A DNA stretch of 60,719 bases, the filler included. It is 8 parts of 8 records of this genome, joined end to end, with 100 filler letters (N's around TTAATTAATTAA, not from the genome) between each part and the next. Parts side by side here need not be neighbours in the genome. Positions count along the whole stretch, not along the records: positions 50,079 to 55,299 come from SRR31147125_59784; 7 more parts are not named here. One strand, given 5' to 3'. The notes beneath the pieces are model-generated. The model saw only the letters and a list, made by a program, of their open reading frames with translations, did not search any database and had not been told where the DNA came from. Of the stretch, positions 1 through 60,719 are shown in pieces; within the stretch, counting starts at the first letter, position 1, and each line of letters opens with the position of its first letter. The translations under genes and the position numbers were made by a program.

Positions 1-141
1 CAAGGGTCGCCCCTACGATTTCCAATATGGAGTGGAAATGGTTCAAGGTCGCCAATTGAGATGTTTTTCAAATTTGGATCCTTTACAGTTATTATGGCAT
101 CAGATATCATGAATATTTATTGTCTTTGAAAATCATTTTAT

Positions 142-3100
142 TCAGTCAAAATGAATATTTACTCTTTTTAAGGCTCTAATCTGCACCGGTCCTTTTAATC
201 CGGAGAACGGTAATGGTTTAAATCCGATTGGACCACGGGCATACGAAGAATAAGGTGTCTTGCCGCTGCCATAATACGGCACGAGATATTCCGGTACAGG
301 AGGTGGATCTTTAAATCCAGCCACCCTGTTTATGAGCGTATTGGTCACCAGCACAACCATGCTGTTTTGGCCGGATCTTGCGGCCTTTGTGATGTCAAGT
401 GTTTGTCCGCGCATCCAGATTGTGCCCAGATTGATACCGTTTAACTCCACTTCAGCCACATTACCAATTTTACCCAGATCGAGCAACAACTGTATGTCTT
501 TTTCGATATACTCCTCAGGTATTTCAAAAAAGATTTCATACCGACCTGTACCGCTAAAATGTTTCATACGCAGTTCTTTGGTCCAGGAAAAGAGTTGAGT
601 TGTGGTTGTATCGATTCTGGCAAAATCTTTTCCCTGCAAGACGAGTCTCCAGGTTCCATCGATGGTAAAAGGAGCGGGAACACCTGAGACAGGCACTGTT
701 TTAAGGATGTTATTTTTTTTGATCTGATGTATTCCATTAGCGGCTGCCAGCGCCTCAATTTCATTGTCGTTCACACGGGTAATATCATAAAAACTGCTCA
801 AGTCAATATGATTCTTTTTGATTCCATTCTTAAAAACAAAAAATGTGGATTCATAAGGTAGAAGTCGCACCGGAATTTCTAAACCGTTCTTTTTTTCATT
901 ATAAAAATACACATTGGAAATCTCGCTGTTATAGGGATTCCATTTCGAGGGGATTTTATTTTTTACCCTGAACAGAATCGGCCAGTTTATCTTTTTATCC
1001 TGAATATTGCTCACAAAATAAATATCCATATCCTTGAGCTTACGATGAAGAAAACTAAGGCCGTTATTTTTTCGCAGACCCAGTTGGGCAAAGTCAATTC
1101 CAAAATCCGGTTGACAATGATCCCGCAGTGTATTCACAAAAGGATCCAGGATACTGCTACGCCAATCCAGAACATCCTGGCGATTTATAACCAGGTGCTG
1201 ATGATAGGTCCTGCCGGCACCATAATCCCTGGCGGCAGTGTCATCGCTATTACGTGGTTGATGAAACATGTCTGCAACGATCGTTTTAACCTTTTCATCT
1301 TTAAGAGCATAATCAGCAAGACCAACGGAACTGTCAGGGACACGTTCGAGGGCGATAACAACTCCCCCTTTTGAACATATTCCTGAATAAACTGCAGTGT
1401 TTCCAGGGGAAGAGCTTTAATATTCGGCAAAATCAGAATTTTATATTCCATACTACGTATCTTGATTTTACCATCCTCAATGCGAGCCATATTTTGTAAT
1501 GCATCATCATTTAACAAATCAAAATCATATCCATTGGCAATAAGTAGCGAACCCAGTTCGCCCCAGTAAAACTCACGGGTCCATTTGCGGGCATTGAGGA
1601 CATTCAGGGTCCATTGATTGGCAAGAGGAGAATAAATGGCGATATCCGGTTCGAATTCACCCTGACGCAAAAGATATGAGCAACGTGAAATATAGTCAGC
1701 CAATTGGGGATAATATTTCCACCATATATTGGGATGTGATATTCGCGCGGCAAAGGGTATGGAACGGGAAGGCGCGACATCCCGTTCAGGGGAATAAGAA
1801 TAGCCGTGATTATAAAATTTATTCGCACCGGAGCGTAAAAAACCATCACTGGCAATTTTGAGTTCCTCCAGGGTGGCGCGATAAAGCTCCCAGTGAATAA
1901 AGGTATACGCTTCAACGCCAACCACATTACGGCCATAAATATGAGCACCAGATGTGACATATTTTTTAGGACCGATTCGATTATCAAACCAGGGCACACC
2001 ATCTTTTTCGCCTGGCGTAATTTCATTAAAGGGCAAATGAGCCATACCCGCACCTTGCAGTATATCTGTTGTGATGCCGTACGGTTCCATGCTGCCTTTG
2101 ACACCATGAGACTCACACCAATCAAGAAACGTTTTAAAATAGGTATCAAGACAGATCTCGTGCAGAAAATCATTTACATCATACCGTACCCTTTCGGATA
2201 TATCACCAACATTCCACCAAATGGCTGGCAGGTATTTAGCAAGATCATACCCTTTTTTCTCATGGAATTTGATCATCAGACTGTCACTCCAATAGATGCC
2301 GTTGGGTAAATTGGCCAGTTCAAAACTATCGGAATGAAACGCCTCGACTGTTTTACCAAATTCATCCCCAAAGGTCTTTTGAAACGTGCCGCCAAGAAAA
2401 TTACAGTACCTTGACATGGCTGACTTGCTGAAATGATCCACCATGGCCGTCTTGCTGATATTATCCACATAGCTACCTTCCTGACCCGTATATTTTAGCC
2501 AAAATACCATCAACCGCCAGGTGCCCTGCGGTACCTGCCATGTCAGAATACCATTGTTGACTTTTTCTGTGAGATCCAGAAGCGATGGTTCGACGATTCG
2601 ATTGCCATCTACCCTGCCGGCGATGACAGCGACCAGTTTGTTTTCATTCGGAATATTTTCAATTTTGATTTCACCGCGGCGATCAGCAGCATGGGTAAAT
2701 TTTAGCAATTCACTGTTGTAGAGCGTTGGGCCATTCAGATCCAGTGACACCGGAACAAGACTCTGGCTTCTGTCTTCAAACGGTACCCACTCGCCGCCAA
2801 ATACCCAGTCTTTGGCGAAATTTATATTTACTTCCATTCCCAACCGTTTTGCCGTTAGAATAGCGTGATGCAGCATGGCCAGATAGGTGTCCGAAAGATA
2901 CGGGATATTGCCTTTTTCATACACAGCAGTTGCAGCACTGGTAATGAGGACACCGCCGATACCTTTATCGTGCATCTGCTGCAGTTCCCAGGTGATTTCT
3001 TCTTTTGTCACCGCATTTCCCGGCCACCACCAGTATGTATGCGGCCGACAATTCATGGGGGGATTTATAAAGTTGGCTTTTATATCATCAAGATCGTGAC

Positions 3101-3185
3101 TTTTCTGAGGAAGAATCAGTGAGGGAACAAGAACAAAGATTAACAGAGCAAAAACAGCAACAGGCATCTCAGCAGACCTTTTCAT
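142..3185 (-). CDS. Secreted glycoside hydrolase, GH106 (alpha-L-rhamnosidase-like); one apparent frameshift near 1363-1372
   Basis: Signal peptide, then F.NPP..RP.T.WWWPGN, GIGGV and HIYGRNVVGVEAYT motifs. C-terminal beta-sandwich FSGTGRY...LLDLG.I.NVAEV.LNG...VTNTLIN. GGAGG RBS before ATG 3185. ORFs 1185..3233 and 142..1269 join (KG-GVVIALERVPDSSVG) if one base is added in the AAAAGGGGG run. Confidence 0.8.
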
Positions 3186-4183
3186 ATCAGACCTCCCAAA
3201 AAGGTTTAAAGACCTCAAATAAAAATTACCCATTTTTTAATCAGCGTCTTTGCGGTAACATTGAAATCAAGGTACGACATGCATTTATTTGCATCAAGAG
3301 TAAAGTGTGTTTTTTGAAAAAAGCGGACTAGAAAGAGATTTTGGAGAGATAACAAGGCAAAAAGAAAACCGACATCTCTCAATCTGACAGCTACATTTCT
3401 AGATTTTGATACGGGCAATCAAATCCCGGAAACGCGGATAAAATATCCTGAATTTAATAAATGTGATTATCATCGTTTTTCTTTTCCAATAAGGAATAGA
3501 AAAGCCTGTTCGAACGTTTGTCTTTTTACTCATCACTTCCAAGAAACGCAATATTGGCACTTGTGGAATTTCAAGATGCTATTATCATAAACATTTAAGA
3601 TCAATAAAGTTATCACGAATTAAGATATTTTTATTGCGCAGGCTCAATAAAAACATTATATATCAAGTTGGCAATATTTGTAAAATGAAATAAAAATCCA
3701 TTGTATTTGGGTAGATTAAAGTGCTGAAAGACCATTCTTTTAAACAAGAAGGTTAAAACATTAGCATATGGAGAGAGGATGACAAAATGGTAAACTAAAA
3801 AGTCGTACTCCAAGTTAAATACTATAGTAGTATGAATCTGCCGAATCGTTTTCTAATCGAATAACTCATCGTTTCAGATTTATTCCCACGAGTAAAACAG
3901 CCCTTCTTTTTCTCTTGATTGTAAAGATCTTGCTGCTTTTGAACGAATCATTCCCACAGTGTCGTTATGTCTTATTTTATAGCAAATATTTCTATACCCA
4001 AAACAATCCGAGAACTCTCAAGCAGACTCGTCTGGCATTCCTGTCAAAAAAATCTTGGAACTGAAAAGGAGTACAATTGTTGCTTTAGAGATTTATTTTG
4101 TAAATAATAAACAAATCTACGTAAGATTTAGATATTATAAGCTTTCATTTATATAAGGCTTACTATCTTTTATTTTTAATAAT

Positions 4184-7100
4184 ATGATGAATAATTTAAT
4201 CGGCAAAACAATTTCCCATTATAAAATCCTTGAACTTATCGGACAGGGAGGAATGGGACAAGTATTCAAAGCTCAAGATACCCGACTGCTTCGTAATGTA
4301 GCGATCAAAATTTTACCCACAGACTTGATGAAAGATGAAAAGAAACGCAACCGATTCATCCGTGAAGCCCAAACAGCTTCATCACTAAACCATCCCAATA
4401 TCTGCACAGTCCATGAGATCGATGAATACAGAAACAAGCATTTTATTGTAATGGAATTGATTGAAGGAGAAACCTTACGCGAACGATTGGAAAGTAGCGG
4501 TCCATTTTCTGAAGCAGCAATGTTGGATATCATCATAAAAGTCTGTGATGCGCTGGCAGCAGTACACAATAAGGAAATTTTCCATCGCGACATCAAGCCG
4601 GATAACATAATGGTTTCCCAACAGGGGTATATTAAAGTTCTTGATTTTGGAATCGCCAAGTTAGCAACTGATACGGCAGAAGAGTTTGCCGAGTGGAAAC
4701 GAAACGAAGATTCTGTCCGCGATTTAAAAGATATGCAAGAAAAGTACATTAATAATGTCGTGAGCACCAACCTGAGCAACTTACTCGGCACTGTTCATTA
4801 TATGTCACCTGAACAAGCGCAAGGTTTGTCAATTGATCAACGGAGTGATATATTCTCTCTTGGAATAGTTATTTATGAATTGATAACAGGTTTACGACCC
4901 TTTGATGGAAAATCTAATTTAGCTATCCTTACACAAATTATTAATGATCCGCCTGAACCGGTGAAACCTCCAGAAAAAAACATTTCCTCTGCTTTGCAAC
5001 ACATAATAGATCGCTGCCTTGAAAAAAGCACTGATAACCGTTATCAAAACATTGAAGATTTGTGTTCAGAATTAAGAAAAATTAAAAAGGTTGTATCTGA
5101 AGTCGGTCTTCAGCAACCGAAAAAATCCGCGGTCCATAAACCAGAACGCCGTCAGGTGACAGTAATGCTTTGCAGCCTAGCAAGTACAGCATTGCACTCG
5201 ATCGAGCTTGATCCGGAAGAAGTGCATGAAGTATTGCCTGCATATCAAGAACTTTGTATAAAGGTCATTTCACGTTATGATGGTTTTATCGTACGAAATC
5301 TTGGCAATGAAATTATGGTTTGCTATGGGATGCCACAGGCTCATGAAGACGATGCAAAACGTGCGGTTCATTCAGGATTGGGTATCTTGGAAGGACAGAG
5401 GTGGTTGAGTTCTCGCTATGAAGATGAGAAAGGTATCAAAATTGTCGTGAGCATTGGGATTCACACGGGTATGGTAGTAACAGGAGATATGGGAGAAAAA
5501 GACCAACATGACACTTTATCCATGGTTGGCGAAACTCCCAGCATTGCAGCTCAGCTATTAAGCCTTGCAAAACCCGGGACTCTCGTCATTAGTACCAACA
5601 CATACAGACTTGTAAAGGGATTTTTTGATTGCCTTGATTTAGGCGCTCACCAGCTTAAAGGTTTTTCACAACCGACTTCAATACACGAGGTACTTCACGA
5701 AAGTGCCGCGCGAAGCCGGTTCGAGAAAGCAACAGCTTCTACCGGGCTAACCCCGCTTGTTGGACGGAGGCAGGATGTCGACTTGCTGATTGAACATTGG
5801 GAATGTGCAGTAAAAGGCAAAGGACATGTTGTTGTAATCAATGGCGAAGCAGGTATTGGTAAATCACGGCTGGTGCATGTGTTAAAAGAGCACATCGCGA
5901 AAAATCCGAAAGCATGGCTGACAGAATGCCAATGTTCACCCTTTTTTAAGGATAGTGCCTTTTACCCGATTGTCGATCTTTTAGAGCATGTTACATTGCA
6001 GTTTCAGCGGGAAGATTCTAAAGAAGAGAAACTTAACAAGCTGGAGGGTTTTCTCCTACAATATGGTTTCTCCCTGAGTGAGATTGTTCCCCTGTTAGCA
6101 TCATTACTGTCCTTACCTCTTGGTAAACGTTATTCACCACTCAATTTAACTCCGGAACGGCAAAAGCAGAAGACTATGGAATTTTTAGTGAAACTTCTGC
6201 AGGCAAGAGCAGCAAAGCAACCAGTATTATTCGTGATGGAAGACTTACATTGGGCCGATCCCTCGACAATTGAACTTCTTAATCTTTTCATTGAAAAAGA
6301 GCCGTCAGCTTCTATTCTTACTTTATTCACTTTTCGGTCGGAATTTCAACCACCATGGTCGAAAACTGCGTACATAACTCAACTAATCCTCAAACGCCTA
6401 CCCCAACCTCAGGTAAACCGCATGGCCGAGCTTGTGGCAGGTGACAAAGCTTTGCCAACCGAAGTGATTCATCAAATATCAACTAAAACTGACGGAGTGC
6501 CACTATTTGTAGAAGAGATGACCAAAGTGTTTATAGAATCTGGATTGCTCACAAAGGATGAAAGTCAATACGTGCTGAGCCATCGGCTGCCACAACTGGC
6601 TATCCCGGCAACCTTAAAAGATATGCTGACTGCACGGTTAGATCAATTACCAGCTGCTAAAGAAGTTGCTCAGCTAGGGGCAGTTATAGGACGCGAATTT
6701 CCTTATGATCTGCTCGAGATAGTAGTAAAACTGGATTCTCAATCACTGCAGCAGCGGTTAACTCAATTGGTGGAGGCGGGGCTTGTTTATCAGCACGGCG
6801 TCCCACCACACTCAACATATATTTTTAAACACGCCCTGATCCAGGATGCAGCATACGAGTCGTTGCTAAAGAGCAAGAGACGGCATTATCATCAACAAAT
6901 TGCGCAGATGTTTAACGAAAAGTTCCCGAAAACAGCCGAGACACAACCGGAATTATTGGCTCACCACTATACAGAGGCAGGTCTTTTTAAACAAGCCATC
7001 CTCTATTGGCAACAAGCCGGACAACAGGCTCTAAAGCGCTCAGCCAACCTGGAGGCAATCAGCCATCTCAACAAAGGACTGGAATTGCTTAAAACTTTTC

Positions 7101-8278
7101 CCGAAATACCAGAGTCTTTTCAACAGGAACTGGGTTTGTTAACTATCCGAGGCCCTGCTTTTATAGCCATCAAAGGCTATGCCGCACCTGAAGTTGAAGA
7201 TAACTATACGCGTGCACAGGAGTTGTGTAACCAGATAGGGGCAAGTATCCATCTTTTTCAGGTTCTATGGGGTTTATGGGCTTTTTATTTTGTGCGACAG
7301 GATGCGGGGAAATCCCAGAAACTTGCTGAGCAACTCCTTAATATAGCCAAAAGCGCACAAGAACGAGATCTACTTATAGAATCCCATCTGACAGTAGGGC
7401 ATACAAATATGGTGCTCGGAAATTATTCTTCCGCCCTGAGACATCATGAGCAAGGAATTACATTATACAATCCCCATCTTCACCACTCCCATGCTTTTCA
7501 ATTCGGGCAGGATCCCGGAATTGTGTGCATGACCTGGGCTGCCATGGATAATTGGTATCTTGGCTATCCGGATCGGGCTCTTAAAAGAGCAAAAGCAGCA
7601 CTCAACCTGGCTCGCGAATTAGCACACCCGCACAGCATGGCTTATGCCCCAGTCTTTGCTGCTTCTATTCATATGTTGCGGCGGGAGACAAAGGAAGCCC
7701 TGAAGCAGGCTGAAACCGCCATTGCATTGACTACTGAGCATGGGTTCCCAATGTTCCTGGGAATGGCTATGATTTTTGGAGGCTGGGCATTGGTAACTCA
7801 AGGAAAGAAAGAAGGAATTTTGCAGATACAAAAGGGAATAGACGTTTACAAAGCTACTGGGGCAATGCAAGGAATGTCCTGGTATCTCTCCCTGCTTTCG
7901 GAGGGTTATTTGAAAAATGGACAGTTTGAGGAGGGGCTGAAAGTATTAACTGAGGCGATAACTATAGTTGAAGAATCCAAAACACGAGGCTGGGAAGCAC
8001 TTGTCTATCAACTTAAAGGCCAACTACTGCTGGCTATTTCAATTGAAAATCATCAAGAAGCTGAAGGGTGTTTTTTTCGTGCTATCGATATTGCCTATAA
8101 GCAACAGGCAAAGTCTTATGAACTACGGGCGGCGATAAGCACAAGTCGTCTGTGGCAAAAGCAAGGCAAGCAGGTAAAAGCTCAAAAACTACTTGCACCA
8201 GTCTATAATTGGTTCACTGAAGGATTTGACACTGGAGACTTGAAAGAAGCAAAGGTGCTCCTCGAGGAGCTTTCGTAG
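4184..8278 (+). CDS. Ser/Thr kinase - class III cyclase-like - STAND AAA ATPase - TPR multidomain protein
   Basis: Kinase motifs GQGGMG, VAIK, HRDIKPDN, DFG, YMSPEQ. Cyclase-homology region ERRQVTV...GIHTG. Walker A GEAGIGKS, Walker B FVMEDLHW. TPR-like C-terminus ending WFTEGFDTGDLKEA. Confidence 0.92.
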   Translation: MMNNLIGKTISHYKILELIGQGGMGQVFKAQDTRLLRNVAIKILPTDLMKDEKKRNRFIREAQTASSLNHPNICTVHEIDEYRNKHFIVMELIEGETLRERLESSGPFSEAAMLDIIIKVCDALAAVHNKEIFHRDIKPDNIMVSQQGYIKVLDFGIAKLATDTAEEFAEWKRNEDSVRDLKDMQEKYINNVVSTNLSNLLGTVHYMSPEQAQGLSIDQRSDIFSLGIVIYELITGLRPFDGKSNLAILTQIINDPPEPVKPPEKNISSALQHIIDRCLEKSTDNRYQNIEDLCSELRKIKKVVSEVGLQQPKKSAVHKPERRQVTVMLCSLASTALHSIELDPEEVHEVLPAYQELCIKVISRYDGFIVRNLGNEIMVCYGMPQAHEDDAKRAVHSGLGILEGQRWLSSRYEDEKGIKIVVSIGIHTGMVVTGDMGEKDQHDTLSMVGETPSIAAQLLSLAKPGTLVISTNTYRLVKGFFDCLDLGAHQLKGFSQPTSIHEVLHESAARSRFEKATASTGLTPLVGRRQDVDLLIEHWECAVKGKGHVVVINGEAGIGKSRLVHVLKEHIAKNPKAWLTECQCSPFFKDSAFYPIVDLLEHVTLQFQREDSKEEKLNKLEGFLLQYGFSLSEIVPLLASLLSLPLGKRYSPLNLTPERQKQKTMEFLVKLLQARAAKQPVLFVMEDLHWADPSTIELLNLFIEKEPSASILTLFTFRSEFQPPWSKTAYITQLILKRLPQPQVNRMAELVAGDKALPTEVIHQISTKTDGVPLFVEEMTKVFIESGLLTKDESQYVLSHRLPQLAIPATLKDMLTARLDQLPAAKEVAQLGAVIGREFPYDLLEIVVKLDSQSLQQRLTQLVEAGLVYQHGVPPHSTYIFKHALIQDAAYESLLKSKRRHYHQQIAQMFNEKFPKTAETQPELLAHHYTEAGLFKQAILYWQQAGQQALKRSANLEAISHLNKGLELLKTFPEIPESFQQELGLLTIRGPAFIAIKGYAAPEVEDNYTRAQELCNQIGASIHLFQVLWGLWAFYFVRQDAGKSQKLAEQLLNIAKSAQERDLLIESHLTVGHTNMVLGNYSSALRHHEQGITLYNPHLHHSHAFQFGQDPGIVCMTWAAMDNWYLGYPDRALKRAKAALNLARELAHPHSMAYAPVFAASIHMLRRETKEALKQAETAIALTTEHGFPMFLGMAMIFGGWALVTQGKKEGILQIQKGIDVYKATGAMQGMSWYLSLLSEGYLKNGQFEEGLKVLTEAITIVEESKTRGWEALVYQLKGQLLLAISIENHQEAEGCFFRAIDIAYKQQAKSYELRAAISTSRLWQKQGKQVKAQKLLAPVYNWFTEGFDTGDLKEAKVLLEELS

Positions 8279-8299
8279 CCTTTGATATAGGATTTTAAA

Positions 8300-9852
8300 T
8301 TGATTAACAAGTTGTCAAAAACGAATGATCTTGATTCTTCACTGTTTCAAAAATTATTAACTATCGGTAAAGAGGTACTTGCCGAAGGGGATGTCGATCG
8401 CGTTTTATCTACATCAATGGACCGACTCGTTGAAATTTCAGGTGCCGAAAGAGGTATTATCATCCTGTTTGATGCACGGGGCGAGAGTCAGTTCCAAACA
8501 GCCCGACATCTTGAGAGAAGGGATATCCAACGTCCGGATTCGAAACCAGCCGGACAATCATCGAAAAAGTCAGAAATAGTGGCGAGCCTGTCTATTTGCT
8601 CAATGCAATGGAAGATCCCTCTATGCAGAAAAGTAAGAGTGTGGAGGAATTAAGAATTCTATCAGTAATCTGTTTACCACTGACTCATCAGGAAAAATTA
8701 TTCGGCGTTATTTATTTGGATAATCGCACTGTAAAGGGTGTCTTTAAAAAAGAAACATTCTTTTTTGTTCAGTCCTTTGCTGATTTTATATCCCTTGCTG
8801 CCCATCATGCTTTAGAGAGAAAGCAGTCTGAAAATCGGCAACATGTACTTGAAGATGAATTGCGCACACGGTATGATTTTGATGCCATCATCGGACATTC
8901 GCCAAAGATGATGAAAGTGCTGCAGATGGTTTCACATGTTGCTGCCACAGACATTCCGGTTCTCATCGAAGGTGAATCCGGAACCGGAAAAGAGCTGGTA
9001 GCTCGAGCGATTCACTACAACAGCCAACGCCATCAATTGCCATTATTAACTGTAAATTGTGCCGCTTTTCCGGATAATCTTTTGGAATCCGAATTCTTCG
9101 GTCACGAAAAAGGTGCTTTCACAGGTGCTTTTAAGAGCCATAAAGGAAAATTTGAGCAGGCTGATGGTAGTACTTTATTCCTCGATGAAATCGATGAAAT
9201 GAGTCCAGCGCTGCAGGTAAAATTGCTGCGCATTCTCCAGTTGGGCGAGTTTTGTCCATTGGGAAGTGATGAGACGAAACAATGTGACGTCAGGATTGTG
9301 GCTGCCTGCAAAAAGCCATTACGCAATCTGGTTGATTCGGGCAAGTTTCGCGAAGATCTTTATTATCGTTTACATGTTTTTTTCATAAAAGTGCCTCCAT
9401 TGCGTGCTCGTCAAGAGGACATTTTGCTTCTCGCAGAGCATTTTTTAAAAGATGCCTGTTTACAGATGAAAAAAGAAATCCCTCGCCTGAGTTATTCTAC
9501 AAAATGCATCCTTCAGAACCATCAATTTCCGGGAAACGTCCGCGAGCTGGAAAATATTATGCGCCGTGCAACAATCCTATGTAAAAGCACGACTATTGAA
9601 CCGGAACACCTGCCGGAAGAAATACAAACACCTTTCCTCAGAAGTGAACCGGATAATGACACGCCGTTTCCTTCATTTAAGCAAGCCAAGCAAAATATTA
9701 TGGAAGATTTTGAGCGTCAATACCTGCTGCAAGTACTTGATAAATGCAATGGCGTCATTCGTAAAGCCGCTGAACTTGCCGGTATGCACACGAAAAACTT
9801 TCACCAAAAGCTCACTAAATATAATATCCAAGTTAAAAAATCAGACTTGTAA
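8300..9852 (+). CDS. GAF-domain sigma-54-dependent transcriptional activator (bEBP) with C-terminal HTH; apparent frameshift near 8538
   Basis: GAF (GAERG...SVICLPL...GVIYLDNR), GESGTGKE, GAFTGA, LFLDEI, FREDLYYRL, FPGNVREL. The two ORFs join as P(D/E)FETSRTIIEKVRNSGEPVYLLNAMEDP with one added base. Confidence 0.88.
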
Positions 9853-10037
9853 TTATTATCATTCAAATAGTGTTTAATTTTCGTCCAGATTTATATTATT
9901 TTTAAGACAAGATTTACATGATAAACAGAATTTACTTTATATTGTGTTTATCCTATCCACCACTATAAAATCTCTTTTATTGAATCATTTTCCAATAGAT
10001 AGAATTACTTTCATTTCTATTACCCACCATTATTTAG

Positions 10038-10073
10038 TGGTATTCTTACCATCGCCATAATGGTATATTTACC
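10038..10073. promoter_or_regulatory. Candidate upstream activator sequence: two GGTA-N4-TACC palindromes
   Basis: TGGTATTCTTACCA (10038-10051) and TGGTATATTTACC (10061-10073), 23 bp apart and about 130-160 bp upstream of a sigma-54 promoter. Confidence 0.55.
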
Positions 10074-10197
10074 TTCATTTATTAAAAATGTCTGCCAGGG
10101 CAACCATGTATATCCTAAAACATATTCCCTGGTAATAAATTGATAATTTGTGACTTAGGCTAGCATTTTCAAATGTTTGACTTTTCAATGGAATTAA

Positions 10198-10212
10198 TGG
10201 TATGTCATTTGC
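10198..10212 (+). promoter_or_regulatory. Sigma-54 (-24/-12) promoter
   Basis: TGGTAT-GTCAT-TTGC with exact GG-N10-GC spacing, about 40 bp before the SnoaL start and directly downstream of a bEBP gene. Confidence 0.75.
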
Positions 10213-10250
10213 GAAGCCATTAAAAAAATAACGAAATATGGAGGTCACCT

Positions 10251-10628
10251 ATGAGTAACGAAAATAAAGCTCTAATCCGCGAGTATTTTACTGCATTGAG
10301 CGGCAGAGAGAAAACCTCTGAGATTGTCAATATTTATGTCGCTGATAAAAATTTGAAAAAGCATATAACAACGTTCGAAGCAGCATTTCCACGCTATGAG
10401 TTAATTGCTGAGGATATGGTGTCCGATGGGGATAAGGTGGCAGTCCGTGCCACCTTTCGAGGATGGCATAAAGGAGAACTATTAGGCATCGCTCCGACAG
10501 GCAAGGAAGCGACCATTTCTCTAATGCTAATTTACCGGATATTGAATGGTAAGATCATAGAACATTGGATGGTAGCCGATCAGTATAGTTTGATGCAGCA
10601 GTTGAGAATTAATCTGTCCACGAAATAG
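10251..10628 (+). CDS. SnoaL-like / ester cyclase family protein
   Basis: AFP...EDMVSDGDKVAVR.TFRG.HKGE.LGIAPTGK...GKI.EHW...D...LMQQL. GGAGG RBS. Confidence 0.9.
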   Translation: MSNENKALIREYFTALSGREKTSEIVNIYVADKNLKKHITTFEAAFPRYELIAEDMVSDGDKVAVRATFRGWHKGELLGIAPTGKEATISLMLIYRILNGKIIEHWMVADQYSLMQQLRINLSTK

Positions 10629-10658
10629 GCAAGATTTAATAGAAAAAGTGAGACTGTC

Positions 10659-11335
10659 ATGAAATTCATACAAACTATAATTATTACATGCTGGGTGCTT
10701 TTCAGTTTATCAATAATCACCCCTGTATTTGGGCAAGCCAGCTTGAATACCTCTTTGATCGGGTGGTGGGTAAATAGACCTTGCCTGACAACTGATGTGG
10801 AGAGGAATAGAGCTTGTCTTGAAAACAGGGGATCTTTACAGATTTTTGATTTTTCCAATCTAGCCAATCCGAAGGAAACAGGAATATTGAATACCGACGC
10901 TTCAATATCTGGTGTATCAGCGATCGGCAATATTTTGTATGTAAAGATGCGAAATTATTTTGGTGCTGGTGATCCAGACGCTTTTAGTATTGATTTATAT
11001 ATCATTCAACATGATTTGCTCACCGGACTGACCTCTTATGAAATAGATTTAACGCTACTAGTCTTTGAACGATATCAAAACTACTCAAATCCATTTAGTC
11101 CTTCTAGCAAAATCGAATACACTCTGCCAAAATTCGGTTATTTTCGACTAACAATTTACCATATACTCGGCTCCACCTACAAACTCTTGTTACCACCAAA
11201 CAACCATCCGGATATTTTCGTGCCATGTGGAATAGCTCAAATGAACACAATATACCTGTAATGGCAGGAGTATAGTTCTACCGTATGGAAATCGACGATT
11301 TTCTGAAGGTGAACAAGTTGACTGTGATAAAATAA
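10659..11335 (+). pseudogene. Degraded secreted protein with FlgD-Ig / T9SS-type C-terminal domain
   Basis: Signal peptide, LVIVD-like remnant, YQNYSNPFSPSSKIEYTLP. A frameshift near 11175 leads into LQTLVTTKQPSGYFRAMWN...GV*FYRMEIDDFLKVNKLTVIK, with an in-frame TAG replacing the Y of GVYFY. Confidence 0.7.
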
Positions 11336-11818
11336 TTCTTTCAAATTCACTGCTGGATCTTTGGAATTTAGAAGTGTAGGAATATTTTTGAAATGTGAAA
11401 ATAATTTGAAGACAAAAACCACTATTTTCATCAGTTTGCTGTCTGTTGGAAACGTTCAGGTAACAAGTAATCATGTTCTGGCAGAAATTGATTGCATTCC
11501 GTGGTAATTTAATACAGCTACTATTGGTGATTCCCTTCTGCTGCAACTGTGCGCATTTGAGAAATACATAAATAATGAGGGTGAGGGTAAAAATAGTGTT
11601 GCGTGATATTTGTTTTTAACAACCGGCGACATTTTCTTCATTTCCAAGACAATGAATAATGGAGATAGCAGTGGCAGTGTTGTGTGATTTAAATACGAAT
11701 CTGGATCTGAAGCGGTTTAATTTTGCTTCGCTATAAAAGGCTTCTCATATTCAACACCTAAAGATATTGTTATTTATTGTTATATAATAACTTAATTATT
11801 TTTCAAGGAGGATGCATC

Positions 11819-13585
11819 ATGAATAAGGCAATCAACTATTTTTCGATAGTAATATTATGGGTAATCGCAGGAATGATATTTGTAAACTTTTCATTTAAAT
11901 CAGCCTCTGCACAATCACGTATTTTAATGAGTGGCGAACCGGAAAATCATCAAGGGATTGCTACCTGGAACGCAGACGGTTCAGGCCCGGAACCAGCCGA
12001 TTCAAGCCACCAGCTTCCATGGGGATCGAGCTATGAAGGTTATTATGTGGCTACTGCTGATTATGGCGGCATTGAACCACAATCGAATAGTGGATTAACC
12101 GCTACCTCGATCAGTTCAGGATTCTCAAATTTCAATGCTGCATTATCTGCGAACAACTTTACCTTGTCAGATGTTACGTTCAAATTCGGCCTATACTCGC
12201 TAGGCAACGATAATGAGGGAGAGGATTGGTGGGTGAATGAAAAAAATGAAATTACAATTTACCAGAGTGAACATGATTTTGTCATTCAACTTAAAGGGGA
12301 AGACATGGTTGCCGGACCGGCACCGGCAATGACCTGGGATATCAAATGGGATGCCAGGATGTTTTACGTCGAATCTGACACGTTTATTGTTGAAGACAGA
12401 TCCAAGTCAAGCTCAGCAGCGGTGCAAGCTGTTGCAGCGGCGTTCATGGCTGATATTTCGGATTATGGCCTTAGATTTGTAAGACCTTTAGATGAAATAA
12501 CGTCTGGTACATCTATAACCACTGGTCAAGGCAGATCAGGCAACATTCATCCTTCTAAAATTATGTTTTTAGAAACAGTTGAATTGCCTGCACAGCCAAG
12601 TTATATATCGATAAGGGGAAATCTAAGCGATAATCAAGGATTGGCCAGATGGAATGCGGATGGCAACGGCTCGGAACCTGCTGCTACAGGACATAAAATG
12701 ATCAACAATCTGCACGCATCGTATTATTTGGCTACGGTTGATTACGGCGGCATTGACACACTATCAAATGGGGGATTTCACTTTACCGGGACTGCTTTGG
12801 GCTTTTCAAATTTTATATCCACATTATCAGGAAACGGATTTTCGTTTTCAGATGTAACAGTTAAATATGGGCTGTACGATCTCGGAAATGATATTGAAGG
12901 GGAGGATTGGTGGGTGAATGGTAATGTGGAAACATGGATTCTTAAAAGTGAACAAGATTTTGTAATTCAGGTGAATGGTGAGGATATGGTTAGCGCGCCA
13001 GCTCCCACACTGTTTGCCGACCTTGATTTTGCATCAATTTACTGGTCAATAGATTCAGATACTTTTTTTGTTGAAGACCGGTCTGGCGGGAGTTCTACAG
13101 CGGTCCAGGCTGTTGCCGCAGCATTCTTGTCCGACTTGTCAGGCTCAGGTGTAAAACTCATAAGAGACATGGCTGGGCAGGGAAATGAAATTGTATTCAG
13201 CGGACAAGGTAGAAACGGTACTATTTTGGATGCTGGAGAATGGCGTATTGAAATAGTAGATGCAACTAAAACCGGCTTTGTTGAGCGCACAAGTTTTGAA
13301 TCACCAAATACTTTTAAATTACAGCAAAATTATCCCAATCCGTTTAATCCCTCGACTAACATTAGTTATTATATATCTCAACCTTCCCATGTTATTCTAA
13401 CCATTTACAATTTATTAGGGCAAAAAATCAAGACGCTCGTCAATGAGATTCAAGCTCCCGGTGAAATTTCAGTGATTTGGGATGGTAGGAATGAGATCAA
13501 GGAAATTGTTGGGTCTGGAGTCTATTTTTACCAACTCCAGGTTAGTGAAGAAATGCAAATAAGGAAAATGCTTTTATTGCAATAG
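11819..13585 (+). CDS. Secreted protein with two tandem ~230-aa uncharacterised repeats plus FlgD-Ig / T9SS-type C-terminal domain
   Basis: AAGGAGG RBS before ATG 11819 and a signal peptide. WNADG.G.EPA / DYGGI / LGND.EGEDWWVN / AVQAVAAAF each occur twice. Tail LQQNYPNPFNPST...WDGRN...GSGVYFYQL...RKMLLLQ. Confidence 0.85.
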   Translation: MNKAINYFSIVILWVIAGMIFVNFSFKSASAQSRILMSGEPENHQGIATWNADGSGPEPADSSHQLPWGSSYEGYYVATADYGGIEPQSNSGLTATSISSGFSNFNAALSANNFTLSDVTFKFGLYSLGNDNEGEDWWVNEKNEITIYQSEHDFVIQLKGEDMVAGPAPAMTWDIKWDARMFYVESDTFIVEDRSKSSSAAVQAVAAAFMADISDYGLRFVRPLDEITSGTSITTGQGRSGNIHPSKIMFLETVELPAQPSYISIRGNLSDNQGLARWNADGNGSEPAATGHKMINNLHASYYLATVDYGGIDTLSNGGFHFTGTALGFSNFISTLSGNGFSFSDVTVKYGLYDLGNDIEGEDWWVNGNVETWILKSEQDFVIQVNGEDMVSAPAPTLFADLDFASIYWSIDSDTFFVEDRSGGSSTAVQAVAAAFLSDLSGSGVKLIRDMAGQGNEIVFSGQGRNGTILDAGEWRIEIVDATKTGFVERTSFESPNTFKLQQNYPNPFNPSTNISYYISQPSHVILTIYNLLGQKIKTLVNEIQAPGEISVIWDGRNEIKEIVGSGVYFYQLQVSEEMQIRKMLLLQ

Positions 13586-13618
13586 TACCATATGACCCCA
13601 GGAAAACACAAACTATTG

Positions 13619-13718
13619 NNNNNNNNNNNNNNNNNNNNNNNNNNNNNNNNNNNNNNNNNNNNTTAATTAATTAANNNNNNNNNNNNNNNNNNNNNNNNNN
13701 NNNNNNNNNNNNNNNNNN
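13619..13718. other. Artificial contig linker (N-run + TTAATTAATTAA + N-run); the same linker occurs at 20624-20723, 28709-28808, 37480-37579, 43156-43255, 49979-50078 and 55300-55399
   Basis: Identical 100-nt spacer with stops in all frames. Genes are truncated at the linkers, and composition and apparent taxonomy change across them. Confidence 0.98.
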
Positions 13719-13829
13719 ATGTGTAAAGACTTAATCAACAGAGTCATTGATGGGGGAGATTTAAATCCCTTCCCTCAACGCAAAGTGGGCAATTTGTTTA
13801 GGATCGATTGTTGATAGCGGTCCGGAAAG

Positions 13830-13881
13830 GCCTTTCTCCGATTCCTGTATACTAGGGAGCATCGGAGGAAAGGCTTTTTTT
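13830..13881. terminator. Long hairpin, probable intrinsic terminator
   Basis: GCCTTTCTCCGAT...ATCGGAGGAAAGGC followed by a T-run. Confidence 0.45.
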
Positions 13882-14123
13882 GTGGGGAATGGACCACCGG
13901 GTCAGGTCATTTTTGGAGGTACTGGAAAAGAAATTCTTTTTGAAAAAAGTGATCCAGATCAAACATGGGCAAAGCAAAACGCTTTTCATAGCGAATGGCC
14001 AGATGCAACTATTTCTCCGCCATTTCCATAAAATGGCGACGATTAAACAATCCTGTGAGTCCGTCTTCCTTTCATCTGGAAGAACGATGATTTCATGGCG
14101 CTTTTGCCCATCACTTCCATATA

Positions 14124-14969
14124 TTAAGGACACGCTCCCCCTTGGATTTTGGAAGATTCTCTGTATTGCTTATCAATGAGCCATCGCTCCTGAAAAATTC
14201 TCCGGGCAGCTTTTCCCACATCTTTGATGTACCACCCATTGGCAGAGGCACCGATGCCAATACCGACCACTGGAATTGTCTGAAGGGCCTTTCGTTTGGA
14301 CAAATTGGCTCCCAGTTGCTTTGCCAGGCTTCCGGCTACCAGTTGACTCTCTTTGGAAAATTTTCTCTGTTCCTTTTTTTGCGGCATATTCTCTTCATCA
14401 CTGTCAGCCATGGTGGTCACAATGGAATGTATGGCCCTCAATGCATCCATTTTTTCTTTTTTCGAATTGGCACCAGAAACAGACAAAATACCCATAACAA
14501 ACTGTTTGTCCATGGCTGTCTTGAAGTCATACCCATAGCAATGACCGGTTTTTTGGACCGTTCCCAGCGCCAACGTGATAATGGCGGGAACATCGGCAAT
14601 AAGGCCGGGTAATCCGGTGAATCCGGAGGCGCCTCCTTCTGCGATGGCCATACGAATGGCCCATTTATTTACTTGATGGGAAAGTTGGTCGCAGAATTCC
14701 AGTCTTTTTTCTTTCAGCTCGGAAATGTCTTTTATTCCGACTTCCTTTAATAAATCACCACAATCCGACAAGCCGGAGGCAAACCAATGGGAAGTTTCAA
14801 GGACTTTTTGAATGATGCCACTGGGAATCACTTTTTGTACCAGCCAGGTGGCCGGTGACGTGATATAGTTGATTGCAGCTCCCATAACTCCGGGGGCCTC
14901 ATTTTTCCAAGCTTCTATGGCACTCCATTGCTCTTTTTCATAAGTATTCAATTTATTAAATGATATCAT
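14124..14969 (-). CDS. EcsC family protein
   Basis: EGGASGFTGLPGLIADVPAIITLAL...GHCYGYD and KRKALQTIPVVGIGIGASANGWYIKDV...FQERWL. Confidence 0.85.
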   Translation of the reverse strand: MISFNKLNTYEKEQWSAIEAWKNEAPGVMGAAINYITSPATWLVQKVIPSGIIQKVLETSHWFASGLSDCGDLLKEVGIKDISELKEKRLEFCDQLSHQVNKWAIRMAIAEGGASGFTGLPGLIADVPAIITLALGTVQKTGHCYGYDFKTAMDKQFVMGILSVSGANSKKEKMDALRAIHSIVTTMADSDEENMPQKKEQRKFSKESQLVAGSLAKQLGANLSKRKALQTIPVVGIGIGASANGWYIKDVGKAARRIFQERWLIDKQYRESSKIQGGACP

Positions 14970-17739
14970 CGTCTTTCTTTGTAATTGGGCATGATTTTGG
15001 GTTTGACTGGGTTATCGACGGGCTCCATTCCAAAGGAACCGACTTGATATGAATATCCTGCTGGGGGTAGGCAATGACCAGTCCCCGATCTTTAAACAAC
15101 TTGTCAATTTGAAACCGGATCTCCGTCTCAACCGCTAAAAAAAAGTCGATAAACGTCCAGAATCGTAATGTAAAAATCAATGCACTGTCTCCAAAATCCC
15201 TGAATATCACATCCGGTGCCGGATAATTTAACACCCTCGACATACTTTGAGCAATTTCGATTAAGGTATCTCTCACCAGCTCGATATCTGATCCGTATTC
15301 GACGCCGACCGTTACCTTACGTCGAAGACGTTTATCCTTAAAACTCCAGTTGATGACCTGGTTGCTGATCAACTCGGAATTGGGAATCATGATGGTGGCA
15401 TTGTCATAGGTTTGAACGACGGTTGAACGGACATTGGTTTTTTTAATGGTTGCAAAGGTCCCATTGATCTCAATATCATCTCCCACCTGAATCGGGCGTT
15501 CAAACAATAGAATAATTCCGCTGATAAAATTATTGAAAATATTCTGCAGGCCGAATCCGATACCGATACCCAGGGCACCGAACCCCACTGTCAATGTCGT
15601 CATGTTGAGACCAAAGGCCATCATGGCGATAATCAGCCCGAAAATCCATATGGCATAAACGGTGATCGTGGTCATGGATTCTTGAATGCCTTTGTCCATC
15701 CCGCTCTCTTTAAGAAGATTGTGATGAAAGACATATCGCCATCCCCTGGCGATGTAATAGGTTAAAAAGAGAATAATAACGGCCTGGGAAAGACCGGCAA
15801 TGCTGAATCGCATGGTGCCGACGTTGACATCGGTTGTTATAATTTTCAACAGCACCGGGAACAAATCCTCAGCATTGCCCCAGGATAGAAACAGTGCAAT
15901 GGAAGATAGGACAAACATCAGCAGATAGCAAATCTGCTTGAACAGCCACATCATGGAGACTTCCCCCACATGAACGGCTTGCGAAGCCTGAAATTGTGTC
16001 TCCAATGGGTTGTCGCCGGCCGCCGGGGCTTTTTTCGGTATCCATTCCCCGGAAGCGCCGATGACCAGACTGGACCACATGAGGACAATGACCGTCTTTG
16101 TCCATGATGTGTACCAGTAAACGGCCAGCGTACCATACCCCGTCACTTCCAGCACGATCCCCATGAAGGCAATGACGATAAGTCCGTTTTTGATGATTTG
16201 AAACACCAGATGAGATCGTTTACTTTGCTCCGCATCCGGATCTTTGAAAAAGGGCAGGCCGTTTTTAATGAAATAGAGGGTCCAACCGTAAAACAGGATT
16301 TCGGAAAAAAGCCTGAAAATGACGATGATGCTGCTGTCGCTTTTCAGTGCATACACCATCAGGATATTCAGCATGAAGATGGCATTGAGAGCCGTTACAA
16401 ACCGACTCAGTTTGCGGGAGGGGACCTTGGGATATTTTTCACGGATCAGTTTTAAAAAATGGAGGCTCCAGAGGGTCGCCGTAAACACCATGAGAAGCGC
16501 CACAATCAGATTGGCTGTCGGCGCATAGTTGAAAAAGAGTTTAAAATTGATACAGACATAAAAATAGCCGGTAACGGTGAATACGATCAACTGTTTTTGA
16601 AGGATATTCACCGTCAGGGCACTCCAATATCGATGGGCAAGGTAAGGGGATGCCGTCAGTTCTTTCAAGTATCCGCCAAGCTTGAAGGAAATAAAGAGTG
16701 AGACAAAAAGAATCAGGAAGAAAGAGAACAGTTTGTGGATGCCCGATACCCATAGAAAATTAAAGTTGTTTTTCCAGGTGTCGCCGCTGAAGATGGTTGA
16801 GAGTGTTGTCATCAGTTCCAGAAAATCAAGACCCAGACGGCTCCAGGTATCCTGGGTCAACGGGTTGTTTTTTCGAGTGAGTAAATCCGCTTTTTTGGTT
16901 TTTTTGATTCGAATTTCCAACCCTTGGACCAATGCGCGGTATTTGCGTTGAATCTCTTGTAGCGCCGTCTTTCGCTCAACAATGATTTCCTCAATGGATT
17001 GAATCAGAAGAAGCTTTTGAATTTGAAAGGTTTGAAATCGCATCAATTTATTTTTCAAACGGTTCAGCAATGCATACTGTTCCTCTGCATCAGGGGGCGC
17101 TGTCTTTTTGATGGATGTCGTCGCTCCTTTCGGTTCCTCCTTTGATAAGGCGGGGTCTCCCTCTTTCAATTCCCGGGGGATGTCATCCTGCAGCATTGTT
17201 TCATCGGGTGGAATGGGCTCAGCCATTTCCATGAGTTGAGATGCACCGGCTCGCATCTCAACCAATAGGGTATCGTTAATTCGCTTTTGCTCTTGGGTAT
17301 GCTTTCGGCTTTGAAGTAACGCGTCTTCTATTTTGGTCAATGTCGCCAAATCTTCGGAAACTGCGGCATGAGAGATCTGAAAATTAATAAAAGCCGTTTC
17401 AATCTGCTTAATGTCCAAATCCGAGAGATGGGCCCGGCTTCCAAATGTGGTCAGCTCTATTTTGTATTTTGTTATCTTTGCTTCAAACTCACTGTTGGTC
17501 GCTTGATATAAAGCGAGTTGTTTCTCAAATCCCTCTATTTCCTTTGCTTCCGCACTCAGTGATGCTTCGATTAAAACAATCTGGGATTCAATTTTCTGTT
17601 TGTCGATGAGGGATCCGGTTTTGTTTTGGTCGGAATATCCGGGAAGTGAAAAAAATGGAATAGCTGTGAAAACCATTATTAATACAGCCATTGCGGGAGA
17701 CGTGTTCCGTTTCAATGGTAGTAGTGAATGTTTAAACAA
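14956..17739 (-). CDS. MscK-like mechanosensitive ion channel (MscS family) with long periplasmic coiled coil
   Basis: GALGIGIGFGLQNIFNNFISGIILLFERPIQVGD, IPNSELI, VGVEYGSD, FGDSAL, IAYPQQDIH. Confidence 0.93.
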   Translation of the reverse strand: MFKHSLLPLKRNTSPAMAVLIMVFTAIPFFSLPGYSDQNKTGSLIDKQKIESQIVLIEASLSAEAKEIEGFEKQLALYQATNSEFEAKITKYKIELTTFGSRAHLSDLDIKQIETAFINFQISHAAVSEDLATLTKIEDALLQSRKHTQEQKRINDTLLVEMRAGASQLMEMAEPIPPDETMLQDDIPRELKEGDPALSKEEPKGATTSIKKTAPPDAEEQYALLNRLKNKLMRFQTFQIQKLLLIQSIEEIIVERKTALQEIQRKYRALVQGLEIRIKKTKKADLLTRKNNPLTQDTWSRLGLDFLELMTTLSTIFSGDTWKNNFNFLWVSGIHKLFSFFLILFVSLFISFKLGGYLKELTASPYLAHRYWSALTVNILQKQLIVFTVTGYFYVCINFKLFFNYAPTANLIVALLMVFTATLWSLHFLKLIREKYPKVPSRKLSRFVTALNAIFMLNILMVYALKSDSSIIVIFRLFSEILFYGWTLYFIKNGLPFFKDPDAEQSKRSHLVFQIIKNGLIVIAFMGIVLEVTGYGTLAVYWYTSWTKTVIVLMWSSLVIGASGEWIPKKAPAAGDNPLETQFQASQAVHVGEVSMMWLFKQICYLLMFVLSSIALFLSWGNAEDLFPVLLKIITTDVNVGTMRFSIAGLSQAVIILFLTYYIARGWRYVFHHNLLKESGMDKGIQESMTTITVYAIWIFGLIIAMMAFGLNMTTLTVGFGALGIGIGFGLQNIFNNFISGIILLFERPIQVGDDIEINGTFATIKKTNVRSTVVQTYDNATIMIPNSELISNQVINWSFKDKRLRRKVTVGVEYGSDIELVRDTLIEIAQSMSRVLNYPAPDVIFRDFGDSALIFTLRFWTFIDFFLAVETEIRFQIDKLFKDRGLVIAYPQQDIHIKSVPLEWSPSITQSNPKSCPITKKDDDII

Positions 17740-17885
17740 ACTCTAAATCTCCCTCATCGTTTTTTTGTAAAATGAGTACTTGATGAACCTGTAAAAAACC
17801 AATCTTTATATTAATAAATTCAATTATTTATGTCTAAAAAAGTTGAAATTGGGCTTTTGCGAGGCCATCAGTACTTAATTTGATG

Positions 17886-20623
17886 TTAATTTCCGTCAAT
17901 GTTCCGCGACGTATCTTTTGAAAAGGATGTTTGCCATCCAAAACGCTTTTTCCGGGTTTTGGGAATCGAAACCCACAGCACCGGATGGGCAAACCGGTTC
18001 CATCCCCATTTAAGAATAAAGACCAGTGCAAAGGCGATCCACAACGCCCATGTCAGCATGGCACCCCGATAGACCAGCATGGGCATCGAGAACACCCATG
18101 CCCGGGGCAGCATCGCCTCGCTGATGTCCTGATACCAGCGCATATAGTGAGATGAAGAGCCGTTACCGACAATGTTCATGTCCGGGTGGCCGATCAATCC
18201 CTGGGAGATGGCAATGAATAGAGAGATCAGGGCAAGCAGCGTCAATCCGGCTAATGAAAATTGAATCAGGTTGAACTTTTTTGCCATCTCTCTTTGGTTT
18301 TTTTCCAATTCCAGCTCCGGTTCTGTTTCCGGCTTCAGCTCCATCTCCAGGTCCAGTTCTTTGTCTTGTTTTTGCTCTGTTCTTTTCTCTTCCTGAGGCT
18401 TTGCTTCGGTATCGTTTTCCATAAGTGCCATTCCGGCCTCTGCAAGGGGATCCGCCTTTTTCCTCAGATCCATCAATACCAGCCAGGCCACCACACAGAC
18501 AGAGGCGGGAATGCTGTTCATGGACATCCCGATCCCAAGCAGGAACCAGTGATGAAATTTCAGCGGAGTCAGCCCGGTCATGGAAAGGCCGACGGCCCCC
18601 AGAAAGATGATGAGGATGACGGACCAGAACAGCACCGCAGGCCCAATCAGCTGCTCTCCGCCCAATGCCAGGGGCCAGCGATCCCTTGGAAAGTGGAGAT
18701 CCACCGCTGCATTGACACTGGGGAGCCCCAGATCGACAGGGGGTGCGATAGAGGATGCCCATGGCATCCGCCTCGCTGCCCCGCCAGGTGAGGTGTACCG
18801 TCTGGCTTCCGGGGCTGACCGGCAGAGGAACTTTTCGGCCTTCCTGGCGAATCAGCTGCACTTTACCGTTGACCCGCACCTCTTGAAGTTCGGTATCTTC
18901 GGGAAGTTCAATGGTGTGTTGTCCCCCCCGACTACTCTTCATCTTCAAGGTGAGGGTGGCACTGGATGAGTGCCGCCCCGGACGAAGCTCCAATCGGGAA
19001 CTTTCGATGGTCAGGGTGTTGCCCTCGACACCGGCGGGGCGGTTAATCGTGAGAGTGACGCTTTCCCTCGGCCACGGATGCCAGGTGGGATACCAGCGAT
19101 GGTTCACCTGATGCAGAATCACCGGAATGCCGGCGGTCTCCACATGGAAGATGGGGCTGACATCCACGGTCCAGCGCTCCGTCCAGTCCCGGGTGTCGGC
19201 ATGGGTCAACTGAATGGTGTCTGTGGGGTCGAGAAATGAGTCCCAACTGAAATGATTCCGACCGGCTGCCATACTGACCTGAACCTTGCCTTCGGTGACC
19301 CGAACGCCCCGGGTGATCACCGACTCGTTGGGCAGAAGCGGAACGGCGAGCATCATGGCGGCATCGGAGGGTGTCGTCCGTATGACACGGGTCTCCACCT
19401 TCCAGACGAGGCCCAGCATCAACCGACGTTCCACACGGGCAAACCCAGGGAGAATGGGCTCTTCATGGCCCATGGTGTCACCGGTTCCGCTGCTGTTTCC
19501 CATGGGGGGCTTCTCCCCTGCTCGATCTTCTACTGGATTTGTTTGAAGATCGGCGTTTCCGGACGCCTTTGAGGGAAGGCGTTTGAATTGAATCTGTGCT
19601 TCAATGGTGCCGTCCGGTTGGATGCCCTGGATGTCCCATCCGTCGCTGTTCACCTGGTGATGCCGGGGAGGCATGGGAAGGGGCAGTTGAAAGGTCGACC
19701 GGGTTCGGATGGGGCCTTCCAGGCGGATGCGGTGTCGCCCCGCATCAATTCCCATCCATAAAATTTCGTTTTCTCTGAACAGGGGCGGGGCTGTTAGGGT
19801 GTCGGCGGTCATCGATTGAATGGATGACGGCAGCCAGTGACGGGCATGTCCGGGAAGGGGATGGCCGTATCCACCACCGCATCCACATGGAGCGTCAAAG
19901 TGAGACGGTCATTGGAGATGTCGATCTCCATTTCGGAGAGATCGGCACAGGATGGAAAGCACTCTGCCGGTTCCAGAAGGCGATCCCGCAGCTCATCCAG
20001 TAATTGCTGAGAGGGAATCTCTCCGGCCCGGCAATGGGGTGTTCCCCCGCTAATCAGCATCATCACCAGTACGCCGGTGAGCATCAAACGTGTGCCCATG
20101 GTCACTATTGGTGATGCAAGACCGAGAATGGTGCTGAAGAGAGAGGTGGCGACGATTGAGGTGAAAGCACTCAGGTCGGGGCGGATAAAGCCGCTCCCTT
20201 TTCGAAATCCTGCGCCGAACAGGCCTGCAGTCAGTGCAATGATCAAGCCCACCCTTACAAATGCGAGCCCACCGTTGAGAAGGGGACCGGTAAGATGGAA
20301 GGAGATGGTCTGGCCTGGTGCCACCGGCCCGGACCAGCTGAAGGAGATGGTCTGGAAGGGGTCCCATACCGGCAGCCCCGGACCGGTTTGAGTCAATGAT
20401 TTGGGATCGTACTGCATCACTTGAGACTTTTCGTAGTGGCTGCCGTAACGTCCGCTTCCCGAAGATGGGGCAGTGCCGTCACTGAAGGAATCCCGGGAAA
20501 TTGCCGATTTTCCGGCAAGGGGGATCGCTCGTTTTACAGATTGCTTTGCCTGACGGGGCGCCGGCGCCGGTGCGGTCATCAGTTCGGAAGAGGCATCGTC
20601 CACGGCGTTCTCCATCATGGCAA
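17886..20623 (-). CDS. Large conserved hypothetical membrane protein, 5'-truncated; two apparent frameshifts (~19857, ~18740)
   Basis: ORFs 19809..20618, 18163..19812 and 17886..18767 join (IPLPGHARHWLP; YRTPPVDLG) with one C added in C-runs. DPKSLTQTGPGLP.W motif and a C-terminal TM cluster (GPAVLFWS, GLIGHPDMNIVGNGS, YRGAMLTWALW). Confidence 0.7.
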
Positions 20624-20723
20624 NNNNNNNNNNNNNNNNNNNNNNNNNNNNNNNNNNNNNNNNNNNNTTAATTAATTAANNNNNNNNNNNNNNNNNNNNN
20701 NNNNNNNNNNNNNNNNNNNNNNN

Positions 20724-21237
20724 CCCAAAATCGCTCAGCAGAATAAAACAGTTTTTTCATATTTTGAAGTGAAACTCGCCTCGAAATAAAAGGCATAATT
20801 GTAGCAGGAATCAAACCCAATTTCACCTCGCTGAAAGCAAATGCTGTTGATCGTTCTGCAACTGCAAAATCACACGCTGCCATAACTCCATTTCCTCCTC
20901 CTAGCACATTTTTATGTACCGCGGCAATAGTTATTTGAGGCAAATCATAAATACTTTTAAACAACTTAGCAAGTCGAAGATATTCCTCCCAATTTTCAGC
21001 CTTTGATTGCTTAGCAGACTGAGCAAACCAATTCACATCTGCTCCCGCACAAAATGATGCTCCATTACCTGACAGTACCACAAAATGAATACTTTCTTTG
21101 GTTTTTATTACATCAAGAGCTTCATGCAATTCTTCAACGAATGGTGGGAAAATAGCATTATGCTTTTGCTCCCGGTCTAAAATAATATTTGCCCGTTGAT
21201 CTACTATCTCCAATTTTATGTATTTCCAATTCTTCAT
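20724..21237 (-). CDS. Enoyl-CoA hydratase / methylglutaconyl-CoA hydratase (LiuC-like), 3'-truncated
   Basis: FCAGAD, GGGNG, FSEVKLGLIPATI. Lies directly after a methylcrotonyl-CoA carboxylase beta gene. Confidence 0.85.
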
Positions 21238-21238
21238 A

Positions 21239-22797
21239 TTACATTCTGAAGACGCCATATTTGGCTTCTCTAAATTTTTGATTTAACGTAACTGTAAACG
21301 CAAGAGCAAGGATATTTCTGGTTTCTGCGGGATCTAAAATCCCATCATCCCAAATTCGGGAAGAACTATAATAAGCAGTACTTTCTTCTTCAAACTGATC
21401 AACCAGACTATTGGTGGCTCCATTGCTTCCAATGCTATGCAACACACCGGAAGCCTGTTCACCTCCCATTACAGAGATTCGTGAATGTGGCCACATGAAT
21501 AAAAAATCGGGATCATATGCTCGACCTGCCATTGCATAATTACCAGCACCAAAAGAGCCACCAACTACCAGTGTAATCTTAGGAACAGTTGAATTTGCAA
21601 TTACATTGATTAATTTTGCACCATCACGGGCAATTCCCTCATGTTCGTATTTTTTTCCAACAATAAACCCTGGGATATTCTGCAAAAATAGTATCGGGAT
21701 TTGACGCTGATTACACAGCTGAATAAAATGGGCTCCCTTTCGGGCACTTTCAGCTGTAAGAAAACTTTGATTTCCCAAAATCCCAATAGAATACCTTGCA
21801 ATCTCGCAAATCCGGCAATCAAGGTCTTTCCATAATTTTCTTTGAATTCATCAAAACCGCTACCATCAACTAAATGATTAACAATTGCCTTCATATCAAT
21901 CGGTTTCTTAAAATCAACTGAAAGCAACTCATATATATCTTCTGCAGAATAAGAAGCGTCAACTACAGCCTGAGTATCCAATTCAAACTTTTTGGTTTTA
22001 GGAAGACTCTCGAATATCTTTCTGCAAATTTTCAAGGCATCAATATCATCTTCAGCCAAATGATCAGCAACTCCAGAAATAGAAGTATGCACTTCTCCAC
22101 CTCCTAATTCTTCGGCAGAAACCTCTTCTCCTGTCGCTGCTTTTACCAATGGAGGTCCACCTATAAATATTGTTCCTTGCTCCTTTACAATAATGGTTTC
22201 ATCACTCATTGCCGGAACATAGGCCCCTCCTGCTGTGCACGAGCCCATTACAACCGCAACTTGAGGAATTCCGTTGGCTGACAAACGTGCCTGATTATAA
22301 AAAACCCTTCCAAAATCAAAACGATCGGGGAAAACCTTAGACTGTTCAGGAAGAAATATCCCTCCCGAATCAACCAAATAAATACAAGGCAAATTATTCT
22401 TTAAAGCAATCTCTTGAGCACGAATATGCTTCTTAATTGTTTCTTTCACATAGGTTCCACCTTTAACTGTTGCATCATTCGCAATAATGATACATTCTCT
22501 GCCCTTTACAACTCCAATTCCTGTTACAATACCAGCAGACGGGAAATCATTATCATATTGATTAAATGCAGCAAAAGGAGAAAGTTCTAGAAACGGAGTT
22601 TTGGTGTCAAGTAAAATATCAATACGTTCACGAGCCAGCAGCTTACCACGTGATTGATGTTTACTAATTGCAGCATCGGAGCCATGGGAAATAACCGACT
22701 TAAGTTTTAACCGAAAGTCATCTAAAACATTCTGATAACTAGTCTCCGAACTTTCAGGTTTTTTTTGTTTTCCAGTATAATACAATTTCTCACCCAT
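21239..22797 (-). CDS. Methylcrotonyl-CoA carboxylase beta (carboxyltransferase) subunit; apparent frameshift near 21795
   Basis: RGKLLARERI, ANDATVKGGTY, GSCTAGGAYVPAMSDE, AGNYAMAGRAYDP, C-terminal YGVFRM. Confidence 0.9.
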
Positions 22798-22982
22798 TTC
22801 AAAAACTAAAAAAAGATTAAAAAATCTTCTATTATGACAAAAAAAACGGGGATATGTTCAGTCTTTACGGGAAAATGTTCACCTAAAAAGAGACAAAAAC
22901 AACGATAAATACTTAAAACCAGTTCCACCCAAAAGAAAAGATTAATTGAATGGAACTTGCTTCATTTTAAAAATTCTAATTC

Positions 22983-24413
22983 CTAACAAATCTGAACAAA
23001 ATCAATATTAAGCAGGAAGGCTAGTTTTTGAATTTTATCAGCAATATGCCCTACGCCAATTGCACAGTGATGTGCTGGTCCTTGCTTTGACCATTGATTC
23101 ATAAATTCCTTTGCGCCAATTGGGAATCGATAACGGCTATTGGTATTGCCAATTTCCAGAATTGGTCCAGAAACGGACTTACCCTCTGCAAGCAATAGGA
23201 AAACCCCATCTTTCCCCTGAACCACAGACAATAGAGTCACATTCCCATGTTTCACTGACATTTGAATAGAAAGACCGCTACCCGGTTTTCCATGATAAAT
23301 TGGCAAAGGCACCAGCTTTACTGGCCCCTCAGCTATCTCAAAATGCCCTGGACCATCATGCCCTAACATGACAATGTCATCATTAAAATCCATCGCATAA
23401 AACTCGGAAAAAGAGCCACCTGCACCAAAGGCATCCATAATTTTCATCGCCTGCGCATTTTTCACTTCACATTCTCCGGCAACTGGAATGTTTTTGCCAG
23501 TCAACAAGGTATTACCAGCAATAACAGAAGTAACAATATTTTCATATTCACTTCCCCACTCGCCTTCATAATAGTAAGCCATTGATCCAAGCTTTTTATT
23601 ATCAACCAATTTATCTAAAGCCACAGAAGTTTTTGCCGACCGAATAAGTTCATCTTTTTCACATTCCGTTGAAACCTCAAAAGTTTTATGAAACTCGACA
23701 ATTTTTTCATCAACTTCTGTCTCGGTAGTTTCATCCCTGTATTTTTTCAACTCACACATTTCCAGCAATTCGATATGCGTACCAAACACTGACGATTGCT
23801 GTGTGAGATCTGTATAAACATCAAGCATTCCATTATAATAATGGCCCAAAATCCCAAGTCTATTTGTACGTAGTATCTGCAATACTTTTGCTGCTTCCAT
23901 CCATTCATGAATCTCCCTCCATGCTGTTTTGTCTTGTAAATACCCAGTAACAAAATCATATTGTATAGCGCAGCGATTAAAGACATTAGCTATCTCAGGT
24001 ACCGAACAGGCCTGACAATGAGCTAACCATTCTCCTGTCATCTCCCCACGATCTTCTAACGAGTTGAATTTTGCATAGTCGATGGCAGCAACAGGCTGTA
24101 GGTTTAGGATAATTACTGGTACTTTAATTTTTTGTGCTACTGGCAATACAGTTGATGATAATGCATATGTAGAGACATAAAGAAAAACCAGCTCCACATC
24201 ATTTTTCTTTAGATAATCGCCAGCTTCTTGAGCCTTTTCAGGTGAATCGACCATACCTGCGTCAATAACTGTACCCCCAAAGTCTTCCATCTTCATCTTA
24301 ATTTGATCTTGATATGCTTTTAGCCGACCGAGAAGTCCTTCAAACTGATCCCAATAAGTATCCAATCCAATTCCAAACAAGCCAACTTTTGCAATTCTTT
24401 TTCTATATTCCAT
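22983..24413 (-). CDS. L-fucose/L-arabinose isomerase family protein
   Basis: GLDTYWDQFEGL, AGECEVKN, GHDGPGH, YHGKPG, GPAHHCAIGVGH. Confidence 0.88.
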   Translation of the reverse strand: MEYRKRIAKVGLFGIGLDTYWDQFEGLLGRLKAYQDQIKMKMEDFGGTVIDAGMVDSPEKAQEAGDYLKKNDVELVFLYVSTYALSSTVLPVAQKIKVPVIILNLQPVAAIDYAKFNSLEDRGEMTGEWLAHCQACSVPEIANVFNRCAIQYDFVTGYLQDKTAWREIHEWMEAAKVLQILRTNRLGILGHYYNGMLDVYTDLTQQSSVFGTHIELLEMCELKKYRDETTETEVDEKIVEFHKTFEVSTECEKDELIRSAKTSVALDKLVDNKKLGSMAYYYEGEWGSEYENIVTSVIAGNTLLTGKNIPVAGECEVKNAQAMKIMDAFGAGGSFSEFYAMDFNDDIVMLGHDGPGHFEIAEGPVKLVPLPIYHGKPGSGLSIQMSVKHGNVTLLSVVQGKDGVFLLLAEGKSVSGPILEIGNTNSRYRFPIGAKEFMNQWSKQGPAHHCAIGVGHIADKIQKLAFLLNIDFVQIC

Positions 24414-24535
24414 TATTTATTGATCTATTAATTAAACTGAATTCATTTTATTACATGCAATATACAAGCAAGTTATGGATTACATGTTTTGATTTCTGAT
24501 CAAATAACTTTAAATTTTGACACAAATAGAATAAA

Positions 24536-25416
24536 ATGAATCCAAATCAAACATACCATAAGGTTGTCTATCCCGCTGTTCATGAATCTGATTTAGACTG
24601 GGGAATAATTATTACCACAATAGGATTTCAATCCATCTCTCAGAACTCACCCTATCCTCCAATGGGTCATCCTGAACAATACACTTTTAGTCCACAGAGA
24701 GGGCGTATTCTTGATGAATATCAACTGGTTTACATTAGCAAAGGGCATGGGGAATTTTCATCAAAGCATAAACGACAGATTAAGCTTAAAGAAGGAACCT
24801 TATTTATGCTTTTCCCGAGAGAATGGCATACTTATAGTCCATGCGAAAATGAAGGATGGGATACTTATTGGGTTGGATTTAGGGGGAATATGCAGATCAT
24901 TTGGTTCAGCAAAAATTTTTTTCATCCAGCAAGCCATTTTGGGAAATTGGATTTCAAGAAGAACTCATCAGGCTTTTCCAGTCAATTATTGATCAGGCAA
25001 ACAGAGAACACCCAGGATACCAGCAATTAATGGGAGGAATTGTCTGTCACCTTCTTGGCTATTTGCACCAATTCCGAAAAGGAAAGAATTTCACAGACAA
25101 AATGGTTACTCAAAAGATAACCAAAGCAAGAATGTTAATGAGAGAGAAAGTGTCACAGATTACACCAGAGGAAGTTGCTTCAAATTTAAACATAAGTTAC
25201 TCGTGGTTTAGAAGAGCCTTTAAAGAATATACTGGATTTAGCCCTGCACAATATCTTACACAGATAAAAATTCAAAAAGCCAAGGAATTACTTGACCACA
25301 CAGACGATCCGATCAAGCACATTGCCAACAAGCTCAATTTTGAATCACCCGATTACTTTTCAGTCTATTTTAAACGACAAACAGGCTTAACCCCTGGAGC
25401 ATATCGGAAAAAATAA
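24536..25416 (+). CDS. AraC family transcriptional regulator; apparent frameshift near 24885
   Basis: Cupin N-terminus (GRILDEYQLVYISKG, WHTYSP) plus HTH (SYSWFRRAFKEYTGFSP, YFSVYFKRQTGLTP). One extra G in the G-run restores the frame. Confidence 0.88.
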
Positions 25417-25421
25417 GTAAT

Positions 25422-26720
25422 TTAAGGTGCTTTTTGCTCTGCAAATAAACTTAATGATTCACCCTTACCCTCAAGTTGAATAAGCTTAACGAGCTGGAAA
25501 GTGTTTTTCTGAATATTATTGCCGACCTTAAATCGAATTGGAACATAATGTTCTCCATACCCGTAAGCAAAACCTTTCGTATCAATCTTTTCAATCAACA
25601 CAATTTGCTCTTTCTGAAGAAATCCTCTCAGATAATTTTCTCGCATTTCATCTGATAATTGACGAATCATTACAGATCGTTCATTTTTGACATGCTCAGG
25701 TATTTGACTATCCATTCGTTCAGCTCTAGTTCCTTTCCTAACCGAATATTTAAAGGTATGCACATGGCTAAAACCAAAGTCATGAACTGATTGCAAGCTT
25801 TGTTGAAAATCAACATTATTTTCACCTGGGAAGCCGACAATCATATCGGTTGTGAAATTGAAATCAGGAATGTTTTTTCGGAATCGGGTTACTATTTCAT
25901 CAAAACGTTTTAAATCATACATTCGTCTCATACGAAGCAAAACCTTATCCGATCCACTTTGAAGGCAAAGATGCAAGTGAGGTGCTAATTTTTCATGCTG
26001 AAAAAGTTCATAAAACCGATCTCCGAAACCATCAGGCTCAAGCGATGATATTCGTATTCTAAAATCACCAGGCAGCTCCAAAATTGCTTCTAGCACATCC
26101 TCAAACCGCTTGTTATCCCATTCGTACCTGCCAATATTAACTCCTGTAACAACTAACTCCTTAAACCCATTATTCAGGGTTTCTTTAACATTCTCAAGTA
26201 TCTGGGGTAAAGCCCTGCTAACCGCACGCCCACGTACAGAAGGAATAATGCAAAATGTACAAAAATTATCACATCCATCCTGAATTTTAATGGCACTCCG
26301 GGTGTGTAAACTTTTATCTACAGAATTAAATTGAAAGACATCTCTAGTCAACTTCTCAGGATGAAGAATCTCCCCTTCGAAATGGGCATCGACTAACTGA
26401 CGAATATTCCCTTTCCTTTCGTTATCTACAACGTAAGTAATTTTGTTCTCGCCTTCTAATTTTTCTTTATAATTATTAGCCATGCAGCCTGTTACAACAA
26501 CCACCGAACCCAGATTATTTCGGACAGCCTTACTAATTATATTTCTGGATTTATGATCACTTTGATTGGTAACCGTACAGGTATTTACAACAACAACATC
26601 AGCCTTTTCTTTAAAATCAACAATGTGGTAACCGGCTTTATCAAAATCGGAAACCAAAGCATCCGTTTCATACTGGTTAAGTCGACAACCTAACGTTTTA
26701 AAAGCCACCTTTTTCATCAA
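25422..26720 (-). CDS. mtaB: tRNA t6A37 methylthiotransferase MtaB
   Basis: TLGCRLNQYET, NTCTVT, KIQDGCDNFCTFC, RISSLEP, HTFKYSVRKGT. Confidence 0.9.
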   Translation of the reverse strand: MMKKVAFKTLGCRLNQYETDALVSDFDKAGYHIVDFKEKADVVVVNTCTVTNQSDHKSRNIISKAVRNNLGSVVVVTGCMANNYKEKLEGENKITYVVDNERKGNIRQLVDAHFEGEILHPEKLTRDVFQFNSVDKSLHTRSAIKIQDGCDNFCTFCIIPSVRGRAVSRALPQILENVKETLNNGFKELVVTGVNIGRYEWDNKRFEDVLEAILELPGDFRIRISSLEPDGFGDRFYELFQHEKLAPHLHLCLQSGSDKVLLRMRRMYDLKRFDEIVTRFRKNIPDFNFTTDMIVGFPGENNVDFQQSLQSVHDFGFSHVHTFKYSVRKGTRAERMDSQIPEHVKNERSVMIRQLSDEMRENYLRGFLQKEQIVLIEKIDTKGFAYGYGEHYVPIRFKVGNNIQKNTFQLVKLIQLEGKGESLSLFAEQKAP

Positions 26721-28065
26721 CTTAATATTTTTTCATTCTGATGAACCAAGTTCCCGCTTAACGAAAAATCAGCAGCTGAAGTAATTTCAACATCTACAAT
26801 CTGCCCCATCAGTTCCGGTGCCTTGCGATCCAATCTAACAATCAGCTTTCCTTCTGTCAACCCGGTACTGAAGCCAGTTTTTCTGTCCGAACCATTCACC
26901 AACAAACGCAATGTTTTACCTACCATTTGCTGGTTATACTCCAATGTATGAATCTTTAGCACTTCTGATAAACGACGATGACGATCTTTCTTAACTCCTT
27001 GTGAAACTTCATCTTCCCAACGATAACTTGCTGCTCCTGGTCGGGGCGAATACATGGCGATATAGGCCATATTGAATTTAAATTCATCCATCGCCACCAC
27101 TGTTTTTTTAAATTCTTCTTCTTCTTCCCCTGTAAAGCCAACAATAATGTCAGTAAACAAAGTAGCTTGAGGAATTAATTCTCGAATATCGCTCACAATT
27201 TTTCGATACTTAGCCATTGAATGGCGACGATTCATTTTAATCAATACTTTCTCATCACCACTTTGCATGGGCAAATGAATTTGTTTCGCCAAACAATCGT
27301 ATTGAGCAATTACTTCAATAACATCACGCCCCATATCCTGAGGATGTGGAGATGTAAAATACACCCAAAACTCTTCTCCTGATAATTTACCATATTCTCC
27401 AACCTGTCTTAACAATTCAGCAAACCCGACTTCAGATCCCTCTTTATCAAGCCCATAAGAATTAACATTCTGTCCAAGCAAGGTAATTGACTTATAACCT
27501 TGATTCACCAAGTGCTTTATTTCATCAAGAATATCAGCTGATGAACGTGAAACCTCCCTTCCTCTAGTATAAGGAACCGCACAAAAAGTACAAAACTTGT
27601 CACATCCATTCTGAATGGGAACAAAAGCTTCGTAGGTTGACTGATATTTTGGCTTAATGTACCACAAATCAACAATACGTTCATTCTGTGGCATAACCGG
27701 TTTTACCTGCAGAGATGCAGCATTACTTACCCCATAGTTTCGAATCATTTCAGGGAATCCCGACAATTCGCTCATCGGAAAAATAATATCGAATGTTTTC
27801 AGGAACTTTTCTTTATCTGCAGGCAAAATACATCCTGAAATAAATGTAATCAGATTGCGTTTATTTTTCCATCTGTTCCATTGAGCTATTTTATTGTAAA
27901 CCTTATCAATTGGTTTTGTCGAACCGAACAAGCCAACATTCCCAGCAAATTGGCTTCTTCTTCATTTTCGGTATAAACATAGCCCACCTTCTCCAATACC
28001 GCACTTACACGCTCGCTATCAGACAGATTCATCTGACAACCCAAAGTAACTAGATGGTATTTCAT
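26717..28065 (-). CDS. miaB: tRNA i6A37 methylthiotransferase MiaB; apparent frameshift near 27915
   Basis: MKYHLVTLGCQMNLSDSER...ACSVRQK from 28065, GCDKFCTFCAVPYTRGREVSR, LLGQNVNSYG, FTSPHP, YSPRPG, TRAM-like tail. Confidence 0.85.
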
Positions 28066-28184
28066 ATCAAATTATTTTTCATGAGGTTGTCCAAAAAGAA
28101 GTTTTAAGTTTTCAAGTGCCCACAAATTGCAGTGTCATGAATAATCATTAACTTTTGGGATAATCTCTTGAATATACCTATTAA

Positions 28185-28708
28185 TTAAAAATAGACCTCG
28201 CAATGCACCTGATCCCTATCGAAACCTTTTTTCTTTAAAATCTCAAGCGCATCAAAAATCATATTTGAATTTCCACATAAATAAAATTGTGTGTCTTTAT
28301 CAAAAGTCTCTTTTTTCAAATACGTTGTTAAGCGCCCATGCACATTCCCTGTTTTATCTCCTGTAGTACATAATATATGCCTATCCGAATCATATTCACT
28401 CTTATCATAAGCCTCATTCCCATAGCGAACACCGTGGATAATCTGGTAGTCAAGTTCAGGATGTGTTCGAACCATACTTCGAAATGGAGCAATACCAGTA
28501 CCGCTGGCAACAAAAACAAATTTGTGGTCGGCTACTTTCTTTTCATCAATGCGAAACTTCCCAAATGGACCATTAACCTCAACCAAACTACCTGGTTTTA
28601 AATTGTTCAGTTTTGGTGAAAAGTAGCCTTCTTTAACTTCCTTTACAAGAACTTCCAGATACTCATCGTTTTCACCATTATAAATTGAATATTCACGACT
28701 TTGATAAT
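28185..28708 (-). CDS. Ferredoxin-NADP reductase-like FAD/NAD-binding oxidoreductase, 5'-truncated
   Basis: SREYSI upstream in frame, GPFGKF, ASGTGIAPFRS, YLCGN, terminal EVYF. Confidence 0.85.
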
Positions 28709-28808
28709 NNNNNNNNNNNNNNNNNNNNNNNNNNNNNNNNNNNNNNNNNNNNTTAATTAATTAANNNNNNNNNNNNNNNNNNNNNNNNNNNNNNNNNNNN
28801 NNNNNNNN

Positions 28809-28974
28809 CCTTTTCTTCTTTTTTGATAGGATAAGCAAGAACTCTAACGCCGAGGTCATCTTCTTTAGTGATGTTCGCACCCGCATGCGCAAGTTCCTGT
28901 TTTACAAGTTCCCTGCCTTTAGCAGCTGCATCTTCTTCTGAACGAAGAATTACAGTAAATTCATAGGTTCTCAT
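28809..28974 (-). CDS. rpsF: 30S ribosomal protein S6, 3'-truncated
   Basis: MRTYEFTVIL...DLGVRVLAYPIKK. Confidence 0.92.
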
Positions 28975-28977
28975 ATC

Positions 28978-29030
28978 CCCTCCTTGTGGTCTAATTTGAT
29001 CCGCTGACAGCGGATAAAGAGGTCAAGGAA
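28978..29030 (-). ncRNA. Probable S6:S18 ribosomal protein leader RNA
   Basis: UCCUUG pairs with CAAGGA, which overlaps the SD. The internal loop has CCA just 5' of the SD strand, and the apical hairpin is AUCCGCUG/CAGCGGAU. A TTGACA lies just upstream (29054-29059). Confidence 0.65.
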
Positions 29031-29194
29031 AATTACCACAGAGACACATGCAATGTCAACAAGCCACTACTTGTTAAATGCCTATTTCTTTACAGTATCA
29101 GGTTTTTTCTGCGGCAATATATAATACTGCAATATCAGTATTATCCTTTCATCCCGTTGTTGATTTTTATTCGTACCTCAAGTACAAATAAAGT

Positions 29195-30754
29195 ATGGAA
29201 AAGAATATTTCTGATGAACAATATGCAGCACTTGGCATCGATAAATCTCTGACATTTCATATCCTGGACCGTGTCAACAGCTCGTCTGAATTTCAAATAA
29301 GTAGTGCATACACATTTCCTGATAGAGAAGACCACGCACTGCATATATTGGATGAAGATTATTCACTGCAGATAACACCTGAGCAGCTGCATTCTTTTTC
29401 AGATCGATGTAACCAAATTGAAGCACTGCAGAAAATTCTTAAAGAATATATAGGTAAGAATACCCCTATATTACTGCACAGAAACATACTCAGGAAAATA
29501 GGTTTAGCTCTTATGCAGAAACTTGCGTATGGAGTGTTAAACGGCGGATTGGCGACCAGTTATGTCGATTCAATTAAGAATTCAGCTTATCTACCTCCAT
29601 TATATTCCATTGTGCAAGATAAGTTTCCAATACTTGCTTCCGGTCAGTCCGGTAAAGCGAAGGCTCTCACACCCGCTTATGTAAATCCGGATGGATCATC
29701 TGGATACTCATTTGCTGAAATGAAAATGCGCGCTGTTCTTATTTTAATGCTTGAATCCTGGACAACTACAGGAATTAAACCACGAATACCGCTTATTGAG
29801 ATGCGTAACCATAATACAGAGCGACAGTTATCTCAAGCCTATCCGGAATTTAAAGACTCTCCGATACTTATTGAACTTATTAATTATATTGAACATGACA
29901 TTATTGATATACGCTATTGTGTGCAGCCGTTCATTGCTGCATATACTCATTCCTGTCACAGTAATAATGGAGAACGACACATATTTACCACTGCATATGG
30001 TCATAAAGACAAGCTGCTGGCACTACCGGGCGGACATGGGCAGAATTTTCAAGTGTTGCAGGAAATATATAGTGACTTGCATAAAGAAGGATATACCTAC
30101 TGCTATCTGGTAAATATTGATAATCTTGGTAATACCCCTGATCCTATCGCATTAGCTGTAACCGCATTACTTGGTGCGGATGCATCTTTCGAATTTACTC
30201 CCAAAACTCGAATCGACCGTAAAGGCGGCGTACTGGTCAGAAATAATCAAAATAACCTTGCTTGTGTGGACATCGGTCCGGCAATCAGCTCAAATGAGAT
30301 TGCAGCTGCAGAAAAAGATGGAAAAGAAATACTTTTTAATTGCGCAACAGGACTTTTCAGTCTCGAATACCTTACGAGAAACATCGATACAATTATCTCT
30401 TCACTTCCTATACGTGTAACTGACCAAAATAAAGATGCAGGTCTTTACGCGCAAGCTGAACAGATTACATGGGAAATAATTGAACAGATACCAGAACCAA
30501 TTGTCTTCTCTGTGAAAAAAAGCTCTCGTTTTCTTGCAGCGAAATTATTATCGGAAATGGTTCTGACATCACAAGCCGATTCAATTATGCCGCTATTGAA
30601 GGACGGCATTGAAAACTATGATATGATGAAAGAACAGATTACTGATCTGCAAAGCGGTTTGCACAACTTGCTTAAAACACATTATGGAATGAAACTGATA
30701 AAAGGCAGATGGGTTCCTAAGTCAGTCAGGGAACTAATTCAGGATTTTGGATAG
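29195..30754 (+). CDS. UTP-glucose-1-phosphate uridylyltransferase, eukaryote-like UGPase/UAP family
   Basis: LNGGLATS, PGGHG, VNIDNLG, KTRIDRKGG, FNCATG, RFLAAK. Confidence 0.8.
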   Translation: MEKNISDEQYAALGIDKSLTFHILDRVNSSSEFQISSAYTFPDREDHALHILDEDYSLQITPEQLHSFSDRCNQIEALQKILKEYIGKNTPILLHRNILRKIGLALMQKLAYGVLNGGLATSYVDSIKNSAYLPPLYSIVQDKFPILASGQSGKAKALTPAYVNPDGSSGYSFAEMKMRAVLILMLESWTTTGIKPRIPLIEMRNHNTERQLSQAYPEFKDSPILIELINYIEHDIIDIRYCVQPFIAAYTHSCHSNNGERHIFTTAYGHKDKLLALPGGHGQNFQVLQEIYSDLHKEGYTYCYLVNIDNLGNTPDPIALAVTALLGADASFEFTPKTRIDRKGGVLVRNNQNNLACVDIGPAISSNEIAAAEKDGKEILFNCATGLFSLEYLTRNIDTIISSLPIRVTDQNKDAGLYAQAEQITWEIIEQIPEPIVFSVKKSSRFLAAKLLSEMVLTSQADSIMPLLKDGIENYDMMKEQITDLQSGLHNLLKTHYGMKLIKGRWVPKSVRELIQDFG

Positions 30755-30797
30755 ATAATCTACCCTTATCCACGACGGTAATATAGTTGGAGAACAG

Positions 30798-32681
30798 ATG
30801 AAAGAAAAGGATGCATCCTATCTGAAAAAAAGTTTAACAACATTGGATATTTTCAGTTTATCTGCCGGTGCTATGATTAGTTCCGGACTTTTTGTTCTTC
30901 CTGGGATCCTTTATGCCGATATAGGTCCATCAATTATTTTTGCCTATCTGCTGGCATCATTATTTATGATACCCGCCATGCTGGCAAAGACGGAGCTTGC
31001 GACAGCTATGCCGAAGGCCGGAGGGGCATACTTCTATATCAACAAAAGCATTGGTTCCTTTATTGGCACATTCAGCGGATTGACCAGCTGGTTTTCGCTT
31101 GCTTTAAAAAGCGCATTTGCTCTTATAGGACTAGGAATATTCATACTCCCTCTTTTCCCGGATACACCCGACTGGACAATTAAAATAGTTGCCGTCTTTT
31201 TTACTATCTTATTTACCATCCTGAATATTCGCGGTGTAAAATCCAGTGGTAGATTTCAAGTATTTTTTGTTGTCCTGCTCTGCCTTATTCTGTTTGCATA
31301 TATTATATTCACTTTACCAAATATTGAAATGAAGAATATACAACCACTGTTTCAAAGTGGTTTTCAACCAACTGTGCAGGCAGCGGCAGTAATATTTATA
31401 TCTTTCGGCGGTTTGACCAAAATCGCTTCAATAGCGGAAGAGATTAAGAATCCGGGAAAAACCATACCCTGCGGCATGTTTTCGGCTTTTTTCACTGTAA
31501 CACTGCTCTATATTCTTGCCTTGCTGAGTACTTCCGGAGTTTTATCTTTTGCAGAATTCAGCACCTCCTTAACTCCATTGTCTGACGGAGCCCAAAAATC
31601 GTTCGGCATATATGGATACATTTTTCTCTCCATTGCTGCCGTAGCAGCATTCATCACAACAGCGAATGCCGGTATCATGGCTGCTTCCAGAACCCCGCTG
31701 GCTATGGCTGAAGACAATTTACTGCCAAAGTTTTTCTGCAGAGTAAATCCGAAAACCGGAACACCTGTCAGGGCTACTCTGGTTACCTCTTCTTTCATGG
31801 TTCTTGTTATCATGCTTTTAGATATCGAAAAGCTTGTAAAAGCTGCTTCAACAATGATGCTGATACTTTTCTGTCTCAACTGCGTTGCAATTCTACTCAT
31901 GCGAGAAAGCGGCATATCAACATACCGACCATTATTCAAAATTCCTCTGTATCCTTTCCTGCCGGTCGTAGGGGTGATCCTCTATATCTATCTCATTATC
32001 AGCATGGGAGTTATTCCTCTATTAATTACAGGTGTCTTTTTTGCCTTTTCGTTTCTCTGGTACATCCTCTATTCCAGAAAAAGAGCAGAGCGCGATTCTG
32101 CACTTATTCATGTTGTGAAGAACATCACAAACAGGCAAATTGTTTCTGATGCGCTGGATACCGAATTGCGTGATATCCTGATACAGCGTGATGACATCGT
32201 TGAGGATCGGTTTGACAGCATTATCAGCAAAGCAATGATAGTTGATCTATCTGAATCCGAAGCAGATGACCATATCGCAGTTTTTTCCATTATTAGTGAT
32301 TATTTTGCCGACAAGTTCTCTTTATCGTCAACTGCTGTAAGGAAACTGCTTGATGAACGGGAACAGGAGTCATCTACAGCAATTTCAGCGGGTCTTGCTA
32401 TTCCACATATAATAGTTGAGGGGCACAGTGATTTTGAAATTATGATCCTGCGCTCAAAGAAAGGTATAGTATTCCCGGATACTGCTAATAATCCAATACA
32501 CCAGATTTTTGCGCTTGCAGGCTCAAGAAAAGAGAGAAATTTTCACCTACAGGCACTTATGGCTATAGCACAAATTGTACAGAATGAGAATTTTTCTAAA
32601 GATTGGCTGAATATGAAGGATGAAAAGGAACTGAAAAACCTAATCCTGCTTGCCAAACGGGCCAGACAGAACAGCATATAA
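30798..32681 (+). CDS. APC-family amino acid permease fused to a C-terminal PTS EIIA (Fru/Ntr-type) domain
   Basis: GAMISSGLFVLPG, ELATAMPKAGG, about 12 TM segments. Tail REQESSTAISAGLAIPH...HLQALMAIAQ. Confidence 0.88.
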   Translation: MKEKDASYLKKSLTTLDIFSLSAGAMISSGLFVLPGILYADIGPSIIFAYLLASLFMIPAMLAKTELATAMPKAGGAYFYINKSIGSFIGTFSGLTSWFSLALKSAFALIGLGIFILPLFPDTPDWTIKIVAVFFTILFTILNIRGVKSSGRFQVFFVVLLCLILFAYIIFTLPNIEMKNIQPLFQSGFQPTVQAAAVIFISFGGLTKIASIAEEIKNPGKTIPCGMFSAFFTVTLLYILALLSTSGVLSFAEFSTSLTPLSDGAQKSFGIYGYIFLSIAAVAAFITTANAGIMAASRTPLAMAEDNLLPKFFCRVNPKTGTPVRATLVTSSFMVLVIMLLDIEKLVKAASTMMLILFCLNCVAILLMRESGISTYRPLFKIPLYPFLPVVGVILYIYLIISMGVIPLLITGVFFAFSFLWYILYSRKRAERDSALIHVVKNITNRQIVSDALDTELRDILIQRDDIVEDRFDSIISKAMIVDLSESEADDHIAVFSIISDYFADKFSLSSTAVRKLLDEREQESSTAISAGLAIPHIIVEGHSDFEIMILRSKKGIVFPDTANNPIHQIFALAGSRKERNFHLQALMAIAQIVQNENFSKDWLNMKDEKELKNLILLAKRARQNSI

Positions 32682-32682
32682 T

Positions 32683-32737
32683 AATAAAAGCTGCTTATAA
32701 TTCAGAACGTATTCCTGAAATTACAGCAGCCTTTATT
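32683..32737. terminator. Hairpin between convergent genes, likely bidirectional terminator
   Basis: AATAAAAGCTGCT ... AGCAGCCTTTATT with an inner TTCAG/CTGAA stem. Confidence 0.45.
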
Positions 32738-32756
32738 GATTCTTAAAAAGAGTATG

Positions 32757-32846
32757 TTATTTCTTTTTATGTCTGTTCTTTCTTAATTTCTTTTTTCTCT
32801 TATGGGTTGCAATTTTATGTCTTTTTCTTTTTTTACCACAAGGCAC
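32757..32846 (-). CDS. 29-aa basic protein of the AURKAIP1/COX24 (bS22/mS38-like) family; not in the ORF track
   Basis: GTG start gives MPCGKKRKRHKIATHKRKKKLRKNRHKKK*, with an AAGGAG RBS 7 nt upstream. Confidence 0.9.
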   Translation of the reverse strand: MPCGKKRKRHKIATHKRKKKLRKNRHKKK

Positions 32847-33015
32847 AGCAGAACTCCTTAAAATTCTAATTCTGAGATATTATGACCATTAAAGCACAGC
32901 AGGTCAAGTGGGTATCGGGTATTTAGCAAATTTATTCGCAAGTAGTAAATTCCCAATTATCTGTATATAATTTGTCTATCATGCAAAAACATACATATAG
33001 ATTGGGAACAGCTGT

Positions 33016-34368
33016 ATGAACGTACTCATTTTCGGCCTGGGAAATAACGGCGGCGGACTCGGAGCGGCACGCTTCTATGCCCAAAAAGGTCACAATGTTG
33101 TTGTTTCAGATATATCAGGTCCTGAGAAACTTCAAAAATCCCTGCGTGAACTATCAGAATTTACTATTGAGTATGATTTAAACGGACACAATCCTGACTT
33201 ATTTAAAAATGCTGATTTAATTATAAAAAATCCTGCTATTTCTCCTGAATCCAGTCTCTGCAGCCTGAATCCTACAGCTTGTGCCTCAGATTTCTCAATC
33301 TTTTTACCGCAATGTTCACTACCCGTTTTCGCCATTACCGGAACCAAAGGTAAATCCACTACAGCTGCATTAATCTCTCATATCTTAAAGAAAGCTGGAT
33401 ATCATACATATCTTGTAGGGAATATGGGAACATCTCCCTTATCCTTTATGGACGAAATTATCACACTTTCAAATGATAAAGAGAAAAACAGCATAGTAGT
33501 TGCAGAGCTCTCTTCCTGGCAGCTTCGTGATGTACGCTGCTACACTGCAGGAAATCCCTCGTATACCGTTCAACCGGAATTTTTCAGATTGTCAGTCCTG
33601 ACGTCTCTCTTTCCTGATCACATGAACACATACAACACTTTTGATGAGTACGTGGATGATAAAATGACTATCTTCCGTATGTTGGAAAAAAGTACAGCGT
33701 CAAAAGCGGTATTACCAGAAAACCAGTTTTCCCGATACCAGGAAATCTCCACAAAAATACCTTTCCTTTTTTCCAATACCGCTATTTCAACATTTCCTGA
33801 TTTTACCTTACCTGAAAACTTATTCCATATCCCTGCGGCTGCCGCATGTTTATGTTGGGGAATAGATCCTGATGTTATTCATGCCGGAATTGCTGATTTC
33901 CCGGGTCTGCAGCACAGACAAGAGATAATTATTCAAACCAACGATATTATGTGCATAAACGACAGTGCCGCTACCATACCAGAGGCTTTGAATTCTGCCG
34001 TAGAGCGTTTCAATGGCGGGCAGATTCATCTTATTGCAGGAGGCAATGATAAAAATTTATCATCAGAATCGTATGTGACCTCAATGAAAAAAGTTACTTC
34101 TCTTCATCTGCTGGCCGGATCATTAACTGAAAAAATTATCCCATTACTTGATAAGCATTCGATTGAATATACAGGTCCGCATGATTCCATGAGTTCAGCT
34201 GTTGCATCTGCTGTGAAATCATTGAATCTGATTCAGAAAGAAAAGAAATCAAAAAAACGATATATTCTTTTATCTCCGGGAGCAACTTCCTTTGGTCTTT
34301 TTATTAATGAATTTGATCGAGGGGAACAATTTAGAATAATTTGCCAAAAAGTTTTTAAGAGATACTAA
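33016..34368 (+). CDS. murD: UDP-MurNAc-L-Ala--D-glutamate ligase
   Basis: ITGTKGKSTT, GNMG, ELSSWQL, DHMN, HRQE, NDSAAT, LSPGATSFG.F.NEFDRG..F. Confidence 0.92.
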   Translation: MNVLIFGLGNNGGGLGAARFYAQKGHNVVVSDISGPEKLQKSLRELSEFTIEYDLNGHNPDLFKNADLIIKNPAISPESSLCSLNPTACASDFSIFLPQCSLPVFAITGTKGKSTTAALISHILKKAGYHTYLVGNMGTSPLSFMDEIITLSNDKEKNSIVVAELSSWQLRDVRCYTAGNPSYTVQPEFFRLSVLTSLFPDHMNTYNTFDEYVDDKMTIFRMLEKSTASKAVLPENQFSRYQEISTKIPFLFSNTAISTFPDFTLPENLFHIPAAAACLCWGIDPDVIHAGIADFPGLQHRQEIIIQTNDIMCINDSAATIPEALNSAVERFNGGQIHLIAGGNDKNLSSESYVTSMKKVTSLHLLAGSLTEKIIPLLDKHSIEYTGPHDSMSSAVASAVKSLNLIQKEKKSKKRYILLSPGATSFGLFINEFDRGEQFRIICQKVFKRY

Positions 34369-34392
34369 CCATTACTACAGAATGTCTGTGTT

Positions 34393-35496
34393 TCATGATC
34401 GGGCTTTATCTATACGTCTGCGTTCAAGTATGGAAAAAAGAGTGTATGGAATTTTTTTCATAACAATATCACAAGTACTGGGACGTTCAATATAGTCTCC
34501 ATTAAAGGATTCCTTAAAAAGCCGTAACCCAGATAGATGATGATCCTCTTCAGCTTCTGATTTTGGAATCCCAAAAAGATCATATGAGATACAACCCTTA
34601 CGCTTTGCATCCTGTATAGCATGCCACTGCAGAGCATATGATGGGCTGCAGTGTAATTCCTTTGAACGCAGAGAAGATCCTATAAGAAAAACTGCGTGCT
34701 TACCTGCATACACAACAATGATGCCGCCTGCTATATTTTGACCACTGCCTGTTCTGGCTATATAGAGGCATGCTCCTGAATGCTCTTCGCCAGCTCCTGA
34801 AACACATATTTGCAGCATGTTTTTTATATAACCTATTGATCTGGGAATAAAACCATCTCTGTTTGCAGTTGTGAGAAAGGTTTCGTACCACTCCTCAAAA
34901 TCTTTTTCCCAAGTTGCAGATTTGCCGGGCTCCAGCTTTTCGACCACAATACAGCCCATGCATTTCTTTATATGTCGCCGGGCTCTTTTTTTAAAACTGT
35001 TAAACAGCGATGCTTCATCTGGTTTTAATTGTATGCTCAGTGTCGCATCCGGCTGTATACTATATGCGAGGCTTATTAATCTTCCAAAAGAGCCCAAAGT
35101 CGAATTGCGGTTTCCGGATGAAGTATCATGTGATCCAGAAACTGTGCTGCCCCAGGGAAGATCATATCGCACGAGCATCACTTTTTCCTGAATTAACGCG
35201 CAGCACTGTTTGGCTATACCAATCAGATATTGCGGGGAGACACTACTTCCCGGTCCAATTTGCTGTGGACCAAAAGGAACATAAGCAATTGCATGCCCGC
35301 TCGGTGAAATTTTGCGTGTCATCAGCAACAGCGTCTGTTCAGGGCTGATTTTTACGCTGTCTTCTTGACACGTAATAGCGAAGGCATAAGGAATCCAGCC
35401 ATTTATACGTTTTACTTCTGCCCAGAAAGAAGTCTGGAAAGGATTATAGTTGCTTTCCAGTTCGGTAAGCGCGATTTCCCTAACCAACATCTCCAT
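34393..35496 (-). CDS. FemAB/FemX-family peptidoglycan peptidyltransferase
   Basis: PFQTSFWAEVK, AYVPFGP, IQPDAT, LQWHAIQDAKRKGC.SYDLFGI, GLRLFKESF.G. Confidence 0.85.
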   Translation of the reverse strand: MEMLVREIALTELESNYNPFQTSFWAEVKRINGWIPYAFAITCQEDSVKISPEQTLLLMTRKISPSGHAIAYVPFGPQQIGPGSSVSPQYLIGIAKQCCALIQEKVMLVRYDLPWGSTVSGSHDTSSGNRNSTLGSFGRLISLAYSIQPDATLSIQLKPDEASLFNSFKKRARRHIKKCMGCIVVEKLEPGKSATWEKDFEEWYETFLTTANRDGFIPRSIGYIKNMLQICVSGAGEEHSGACLYIARTGSGQNIAGGIIVVYAGKHAVFLIGSSLRSKELHCSPSYALQWHAIQDAKRKGCISYDLFGIPKSEAEEDHHLSGLRLFKESFNGDYIERPSTCDIVMKKIPYTLFSILERRRIDKARS

Positions 35497-37479
35497 TTGC
35501 TACTCTCTCAGTTGACAGTTCTTTCCCTGCAACGTTCAATACGCTGTCACCGCTGAAGATTTTGTTCGTTTTTGCTTTTAACGGTAGTTTAAAAAACTGA
35601 TCAATTTTGATACGTTTTCTGTCTTCTTCCGGAAATGCCAAGTCCCCTATCGCTATTTTCTGTCCGGGGTGCGCCCAATCAGCAAACAGTACTTCAACCT
35701 GTTCTTCTTCTCCACTGCCTGAACTAGCCGCCAGCAGCATACCATAACTCATTATTCCGCGCAGTTTGGCTGGTTTCAGATTATAGACAATAATGATATT
35801 CCGTCCGAGCAGTTCTTCCTCTTTATAAAATGGTACCAATCCTGAAACGATGGTACGTGTCTCTTCGTCTCCGGTATCGAGTGTTTCTATGTACAACTTG
35901 TCTGCTTCCGGGTGACGTTCTATTTCCACAATTTTAGCTACCCGCAAATCAACAGTATTATTAAACTGCTCTTCCAATGGTAATTGCTGTTCTTTCTTTG
36001 CTGCCTCTTCCACTTCTGCCGCCTTTCTCTCTTCCTGTGACCCTGCGTATCGCTTACGCAGTTCATCTATCATGTCATTTTCAAGTTTATTAAACAGAAT
36101 TTCCGGTTTGTTAATTTTATACATTCCACTGAAATCCCCAAGATCATTCCATGAGCTATGCTCACTTTCCAGAAATTCAAGAATTTTTGCTGAAGTCTCG
36201 GGGATATACGGCTGAATCATAATGCCAAGATCCCGTATCAGATATACCAGTGTTTTCAGCAGTGTCGCAGCCGCTTCGGGATTCTCTTTTCTAGTTTTCC
36301 ACGGTTCGCCTGCCTGGAAGACCCTGTTACCCAATGAAGAAAGTGCAAAAATTTTCCGTAATGCATCTCTCAATTCAGCTCTGTCCAGATGTTCCGAAAT
36401 TTCTTTTTCCATACTGATTATTTCAGTCTTTAAGGTTTCATCAATATCACCTTCAGGAACAATTCCTTCATAAAACCTGTTTACGAATGTCAGGGTTCTG
36501 TTTACAAGATTTCCCAGATTCCCTATAAGCTCTCCATTTACCTTTTCCTGGAAATCTGCCCAAGTGAACTGCGCGTCGGATTTTTCCGGACGTATATAAA
36601 AAATATAAAAACGCCAAACATCAGCAGGAATACCGGTATCCCTGGCATCTGTGCCAAATACGCCGACACCCTTACTTTTAGAAAACTTTGTATTTTCATA
36701 ATTCAAGTATTCTGATGAAGACATGTGATGCAATAAAGTCCAGTTCTCGCCTGAAGCCAGTAGTGAACCGGGGAAAATTACCGTATGAAACGGTATATTA
36801 TCCTTTCCTATAAACTGGAACAAATCAACATTCTCGGGATTTTTCCACCACGATTCCCAGTCATCGGTATGATTTGCCGTTATTGATATATAGCCGATGG
36901 GGGCATCAAACCAAACATAAAATACCTTGCCCTCATAGCCCTCTTTCGGCACGGGAATACCCCATTTCAAATCTCTGGTTATACATCGTTCCCGTAATCC
37001 GTCACGAATCCAGCTTTTTGTCATTTGCACAGCATTTCTTGCCCAGAAACCATCAACAGAAGCCTTTCCCATCCATTCTTCCAGAATTGGTAAGGCCTTG
37101 GGTAAATCAAGATACAAATGTTTAGTTGATTTCACTTCCGGTATATTTCCGCAGACACCGCAGGAAGGAGTAATCAGTTCAGTAGGATCAAGCAATTTAC
37201 CGCAATTCTCACACTGGTCACCACGCGCGTCTTCATATCCGCAGTGCGGACACGTGCCATGTACGAATCTGTCAGCCAGAAATCTGTCACAGGTATTACA
37301 GAACAGTTGGTCTATAACTTGTTCCTTTATATATCCGTTTTCATCAACTTTATTGAAGATTGCCTGCACTATCTCAGTCTGTTTCGGCGTTGAGGTTCTG
37401 CCGAAACGATCAAAAGCGATATTGAACCAGTCATAAATTTCGTTATGAATAATATTATAGCGATCGCACAATTCCTGGG
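35480..37479 (-). CDS. metG: Methionine--tRNA ligase with C-terminal tRNA-binding domain, 5'-truncated
   Basis: Zn knuckle CPHCG...GDQCENCG, YVWFDAPIGY, GKDNIPFH, KFSKS, HPEADKLY, NLKPAKLRG. Confidence 0.96.
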
Positions 37480-37579
37480 NNNNNNNNNNNNNNNNNNNNN
37501 NNNNNNNNNNNNNNNNNNNNNNNTTAATTAATTAANNNNNNNNNNNNNNNNNNNNNNNNNNNNNNNNNNNNNNNNNNNN

Positions 37580-38241
37580 CCTAAAATATTGGCGACTGTA
37601 GTGTTATAGTATATAGTGATGTCAAAATCCAAAAGGCACTGCACTATATTTCTCGTAAGCCCAGATGAATAAGGCATTATTTCAGCTACTGCGACTACGT
37701 CCACTCCTTCCAAAACAAACTGTCGAGCCATAATCAGGCCAATATCCCCTGAGCCCAGTATTACAATTTTTTTCCCGATTAAATATCCTTCAATGTTCAT
37801 ATATTTTTGAGCGGCACCTGCTGTTATTATTCCTGCGGGTCTAGTGCCGGGTATGTTCAATGCGCCTCTTGGACGTTCTCGACATCCCGTTGATAGAATT
37901 ATGGCTTTTGCTTTATATTTTTTTAGTCTACCATTGCTGTTTATGGTAGTAATTACCCGATCCTTTGTAATATAAGTTACAAAAGTCTCTGTTAAACACT
38001 TGATGTTTGCGGCATTAATTTCGTCAATTAAACGCTGTGCATATTGTGTGCCTGTCAAATCCTTGTGAAATTTGTGTATGCCGAATCCATTGTGTATGCA
38101 TTGGGTCAGCACACCGCCTAGAAATGGATTGCGCTCAAATACTATTATATTGTCTGCTCCATTTTTTTGAGCAGACAGCGCAGCAGACATTCCTGCACAA
38201 CCTCCGCCTATTATTGCTATATCAATGCTATTTATCTTCAT
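37580..38241 (-). CDS. NAD(P)/FAD-dependent oxidoreductase, 3'-truncated
   Basis: IIGGGCAG, LGGVLTQCIHNGFG, TGCRERPRGAL.IPGTRPAG, ILGSGDIGLIMAR. Confidence 0.88.
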
Positions 38242-39720
38242 TACTCTCCAATACACATGTTTCTCGTAGTATTATTTCAGATCCTATCCCTTTTTTGGTT
38301 ATCTGTGTTGGGGGGATGTTTAATTCTTCTGACAATATCCTCACAACCGATGATTCGCAGAATCCTCCCTGACATCTGCCCATGCCTGCACGAGTGCGCA
38401 TTTTTACGGCATTTACAGTTTTTGCTCCGATTCTAGAATGTATGGACTCCAGTATTTCTGCTTTTGTTATGCTTTCGCATCTACATATGATCTTTGCGTA
38501 GTTTTTATCCTTTTTAATAGCCCTGATACGTTCTTTTTCTGTCATTTCCCTGAAGGGTTTGTTTTTCTTGAGCTGATGATTGAATTTATTATTTTTTTTA
38601 AATCCATACAGCTTCGCTGCTTGTTCTGCAAGGTCTTTGGCAATGGCGGGAGCTGCCGTGAGTCCGGGAGACTCAATGCCTGCCATATTAAAGAATCCCT
38701 TTACATCTTCTGCCTGACCTATGATGAAGTCGTTGCATTTAGGATGAGGGCGAATGCCTCCGAATGCTCCGATTATCATATCCATTGGAAATTCTTTGTA
38801 CGTTTTGCTTATGGGTAGGTTTTTCCACTGCTGTTTAAAGAATTTAAGTATTTCGCCCAACCCCGCACTTGTTGTTGATGTATCATCTTTGTCAGCGATT
38901 TCGTGGGCATCACATCCTAATATTATTGTACCGTCTACCGATGGCATAATACCCATGCCCTTTGTATGCCCTCCTCCTGCAAGTGCCGCAGGGGTTGGCT
39001 GATTGTAGAGTGAACAAATGGCGATAATTTATTATCCAGAATTAAATGTTCACCTTTTCTGGGAATAATCTCAAATTTGTTTTTGCTGACCATATTATTC
39101 ACTTCATCTGCGTGAGTTCCCGCACAGTTGAATAGATATTTTGTTTTTATACTGCCCTTATTAGTGTATATGCAGAAACCGTACTCTGCTTTCTTTATGT
39201 CTGTAACCTCCGTATTGAGCATAAATTCTACACCATTTTGGGCTGCGTTTTCACACATAGAAATAACTAGAGTGTAGGGGCAAACCATTCCGCTTGTTGG
39301 GGCATATAATCCTCCTATGACTTCTGTGCCGAAATAGCCTTCCATCCCAATCAATTCTTCACGACTGCAAATTTGCACATCAGGCACGTCGTTTTTATCG
39401 GCATTTTTTTTCAGTCTGATGACTTCTTCCATCTCTTTATCATTGGTAGCGTATACAATCATACCGTTTTGATTATATTTAACAGATAAATCTTTGCATA
39501 ATTTTGGATACATTTTATTGCCTAATACATTATACAAAGCTTTCTTTGAACCATATTCAGCGTCGTGTCCGGAATGTATCGTTGCGCTGTTGCCTCTGCT
39601 AGCGCCCCAGCATACGTCGTTGCCCTTTTCCAATACGGCGATTTTTAATTTATATTTACATAGCTCGCGGGATAAAGCTGCTCCGCTTACTCCGCTGCCA
39701 ATTATTACTGCATCAAACAT
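38228..39720 (-). CDS. FAD-dependent dehydrogenase (GlpA/LhgO-like) with C-terminal BFD-like [2Fe-2S] domain; apparent frameshift near 38995
   Basis: IIGSGVSG, NSATIHSG, PRKGEH, GIESPGLTAAPAIA, ICRCE, RAGMGRCQGGFC. Confidence 0.87.
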
Positions 39721-39938
39721 TTTCAATCCTTTAGCAAGTTCTCTCAATATACATATATTATGCACATAAATCCTTTAATAAGCAAAAGAATAATCAATTA
39801 TGAAAGAAAATGAAACATTTTTTACTTTTATTTATAATAACATATATGAATTGAATCAGTCAATAATAAAATAATATTGGGAAAATGCACAAAAATTATG
39901 TGAAATAAACGTAAGTTTTGCATGAATTTAAAAAAAAA

Positions 39939-39967
39939 TTGACATATACATAAAATGAGTGTATTAT
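39939..39967 (+). promoter_or_regulatory. Sigma-70/A promoter of the liv operon
   Basis: TTGACA-N17-TATTAT. Confidence 0.6.
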
Positions 39968-40074
39968 GAATTTCATGAAACGAGTTATCAAAATGTTTCA
40001 AAACTTACTAAAAACGTTCAAAAGTGGCCGAAACATAGGATGAATCACAAAACAATATTTAAGGAGGAATATTA

Positions 40075-41259
40075 ATGAAAAAGGTCTTAGTAATGGTTCT
40101 TTGCATAGTAATGGTACTTACTGTATTCAGCGGATGCCAAGGCAAAGAAGAGGAAAAAATGGAAGGTGATTTTGACGAGTACATCTATTTCGGACTAAAC
40201 TACGAGCTGACAGGTGCTAATCCAATAGTTGGTGAATCATCTGTTAAAGGTATCGACATGGCTGTTAACGAAATTAACGAAAACGGCGGTATCACAATTG
40301 ACGGCAAAACCTATGGGTTGGCATACAAAGCTGCGGACAATGGTTTCAATACTGACGAAGCTGCTTTGAATGCACAGGAATTTGCAGATGATGAAGAAAT
40401 CTGTGCAATGATTGGTCCTAATGACTCCGATATGTGTATGGCAACTCAAGCTATCGTTACAGAAGAGGGCTTGCCTGCAATATCACCATGGTCTACTTTA
40501 GTTGAACTGACAGAATCAGACTGGTACTTCAGAGCTTGTTTTACTGATGATTTCCAAGGTGAAATTTTAGCCAAATATGCTTTCGAGTATGAAAACACTA
40601 CTACAGCAGCAGTGCTTTATGACATGTCAAACCCATATAATGAAGGTATTGCTACACGCTTTAAAGAGGTCTACGAACAATTAGGCGGAACAGTTGTTGA
40701 ATATCTAAGCTATAACGGCAAAACAGGGGAAACAGACTTTACATCACAAATGACAAAGATAGCAAGTGCACAACCTGACATATTATTGTTACCGAATTTC
40801 TATGAAGAAATCGTCGCACAAACAACACAAGCTCGTGATATGGGATACACAGGCAAATTCATGGGTTCTGACACGTGGGGCGATACATCACTTCTTGACT
40901 GGGATACAGACAACCTATTAGAAGGTGCATTATGGGTAGGACACTATCACAAAGACGTTGCATCGGATATAGCATTGAAATTCATTGAAGATTACAGAGC
41001 AGAATATGGTACAGACAATGATCCTAACGATATCGTCGCTCTTAACTATGATGCAGTATATCTATTGAAACTTGCAATCGAAAACGCACAATCCTTTGAA
41101 AGAGAAAAAATCCGTGAAGGATTAAACGCGATCACAACATACGAAGGTGTTACAGGAACAATGAACTTTGAAAAAGGAAATGGTGATCCAACTAAATCGG
41201 CAGTTATCATCAAAATTACCGATGGCAAGTTTGAATATCTTGACACAGTAATGCCTTAA
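40075..41259 (+). CDS. Branched-chain amino acid ABC transporter substrate-binding lipoprotein (LivJ/K-like)
   Basis: Lipobox FSGC, AVNEINENGG, FRACFTDDFQG, YDAV, YEGVTG...GDPTKSA. Confidence 0.9.
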   Translation: MKKVLVMVLCIVMVLTVFSGCQGKEEEKMEGDFDEYIYFGLNYELTGANPIVGESSVKGIDMAVNEINENGGITIDGKTYGLAYKAADNGFNTDEAALNAQEFADDEEICAMIGPNDSDMCMATQAIVTEEGLPAISPWSTLVELTESDWYFRACFTDDFQGEILAKYAFEYENTTTAAVLYDMSNPYNEGIATRFKEVYEQLGGTVVEYLSYNGKTGETDFTSQMTKIASAQPDILLLPNFYEEIVAQTTQARDMGYTGKFMGSDTWGDTSLLDWDTDNLLEGALWVGHYHKDVASDIALKFIEDYRAEYGTDNDPNDIVALNYDAVYLLKLAIENAQSFEREKIREGLNAITTYEGVTGTMNFEKGNGDPTKSAVIIKITDGKFEYLDTVMP

Positions 41260-41306
41260 CAGATTTAACAGAGATGGTTATATTTAACTAGGATTCGACT
41301 ACAATG

Positions 41307-41334
41307 TTATCGGGAGAATCATTCTCCCGATAAT
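41307..41334. terminator. Intercistronic hairpin after the binding-protein gene
   Basis: TTATCGGGAGAAT-C-ATTCTCCCGATAA, a perfect inverted repeat. Confidence 0.55.
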
Positions 41335-41391
41335 GAACTAAGATTGAATTATGATTGTTTATAATACAATAACCTAAATGGGGGATTTATT

Positions 41392-42294
41392 TTGAACGTT
41401 TTTGTACAACAGATAATTAATTTTTTGCAGTTGGGAAGTATATATGCACTGACTGCAATATCATTCACAATGGTATACGGTATAGCTGGACTAGTAAACT
41501 TTGCACATGGAAGTATATTCGGAGTGTCTATGTATATATTGTTTTTTGTAAGCACATTGCTGTTCCAATTTATTGAAAGCACTTGGATTGTTTACATGAT
41601 TGCTCTGATAGCCGCGAGCATTGCCACCTCACTTATTGCAGTACTTGTTGAAAAGGTTGCATACAGTCCGCTTAAGAATGCGCCAAAGGTAGCGGTAGTT
41701 GTATCAAGTGTCGGCGTTGCTATGGCGTTGGAATATTTGATTTTGAATATAGCAGGGTCAAAGGCACTAAGAATGCCGAGACTGATTCCTAATATTTCAG
41801 TAAAAATTGCGGAATTACCTGTTCCTTTATACAAAATACTGATTATAGTAATTGCAATTATTACAATGATTATTTTGAATATTATTGTTAAAAAGACAAA
41901 ACTGGGTACTGCAATGCGCGCTGTATCTCAAGACAGCGTCGCAGCTGGATTTATGGGCATTGCGACCAATAGAGTTATCAGTATTTCCTTTGTGTTCGGT
42001 GCAGTACTGGCAACAATAGCAGCAAGTCTTTACGGTACAGCCTACAGCATATTTGCATATAACGTAGGAGAGAATATAATTTGGTGGTCATTCATAGCAG
42101 CTGTGTTAGGCGGAATAGGAAGCATCCGCGGAGCAGTTCTGGGCGGATTTATTATTGGCGGTATAAGCATTCTGGCACCAGTTGTTCTGCCAGTATCCAG
42201 CTATAAAGACATTGTTGCATTTGCTGTGCTGATAATAGTTTTGTTGGTCAAACCAACAGGTCTGCTAGGCAAGAAATCTACAGAGAAAATATAG
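41392..42294 (+). CDS. livH: Branched-chain amino acid ABC permease
   Basis: LGSIYAL..ISFTMVYG...VNFAHG, TKLGTAMRAVSQD, AAVLGGIGS, VKPTGLLG. Confidence 0.92.
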   Translation: MNVFVQQIINFLQLGSIYALTAISFTMVYGIAGLVNFAHGSIFGVSMYILFFVSTLLFQFIESTWIVYMIALIAASIATSLIAVLVEKVAYSPLKNAPKVAVVVSSVGVAMALEYLILNIAGSKALRMPRLIPNISVKIAELPVPLYKILIIVIAIITMIILNIIVKKTKLGTAMRAVSQDSVAAGFMGIATNRVISISFVFGAVLATIAASLYGTAYSIFAYNVGENIIWWSFIAAVLGGIGSIRGAVLGGFIIGGISILAPVVLPVSSYKDIVAFAVLIIVLLVKPTGLLGKKSTEKI

Positions 42295-42302
42295 GTGACG
42301 AT

Positions 42303-43155
42303 ATGATGACAGACAGACAAAACAAATTAAATAAAAAAGATAACCCTTTGAAAAAATTTATATTTGTTGCAATCGTTGCCGTTATATTGGTATTAGCTAA
42401 GGAACTGGAGCTGCTTTCGACATCTATATTACTCATAGTACAGTATATCGGCATATATTCCATATTTGTGATTGGAATAAATATGGTTAACGGATATTTG
42501 GGAGTTTTCTCCCTTGCACATGCAGGATTTATGGCAGTCGGTGCATATTCATCAGCATTATTCAGCAGATATATTTTTACAGCAGAGTGGATGTTCCCTA
42601 TTTGCTTAATTTCGGGAGGCGGCGTAGCGCTTTTGGTAGGCATAGTAGTTGCAATTCCGTCATTTAAGGCAAAAGGCGACTATTTGGCAATCATAACTTT
42701 GGGATTTTCACTTATGATGCAGAGTATCTTACAGAACGTGAACTTTGTAGGAGCATCAAAAGGTATGAATAATATATCAAAGTTTACAAATATTTATTGG
42801 GTATTTGCATTTTTACTTCTTGCGATATTTGTAGTGAGTAAGTTTATTAATTCGAAATACGGTCGCAGCCTAAAAGCTATTAGGGAAGATGAAACAGCTT
42901 CTATGCTGGTATCAGTCGACGTAAGGAGAGCAAAATCGATAGCGTTTGCAACAAGTGCATTTTTGATAGGAACATCAGGCGGACTTATTGCACATCTGCT
43001 GGGGTATACAAGTCCGTCCGCATACGGATTTACTAACATAGTTGACGGATTGGTCATGGTATATCTGGGCGGCATGGGAAGTATCACCGGTTCGATATTC
43101 GGTGCTGCATCTTGGCAAATGCTGGTTCAGCTGCTGAAAGGATTGGGAACTCCGG
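42303..43155 (+). CDS. livM: Branched-chain amino acid ABC permease, 3'-truncated
   Basis: GYLGVFSLAHAGFMAVGAY, KGDYLAIITLGF, GRSLKAIREDE, LGGMGSITGS. Confidence 0.92.
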
Positions 43156-43255
43156 NNNNNNNNNNNNNNNNNNNNNNNNNNNNNNNNNNNNNNNNNNNNT
43201 TAATTAATTAANNNNNNNNNNNNNNNNNNNNNNNNNNNNNNNNNNNNNNNNNNNN

Positions 43256-45118
43256 TTTTTGTCTCTCCCCCAAGGATGACCTGACCGAAATTCATGCCGA
43301 TACCCGTTTTCCCGACATGTATGCGGCTTATGATAAAAAACTGCGCGCCATCGGCAATGCCGATTTTGGCGACCTTATCTTTCGGGCCGTCGAGCTGCTG
43401 CGAGATAACGAAGATATCCGTGACCATATTCAGAGCCGCTTCCGGGCCATTCTGGTTGATGAGTATCAGGACTCAAACGTTGCCCAGTACCAGCTGCTGA
43501 AACAGATGACCGGTCAACGGACATTTATCTGCGTGGTTGGGGATGATGATCAGTCCATCTACCGCTTTCGTGGTGCCGAGCTGCGCAATATCCTTACCTT
43601 TCCCGAGACATTTCCGGGCACGAAAACCATTCGGCTTGAGGAAAACTACCGCTCCACCGGCAATATCCTGAAAATAGCAGAGACAGTTGTCAGCAACAAT
43701 CTCGGCAGACACGGGAAACAGTTGTGGACCCGCAAGGGAGAGGGTGAGAAAGCTCACCTGAAGTTTTTCGATGACCAGTTCGCGGAGGCGCGTTACTGTG
43801 CCGACCTGGTGGATTCCGACAGCAACTATGACGGCACCGCGATTCTCTATCGTACAAATGCCCAGTCAGCCGCCTTTGAAACGGTATTCATGCGCATGAA
43901 CATACCCTACAAGGTGGTCGGCGCGCTGCGTTTCTTTGACCGGGAAGAGGTAAAGGATGCCCTCGCAATACTCTCTCTGATACAGAATCCAGCCGATGAA
44001 GTTGCATTCAGACGTATCATCAACAAACCATCAAGGGGAATTGGTGATGCTTCGCTTACAAAAATACTTGATACAGCCGCACAAGAGGGCGGAAATTGTA
44101 GGGATGGCCTGCAGAAATCCACGGATTTGCTGAAGGGCAGGGCCAGACAAGGAGCGCTCGATTTTCTGGAATGGTACTCAACAGCGGTTGATAAGCTTGA
44201 AGGCAGTGATCTTGCCGAATTTACCCGTTCCGTACTGAACGCATCCGGTATAATTGAATACCACCGCAAACAGGATGAAATAGCCCTGACACAGAAAGTG
44301 AACAACCTTGAGGAACTGGTCAATGCCGCAGGGGCATATCCACCCGGCGCACGCGGTTTAGCCGAATTTCTTGAATCCCTTGAACTAGACTCAACTGTGA
44401 TCGGTAAACAGGACCCTGCTGATAAACCTGGAGTTACCCTTATCACCATGCATAATACCAAAGGGCTTGAGTTTGAGCGGGTTATCATAACCGGACTGGA
44501 AGAGGGGCTGTTTCCCGGAAGAGCCAATGAATCGGATGAGGATATCGAGGAAGAACGCCGTATCTTTTACGTCAGCATCACCCGGGCAAAACGGCAGTTG
44601 TACCTGACATCCTGTCGCCAGCGCTTCATCTGGGGTCGCAGCAGCTATCAGACCCCATCACGATTTCTGCGCGAAGTACCCAAAGAGTGCATGCTGGGAG
44701 ATCGATTTCCAGCCTTTGGATCGGAATTTGCGGATTACTCACATCAGGAAGAATCCGGCTACAAATTTTCAGGTAACGGATATCCGGGATTTGGGAAACA
44801 GATTGATGCGGAACGCATGGCTGGATCAGGCCGAAAATCACACGCAAATCCGATGCCTATTTCCGGGATCAGGAGTCGAGGAATACAAACCAAGCTGCGG
44901 GTCAAGATAAGCCCGCGGGTAAATTTTCACAAGATGAAATTTCTGTTGGGAAATTTTCATCCGGAGACCGGGTATACCATGATGAATATGGTTCCGGCTA
45001 TATCACGGAGTCGAATTCGGGTTCGGGACGTGAAGTGGTAACCGTTCGTTTCGATACAGGACGTTCGGCGAAATTTATTACCAAGTACGCGCGGCTTGAG
45101 AAAATCGCACAGGACTGA
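43256..45118 (+). CDS. uvrD: UvrD/PcrA SF1A helicase, 5'-truncated; apparent frameshift near 44835 before the Tudor-like tail
   Basis: VDEYQD, VGDDDQSIYRFRGA, LEENYRST, ILYRTNAQS, TMHNTKGLEF, EEERRIFYVSITRA. The tail GDRVYHDEYGSG...VRFDTG...KYARLEKI lies in the shifted frame, ending at TGA 45118. Confidence 0.9.
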
Positions 45119-45130
45119 TACTATTTCAGC

Positions 45131-45961
45131 ATGGCAAAGGAAACGAATCAGCTGGCATACAGCATGCCCATTATAGCCAGGGCAAGGGGTTACCGCCTCT
45201 ACGACCTGAAGGGCAGACGCTATATCGATCTCTATCAGAATAACGGACGCGCCATTCTCGGACATCGACCCGACGGCATGTCTCAGGTGATGAAATCGAC
45301 CATCTCACGCGGGCTGCTGGCGGAGTATCCATCTGTCTATGATGGAAGACTGGAAAAAATCCTGAAACTGATGTTTCCCGAGTATCTCTTTTTTCGCCTC
45401 TATGCCAATCGCGAACGGACCCTGGAAGCACTCTCCAAGGCCGCCGGAACCCGCATCACGCAGGACCAGATCATCGACCCGGCGCTAAGCGATTCTACCA
45501 AAGGTAAAGTTTCCTACTGGCGCCCATTTCTGCCTGAAAAACGATACACCCACGATATGCTGCTGCCGATTATGCCGTTCCCGGGCAGTTTCGCCCCCGA
45601 TATTGTCTGCATCCGCAGCAAAGCACTGGCGTCCAAGATGCCATCGGGCGACATGCTCTCCCCGTTTCTGATTGATACCCTGGTGAAAACCGTCTCCCAA
45701 CTGATTCGGGAGATGCACAGCCCTGTGGGGAAAGGTTCGGAATTTCAACGGCTTATCGATATTTTCACGTGGGAACGTCGCGGTCCCTATATTTCAACAG
45801 GAATGGAACAGGTTGGATACATAGAACTGTTCAAGAAGGCCCTGGAAATCGGCATTCTGCTGCCGCCGGGTGAAAACTATCCCATCATTATCCCGCGAGA
45901 ATTCTCAGATGGAGAGATTGCCGGATTAACAACATTTGTCAGATCGATGACCGGAACCTGA
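45131..45961 (+). CDS. Short class-III aminotransferase-like protein
   Basis: N-terminal RARGYRLYDLKGRRYIDL...ILGH and C-terminal LFKKALEIGILLPP resemble the GSA/class III fold, but the protein is only 276 aa. Confidence 0.6.
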   Translation: MAKETNQLAYSMPIIARARGYRLYDLKGRRYIDLYQNNGRAILGHRPDGMSQVMKSTISRGLLAEYPSVYDGRLEKILKLMFPEYLFFRLYANRERTLEALSKAAGTRITQDQIIDPALSDSTKGKVSYWRPFLPEKRYTHDMLLPIMPFPGSFAPDIVCIRSKALASKMPSGDMLSPFLIDTLVKTVSQLIREMHSPVGKGSEFQRLIDIFTWERRGPYISTGMEQVGYIELFKKALEIGILLPPGENYPIIIPREFSDGEIAGLTTFVRSMTGT

Positions 45962-45973
45962 CGGTTGGCAAAT

Positions 45974-46180
45974 TCATTCATCCTGAATGGTAATGGCATG
46001 AGCAGGACAATGCTCCATCGCTTCCCGTAATTTGAAACGCAGCACATCATTTTCCTCTAGCTGAACTGTACCGTTTTCATCTACGCGCGCGCTATATCCA
46101 TCAAGAAAAAAGATTGATGGCAGACTCTCTTTGCAGAAGCCGCAGCCGATACAGGCTGATTTGTCTATGTGGATTTTCAT
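45974..46180 (-). CDS. Single-cluster ferredoxin
   Basis: CIGCGFC...CPAHAI. Confidence 0.9.
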   Translation of the reverse strand: MKIHIDKSACIGCGFCKESLPSIFFLDGYSARVDENGTVQLEENDVLRFKLREAMEHCPAHAITIQDE

Positions 46181-46513
46181 GCAGTACTCCGGTCCGGGCC
46201 AAGGTCAGAATCATCCGTTACTGACTTTTCACTGGAAGCAGCTTACCCTGGCGCTTGATACCTTTCACTAGAACATACTCAATGATACGTCTGCAGGCAA
46301 GCGGGAGAACAGACACCTTCTTGTACTGAGAATTACTGCTTGTTCTTAGTCGCAGCATTAATAAAAAAATCGATATCCATTCTCTAGAATGATGGGAAAT
46401 ACAAACATTATAAGTAATTTACTGTATAATGTTGGGAAAAGTATACATAGAAATTGTTAAAAATTCACTGATAAGTTGACAAATACCATCATAAAGAGAA
46501 TAATAACCTTATT

Positions 46514-46863
46514 ATGATGGGAAATAACGACAATAACTGGGAATCTATGAGTGATCATGCTCTCATGAAGCAAATTGGTTTATATGTGAAGAAAAAAGAT
46601 TAGAGTTGAATAGGACACAAGAACAAGTTGCATATGATGCTGGAATGAATCGATGGACACTAAGCCAATTGGAAAAAGGAGAATCAGTAACACTAGTGTC
46701 ATTAATCCGGATTTTGAGAACTCTCGGATTACTTAATTTCATGGATTTGTTTGTAATAAATGATTCAATAAGTCCAATTGAGTATGCAAAGCTGAAAGAG
46801 AAAGAGCGAAAAAGGGCACGTAATAAAAAAGAGACGAATGGATTTGAGGACTTGGAATGGTAG
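46514..46863 (+). CDS. XRE/HipB-like HTH antitoxin; apparent frameshift near 46595
   Basis: MSDHALMKQIGLYVKK(K)RLELNRTQEQVAYDAGMNRWTLSQLEKG...KERKRAR. Overlaps the hipA start. Confidence 0.8.
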
Positions 46864-48160
46864 ATTATGCATATGTAAATATCTGGGATACATTGGTTGG
46901 TGTCGCCAGATGGGATCAACAAATGGAAATCGCTGATTTTCAATATGATAAAAAGTTCCTGGAAAAAATTGGGACCTTTCTCCATTCAAAATGCCGATTA
47001 GTGAAGGAGACCGTGTTTATAGGTTTGAAGAACTGAAAAATATAAAGGAAAATCAAGAAAGCGATGCATTTAAAGGATTACCCGGCCTGATTGCCGACTC
47101 ACTTCCCGATACATATGGAAACCGGTTAATTGAGAATTGGCTGGCAAGAAACGGCCGTGCTCCCAATAGTATGAACCCGATTGAAAAATTGTGTTTCATA
47201 GGTAATCGGGGCATGGGAGCATTAGAATTTGAACCCGCTCAGATGAAGCAGAATAAAAATACGTTTGCTATCGAAATTGAAAGTCTCATAGCTGCGGCAC
47301 AAAAAATCCTGTCAGACCGAGAGGTCCTAAAAGTAAATATTAATGAAGATGAAAAGCATGCGATGAGAGAAATCTTGAAAATTGGTACATCTGCCGGTGG
47401 AGCAAGGCCTAAAGCTGTTATTGCTTTTAACAAAAAGACGAAAGAAATAAGATCCGGGCAAACTAAGATTCCTGCGGGGTTTGAACATTGGCTTATAAAG
47501 CTTGATGGAGTAAGCGGTATTCAATTCGGCAGCAGTCATGGATGGGGCAGAGTTGAATATGCATATTACCTCATGGCAAAAGAATGTGGAATTAATATGA
47601 CTGAATGTGAACTATTTGAAGAGAATGATCGTGCGCACTTCATGACCAAAAGGTTTGATAGGCAGAATAATACTAAGCATCATATACAAACTTGGTGCGG
47701 TATTCAGCATTTCGATTATTCACATATGTATTCGTATAGCTACGAACAGATGTATCAAACGATGCGGTCACTTCGACTTGGCTATCCTGATGCTGAACAA
47801 ATGTTTAAAAGAATGGTTTTTAATGTCTTAGCGACTAACTGTGATGATCATACCAAGAATTTTTCTTTTCGCTTGAAGAAAGGAAAGAGGTGGGAATTAG
47901 CTCCTGCCTATGATATCTGTTTTTCTTATGATCCGACGAATAAATGGGTTAACCAACAGACATTAAGTATAAATGGGAAGCGCAGTAATTTTGTCCTTGA
48001 AGACTTCATAACCGTAGCAAGTGCTAACAGTATTAAGAGAAGTGAAAAAATAGTAGAAAATATCAATTATACTGTAAAGCATTGGACCGACTTTGCAAAA
48101 GAGGCAAAGGTGAATGAAAAGTTGCGTAACCACATTCAGAAGCATCTAAGAACATTCTAG
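46857..48160 (+). CDS. hipA: HipA-family kinase toxin; apparent frameshift near 46965
   Basis: MVDYAYVNIWDTLVG N-terminal domain, GLIADSLPDTYGN, RGMGALEF, GTSAGGARPK, KRFDR, NCDDHTKNFSF, LAPAYD. Confidence 0.9.
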
Positions 48161-48239
48161 GGTATCATCTGCTTGCCCTTTCCCCTTAGCGCAGAAAAGA
48201 TTTAAATAACAGGTTGACAGTTGCCGAAATATCATTTAT

Positions 48240-48275
48240 GTTACTACTTACAGAAACGTTACTATAAACAGTAAC
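48240..48275. promoter_or_regulatory. Tandem 18-bp palindromic operator upstream of trpB2
   Basis: GTTACT-N6-AGAAAC immediately followed by GTTACT-N6-AGTAAC, just downstream of TTGACA (48214). Confidence 0.55.
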
Positions 48276-48313
48276 AAATAAAAAAACAGCATAAGGAAAG
48301 TTTGGAGGAAAGT

Positions 48314-49708
48314 ATGGCATGTAAGGTAAGAGCAATTTTAAATCAGGCGGATATGCCGACGAAATGGTACAATCTGGGATCCGAACTACCCATGCCGCCG
48401 CTTCCCTATCTGGGACCGGACGGGCAGCCCGTCACCCCCGATATGATGGCCGCAATTTTCCCGATGAACTTGATTGAACAGGAAATGTGCCAGGATACCG
48501 AAGTCGATATCCCTGAGAAAGTACTCAATGTACTGGCAAAATGGAGACCCTCTCCTCTGCACAGAGCCGTCGGTCTGGAAAAAGCCCTCGGAACACCAGC
48601 CAAGATATTCTTCAAAAACGAGTCGGTCTCACCGGCTGGAAGCCATAAACCCAATTCTGCCGTTGCGCAGGCCTACTACAATAAAGTAGCAGGTGTAAAA
48701 TGCATGACCACGGAAACCGGTGCCGGACAGTGGGGAAGCGCGCTGGCATTTGCCACCAGCCAGATGGGACTTGAATGTAAAGTCTACATGGTACGTATCA
48801 GTTTTGACCAGAAACCCTACCGCAAAGTAATGATGCAGACCTGGGGTGCCGATTGTGTAGCCAGCCCAAGTAACGAAACAGAAACAGGCCGCAGACTTTT
48901 GGCCGAAATGCCCGATACTCCGGGTTCACTCGCCATCGCGATCAGTGAAGCCGTGGAAAAAGCCGTAAGTGATGAAAAAGGAGAAACACGCTACGGACTC
49001 GGCAGTGTGCTGAATCATGTTATGCTGCACCAGACCATAATTGGTCAGGAAGCCAAAAAACAGCTGAAAATGTTTGGCATCGATAAACCGGACGTAGTAA
49101 TCGGTTGTGCCGGCGGCGGCAGTAACTTTGCCGGTCTGGCATTTCCGTTTATGCGCGATAAAATCAACGGAGCAGATATCGACATCATTCCCGTTGAACC
49201 CGCATCCTGCCCAAGTCTCACCAAGGGATCGTTTCTCTATGACATTGGCGATATGTCCGGCATGACACCGCTGCTGCCGATGTATTCGCTCGGACACACC
49301 TTTATCCCGGCTCCGATCCATGCCGGCGGCCTGCGCTATCATGGCATGGCGCCGCTCGTATCCCAATCCGTTGTGGAAGGCCTGGCAAGACCAATGGCCC
49401 TTGATCAGCTTGAATGCTACGAAGCAGCCATGACCTTTGCCAAAACAGAAGGTCTCATTGTCGCTCCGGAAACCAGCCATGCGGTTGCCGCTGCAATCCG
49501 TGAAGCCAACAAGGCCACGCAAGAGGGCAAGGAGAAGAGTATCATTTTCAACCTGAGCGGACATGGCTTAATGGATCTGAAAGGATATCAGTCCTATATG
49601 GCAGGTGAGCTGACCAAGCATGAACTGCAGGATGAGGAGATTGAAGGATATCTGGCAGACGTCAGGGGATTCCCGAAAGCCGAAGAACGCAAATCCGGCA
49701 AATGGTAA
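48314..49708 (+). CDS. trpB2: TrpB2 (tryptophan synthase beta-like PLP enzyme)
   Basis: SPAGSHKPNSA, TETGAGQWGSAL, PGSLAIAISEAVE, LGSVLNHV, GGGSNFAG, IHAGGLRYHG, FNLSGHG. GGAGG RBS. Confidence 0.95.
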   Translation: MACKVRAILNQADMPTKWYNLGSELPMPPLPYLGPDGQPVTPDMMAAIFPMNLIEQEMCQDTEVDIPEKVLNVLAKWRPSPLHRAVGLEKALGTPAKIFFKNESVSPAGSHKPNSAVAQAYYNKVAGVKCMTTETGAGQWGSALAFATSQMGLECKVYMVRISFDQKPYRKVMMQTWGADCVASPSNETETGRRLLAEMPDTPGSLAIAISEAVEKAVSDEKGETRYGLGSVLNHVMLHQTIIGQEAKKQLKMFGIDKPDVVIGCAGGGSNFAGLAFPFMRDKINGADIDIIPVEPASCPSLTKGSFLYDIGDMSGMTPLLPMYSLGHTFIPAPIHAGGLRYHGMAPLVSQSVVEGLARPMALDQLECYEAAMTFAKTEGLIVAPETSHAVAAAIREANKATQEGKEKSIIFNLSGHGLMDLKGYQSYMAGELTKHELQDEEIEGYLADVRGFPKAEERKSGKW

Positions 49709-49807
49709 TAAGAAAATTTACTTGGGAAGTTTTTGATTATAATTATCAAAAAACTTCATATAGTGCATGTGCGGAACCATTGGTTCCTGATTTCGTATAG
49801 CTTTTTT

Positions 49808-49842
49808 AAGCCCCGCAGGGTAAGGTGCGGGGCTTGTTTTTT
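49808..49842 (+). terminator. Intrinsic terminator
   Basis: AAGCCCCGCA-loop-TGCGGGGCTT followed by GTTTTTT. Confidence 0.75.
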
Positions 49843-50353
49843 CATGCCATGCACTGAACGAAAGAATGTGGAAATATAGCTTGAATTTTTCGTTATTTGC
49901 CCTACGGCATCACCATATTCACGTACTTCATTAACTCATCAATCAAGTTGCTGCCATCATTAATATAAAAAACCCAAANNNNNNNNNNNNNNNNNNNNNN
50001 NNNNNNNNNNNNNNNNNNNNNNTTAATTAATTAANNNNNNNNNNNNNNNNNNNNNNNNNNNNNNNNNNNNNNNNNNNNATGTGAAGAAAAAGAGCACCAA
50101 GCCAAATGTGAAGCTGGTACCGGCTGCTTGAAAACAGTACAATAGTGCTTTGTCCGGACATACTCACCCTGGGTACTCGATGATATGGAATGTGACCGTT
50201 TCCATTGTGTCCGGACACTCATTTTTTTGTATCAAAATATTGCATAACCCCTTAGATCGGCCCGGCGCCGGTGGTGATCCTCATGATATTGAGTTTCATT
50301 TTTTCCGTTACGCTACCAAGTGACATTTTTAAAATCCCCCTCCCAACACACTT

Positions 50354-50397
50354 GGACAAGCTATCTCAGAATTTTGGACACTCTATCTCAGAAATTT
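50354..50397. repeat. 44-bp element (2 x 22-bp GGACA..TATCTCAGAA.TTT), copy 1
   Basis: GGACAAGCTATCTCAGAATTTT GGACACTCTATCTCAGAAATTT; 43/44 identical to 54295-54338. Confidence 0.92.
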
Positions 50398-50424
50398 AGA
50401 TGAGCTTCTAATTTGTGTTTCTAA

Positions 50425-50985
50425 TCACATGGCAAGATAACGATACAACGTTGCCTTGCTGACATCCAATGTTTTGCAGATATCGAGGATTCCCATTGTT
50501 TTATCTGCATGCATTGTTTTGGCGGCAATAACTTTGGGATCATCTTTTTTGACCGCCTTTCTGCCGCCTTTTTTTCCTCTTGCCCTGGCTGCCTTCAGAC
50601 CGGCTTGTGTACGCTCTTGAATCAATCGACGCTCAAATTGAGCCATTGAAGCAAAGATGTTAAAAACAAGTTCACCCGAGGCCGATGTGGTATCAATAGC
50701 TCCGTCCTGAATAGATTTGAAATCAACACCTCTTTCCCTAAGATCATCGACCACCTGAACCAAGTGAATCATTGACCGGCCCAATCTATCGATACGCCAG
50801 ACCACCAATGTGTCTCCCCGGGACAATGCAGCCAAACACTTATCAAGTTCAGGGCGATCTGCTTTAGCACCGGATACCTTCTCTTTAAATATCTTGGTGC
50901 ATCCCGTCTCTTCCAGGTCAGCTATTTGCATATCAAGGCTTTGATCTTCTGTGCTTACCCTTGCATATCCAATTGTTCTTCCCAT
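50425..50985 (-). CDS. Serine resolvase/invertase-family recombinase 1
   Basis: IGYARVSTEDQ, EKVSG, GDTLVVWRIDRLGRS, AQFERRLIQERT..GL.AARARG..GGR, HTH VSKATLYRY. GGAGG RBS before ATG 50985. Confidence 0.95.
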   Translation of the reverse strand: MGRTIGYARVSTEDQSLDMQIADLEETGCTKIFKEKVSGAKADRPELDKCLAALSRGDTLVVWRIDRLGRSMIHLVQVVDDLRERGVDFKSIQDGAIDTTSASGELVFNIFASMAQFERRLIQERTQAGLKAARARGKKGGRKAVKKDDPKVIAAKTMHADKTMGILDICKTLDVSKATLYRYLAM

Positions 50986-51017
50986 CTCGCTTCCTCCATT
51001 CAGTCGCAATTATTATA

Positions 51018-51158
51018 AGTCTCATAAAAACAAAGAGAGCATGAGTTGTCAAGACTTTATTTATGAGACGAAAAAAAATGAGACTTGAAGACATGCATAA
51101 AATGGTTTTTCGATGTGGTTGAGTCTCAAGTCTCATAAAACGACCGTTTGATGAGACT
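51018..51158. promoter_or_regulatory. res site of recombinase 1; crossover site I at 51129-51158
   Basis: Repeated GTCTCAT/ATGAGAC arms. The distal site AGTCTCATAAAACG-AC-CGTTTGATGAGACT has the 14-2-14 inverted geometry of resolvase site I. Confidence 0.8.
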
Positions 51159-51322
51159 CCATTCTTAAACCACTATTCAATGAAAGAATGATTGAGGAAT
51201 AGATTTGTATCCAACTAATTCGCTCGAACTAGCCCTAAACTGCCAACGTGATTTTTTTTCTTATCAATGATATGATTCCGGAATTAATTTGATCAGCTCT
51301 AACATGCAAGGGATCATTATCA

Positions 51323-52588
51323 ATGCTGCAATATAAAAATTTATCCTTTGATCGGGAATCAATTCTTAAAGAAGATGAGGCAACTTATCAGTCCCGAAGC
51401 TCAGGAAAGACGATTGAAGCCCCCAAAGATTATCGTCTCATAGACTTGTTCTCCGGTGCCGGCGGAATGTCATTGGGTTTTTCAAGCGCTTTTAATCAGC
51501 CTTTTTATTCGGTATGGGCAAATGACTTCAATAAATTCTGCGTTGATACGTATAACAAAAACTTTGGTGAGCACTGCATACATGGCGACATCGTAGAAAT
51601 TCTCGAATCCGGTGAAATTGAAATACCTGATGCGGATGTCGTGATCGGCGGCCCTCCATGCCAAGGCTTCAGTCTACTTAATAAAAAAAGAGACAACGAT
51701 CCCCGAAAAAAACTATGGCGCCCATTTCTTGAAGTTGTAGAAAAAAGCGGAGCATCCGTTTTTGTTATGGAGAATGTCTCGCAACTTCTCGGTACATTGG
51801 AACATTCGGAAATCGTGGAAACCGCTCAAAGCCTCGGATTTAAACTCTCATATGACAAACTGATAGCTGCCGACTACGGTGTTCCTCAAACCAGAACAAG
51901 GGCATTCATTATAGGATGCAAATTTGCCGATCCTGCGCTACTCTTTCCCCCGCGTAAGACTCATTTCAATCCCAAAACAAACGGCAATGCCAAACAGGCA
52001 ACCCTCCCATTTAATCGTGAAGAGTTTCTGCCTCAACCTCGAAGGTGGCGAACTGTAAAAGATGCAGTAGGTGATCTTCCCAGCCCCGTAGGAACTGCAA
52101 TCAGAGACATTCCTCCACCACTTGATTTACATTTTGGAAGAAATCCCACAGAATTAAGCCGAAAGAGATACCGAGCAATTCCTGAACAAGGGATGAACCG
52201 TTTCGATCTTCAACGAATTGCACCGGAGTTGACTCCAAATTGCTGGATCAAAAAGAAGTCAGGGGGAACCGACCTGTTCGGCAGGCTATGGTGGAATCGC
52301 CCTTCGGTAACGATACGCACTGAATTTTTTAAACCGGAAAAGGGGCGTTACCTGCATCCTGAGCAACACCGCCCCATAACCCATAGGGAAGCCGCCCGCT
52401 TTCAAAGCTTCCCGGATAATTTTCAATTTACGGGATCAAAAATTGAAATTGCCAAACAAATCGGTAATGCAGTCCCTCCCTTGCTGGCTACCCGCATTGC
52501 CGATGTCGTCCGGATACTTCTTAACCGACACCATGACCAATGGATATCTTCACAAAAGAAAAACGAACTCAAATTATGTCGCGTATAG
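51323..52588 (+). CDS. dcm: DNA cytosine-5 methyltransferase
   Basis: DLFSGAGG, GGPPCQGFS, ENV, YGVPQTRTR, REAARFQSFPD, QIGNAVPP. Confidence 0.96.
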   Translation: MLQYKNLSFDRESILKEDEATYQSRSSGKTIEAPKDYRLIDLFSGAGGMSLGFSSAFNQPFYSVWANDFNKFCVDTYNKNFGEHCIHGDIVEILESGEIEIPDADVVIGGPPCQGFSLLNKKRDNDPRKKLWRPFLEVVEKSGASVFVMENVSQLLGTLEHSEIVETAQSLGFKLSYDKLIAADYGVPQTRTRAFIIGCKFADPALLFPPRKTHFNPKTNGNAKQATLPFNREEFLPQPRRWRTVKDAVGDLPSPVGTAIRDIPPPLDLHFGRNPTELSRKRYRAIPEQGMNRFDLQRIAPELTPNCWIKKKSGGTDLFGRLWWNRPSVTIRTEFFKPEKGRYLHPEQHRPITHREAARFQSFPDNFQFTGSKIEIAKQIGNAVPPLLATRIADVVRILLNRHHDQWISSQKKNELKLCRV

Positions 52589-52956
52589 GCGGCAAAAACA
52601 CCAAGCCCGAATTAATTGTCCGTTCATTACTCCACCATATGGGTTACAGGTTCCGGCTTCACAGAAAGGACTTACCGGGTAAGCCGGATATCGTTCTGCC
52701 CAAATACCAAACGGTTATTTTTGTTCATGGCTGTTTCTGGCATAGCCACCCCGGATGTAAACGATCAAAACGGCCGTCAACCAATGTCGAATTCTGGAAT
52801 AAAAAACTAGACAAGAATATCCGGAGAGATAAGGAAAACATCTTCGCTCTGGAATCTTCCGGATGGAGAGTTTTGGTCATCTGGGCTTGTGAAGTAAATG
52901 ATATGCACCAACTTGAAACTACCCTCACCGCATTTTTGGAAAAGAATATAATTTAA
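52540..52956 (+). CDS. vsr: Very short patch repair endonuclease
   Basis: MDIFTKEKR..IMSRI..KNTKPE, DLPGKPDIV, FVHGCFWH, GWRVLVIW.CE. Confidence 0.96.
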   Translation: MDIFTKEKRTQIMSRIGGKNTKPELIVRSLLHHMGYRFRLHRKDLPGKPDIVLPKYQTVIFVHGCFWHSHPGCKRSKRPSTNVEFWNKKLDKNIRRDKENIFALESSGWRVLVIWACEVNDMHQLETTLTAFLEKNII

Positions 52957-52969
52957 GAAAGTAATCAAC

Positions 52970-53881
52970 ATGCAGTCGGAAGAGATAAGAAGGCAATTAC
53001 AAAAGTTATTGAGTAACTTTGAGCAGGAACTGAAATCAGGAACACTGAGAGCCAAGGTTCTATCCCTTGTGCCGTGTTTTAACCATTTACGAGACTTGGG
53101 AAAGTCACTGATTCCTGCTTCGGTTGCCAAAAATGCACGAGATAGGATCCTTCATTATTTCATGAATTACCCCAAGATGATCATTAGCGGGGATGAACTT
53201 CTTGTGGTTTCCGGTATCCAGGAATATGCAAGAAGGGTAAGAGAACTTAGAGTACAGTTCGGCTGGTCCATTGCAAGCGGTTTGACTGCCAAACAAATGG
53301 CAAAAGAAAACGAGTTTTCCATTCCGGATATCGATGTTTCTTCCATGGGACCCTCGGATTACATCATGCTGTCCACAGAACAGGATAGAGACGCGGCTCA
53401 TCGTTGGAACCTGGCGAATGAAATAAGAAGGGAGCCCATCGGGGTAAGGGATAAGATCCTCACTTATTTTCGAAACAATGTCGGTCAAAAAGTGACCGGT
53501 GAAGAGCTAAAATACCTTGCAAAGGATAAATCCGAATGGGGGCGAAGAGTCAGAGAGCTACGTACTGAGTTCGGCTGGCCGATCGTCACTCAAAGTACAG
53601 GGCGCCCAGATCTTGAGGTGGGGGTATATATTCTCGAAGCAGACCGCCAGAGCCCTGAGCATGATCGGAAAATACCGGATCCGATTAAAAGAAAAGTCCT
53701 CCGAAGAGACGGCCATAAATGCACAAAATGCGAATGGTCTCATAAAGAATGGAACCGCTCCGACCCCAGACATTTGGAATTGCACCATGTCAAACCACAT
53801 GCAGAAGGTGGTGCCAACACCGAGGAAAATTTGATTACAGTCTGCACAGTTTGCCATGATGAAGTTCATCGGAAGAAATGA
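52970..53881 (+). CDS. HNH endonuclease, probable type II restriction enzyme with duplicated N-terminal DNA-binding domain
   Basis: RD.IL.YF.N...G.EL...E(Y/W).RRVRELR..FGW.I occurs twice. C-terminal RRDGHKCTKC...LELHHV..H..GG....ENLITVCTVCH. Operonic with dcm-vsr. Confidence 0.85.
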   Translation: MQSEEIRRQLQKLLSNFEQELKSGTLRAKVLSLVPCFNHLRDLGKSLIPASVAKNARDRILHYFMNYPKMIISGDELLVVSGIQEYARRVRELRVQFGWSIASGLTAKQMAKENEFSIPDIDVSSMGPSDYIMLSTEQDRDAAHRWNLANEIRREPIGVRDKILTYFRNNVGQKVTGEELKYLAKDKSEWGRRVRELRTEFGWPIVTQSTGRPDLEVGVYILEADRQSPEHDRKIPDPIKRKVLRRDGHKCTKCEWSHKEWNRSDPRHLELHHVKPHAEGGANTEENLITVCTVCHDEVHRKK

Positions 53882-54190
53882 AATATAGCATATTTGAGGT
53901 CGGTGCGAGTCCGGAGGACCGGAGATTAAATCCATATTCCTAACCGGGGAACAGATCGCACTCATCATCTATCGGGGAGATCCGGAACAGGCATCAATAA
54001 ATTAAGATTGATCTCCCTCCAACACTTCTCGAAAATTTCTTTTTAAAAATTAAAATCCATTCGAATTTTTGAGCTCTCCCTGTGTAGGGGGAGATGTCAA
54101 ACAATAATCACTCACTCATCACCTTTGTCTTTATGTATATTTTGAATATTCGTAACCGGAGGTTCGGCATTCGAACCTCTGGGAGGGAAT

Positions 54191-54204
54191 CGTTTGATGA
54201 GACT
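54191..54204. repeat. Exact copy of the right arm of res site I
   Basis: CGTTTGATGAGACT is identical to 51145-51158 and in direct orientation. Confidence 0.9.
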
Positions 54205-54294
54205 GGTAACTCCACAAACCAACTCCAACATCACCGATCGATCCCCGACACCACCCGGCCGGATCCAGTACCGCCACGCGCTCCGACTAAGTTC

Positions 54295-54338
54295 GGACAA
54301 GCTATCTCAGAATTTTGGACACCCTATCTCAGAAATTT
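54295..54338. repeat. 44-bp element (2 x 22 bp), copy 2
   Basis: GGACAAGCTATCTCAGAATTTT GGACACCCTATCTCAGAAATTT, followed by ...TTATCGACA (TGTCGATA on the minus strand). Confidence 0.92.
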
Positions 54339-54383
54339 GAGAGAATTATCGACAGGAAAGGCCGGTCACCCAGCCCATAATCG

Positions 54384-54950
54384 CTATTCGGGTGTGCCTA
54401 CTTTCAAAATATTGTAAATCGTTCCCCTGGAAACTCCATATTCCCTTGATAGCCCTGTGGGAGTCTTGCCAGCTGCCCTCTTCTCATGAATTTCCTTTTG
54501 CTGATCGACGGTCAAGGTGGGCTTTCGGCCACAATGCACACCTTTGGATTGTGCAGCCTTGATTCCCGCCACCTGACGCTCACGTCTCAGATTCGTTTCA
54601 AACTCTGCAAAGACCCCAAGCATCTGAAGAAACGCCTTACCGGATGCCGTGCCGGTATCGATAGCCTGGTCAAGAATCTCTAAGTGTGCTCCCTTCTGTT
54701 CCAGCATAGTGACGATGTTGGTCAAGTCGTTCATATCCCTTGCCAGACGGTCAAGCTTCCACACCACCAACTTATCGCCCTGGGTGATCATGTCCAAGAT
54801 GAGAGAAAGCACCTCCCGGCTCTTCATGCTGGTACCTGATTGCTTTTCTTCCCGGTAAACCGCATCGGGATATTTTTTTCTCAGGGCCGTTTCCTGAAGG
54901 TGAGTATTTTGATCCAAGGTGCTGACTCGGGCGTAAAGAAAAGTGTTCAT
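54384..54950 (-). CDS. Serine resolvase-family recombinase 2
   Basis: LYARVSTLDQ, EKQSG, GDKLVVWKLDRLAR, FAEFETNLRRERQ.AGI, HTH GVSRGTIY. Confidence 0.95.
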   Translation of the reverse strand: MNTFLYARVSTLDQNTHLQETALRKKYPDAVYREEKQSGTSMKSREVLSLILDMITQGDKLVVWKLDRLARDMNDLTNIVTMLEQKGAHLEILDQAIDTGTASGKAFLQMLGVFAEFETNLRRERQVAGIKAAQSKGVHCGRKPTLTVDQQKEIHEKRAAGKTPTGLSREYGVSRGTIYNILKVGTPE

Positions 54951-54965
54951 GATCTGTCCTCCAAA

Positions 54966-55094
54966 TGTGTCAAAAAAGTGTTCAACAACATATAGAAGAT
55001 TTTAGAACGAACGTCAAGAATTGAAAATCAACCTTTTTGACGCCCATTTCACGGGAATTCGATTTGTGTTCAAAAAGGTATACCTTGATGACAA
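54966..55094. promoter_or_regulatory. res site of recombinase 2; probable site I at ~55067-55094
   Basis: GTCAAAAA/TTTTTGAC and GTTCAA arms. The distal GTTCAAAAAGGT-AT-ACCTTGATGAC is centred on AT at 55080-55081. Confidence 0.6.
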
Positions 55095-55204
55095 CACTAT
55101 ATCTTGTGGTTGTAACATTCGAATAATCTCAACCACTTGCTGGCGTAATGAGCGCCAGTAAAAAGTCTGACGCTTCATCTCAATTTCAGCGATCGACTTT
55201 ATAA

Positions 55205-55299
55205 TTACGAGGGATTCTCACTTTGCTTTTGAACTTCTTCGAGAAAAACCATAATTTCTGGATCATTCCTCCATCCTCGGGCCAACTCTTGGACAGCGG
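55205..55299 (-). CDS. 3' end of a HEAT-repeat protein (resembles the repeats of NACHT-HEAT proteins), 5'-truncated
   Basis: Minus-strand translation AVQELARGWRNDPEIMVFLEEVQKQSENPS*. Confidence 0.5.
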
Positions 55300-55399
55300 N
55301 NNNNNNNNNNNNNNNNNNNNNNNNNNNNNNNNNNNNNNNNNNNTTAATTAATTAANNNNNNNNNNNNNNNNNNNNNNNNNNNNNNNNNNNNNNNNNNNN

Positions 55400-58300
55400 G
55401 AGGAAGAGGAAGAGGAAGACGAAGACGAAGACGGTGGTGACTTGGCACTATTCTTGCGAGTAGAAAAAGAGAAGAAGAAGAAGAAGAAGAAAGGAGAGGA
55501 CAAGAGTCATACAAGCATGAAGATAAGTGACATTTCCGTTGGAGAGGTGGTGCTGGTTGCTGAGAAGAGCAAAGATCGTTGGATCCCCGCAATGGACAAG
55601 ACACTTGGTCGTGGTGGATTGGTGGTAAGCATTGACATCAAGGCGCGTCGTGTGCAGCTGGCATTTTGCAACCTAGACGATGGATCCGTATCTACCTTCT
55701 GGTATCCTCCCTCCTCACTGAAGGCCATTCCCACGGGTGTGATGGTCCGTCAGACACGTCAGGAAGCACAGCAAGCCCTGAAGGAGCTTGAGTCGTCCTT
55801 GTGTATTCGATATGCACGCCGAGCCGTTCTGGGCTATATGGCATTGTACCGAACTTCAGCATCCCTGTCATTCGCTGTGTTAGGGGGAAAGCAAAATCTC
55901 CTGGATCTTTTGCGTCTTGTTCACATTCAAGAGAACGACTGTACCGAGGCAACAACGATTGGACAGACATGGTATGTGATAATGGCGGTATCGGTCGCGT
56001 ATCTCACTCACTCACTCTCTCCGTAGGTATGAGCAGGCCGGCCCACTTGTACGTCTCCTTCTGGCTCGTCTCGTGGGTTTCCTCCGTCAGGAACGAGTGG
56101 TTGAACTTTTTAAACCTTCTCCTCGGACTCCTCGAGATTCGCCCTTGTCTGCCGCTTTGACTAGGAAGAAGTCATCCACCGAATCAAAGAAGCCAGAGGC
56201 ATCAAAAGACAATGTCAAAAAGCTTGTGGCCCAGTGGGAAAAACGTGCAGATGGAACATCATCATCGGGCTCAAGCAGCAAACTGAAGGTACCCGCGGAG
56301 AAACGTGAGGGGGAGCCGCCACAGATTCAAAGGGAAAAGGAAAGGGAAAGTGGGAGTTGTTGCGCAAGGCCAAGGCACCCGCCACAAGGGGACCGGGTAG
56401 CGGAGACGAAGAGTACGCGGCAACATCTGCTGATGGCATTCCAGCCAAGGGAACCTCTCTGATGTCTCTTCTCCTTCATGAGATCGTTCGTGACCTTGTC
56501 GAGAGTTTGAGGGAAACGGTATCGGTTCCGACTCAAGTCTACGAGACAGAACACCCATACCCGGACTCAGCTCAGATCGAGACAGAGATCTACTACCCTG
56601 GTGTTGAGAGTCTCCTCATCCAGTTCCACCCGTCAAGCTCAACGGAAGCTGGGGCAGATGGCGTTCTTCTCTTCAATCAACCTGGCTATGCAGAGGCCCT
56701 TACACTGTGTACAGGCCGTGGCGATTCAGCATGGCATCCCCATGTGGTGAATCAGGACCGCTTCTGGACAAAGTTCATTTCCGACATGGACCAGACTGAT
56801 TGGGGATACATGATGACTGTCCAGCCCCTTCGCAAGAAGCTCAATGACACGCAAGCCCTCTACCAACCTAACTTTGACCATGCAATCTTTCTGTTAGATT
56901 GGCTACTGAGTCACTCATCCATGTGGGTGAAAGGCATCTTCCGTGTTGAGGTATGGAGAGTATGTTCTCGTTCCTCTGGTCCCGTACCCACTCTCCTTCG
57001 CTGAAAAGGTGTTTGACGCACTTGTCAAAAACCTATACGCACGATGGTACAATATCGACCAACAGATTCGTGTTCTTCGTGTCATGGCGCGTTTGTTGCA
57101 GAACTACGAGAAGTTTCCCGCTCATGTGCGTTGGGAATTCTGATTTCCCTTTTCTGATGCTCATTCTGCCCAGACGTGTCCGGATATAACAAAACTACGA
57201 CCTCTCATCTTTTCCATGCATGCCCTGTACACACGAGAGCGTGCCGACTGGAACTTCCACATGCACTCGGAGTTGTGCAGAATTCTGGTAGAAGTTGGGA
57301 TCGCTGTTGCACAGATCCAAAGCAAAGAGCAGAAGTTTGATCCCTACACGATCCGTACGTATTCTACCATGCATCTCTCGGGACATGTGCTTACCCACCT
57401 TACTATATAGCGGATAGCACCCATAAGGGATTCAATTGTGACGGTTGCGGGGCGTCGGACTTGATAGGAGACCGTTTTCATTGCCTGAACTGTTCCGACT
57501 TTGATTTGTGTCAAATGTGCGCAAGGACGTGTCGCCATGACAAGAAACATGTGTTTGTGAAGTTCTCGGCTGCTGTGGAGATGGATGACGCAATGGAATT
57601 GGTGAAGAAATCCTTCCCCGATTTGTATGCAAAGAAAGGCGATGCCGATGACGATAACGACGACAACGACAACGGCAACGACGACGACGACGACGACATT
57701 GCCCCCCATGGTGATGATGGTCGTCCCAGGAAAACAGTGGATGGAGAATGGATTCATCATGACGTAATGTGTGCTGGCTGCGGTCAGTCTCCCATCATCG
57801 GAACACGTTACGTTAGTTTCGTACGTGAGGATGTCAATGTCTGTTGGCTCTGTGAGGCGACACGGAGGGGCATCAAGGACGGGGAACCGCTCTTGTGGAT
57901 TCGTATTCCTCTGCCAGGTCCCGTCCAAGGGTTATCGTGTGACGCCCTCACACTGAAGCCCCCCTTATGGTACGTAGCCTTGCTACGTCGTGAAGGGCAC
58001 TCACTCGTATTCCGTGGTGTATACAGCTAGAGTGGTTTAGGGATCTTGTCGAGACGGTTACGTGCTTGCGAGACAAGGTAGACGGAAAAGGGTTTTCTTC
58101 GGACTTTGTGCGCAAAGCAGGAGAACAATCGCAACGCAAAATGTGGGTGGAAGAGACCCCGCATCCCTATCCCAACAATGCGCGAGCCACATCGGAGGTG
58201 GAGTTCCCGGGGGCCGATCATCTCACCATTCACTTTGATCACCGGTGCAAGTTAGAGGACGGGACGGATATGATGTTCCTCTCGGCCCTCGCTCCCGGGC

Positions 58301-60719
58301 AAAGTGATATCGGAAAGTTCTCGGGTCCACTGAGTGGAACCCCATTCCCCAAAGATCCTGTTGTTGTTCCTGGCTCGAAAGTAATTTGGACTCTTATCAG
58401 TGATCCGAGCGAGACGGATTGGGGATTCTGCTTTACGGTTGTTCCACACTACCCACCAGCTGACGAAACCCAACGGGTGGGTCGATAGATGAATGGATGG
58501 ATACATTCGTCCCTAACCTGCTGCTGTTGTTGTTGTGTAGATTGAATGGCAGAATGAGGTTGTTTCCTTGGCAGAAGCCACTCAAAGTGTCTGGACACAA
58601 GCCATGGATCAACAGTTGGTGGCCTTTGTGAACGCAGCCGGAAAGAAAGAACCAGCTCATTCGAAACTCAGTATGCCTGATACGATTCACGACATTTTGC
58701 AGGTGTGTAGGGACGCGACGCGTTGTTCCTGTTTGGCGCTCACTCCCCTCTAGATGCCATTTGAACGGTGTGACACCAAGATGCTTCAGTCCTACCCACT
58801 ACTGGCTGCCCTGGACGAAAAGGTCGTCGCGGTGCGATACTACGTACTGCGCTACCTGAACGAGAAGGTGGCCACACTCATCCCATTTGCGGGAATGAAC
58901 CACGTGGGCGAAGGATCGGGGAACATTGGCTATTTGGTGGCTGCCCTCAGGTGCGCGGATAGGCTCCAATCAAACAGGTATTGACGGCAATTGTCTCGCC
59001 TCAGGGGTCTCGTGCTTTCCGACACGAAATCCGAATGGATCACAATGTTCGTTCGAGAATCCTCCACCGTACTAGCAATGCCCACCATTCATGTGAATCG
59101 ACAAAAGAGTGAGACCGAGAGCCTTTTCATGCAAACCTATCGACAACTCAACCACCTGAACACAAACAAGCTTCGTCAGGCCGAGCGTGCCTTTAAGGTG
59201 TGTGGGGTATGGGCAATTTTGTACACGGTCTCATTCACTGTTTCTCTCAAGGTGGTCTTTGCAAACGAAGGCGCGGATGATGCGGGAGGCCCCTATCGTG
59301 AAGCCCTTTCGCAAATCTCTGAGGAGTTAGCAGCCTCTGCGGCAGGTCTTTTCGTTGCATGTCCCAACGCTTCCTCCGGAATGGGCGAAAATCAAGAGAA
59401 ACGTGTTCCCAACTCGATTCGAGAGGACCCCGAGAGTCTGGCCATGTTCGAGTTTGTGGGAAAGGTTGGTTTGCATCGGCGCTTGTGTGTTTGTACTTGT
59501 TTTGCTTAGATCCCGTTGCTTGTGGGGGGAATAGCTATTGGGAATCGCCTTGCGCACTGGTAATCCTGTTGAACTTGACCTTCCCAGTATGATTTGGAAG
59601 TCACTTGTGGGATTGACACCCGACTTGATCGATTTGGAGGCTATTGACACGGCTTGTGTGCAATACCTCGAAAACATCCGCGAGAAGATGGTTCGTGAGT
59701 ATGGTGTTGACGAGACGACGTTTAATGATTTCATGTACGGTCCCAATCCATGATACCCTTGATGTGGAAATCCGCTCACGATGCATCACAGCTTTGAAAC
59801 GTTTGCAACCACGACAAGCGCTGGGAAGACTGTTGAACTTTTGCCAGGCGGCAAGGATAGGCATGTGACCTTTGAGAATCGCATGGAGTTTGCCAAGCTA
59901 GTGGAATACATCCGATTACACGAGTACGATCTTCAGATCGCAGCGATTTCGCGTGGGATCCGTGCAATTGTTGATCCATCCGTCTTTCTATTGCTAACCG
60001 AGAAGGAGGTACATCGTCTGTTGTGTTTGGTATGGATTCCCTTTGTCATTCTTGATTGGGCCAGGTGGAGAAACGTGCCACGGGGGAAGCAGGAGTGGAC
60101 ATTGCTCTTCTCAAACAAAAGACACGATACAGGGGTGTGGAGGCTGACGCTCCCCATGTGAAGGTTTGTAGTATTCTTACCATCACTAGAAACTCAAGTG
60201 TATGTGTACAGAATTTCTGGAGCATTCTTGAATCCTTCGATTCACTCAATCGCATGCTGTACGTCTTCTGCGCTCGAACAAGTGCAAGGCAGGCTCATGT
60301 ATGCTGTTCTTCAGGTATCTGCGCTTTGTGTACGGGCGCTCAAGGCTTCCGGCCGAGTCCGAATTCGATCAACAGCACACCATTTCCCTGTGGACTAAGG
60401 TGCGTGTAGGTGTGTCATGGTGAATCGCTTACATCGAGAGTGAACGAAGGACGGAAACCCGGATGACTACCTCCCCGAAGCGCACACTTGTTTCTTTGCC
60501 ATTGATCTACCGCCGTATTCGACGGAGGATGTTCGTGACCCTCGGCATGTTGGATGCTGCTGCCTCTTATTCCCATTTTCCCAGATTATGCGTGAGAAAC
60601 TGCTCTACGCAATCACAGCGTGCCGTGACATTGACACAGATGACTACGCTATCCGCATGAATCGTGAACGGGCGCCTGGAATCGAAGAGGAAGACGAAGA
60701 TGAGGAGGGAGAGGGGGTG
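55400..60719 (+). CDS. Eukaryotic multi-exon HERC1/2-type HECT E3 ubiquitin ligase (partial) with CUB-like (ExxHPY) and ZZ zinc-finger domains
   Basis: Spliced translation gives FKVVFANEGADDAGGPYRE, FEFVGKLLGIALRT, VELLPGG.D..VT..NR, YLRFVYGRSRLP, PDDYLPEAHTCFFAIDLPPYS (catalytic Cys) and CRDIDTDD. ZZ finger HKGFNCDGC...RFHCLNCSDFDLCQMC. GT-AG introns include 55972-56026, 56951-57008, 57126-57173, 57355-57410, 58477-58540, 58703-58753, 58951-59004, 59198-59251, 59465-59534, 59735-59791, 60009-60064, 60164-60211, 60259-60314, 60400-60449 and 60531-60584. Confidence 0.9.

Follow-up and report, generated by a model that had tools for sequence, protein, structure and literature searches.

Results

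The DNA analysed here is a window of 60.7 kb in which eight contigs are chained through N...TTAATTAATTAA...N spacers. The locus of interest occupies a contig of only 5221 bp (positions 50079 to 55299 of the window), which lies between 100-nt N/TTAATTAATTAA spacers at 49979–50078 and 55300–55399. Window sequence outside these borders belongs to other contigs, leaving the locus without host-genome context. An independent assembly of sequencing run X1, the one run found to contain this DNA and possibly its source, produced a colinear contig of 5216 nt. It has no joint at 51144 or at 54190, the position at which a preliminary description of this DNA had considered a misassembly. Run X2, obtained from the same sample, did not cover the contig. 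In the X1 assembly, the 5.2-kb contig is bounded by repeats at both ends, and neither a Tn3 transposase nor terminal repeats are present within it. A search of the contig against Rfam returned no match near the gathering score. Promoter and terminator scanning of the contig gave counts at or under the shuffle expectation, with no call at a hairpin located at 54156–54182.

The rec1 gene (50425–51009, minus strand) codes for a small serine recombinase composed of a Resolvase catalytic domain with the serine (Pfam PF00239, 4.1e-49) and a C-terminal HTH domain (HTH_7, PF02796, 3.7e-07). The closest solved chain is the Gin invertase (4m6f, 1.7e-43), and the gamma-delta and Tn3 resolvases are found at about 1e-29. 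Ser19 of Rec1 is aligned with Ser9 of Gin, the position of the nucleophilic serine. The listed reading frame starts with TTG at 51009. The true start is likely the ATG at 50985, which is preceded by GGAGGA and would result in a protein of 186 aa as in the relatives.

Judged from the DNA, the region next to rec1 has the layout of a res site: the crossover subsite is palindromic and most distant from the gene, and predicted accessory subsites lie in between. The accessory part (51010–51128) contains additional copies of the arm motif. Besides its presence in site I, GTCTCATAAA occurs at 51019 (plus strand) and 51060 (minus strand), and the region harbours an inverted repeat pair (I13). A promoter-like TTGACA-17-TTTTAT on the minus strand was spotted by eye and is absent from the calls of the promoter scan. 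Site I itself (51129–51158) is composed of AGTCTCATAAAACG (51129–51142), the dinucleotide AC (51143–51144) and CGTTTGATGAGACT (51145–51158). The crossover presumably takes place at this central AC.

Conservation of the core in relatives, at the same distance from the gene, corroborates that the palindrome is a genuine site I centred at 51143–51144. AACG-NN-CGT is conserved about 110–175 bp upstream of rec1-like genes. The core ACG-RY-CGT precedes the gene in 13 of 29 loci, 12 of which have palindromic arms; the non-palindromic locus L022 was left out of the site I set. Relatives were detected at 17 loci on genome contigs (best 63%), 34 loci on metagenome contigs (best 65%) and three loci on viral contigs (best 50%), as well as in 14 of 251 Desulfobacterales genomes (best 67%). 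None in these four collections exceeded 67% aa identity, which is too distant to locate the breakpoint by comparison with a sister element. The site of the closest relative found (L087, 67% aa) is a perfect palindrome with an AT centre, and that of L088 (62% aa) has a TC centre. In both cases, the Tn3-type transposase domains DUF4158 and DDE_Tnp_Tn3 are present near the resolvase.

A switch of flanking DNA at site I, which the preliminary description had suggested looking for, was indeed seen among the relatives. In three of four pairs of Sphingomonas-type relatives, 6.7 kb of 82–97% homology stops 13–18 bp past the centre, within the distal arm of site I. In the group formed by L030, L012 and L032, homology extends about 45 bp past the centre, indicating that not all relatives break at site I.

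An isolated half-site is located at 54189–54204. It consists of AT (54189–54190) followed by the distal arm sequence CGTTTGATGAGACT, repeated without any change (54191–54204). The recurrence of this 14-mer in direct orientation, as observed initially, is exact and has a period of 3046 bp. Identity between the copies ends on both sides, with C versus T on the left and c versus g on the right, which means that the repeat coincides exactly with the arm. The second copy begins at the crossover, where the top strand would be cut. To its left, the second site is not res-like, as had been conceded from the outset: the 14 bp left of 54189 match the other arm at 2/14 positions.

Searching the 60.7-kb window on both strands for the arm with at most two mismatches returned three matches only, namely both copies in direct orientation and, with one mismatch, the palindromic partner arm. 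The shuffle expectation was 0.57, and three matches were reached in 3 of 100 shuffles. This window was also the scope in which the frequency of the 14-mer in the host was considered. From base composition, the chance of a second exact copy of this 14-mer in 5.2 kb is about 4.5e-5. Repeats of at least 14 bp elsewhere in the own locus were found for 29 of 230 random 240-bp control windows of related loci. A 14-bp repeat per se is not rare, and the weight of the observation lies in its exact coincidence with arm and centre.

The central dinucleotides differ, with AC at site I and AT at the half-site. This caveat of the preliminary description is valid, but it carries less weight than assumed since centres vary within the family (AT, TC, AC, GT) and that of the closest relative is AT. 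AT plus arm (54189–54204) matches the right half of the L087 site I at 15 of 16 positions. Given that the site of this closest relative is an AT-centred perfect palindrome, the stray AT plus arm is a credible half of a family site. Directly after the half-site, the GC content steps from 0.41 in the preceding 309 bp to 0.60 in a C-rich spacer of 90 bp (54205–54294).

The high similarity to Gin raises the question of whether rec1 is an invertase gene beside an invertible segment of 3 kb. In line with such a switch, the arm copy is also an inverted match to the other arm of site I at 13 of 14 positions. However, inversion calls for two complete sites in inverted orientation, and the second site lacks one arm, its left 14 bp matching at 2/14. 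Moreover, accessory motif copies with an overlapping promoter-like sequence are arranged as in resolvase res sites, and the nearest relatives reside in Tn3-type transposons. An invertase-type switch is therefore very improbable.

The genes dcm and vsr and that of an HNH nuclease are the only ones in the 3046 bp between the two arms, which lack a transposase, in accordance with the initial inspection. An AT-rich leader of 164 bp (51159–51322, GC 0.34) separates site I from dcm and is dissimilar to the leaders of orthologous restriction-modification (R-M) units. The three genes are all on the plus strand. The dcm gene (51323–52588) encodes a C5 cytosine DNA methyltransferase (PF00145, 2.2e-62; TIGR00675) and vsr (52540–52956) a very-short-patch mismatch endonuclease (PF03852, 2.7e-32; TIGR00632). 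The third gene (52970–53881) codes for an HNH nuclease (PF01844, 2.8e-09), the presumed restriction endonuclease of the unit. The presence of an m5C methyltransferase, Vsr and a nuclease gene side by side predicts a type II R-M unit with Vsr.

That this R-M unit moves horizontally elsewhere was supported by its occurrence in unrelated contexts among Desulfobacterales. R-M DNA was matched in 27 of 401 Desulfobacterales genomes. Ten Desulfobacterales loci with parts of the unit were compared. The triad is intact in five of them, and HNH is broken, truncated or missing in others. None of the ten carries rec1 or rec2 within about 1.5 kb of the R-M unit. In Desulfobacterales, the upstream flanks are unrelated past about 80 bp and the downstream flanks past about 50 bp. 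The dcm-vsr-HNH triad is kept together in four plasmid or viral loci (L057–L060).

Target duplications are known to border some R-M units. Such cases provide a precedent for an insertion without a resolvase, either by Campbell-type integration at 14 bp of short homology or by target-duplicating insertion of the R-M unit, with the coincidence with the arm being secondary. Integration at a short shared sequence does leave a flanking direct repeat. Such a route would require, however, that the incoming DNA carried the exact arm, bounded by the centre and by the outer end of the arm. Furthermore, the longest flanking direct repeat does not exceed 11 bp in 8/8 Desulfobacterales and 4/4 plasmid or viral R-M loci, compared to 14 bp here; repeats longer than 11 bp thus flank 0 of 12 homologous loci. 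We regard a resolvase-free insertion as quite unlikely.

On the far side of the spacer lies rec2 (54384–54950, minus strand), the gene of a second small serine recombinase, which is 36% identical to rec1. It shares about 64% DNA identity with a recombinase gene of the Desulforapulum plasmid pHRM2a. The res-like region of rec2 (54960–55096) has a motif that differs from that of rec1 and includes the palindrome TGTGTTCAAAAAGG-TATA-CCTTGATGACAACA at 55065–55096 (I14). Two copies of a 44-bp repeat, designated D4, are present on the plus strand. Copy 1 (50354–50397) consists of two tandem 22-bp units GGACANNCTATCTCAGAAWTTT and lies 27 bp past the rec1 stop. Copy 2 (54295–54338) lies 45 bp past the rec2 stop and is identical at 43 of 44 positions. 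The unit has four exact matches against an expectation of 0.46.

The D4 copies bracket a block of 3941 bp comprising rec1, res and the R-M unit. They might be the real borders of the module, leaving the extra arm either as a resolvase-binding site with another role, such as regulation or synapsis, or as incidental. Each copy is situated just 3′ of a recombinase gene, and the near-identity of the copies stands out against the 36% identity of these genes. In addition, a third D4-like copy was found on another contig of run X1. Against such a role, D4 was found nowhere else, with no match in 401 Desulfobacterales genomes, plasmids, viral contigs or 17 related loci. For a single D4 unit with at most two mismatches, genome G001 gave four matches compared to three in the control, which is the chance level. 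D4 borders would also leave unexplained that the crossover marks the start of the arm copy, and we assign this possibility a low probability.

Discussion

The most likely reading, to which we give about an even chance, is that the locus is a one-off scar, produced when site I recombined with a site having one good arm, and that it belongs to a Tn3-family or plasmid resolution module, with Rec1 as the resolvase acting on a multi-subsite res. The R-M unit would then have been joined to res by the resolvase itself. In the order of events that we infer, a circular or co-integrated DNA would have carried the R-M genes together with a one-good-arm site (X-AT-arm). Recombination with site I would have taken place at the central dinucleotide, yielding an intact site I next to the recombinase gene and, on the far side, a hybrid junction made up of unrelated DNA, centre and exact arm. 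The C-rich spacer at 54205–54294 would represent the original neighbour of site I. The mismatch between AC and AT should block re-excision by a serine recombinase. The locus would be the fossil record of one illegitimate site-specific event, or a few, and not a working cassette platform. Against this reading, the second site matches an arm at 2/14 positions in its left half, and cleavage by a resolvase dimer would have been required at this very poor site. Wild-type Tn3-type resolvases are described as normally requiring two full res sites (PMC2602789), and the cargo bounded by a half-site is a single example.

A related scenario starts from a second complete res. Site I would have been the point at which two related res-bearing elements were fused or underwent exchange, before a deletion or rearrangement took away all DNA up to the second centre. 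Among the relatives, related elements do exchange at site I, as has also been documented for Tn3-family transposons (PMC7157771), and AT plus arm resembles half of an AT-type family site. However, neither a decayed arm nor an accessory motif or a recombinase pseudogene is found left of 54189, and the sole nearby motif match (53737) falls within the HNH reading frame. A deletion with its end precisely at the centre again implies a resolvase, such that this rather unlikely scenario largely merges with the one-off scar.

The preliminary description had proposed that recombination between site I and a secondary site moved the defence cargo, following an integron-like cassette logic. The first part agrees with three findings: the second arm copy begins at the crossover, relatives switch their flanking DNA at site I, and the R-M unit is mobile elsewhere. 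The cassette logic did not gain support. A recurrent, working platform would use site I like attI, with half-site circles carrying defence genes being captured and released by the resolvase. The geometry is compatible with this, as excision would release X-AT-arm on a circle of 3046 bp and leave behind a perfect site I. Cargo adjoining site I is indeed very diverse in the relatives (UmuDC, Fic, dCTP-deaminase-like and others), and the toxin-antitoxin (TA) modules of Tn3-family transposons always abut res site I, their origin being called unclear (PMC7157771). On the other hand, the locus contains one cargo and no array, and a second case was not encountered in 46 loci, 11 relatives with a recognised site I or 22 further gene copies. 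Specifically, a direct repeat of at least 14 bp from the res region was found in the window alone among the 46 loci, and an extra arm copy with at most two mismatches in 0 of 11 relatives. Near the 22 gene copies, one A/T-rich match with two mismatches and no convincing arm copy was seen. The exact site I pattern had no match in viral contigs.

Isolated half-sites are likewise absent from the genomes of the two closest relatives. The arm 13-mer was present in genomes G022 and G016 at site I only (three matches compared to none in controls), and stray arm copies were not found in G022, G016 or G001. The mismatched centres also argue against repeated capture and release. Neither the empty allele joining 51144 to 54191 nor the joint of a 3046-bp circle was observed among the assembled contigs of run X1, a weak argument as rare forms drop out of contigs. 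Altogether, a recurrent cassette platform is improbable.

In its most general form, the idea would turn site I of small-resolvase res sites into a docking point that integrates circles with a single half-site. This would amount to attI x attC run by a serine recombinase, with the cargo becoming locked in once the central dinucleotide has changed. We give this view a small chance of being correct. If true, it would explain why addiction and defence modules, i.e. TA pairs or the R-M unit described here, are placed directly beyond res site I in Tn3-family elements.

Res sites are known module-swap junctions of mobile elements. Interpreted as a one-off scar, the contig offers one concrete molecular trace that hints at a mechanism, namely the joining of site I to a one-armed site by the resolvase. 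Should more such scars be found, a simple assay of recombination between two sites could test this acquisition route. With one case on a short metagenomic contig, there is a lead but no system yet; the locus looks like the scar of one enzyme-made insertion and is not proof of a general gene-capture system.

The closest parallels are the res regions of Tn3-family transposons and plasmids, where a small serine recombinase is likewise encoded next to a multi-subsite res with crossover at the centre of the farthest subsite and variable cargo beyond it. For Tn3-family transposons, exchange at sequences resembling res site I has been described (PMC7157771). In known exchanges of this type, both partners are complete res sites and no half-site is left over, whereas here a lone exact arm is found 3046 bp away. 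The family is further characterized by a DDE Tn3-type transposase and terminal inverted repeats, which are absent from the 5.2-kb contig, itself cut short by repeats at both ends. The arrangement of the TA modules resembles our locus in that an addiction-type module lies directly distal to site I and is transcribed outward, with the resolvase on the site III side (PMC7157771). How these modules came to site I is considered mechanistically unclear by the authors (PMC7157771). The cargo differs, being a TA pair there and a type II R-M unit with Vsr here, and the part of that work considered here reports no half-site scars (PMC7157771).

Recombination of a full site with a poorly matching one, as proposed for the scar, has precedents in the quasi- and pseudo-sites of serine recombinases. 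At phage invertase quasi-sites, a difference in the centre leaves a heteroduplex that is resolved either way. Pseudo-sites are also known for large serine integrases (PMC1904298). Unlike the natural cargo found here, these cases are inversions, deletions and integrations studied in the laboratory. The open-access literature searched yielded nothing specific on natural capture of cargo by a small resolvase at secondary sites.

Transposons of the Tn5053/Tn402 family, known as res-site hunters, have terminal repeats and produce short target duplications. As proposed for our case, their cargo arrives at or near res in a resolvase-dependent manner (PMC7765201, PMC12217951). The family carries tni transposition genes, in contrast to the 3046 bp described here, which are free of such genes.

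Integrons share with the locus a recombinase gene next to a primary site, cargo bounded by a secondary site and an excisable circle, the latter being hypothetical in our case. In integrons, the recombinase is of the tyrosine type, the attC sites are folded single strands and many cassettes are strung into arrays, whereas the locus features a serine recombinase, a double-stranded half-site and one cargo without an array. The hairpin at 54156–54182 (plus strand), seen in the initial inspection, is real. It has an 11-bp stem including one G-T pair, a 5-nt loop and no T-run after it. The RNA of the plus strand has a calculated stability of −27.9 kcal/mol, with z values of −3.5 for the plus and −2.1 for the minus strand. 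This stability was the sole evidence for an attC-like folded site, and serine recombinases work on duplex DNA; such a function was rejected. The hairpin may be the 3′ stem-loop of the R-M transcript.

Organization of the contig

The window is divided by seven 100-nt spacers of identical sequence (TTAATTAATTAA between runs of N; 13619-13718, 20624-20723, 28709-28808, 37480-37579, 43156-43255, 49979-50078 and 55300-55399), which leaves eight contigs, 5.2-13.6 kb in length and 0.38-0.51 in GC content. As the window is a concatenation, genes on opposite sides of a spacer are physically unlinked. Site I, the restriction-modification (R-M) unit and the lone half-site all lie within a single contig of 5221 bp (50079-55299). 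It begins with the final 17 codons of a plus-strand gene, followed by the 44-bp repeat D4 consisting of two tandem 22-bp units (50354-50397), the small serine recombinase gene rec1 on the minus strand (50425-51009), the res site of rec1, the R-M operon, a hairpin, the lone half-site, a C-rich spacer of 90 bp, a second D4 (54295-54338; 43 of 44 positions identical) and the recombinase gene rec2, again on the minus strand (54384-54950), with 36% identity to rec1 and a res-like region of its own that differs from that of rec1. Sequence at both contig ends recurs on other assembled contigs of sequencing run X1, with higher summed depth there, which is probably why the assembly halts at these ends. 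Run X1 is the only public run in which this DNA was found and may be its source; one of its contigs, of 5216 nt, is colinear with the whole stretch and, the assembler's word being longer than the repeat, argues against the misassembly that had been considered.

An exact copy of one crossover arm

Re-reading of the sequence bore out the preliminary description of site I and its repeated arm to the base. Site I (51129-51158) reads AGTCTCATAAAACG-AC-CGTTTGATGAGACT, and the 14-mer CGTTTGATGAGACT has an exact second copy at 54191-54204, directly preceded by AT. Identity between the copies ends abruptly at either side; the repeated unit is thus precisely one arm, starting at the base that follows the central dinucleotide and reaching the outer end of the palindrome. 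With up to two mismatches allowed, a search of the whole window for the arm gives three matches, namely the two copies and its partner arm. Its host frequency was checked in the window itself and in related public sequence, and base composition gives an estimated chance of about 4.5e-5 for a second copy in 5.2 kb. Repeat length alone is not compelling, since 29 of 230 random 240-bp control windows from related loci have repeats of at least 14 bp elsewhere in their own locus; the weight of the repeat is its coincidence with arm and centre. A non-resolvase insertion at a short identity, to which we assign a low probability, would leave unexplained why the incoming DNA had exactly one arm. Genes for Dcm, Vsr and an HNH nuclease, but none for a transposase, occupy the 3046 bp that separate the copies, and the hairpin at 54156-54182 is real, both as reported before. 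The distal left arm is indeed unlike res: to the left of the second centre, 2 of 14 positions agree with an arm, no more than expected by chance. An invertase switch fails on this absence of one arm from the second site and is scarcely credible.

The rec1 family and its crossover centres

The rec1 product comprises Resolvase and HTH_7 domains, and in the alignment with Gin, the closest solved relative, its Ser19 falls on the catalytic serine. The arm motif recurs between site I and rec1 in either orientation. The core ACG-RY-CGT was found upstream of the gene in 13 of 29 loci having enough upstream sequence, with palindromic arms in 12 of the 13; locus L022 was dropped because the flanks of its core are non-palindromic. 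Closer relatives came from a search of 251 Desulfobacterales genomes. L087 (67% amino acid identity to rec1) carries the perfect palindrome AGTCCCATCAAACG-AT-CGTTTGATGGGACT and L088 (62%) the site TGTCCCACCAAACG-TC-CGTTTGATGGGACC. Both have Tn3-type transposase domains near the resolvase, and thus the rec1 clade includes Tn3-family TnpR proteins. Throughout the family the arms are conserved and the central dinucleotide varies (AT, TC, AC, GT), as expected for the overlap at the crossover. These comparative data are the strongest evidence that the palindrome is site I with an AC centre. AT plus CGTTTGATGAGACT (54189-54204) matches the right half of the L087 site at 15 of 16 positions and has the appearance of a genuine family half-site, including its centre. 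The earlier caveat that the two centres differ holds, AC and AT being one transition apart, but its weight is changed by the variable family centres and the L087 match. Decay of a second res down to this half is an unlikely alternative; the deletion would have to end exactly at the centre, so that this explanation largely reduces to the same enzyme.

The reading we prefer, and to which we give an even chance, is that rec1, or a resolvase nearly identical to it, catalysed recombination at the central dinucleotide between site I and a site having a single good arm on DNA that bore the R-M genes. All of this is inferred, what is shown being the anatomy and the comparative facts, and the most economical path has two steps. 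An R-M unit lying past an identical res in a donor would have been excised aberrantly, recombination between site I and a pseudo-site yielding a circle with X-centre-arm; this circle would then have integrated into an intact site I. Such excision and integration would reproduce both junctions, and the repeat would begin at the cut and end where two otherwise unrelated flanks diverge. The jump in GC content directly after 54204 (0.60 in the 90-bp spacer) fits this path. The AC/AT difference could have arisen when a heteroduplex centre was resolved or through a single subsequent transition and, as it should now hinder re-excision, we read the structure as a fossil.

Exchange at site I in relatives

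In the Tn3 family, exchange at res site I is an established process, and toxin-antitoxin (TA) modules of Tn3-family transposons consistently adjoin site I, by a mechanism of acquisition that is termed unclear (PMC7157771). The predicted switch of cargo at site I was seen in part of the relatives. In a Sphingomonas-type group (approx. 51% amino acid identity to rec1), 6.7 kb of gene-side homology (82-97%, blastn) ends 13-18 bp past the site I centre in three of four pairs (L003/L004, L024/L027, L003/L027); L004 and L024, the fourth, have the distal UmuD region in common as well. The break is not universal, since homology among L030, L012 and L032 continues approx. 45 bp beyond the centre. Cargo past site I varies and includes UmuDC, Fic, a cation-efflux fragment, P450 with DUF4142, and dCTP-deaminase-like with UDG-like genes.

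Among 11 relatives whose site I was recognised, none has an extra arm copy, a generic scan of 46 loci was positive for the window alone, and 22 further gene copies gave a single A/T-rich match with two mismatches. For both of the closest relatives, the genome contains the arm 13-mer at site I itself only. The integron-like cassette logic proposed earlier thus has no second case among the relatives scanned, nor does the feature contig hold a cassette array; a working cassette platform at site I, which would need such cases, is quite improbable. No 51144/54191 joint was reported in the assembled contigs of run X1, which cannot reveal rare circles or empty sites.

Several relatives have other features around site I. 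In L008 and L030, a 32-bp perfect inverted repeat (797-828, 4227-4258) encloses 3.46 kb with site I, res and a rec1-like gene, which may be a small transposon-like unit. Directly past site I of L088 (4425-8223) lie genes for a 568-aa protein that matches no Pfam family and for an AAA_22 ATPase, a pair recalling the transposition proteins of res-targeting transposons, followed by YhcG nuclease, Fic, integrase and Tn3-type transposase genes. L001, a 63% relative, has two dCTP-deaminase-like genes, one UDG-superfamily gene and one unknown gene past site I (371-3624); this nucleotide-depletion type set could be a defence module.

The R-M unit in other contexts

The dcm-vsr-HNH triad also occurs in one Sphingomonas plasmid, one Pandoraea plasmid and two IMG/VR contigs, and R-M unit DNA in 27 of 401 sampled Desulfobacterales genomes, where the match spans from just inside dcm to the HNH stop (67-73% DNA, 64-83% amino acid identity). 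Ten fetched Desulfobacterales loci have no rec1- or rec2-like gene within approx. 1.5 kb of the unit. Flanks are mutually unrelated past approx. 80 bp upstream and 50 bp downstream, and unrelated to those in the window. Thus, the unit moves between contexts. The longest direct repeat across it is at most 11 bp in eight of eight loci and in the four plasmid or viral loci, versus 14 bp in the window; by this comparison, only on this contig does the unit sit at a res site, flanked by an arm repeat. In the Desulfobacterales copies L113, L114, L116 and L118, the HNH gene is broken, truncated or missing and dcm and vsr are kept, which fits nuclease loss with retention of an orphan methylase.

Taken singly, none of the components is unusual, be it the resolvase, its res site, the R-M unit or exchange at site I. 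For an exact arm standing alone beyond the cargo, we found no description for small-resolvase systems in the portions of the open-access literature searched. The structure is a moderately interesting lead, a single example on a 5-kb metagenomic contig, and bears on how addiction modules come to adjoin res site I.

D4 repeats, rec2 and further observations

The two D4 copies lie immediately past the 3′ ends of two different serine recombinase genes. Another run X1 contig has a third, D4-like copy, 20 nt past a copy of 50084-50126; D4 was not found in the 401 Desulfobacterales genomes, plasmids, viral contigs or related loci searched. The 22-bp phasing suggests protein-binding iterons. Modules bordered by D4 repeats are a rival to resolvase-mediated capture that we consider distinctly improbable. 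Upstream of the first D4 are two copies of a perfect 10-bp palindrome, TGTCCGGACA, with a spacing of 57 bp (50151-50160, 50208-50217); it has the core GGACA in common with the D4 units and may represent operator-like sites for the same putative protein. The res-like region of rec2 (54384-55096) uses a different motif, with a palindrome at 55065-55096. The rec2 gene and its upstream DNA are approx. 64% identical to a recombinase gene region of Desulforapulum autotrophicum plasmid pHRM2a, in which a block of approx. 5.7 kb with recombinase, RelE/ParE TA and MerR genes is duplicated in tandem.

The preceding contig carries a HipA-like kinase toxin gene (46991-48160) with no relation to the site I finding. 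The last contig (55400-60719; GC 0.51) contains pieces of ZZ zinc-finger and HECT domains along with acidic GAA/GAC repeats; such sequence looks eukaryotic in type and, in a bacterial bin, would represent contamination or else eukaryote-like effectors.
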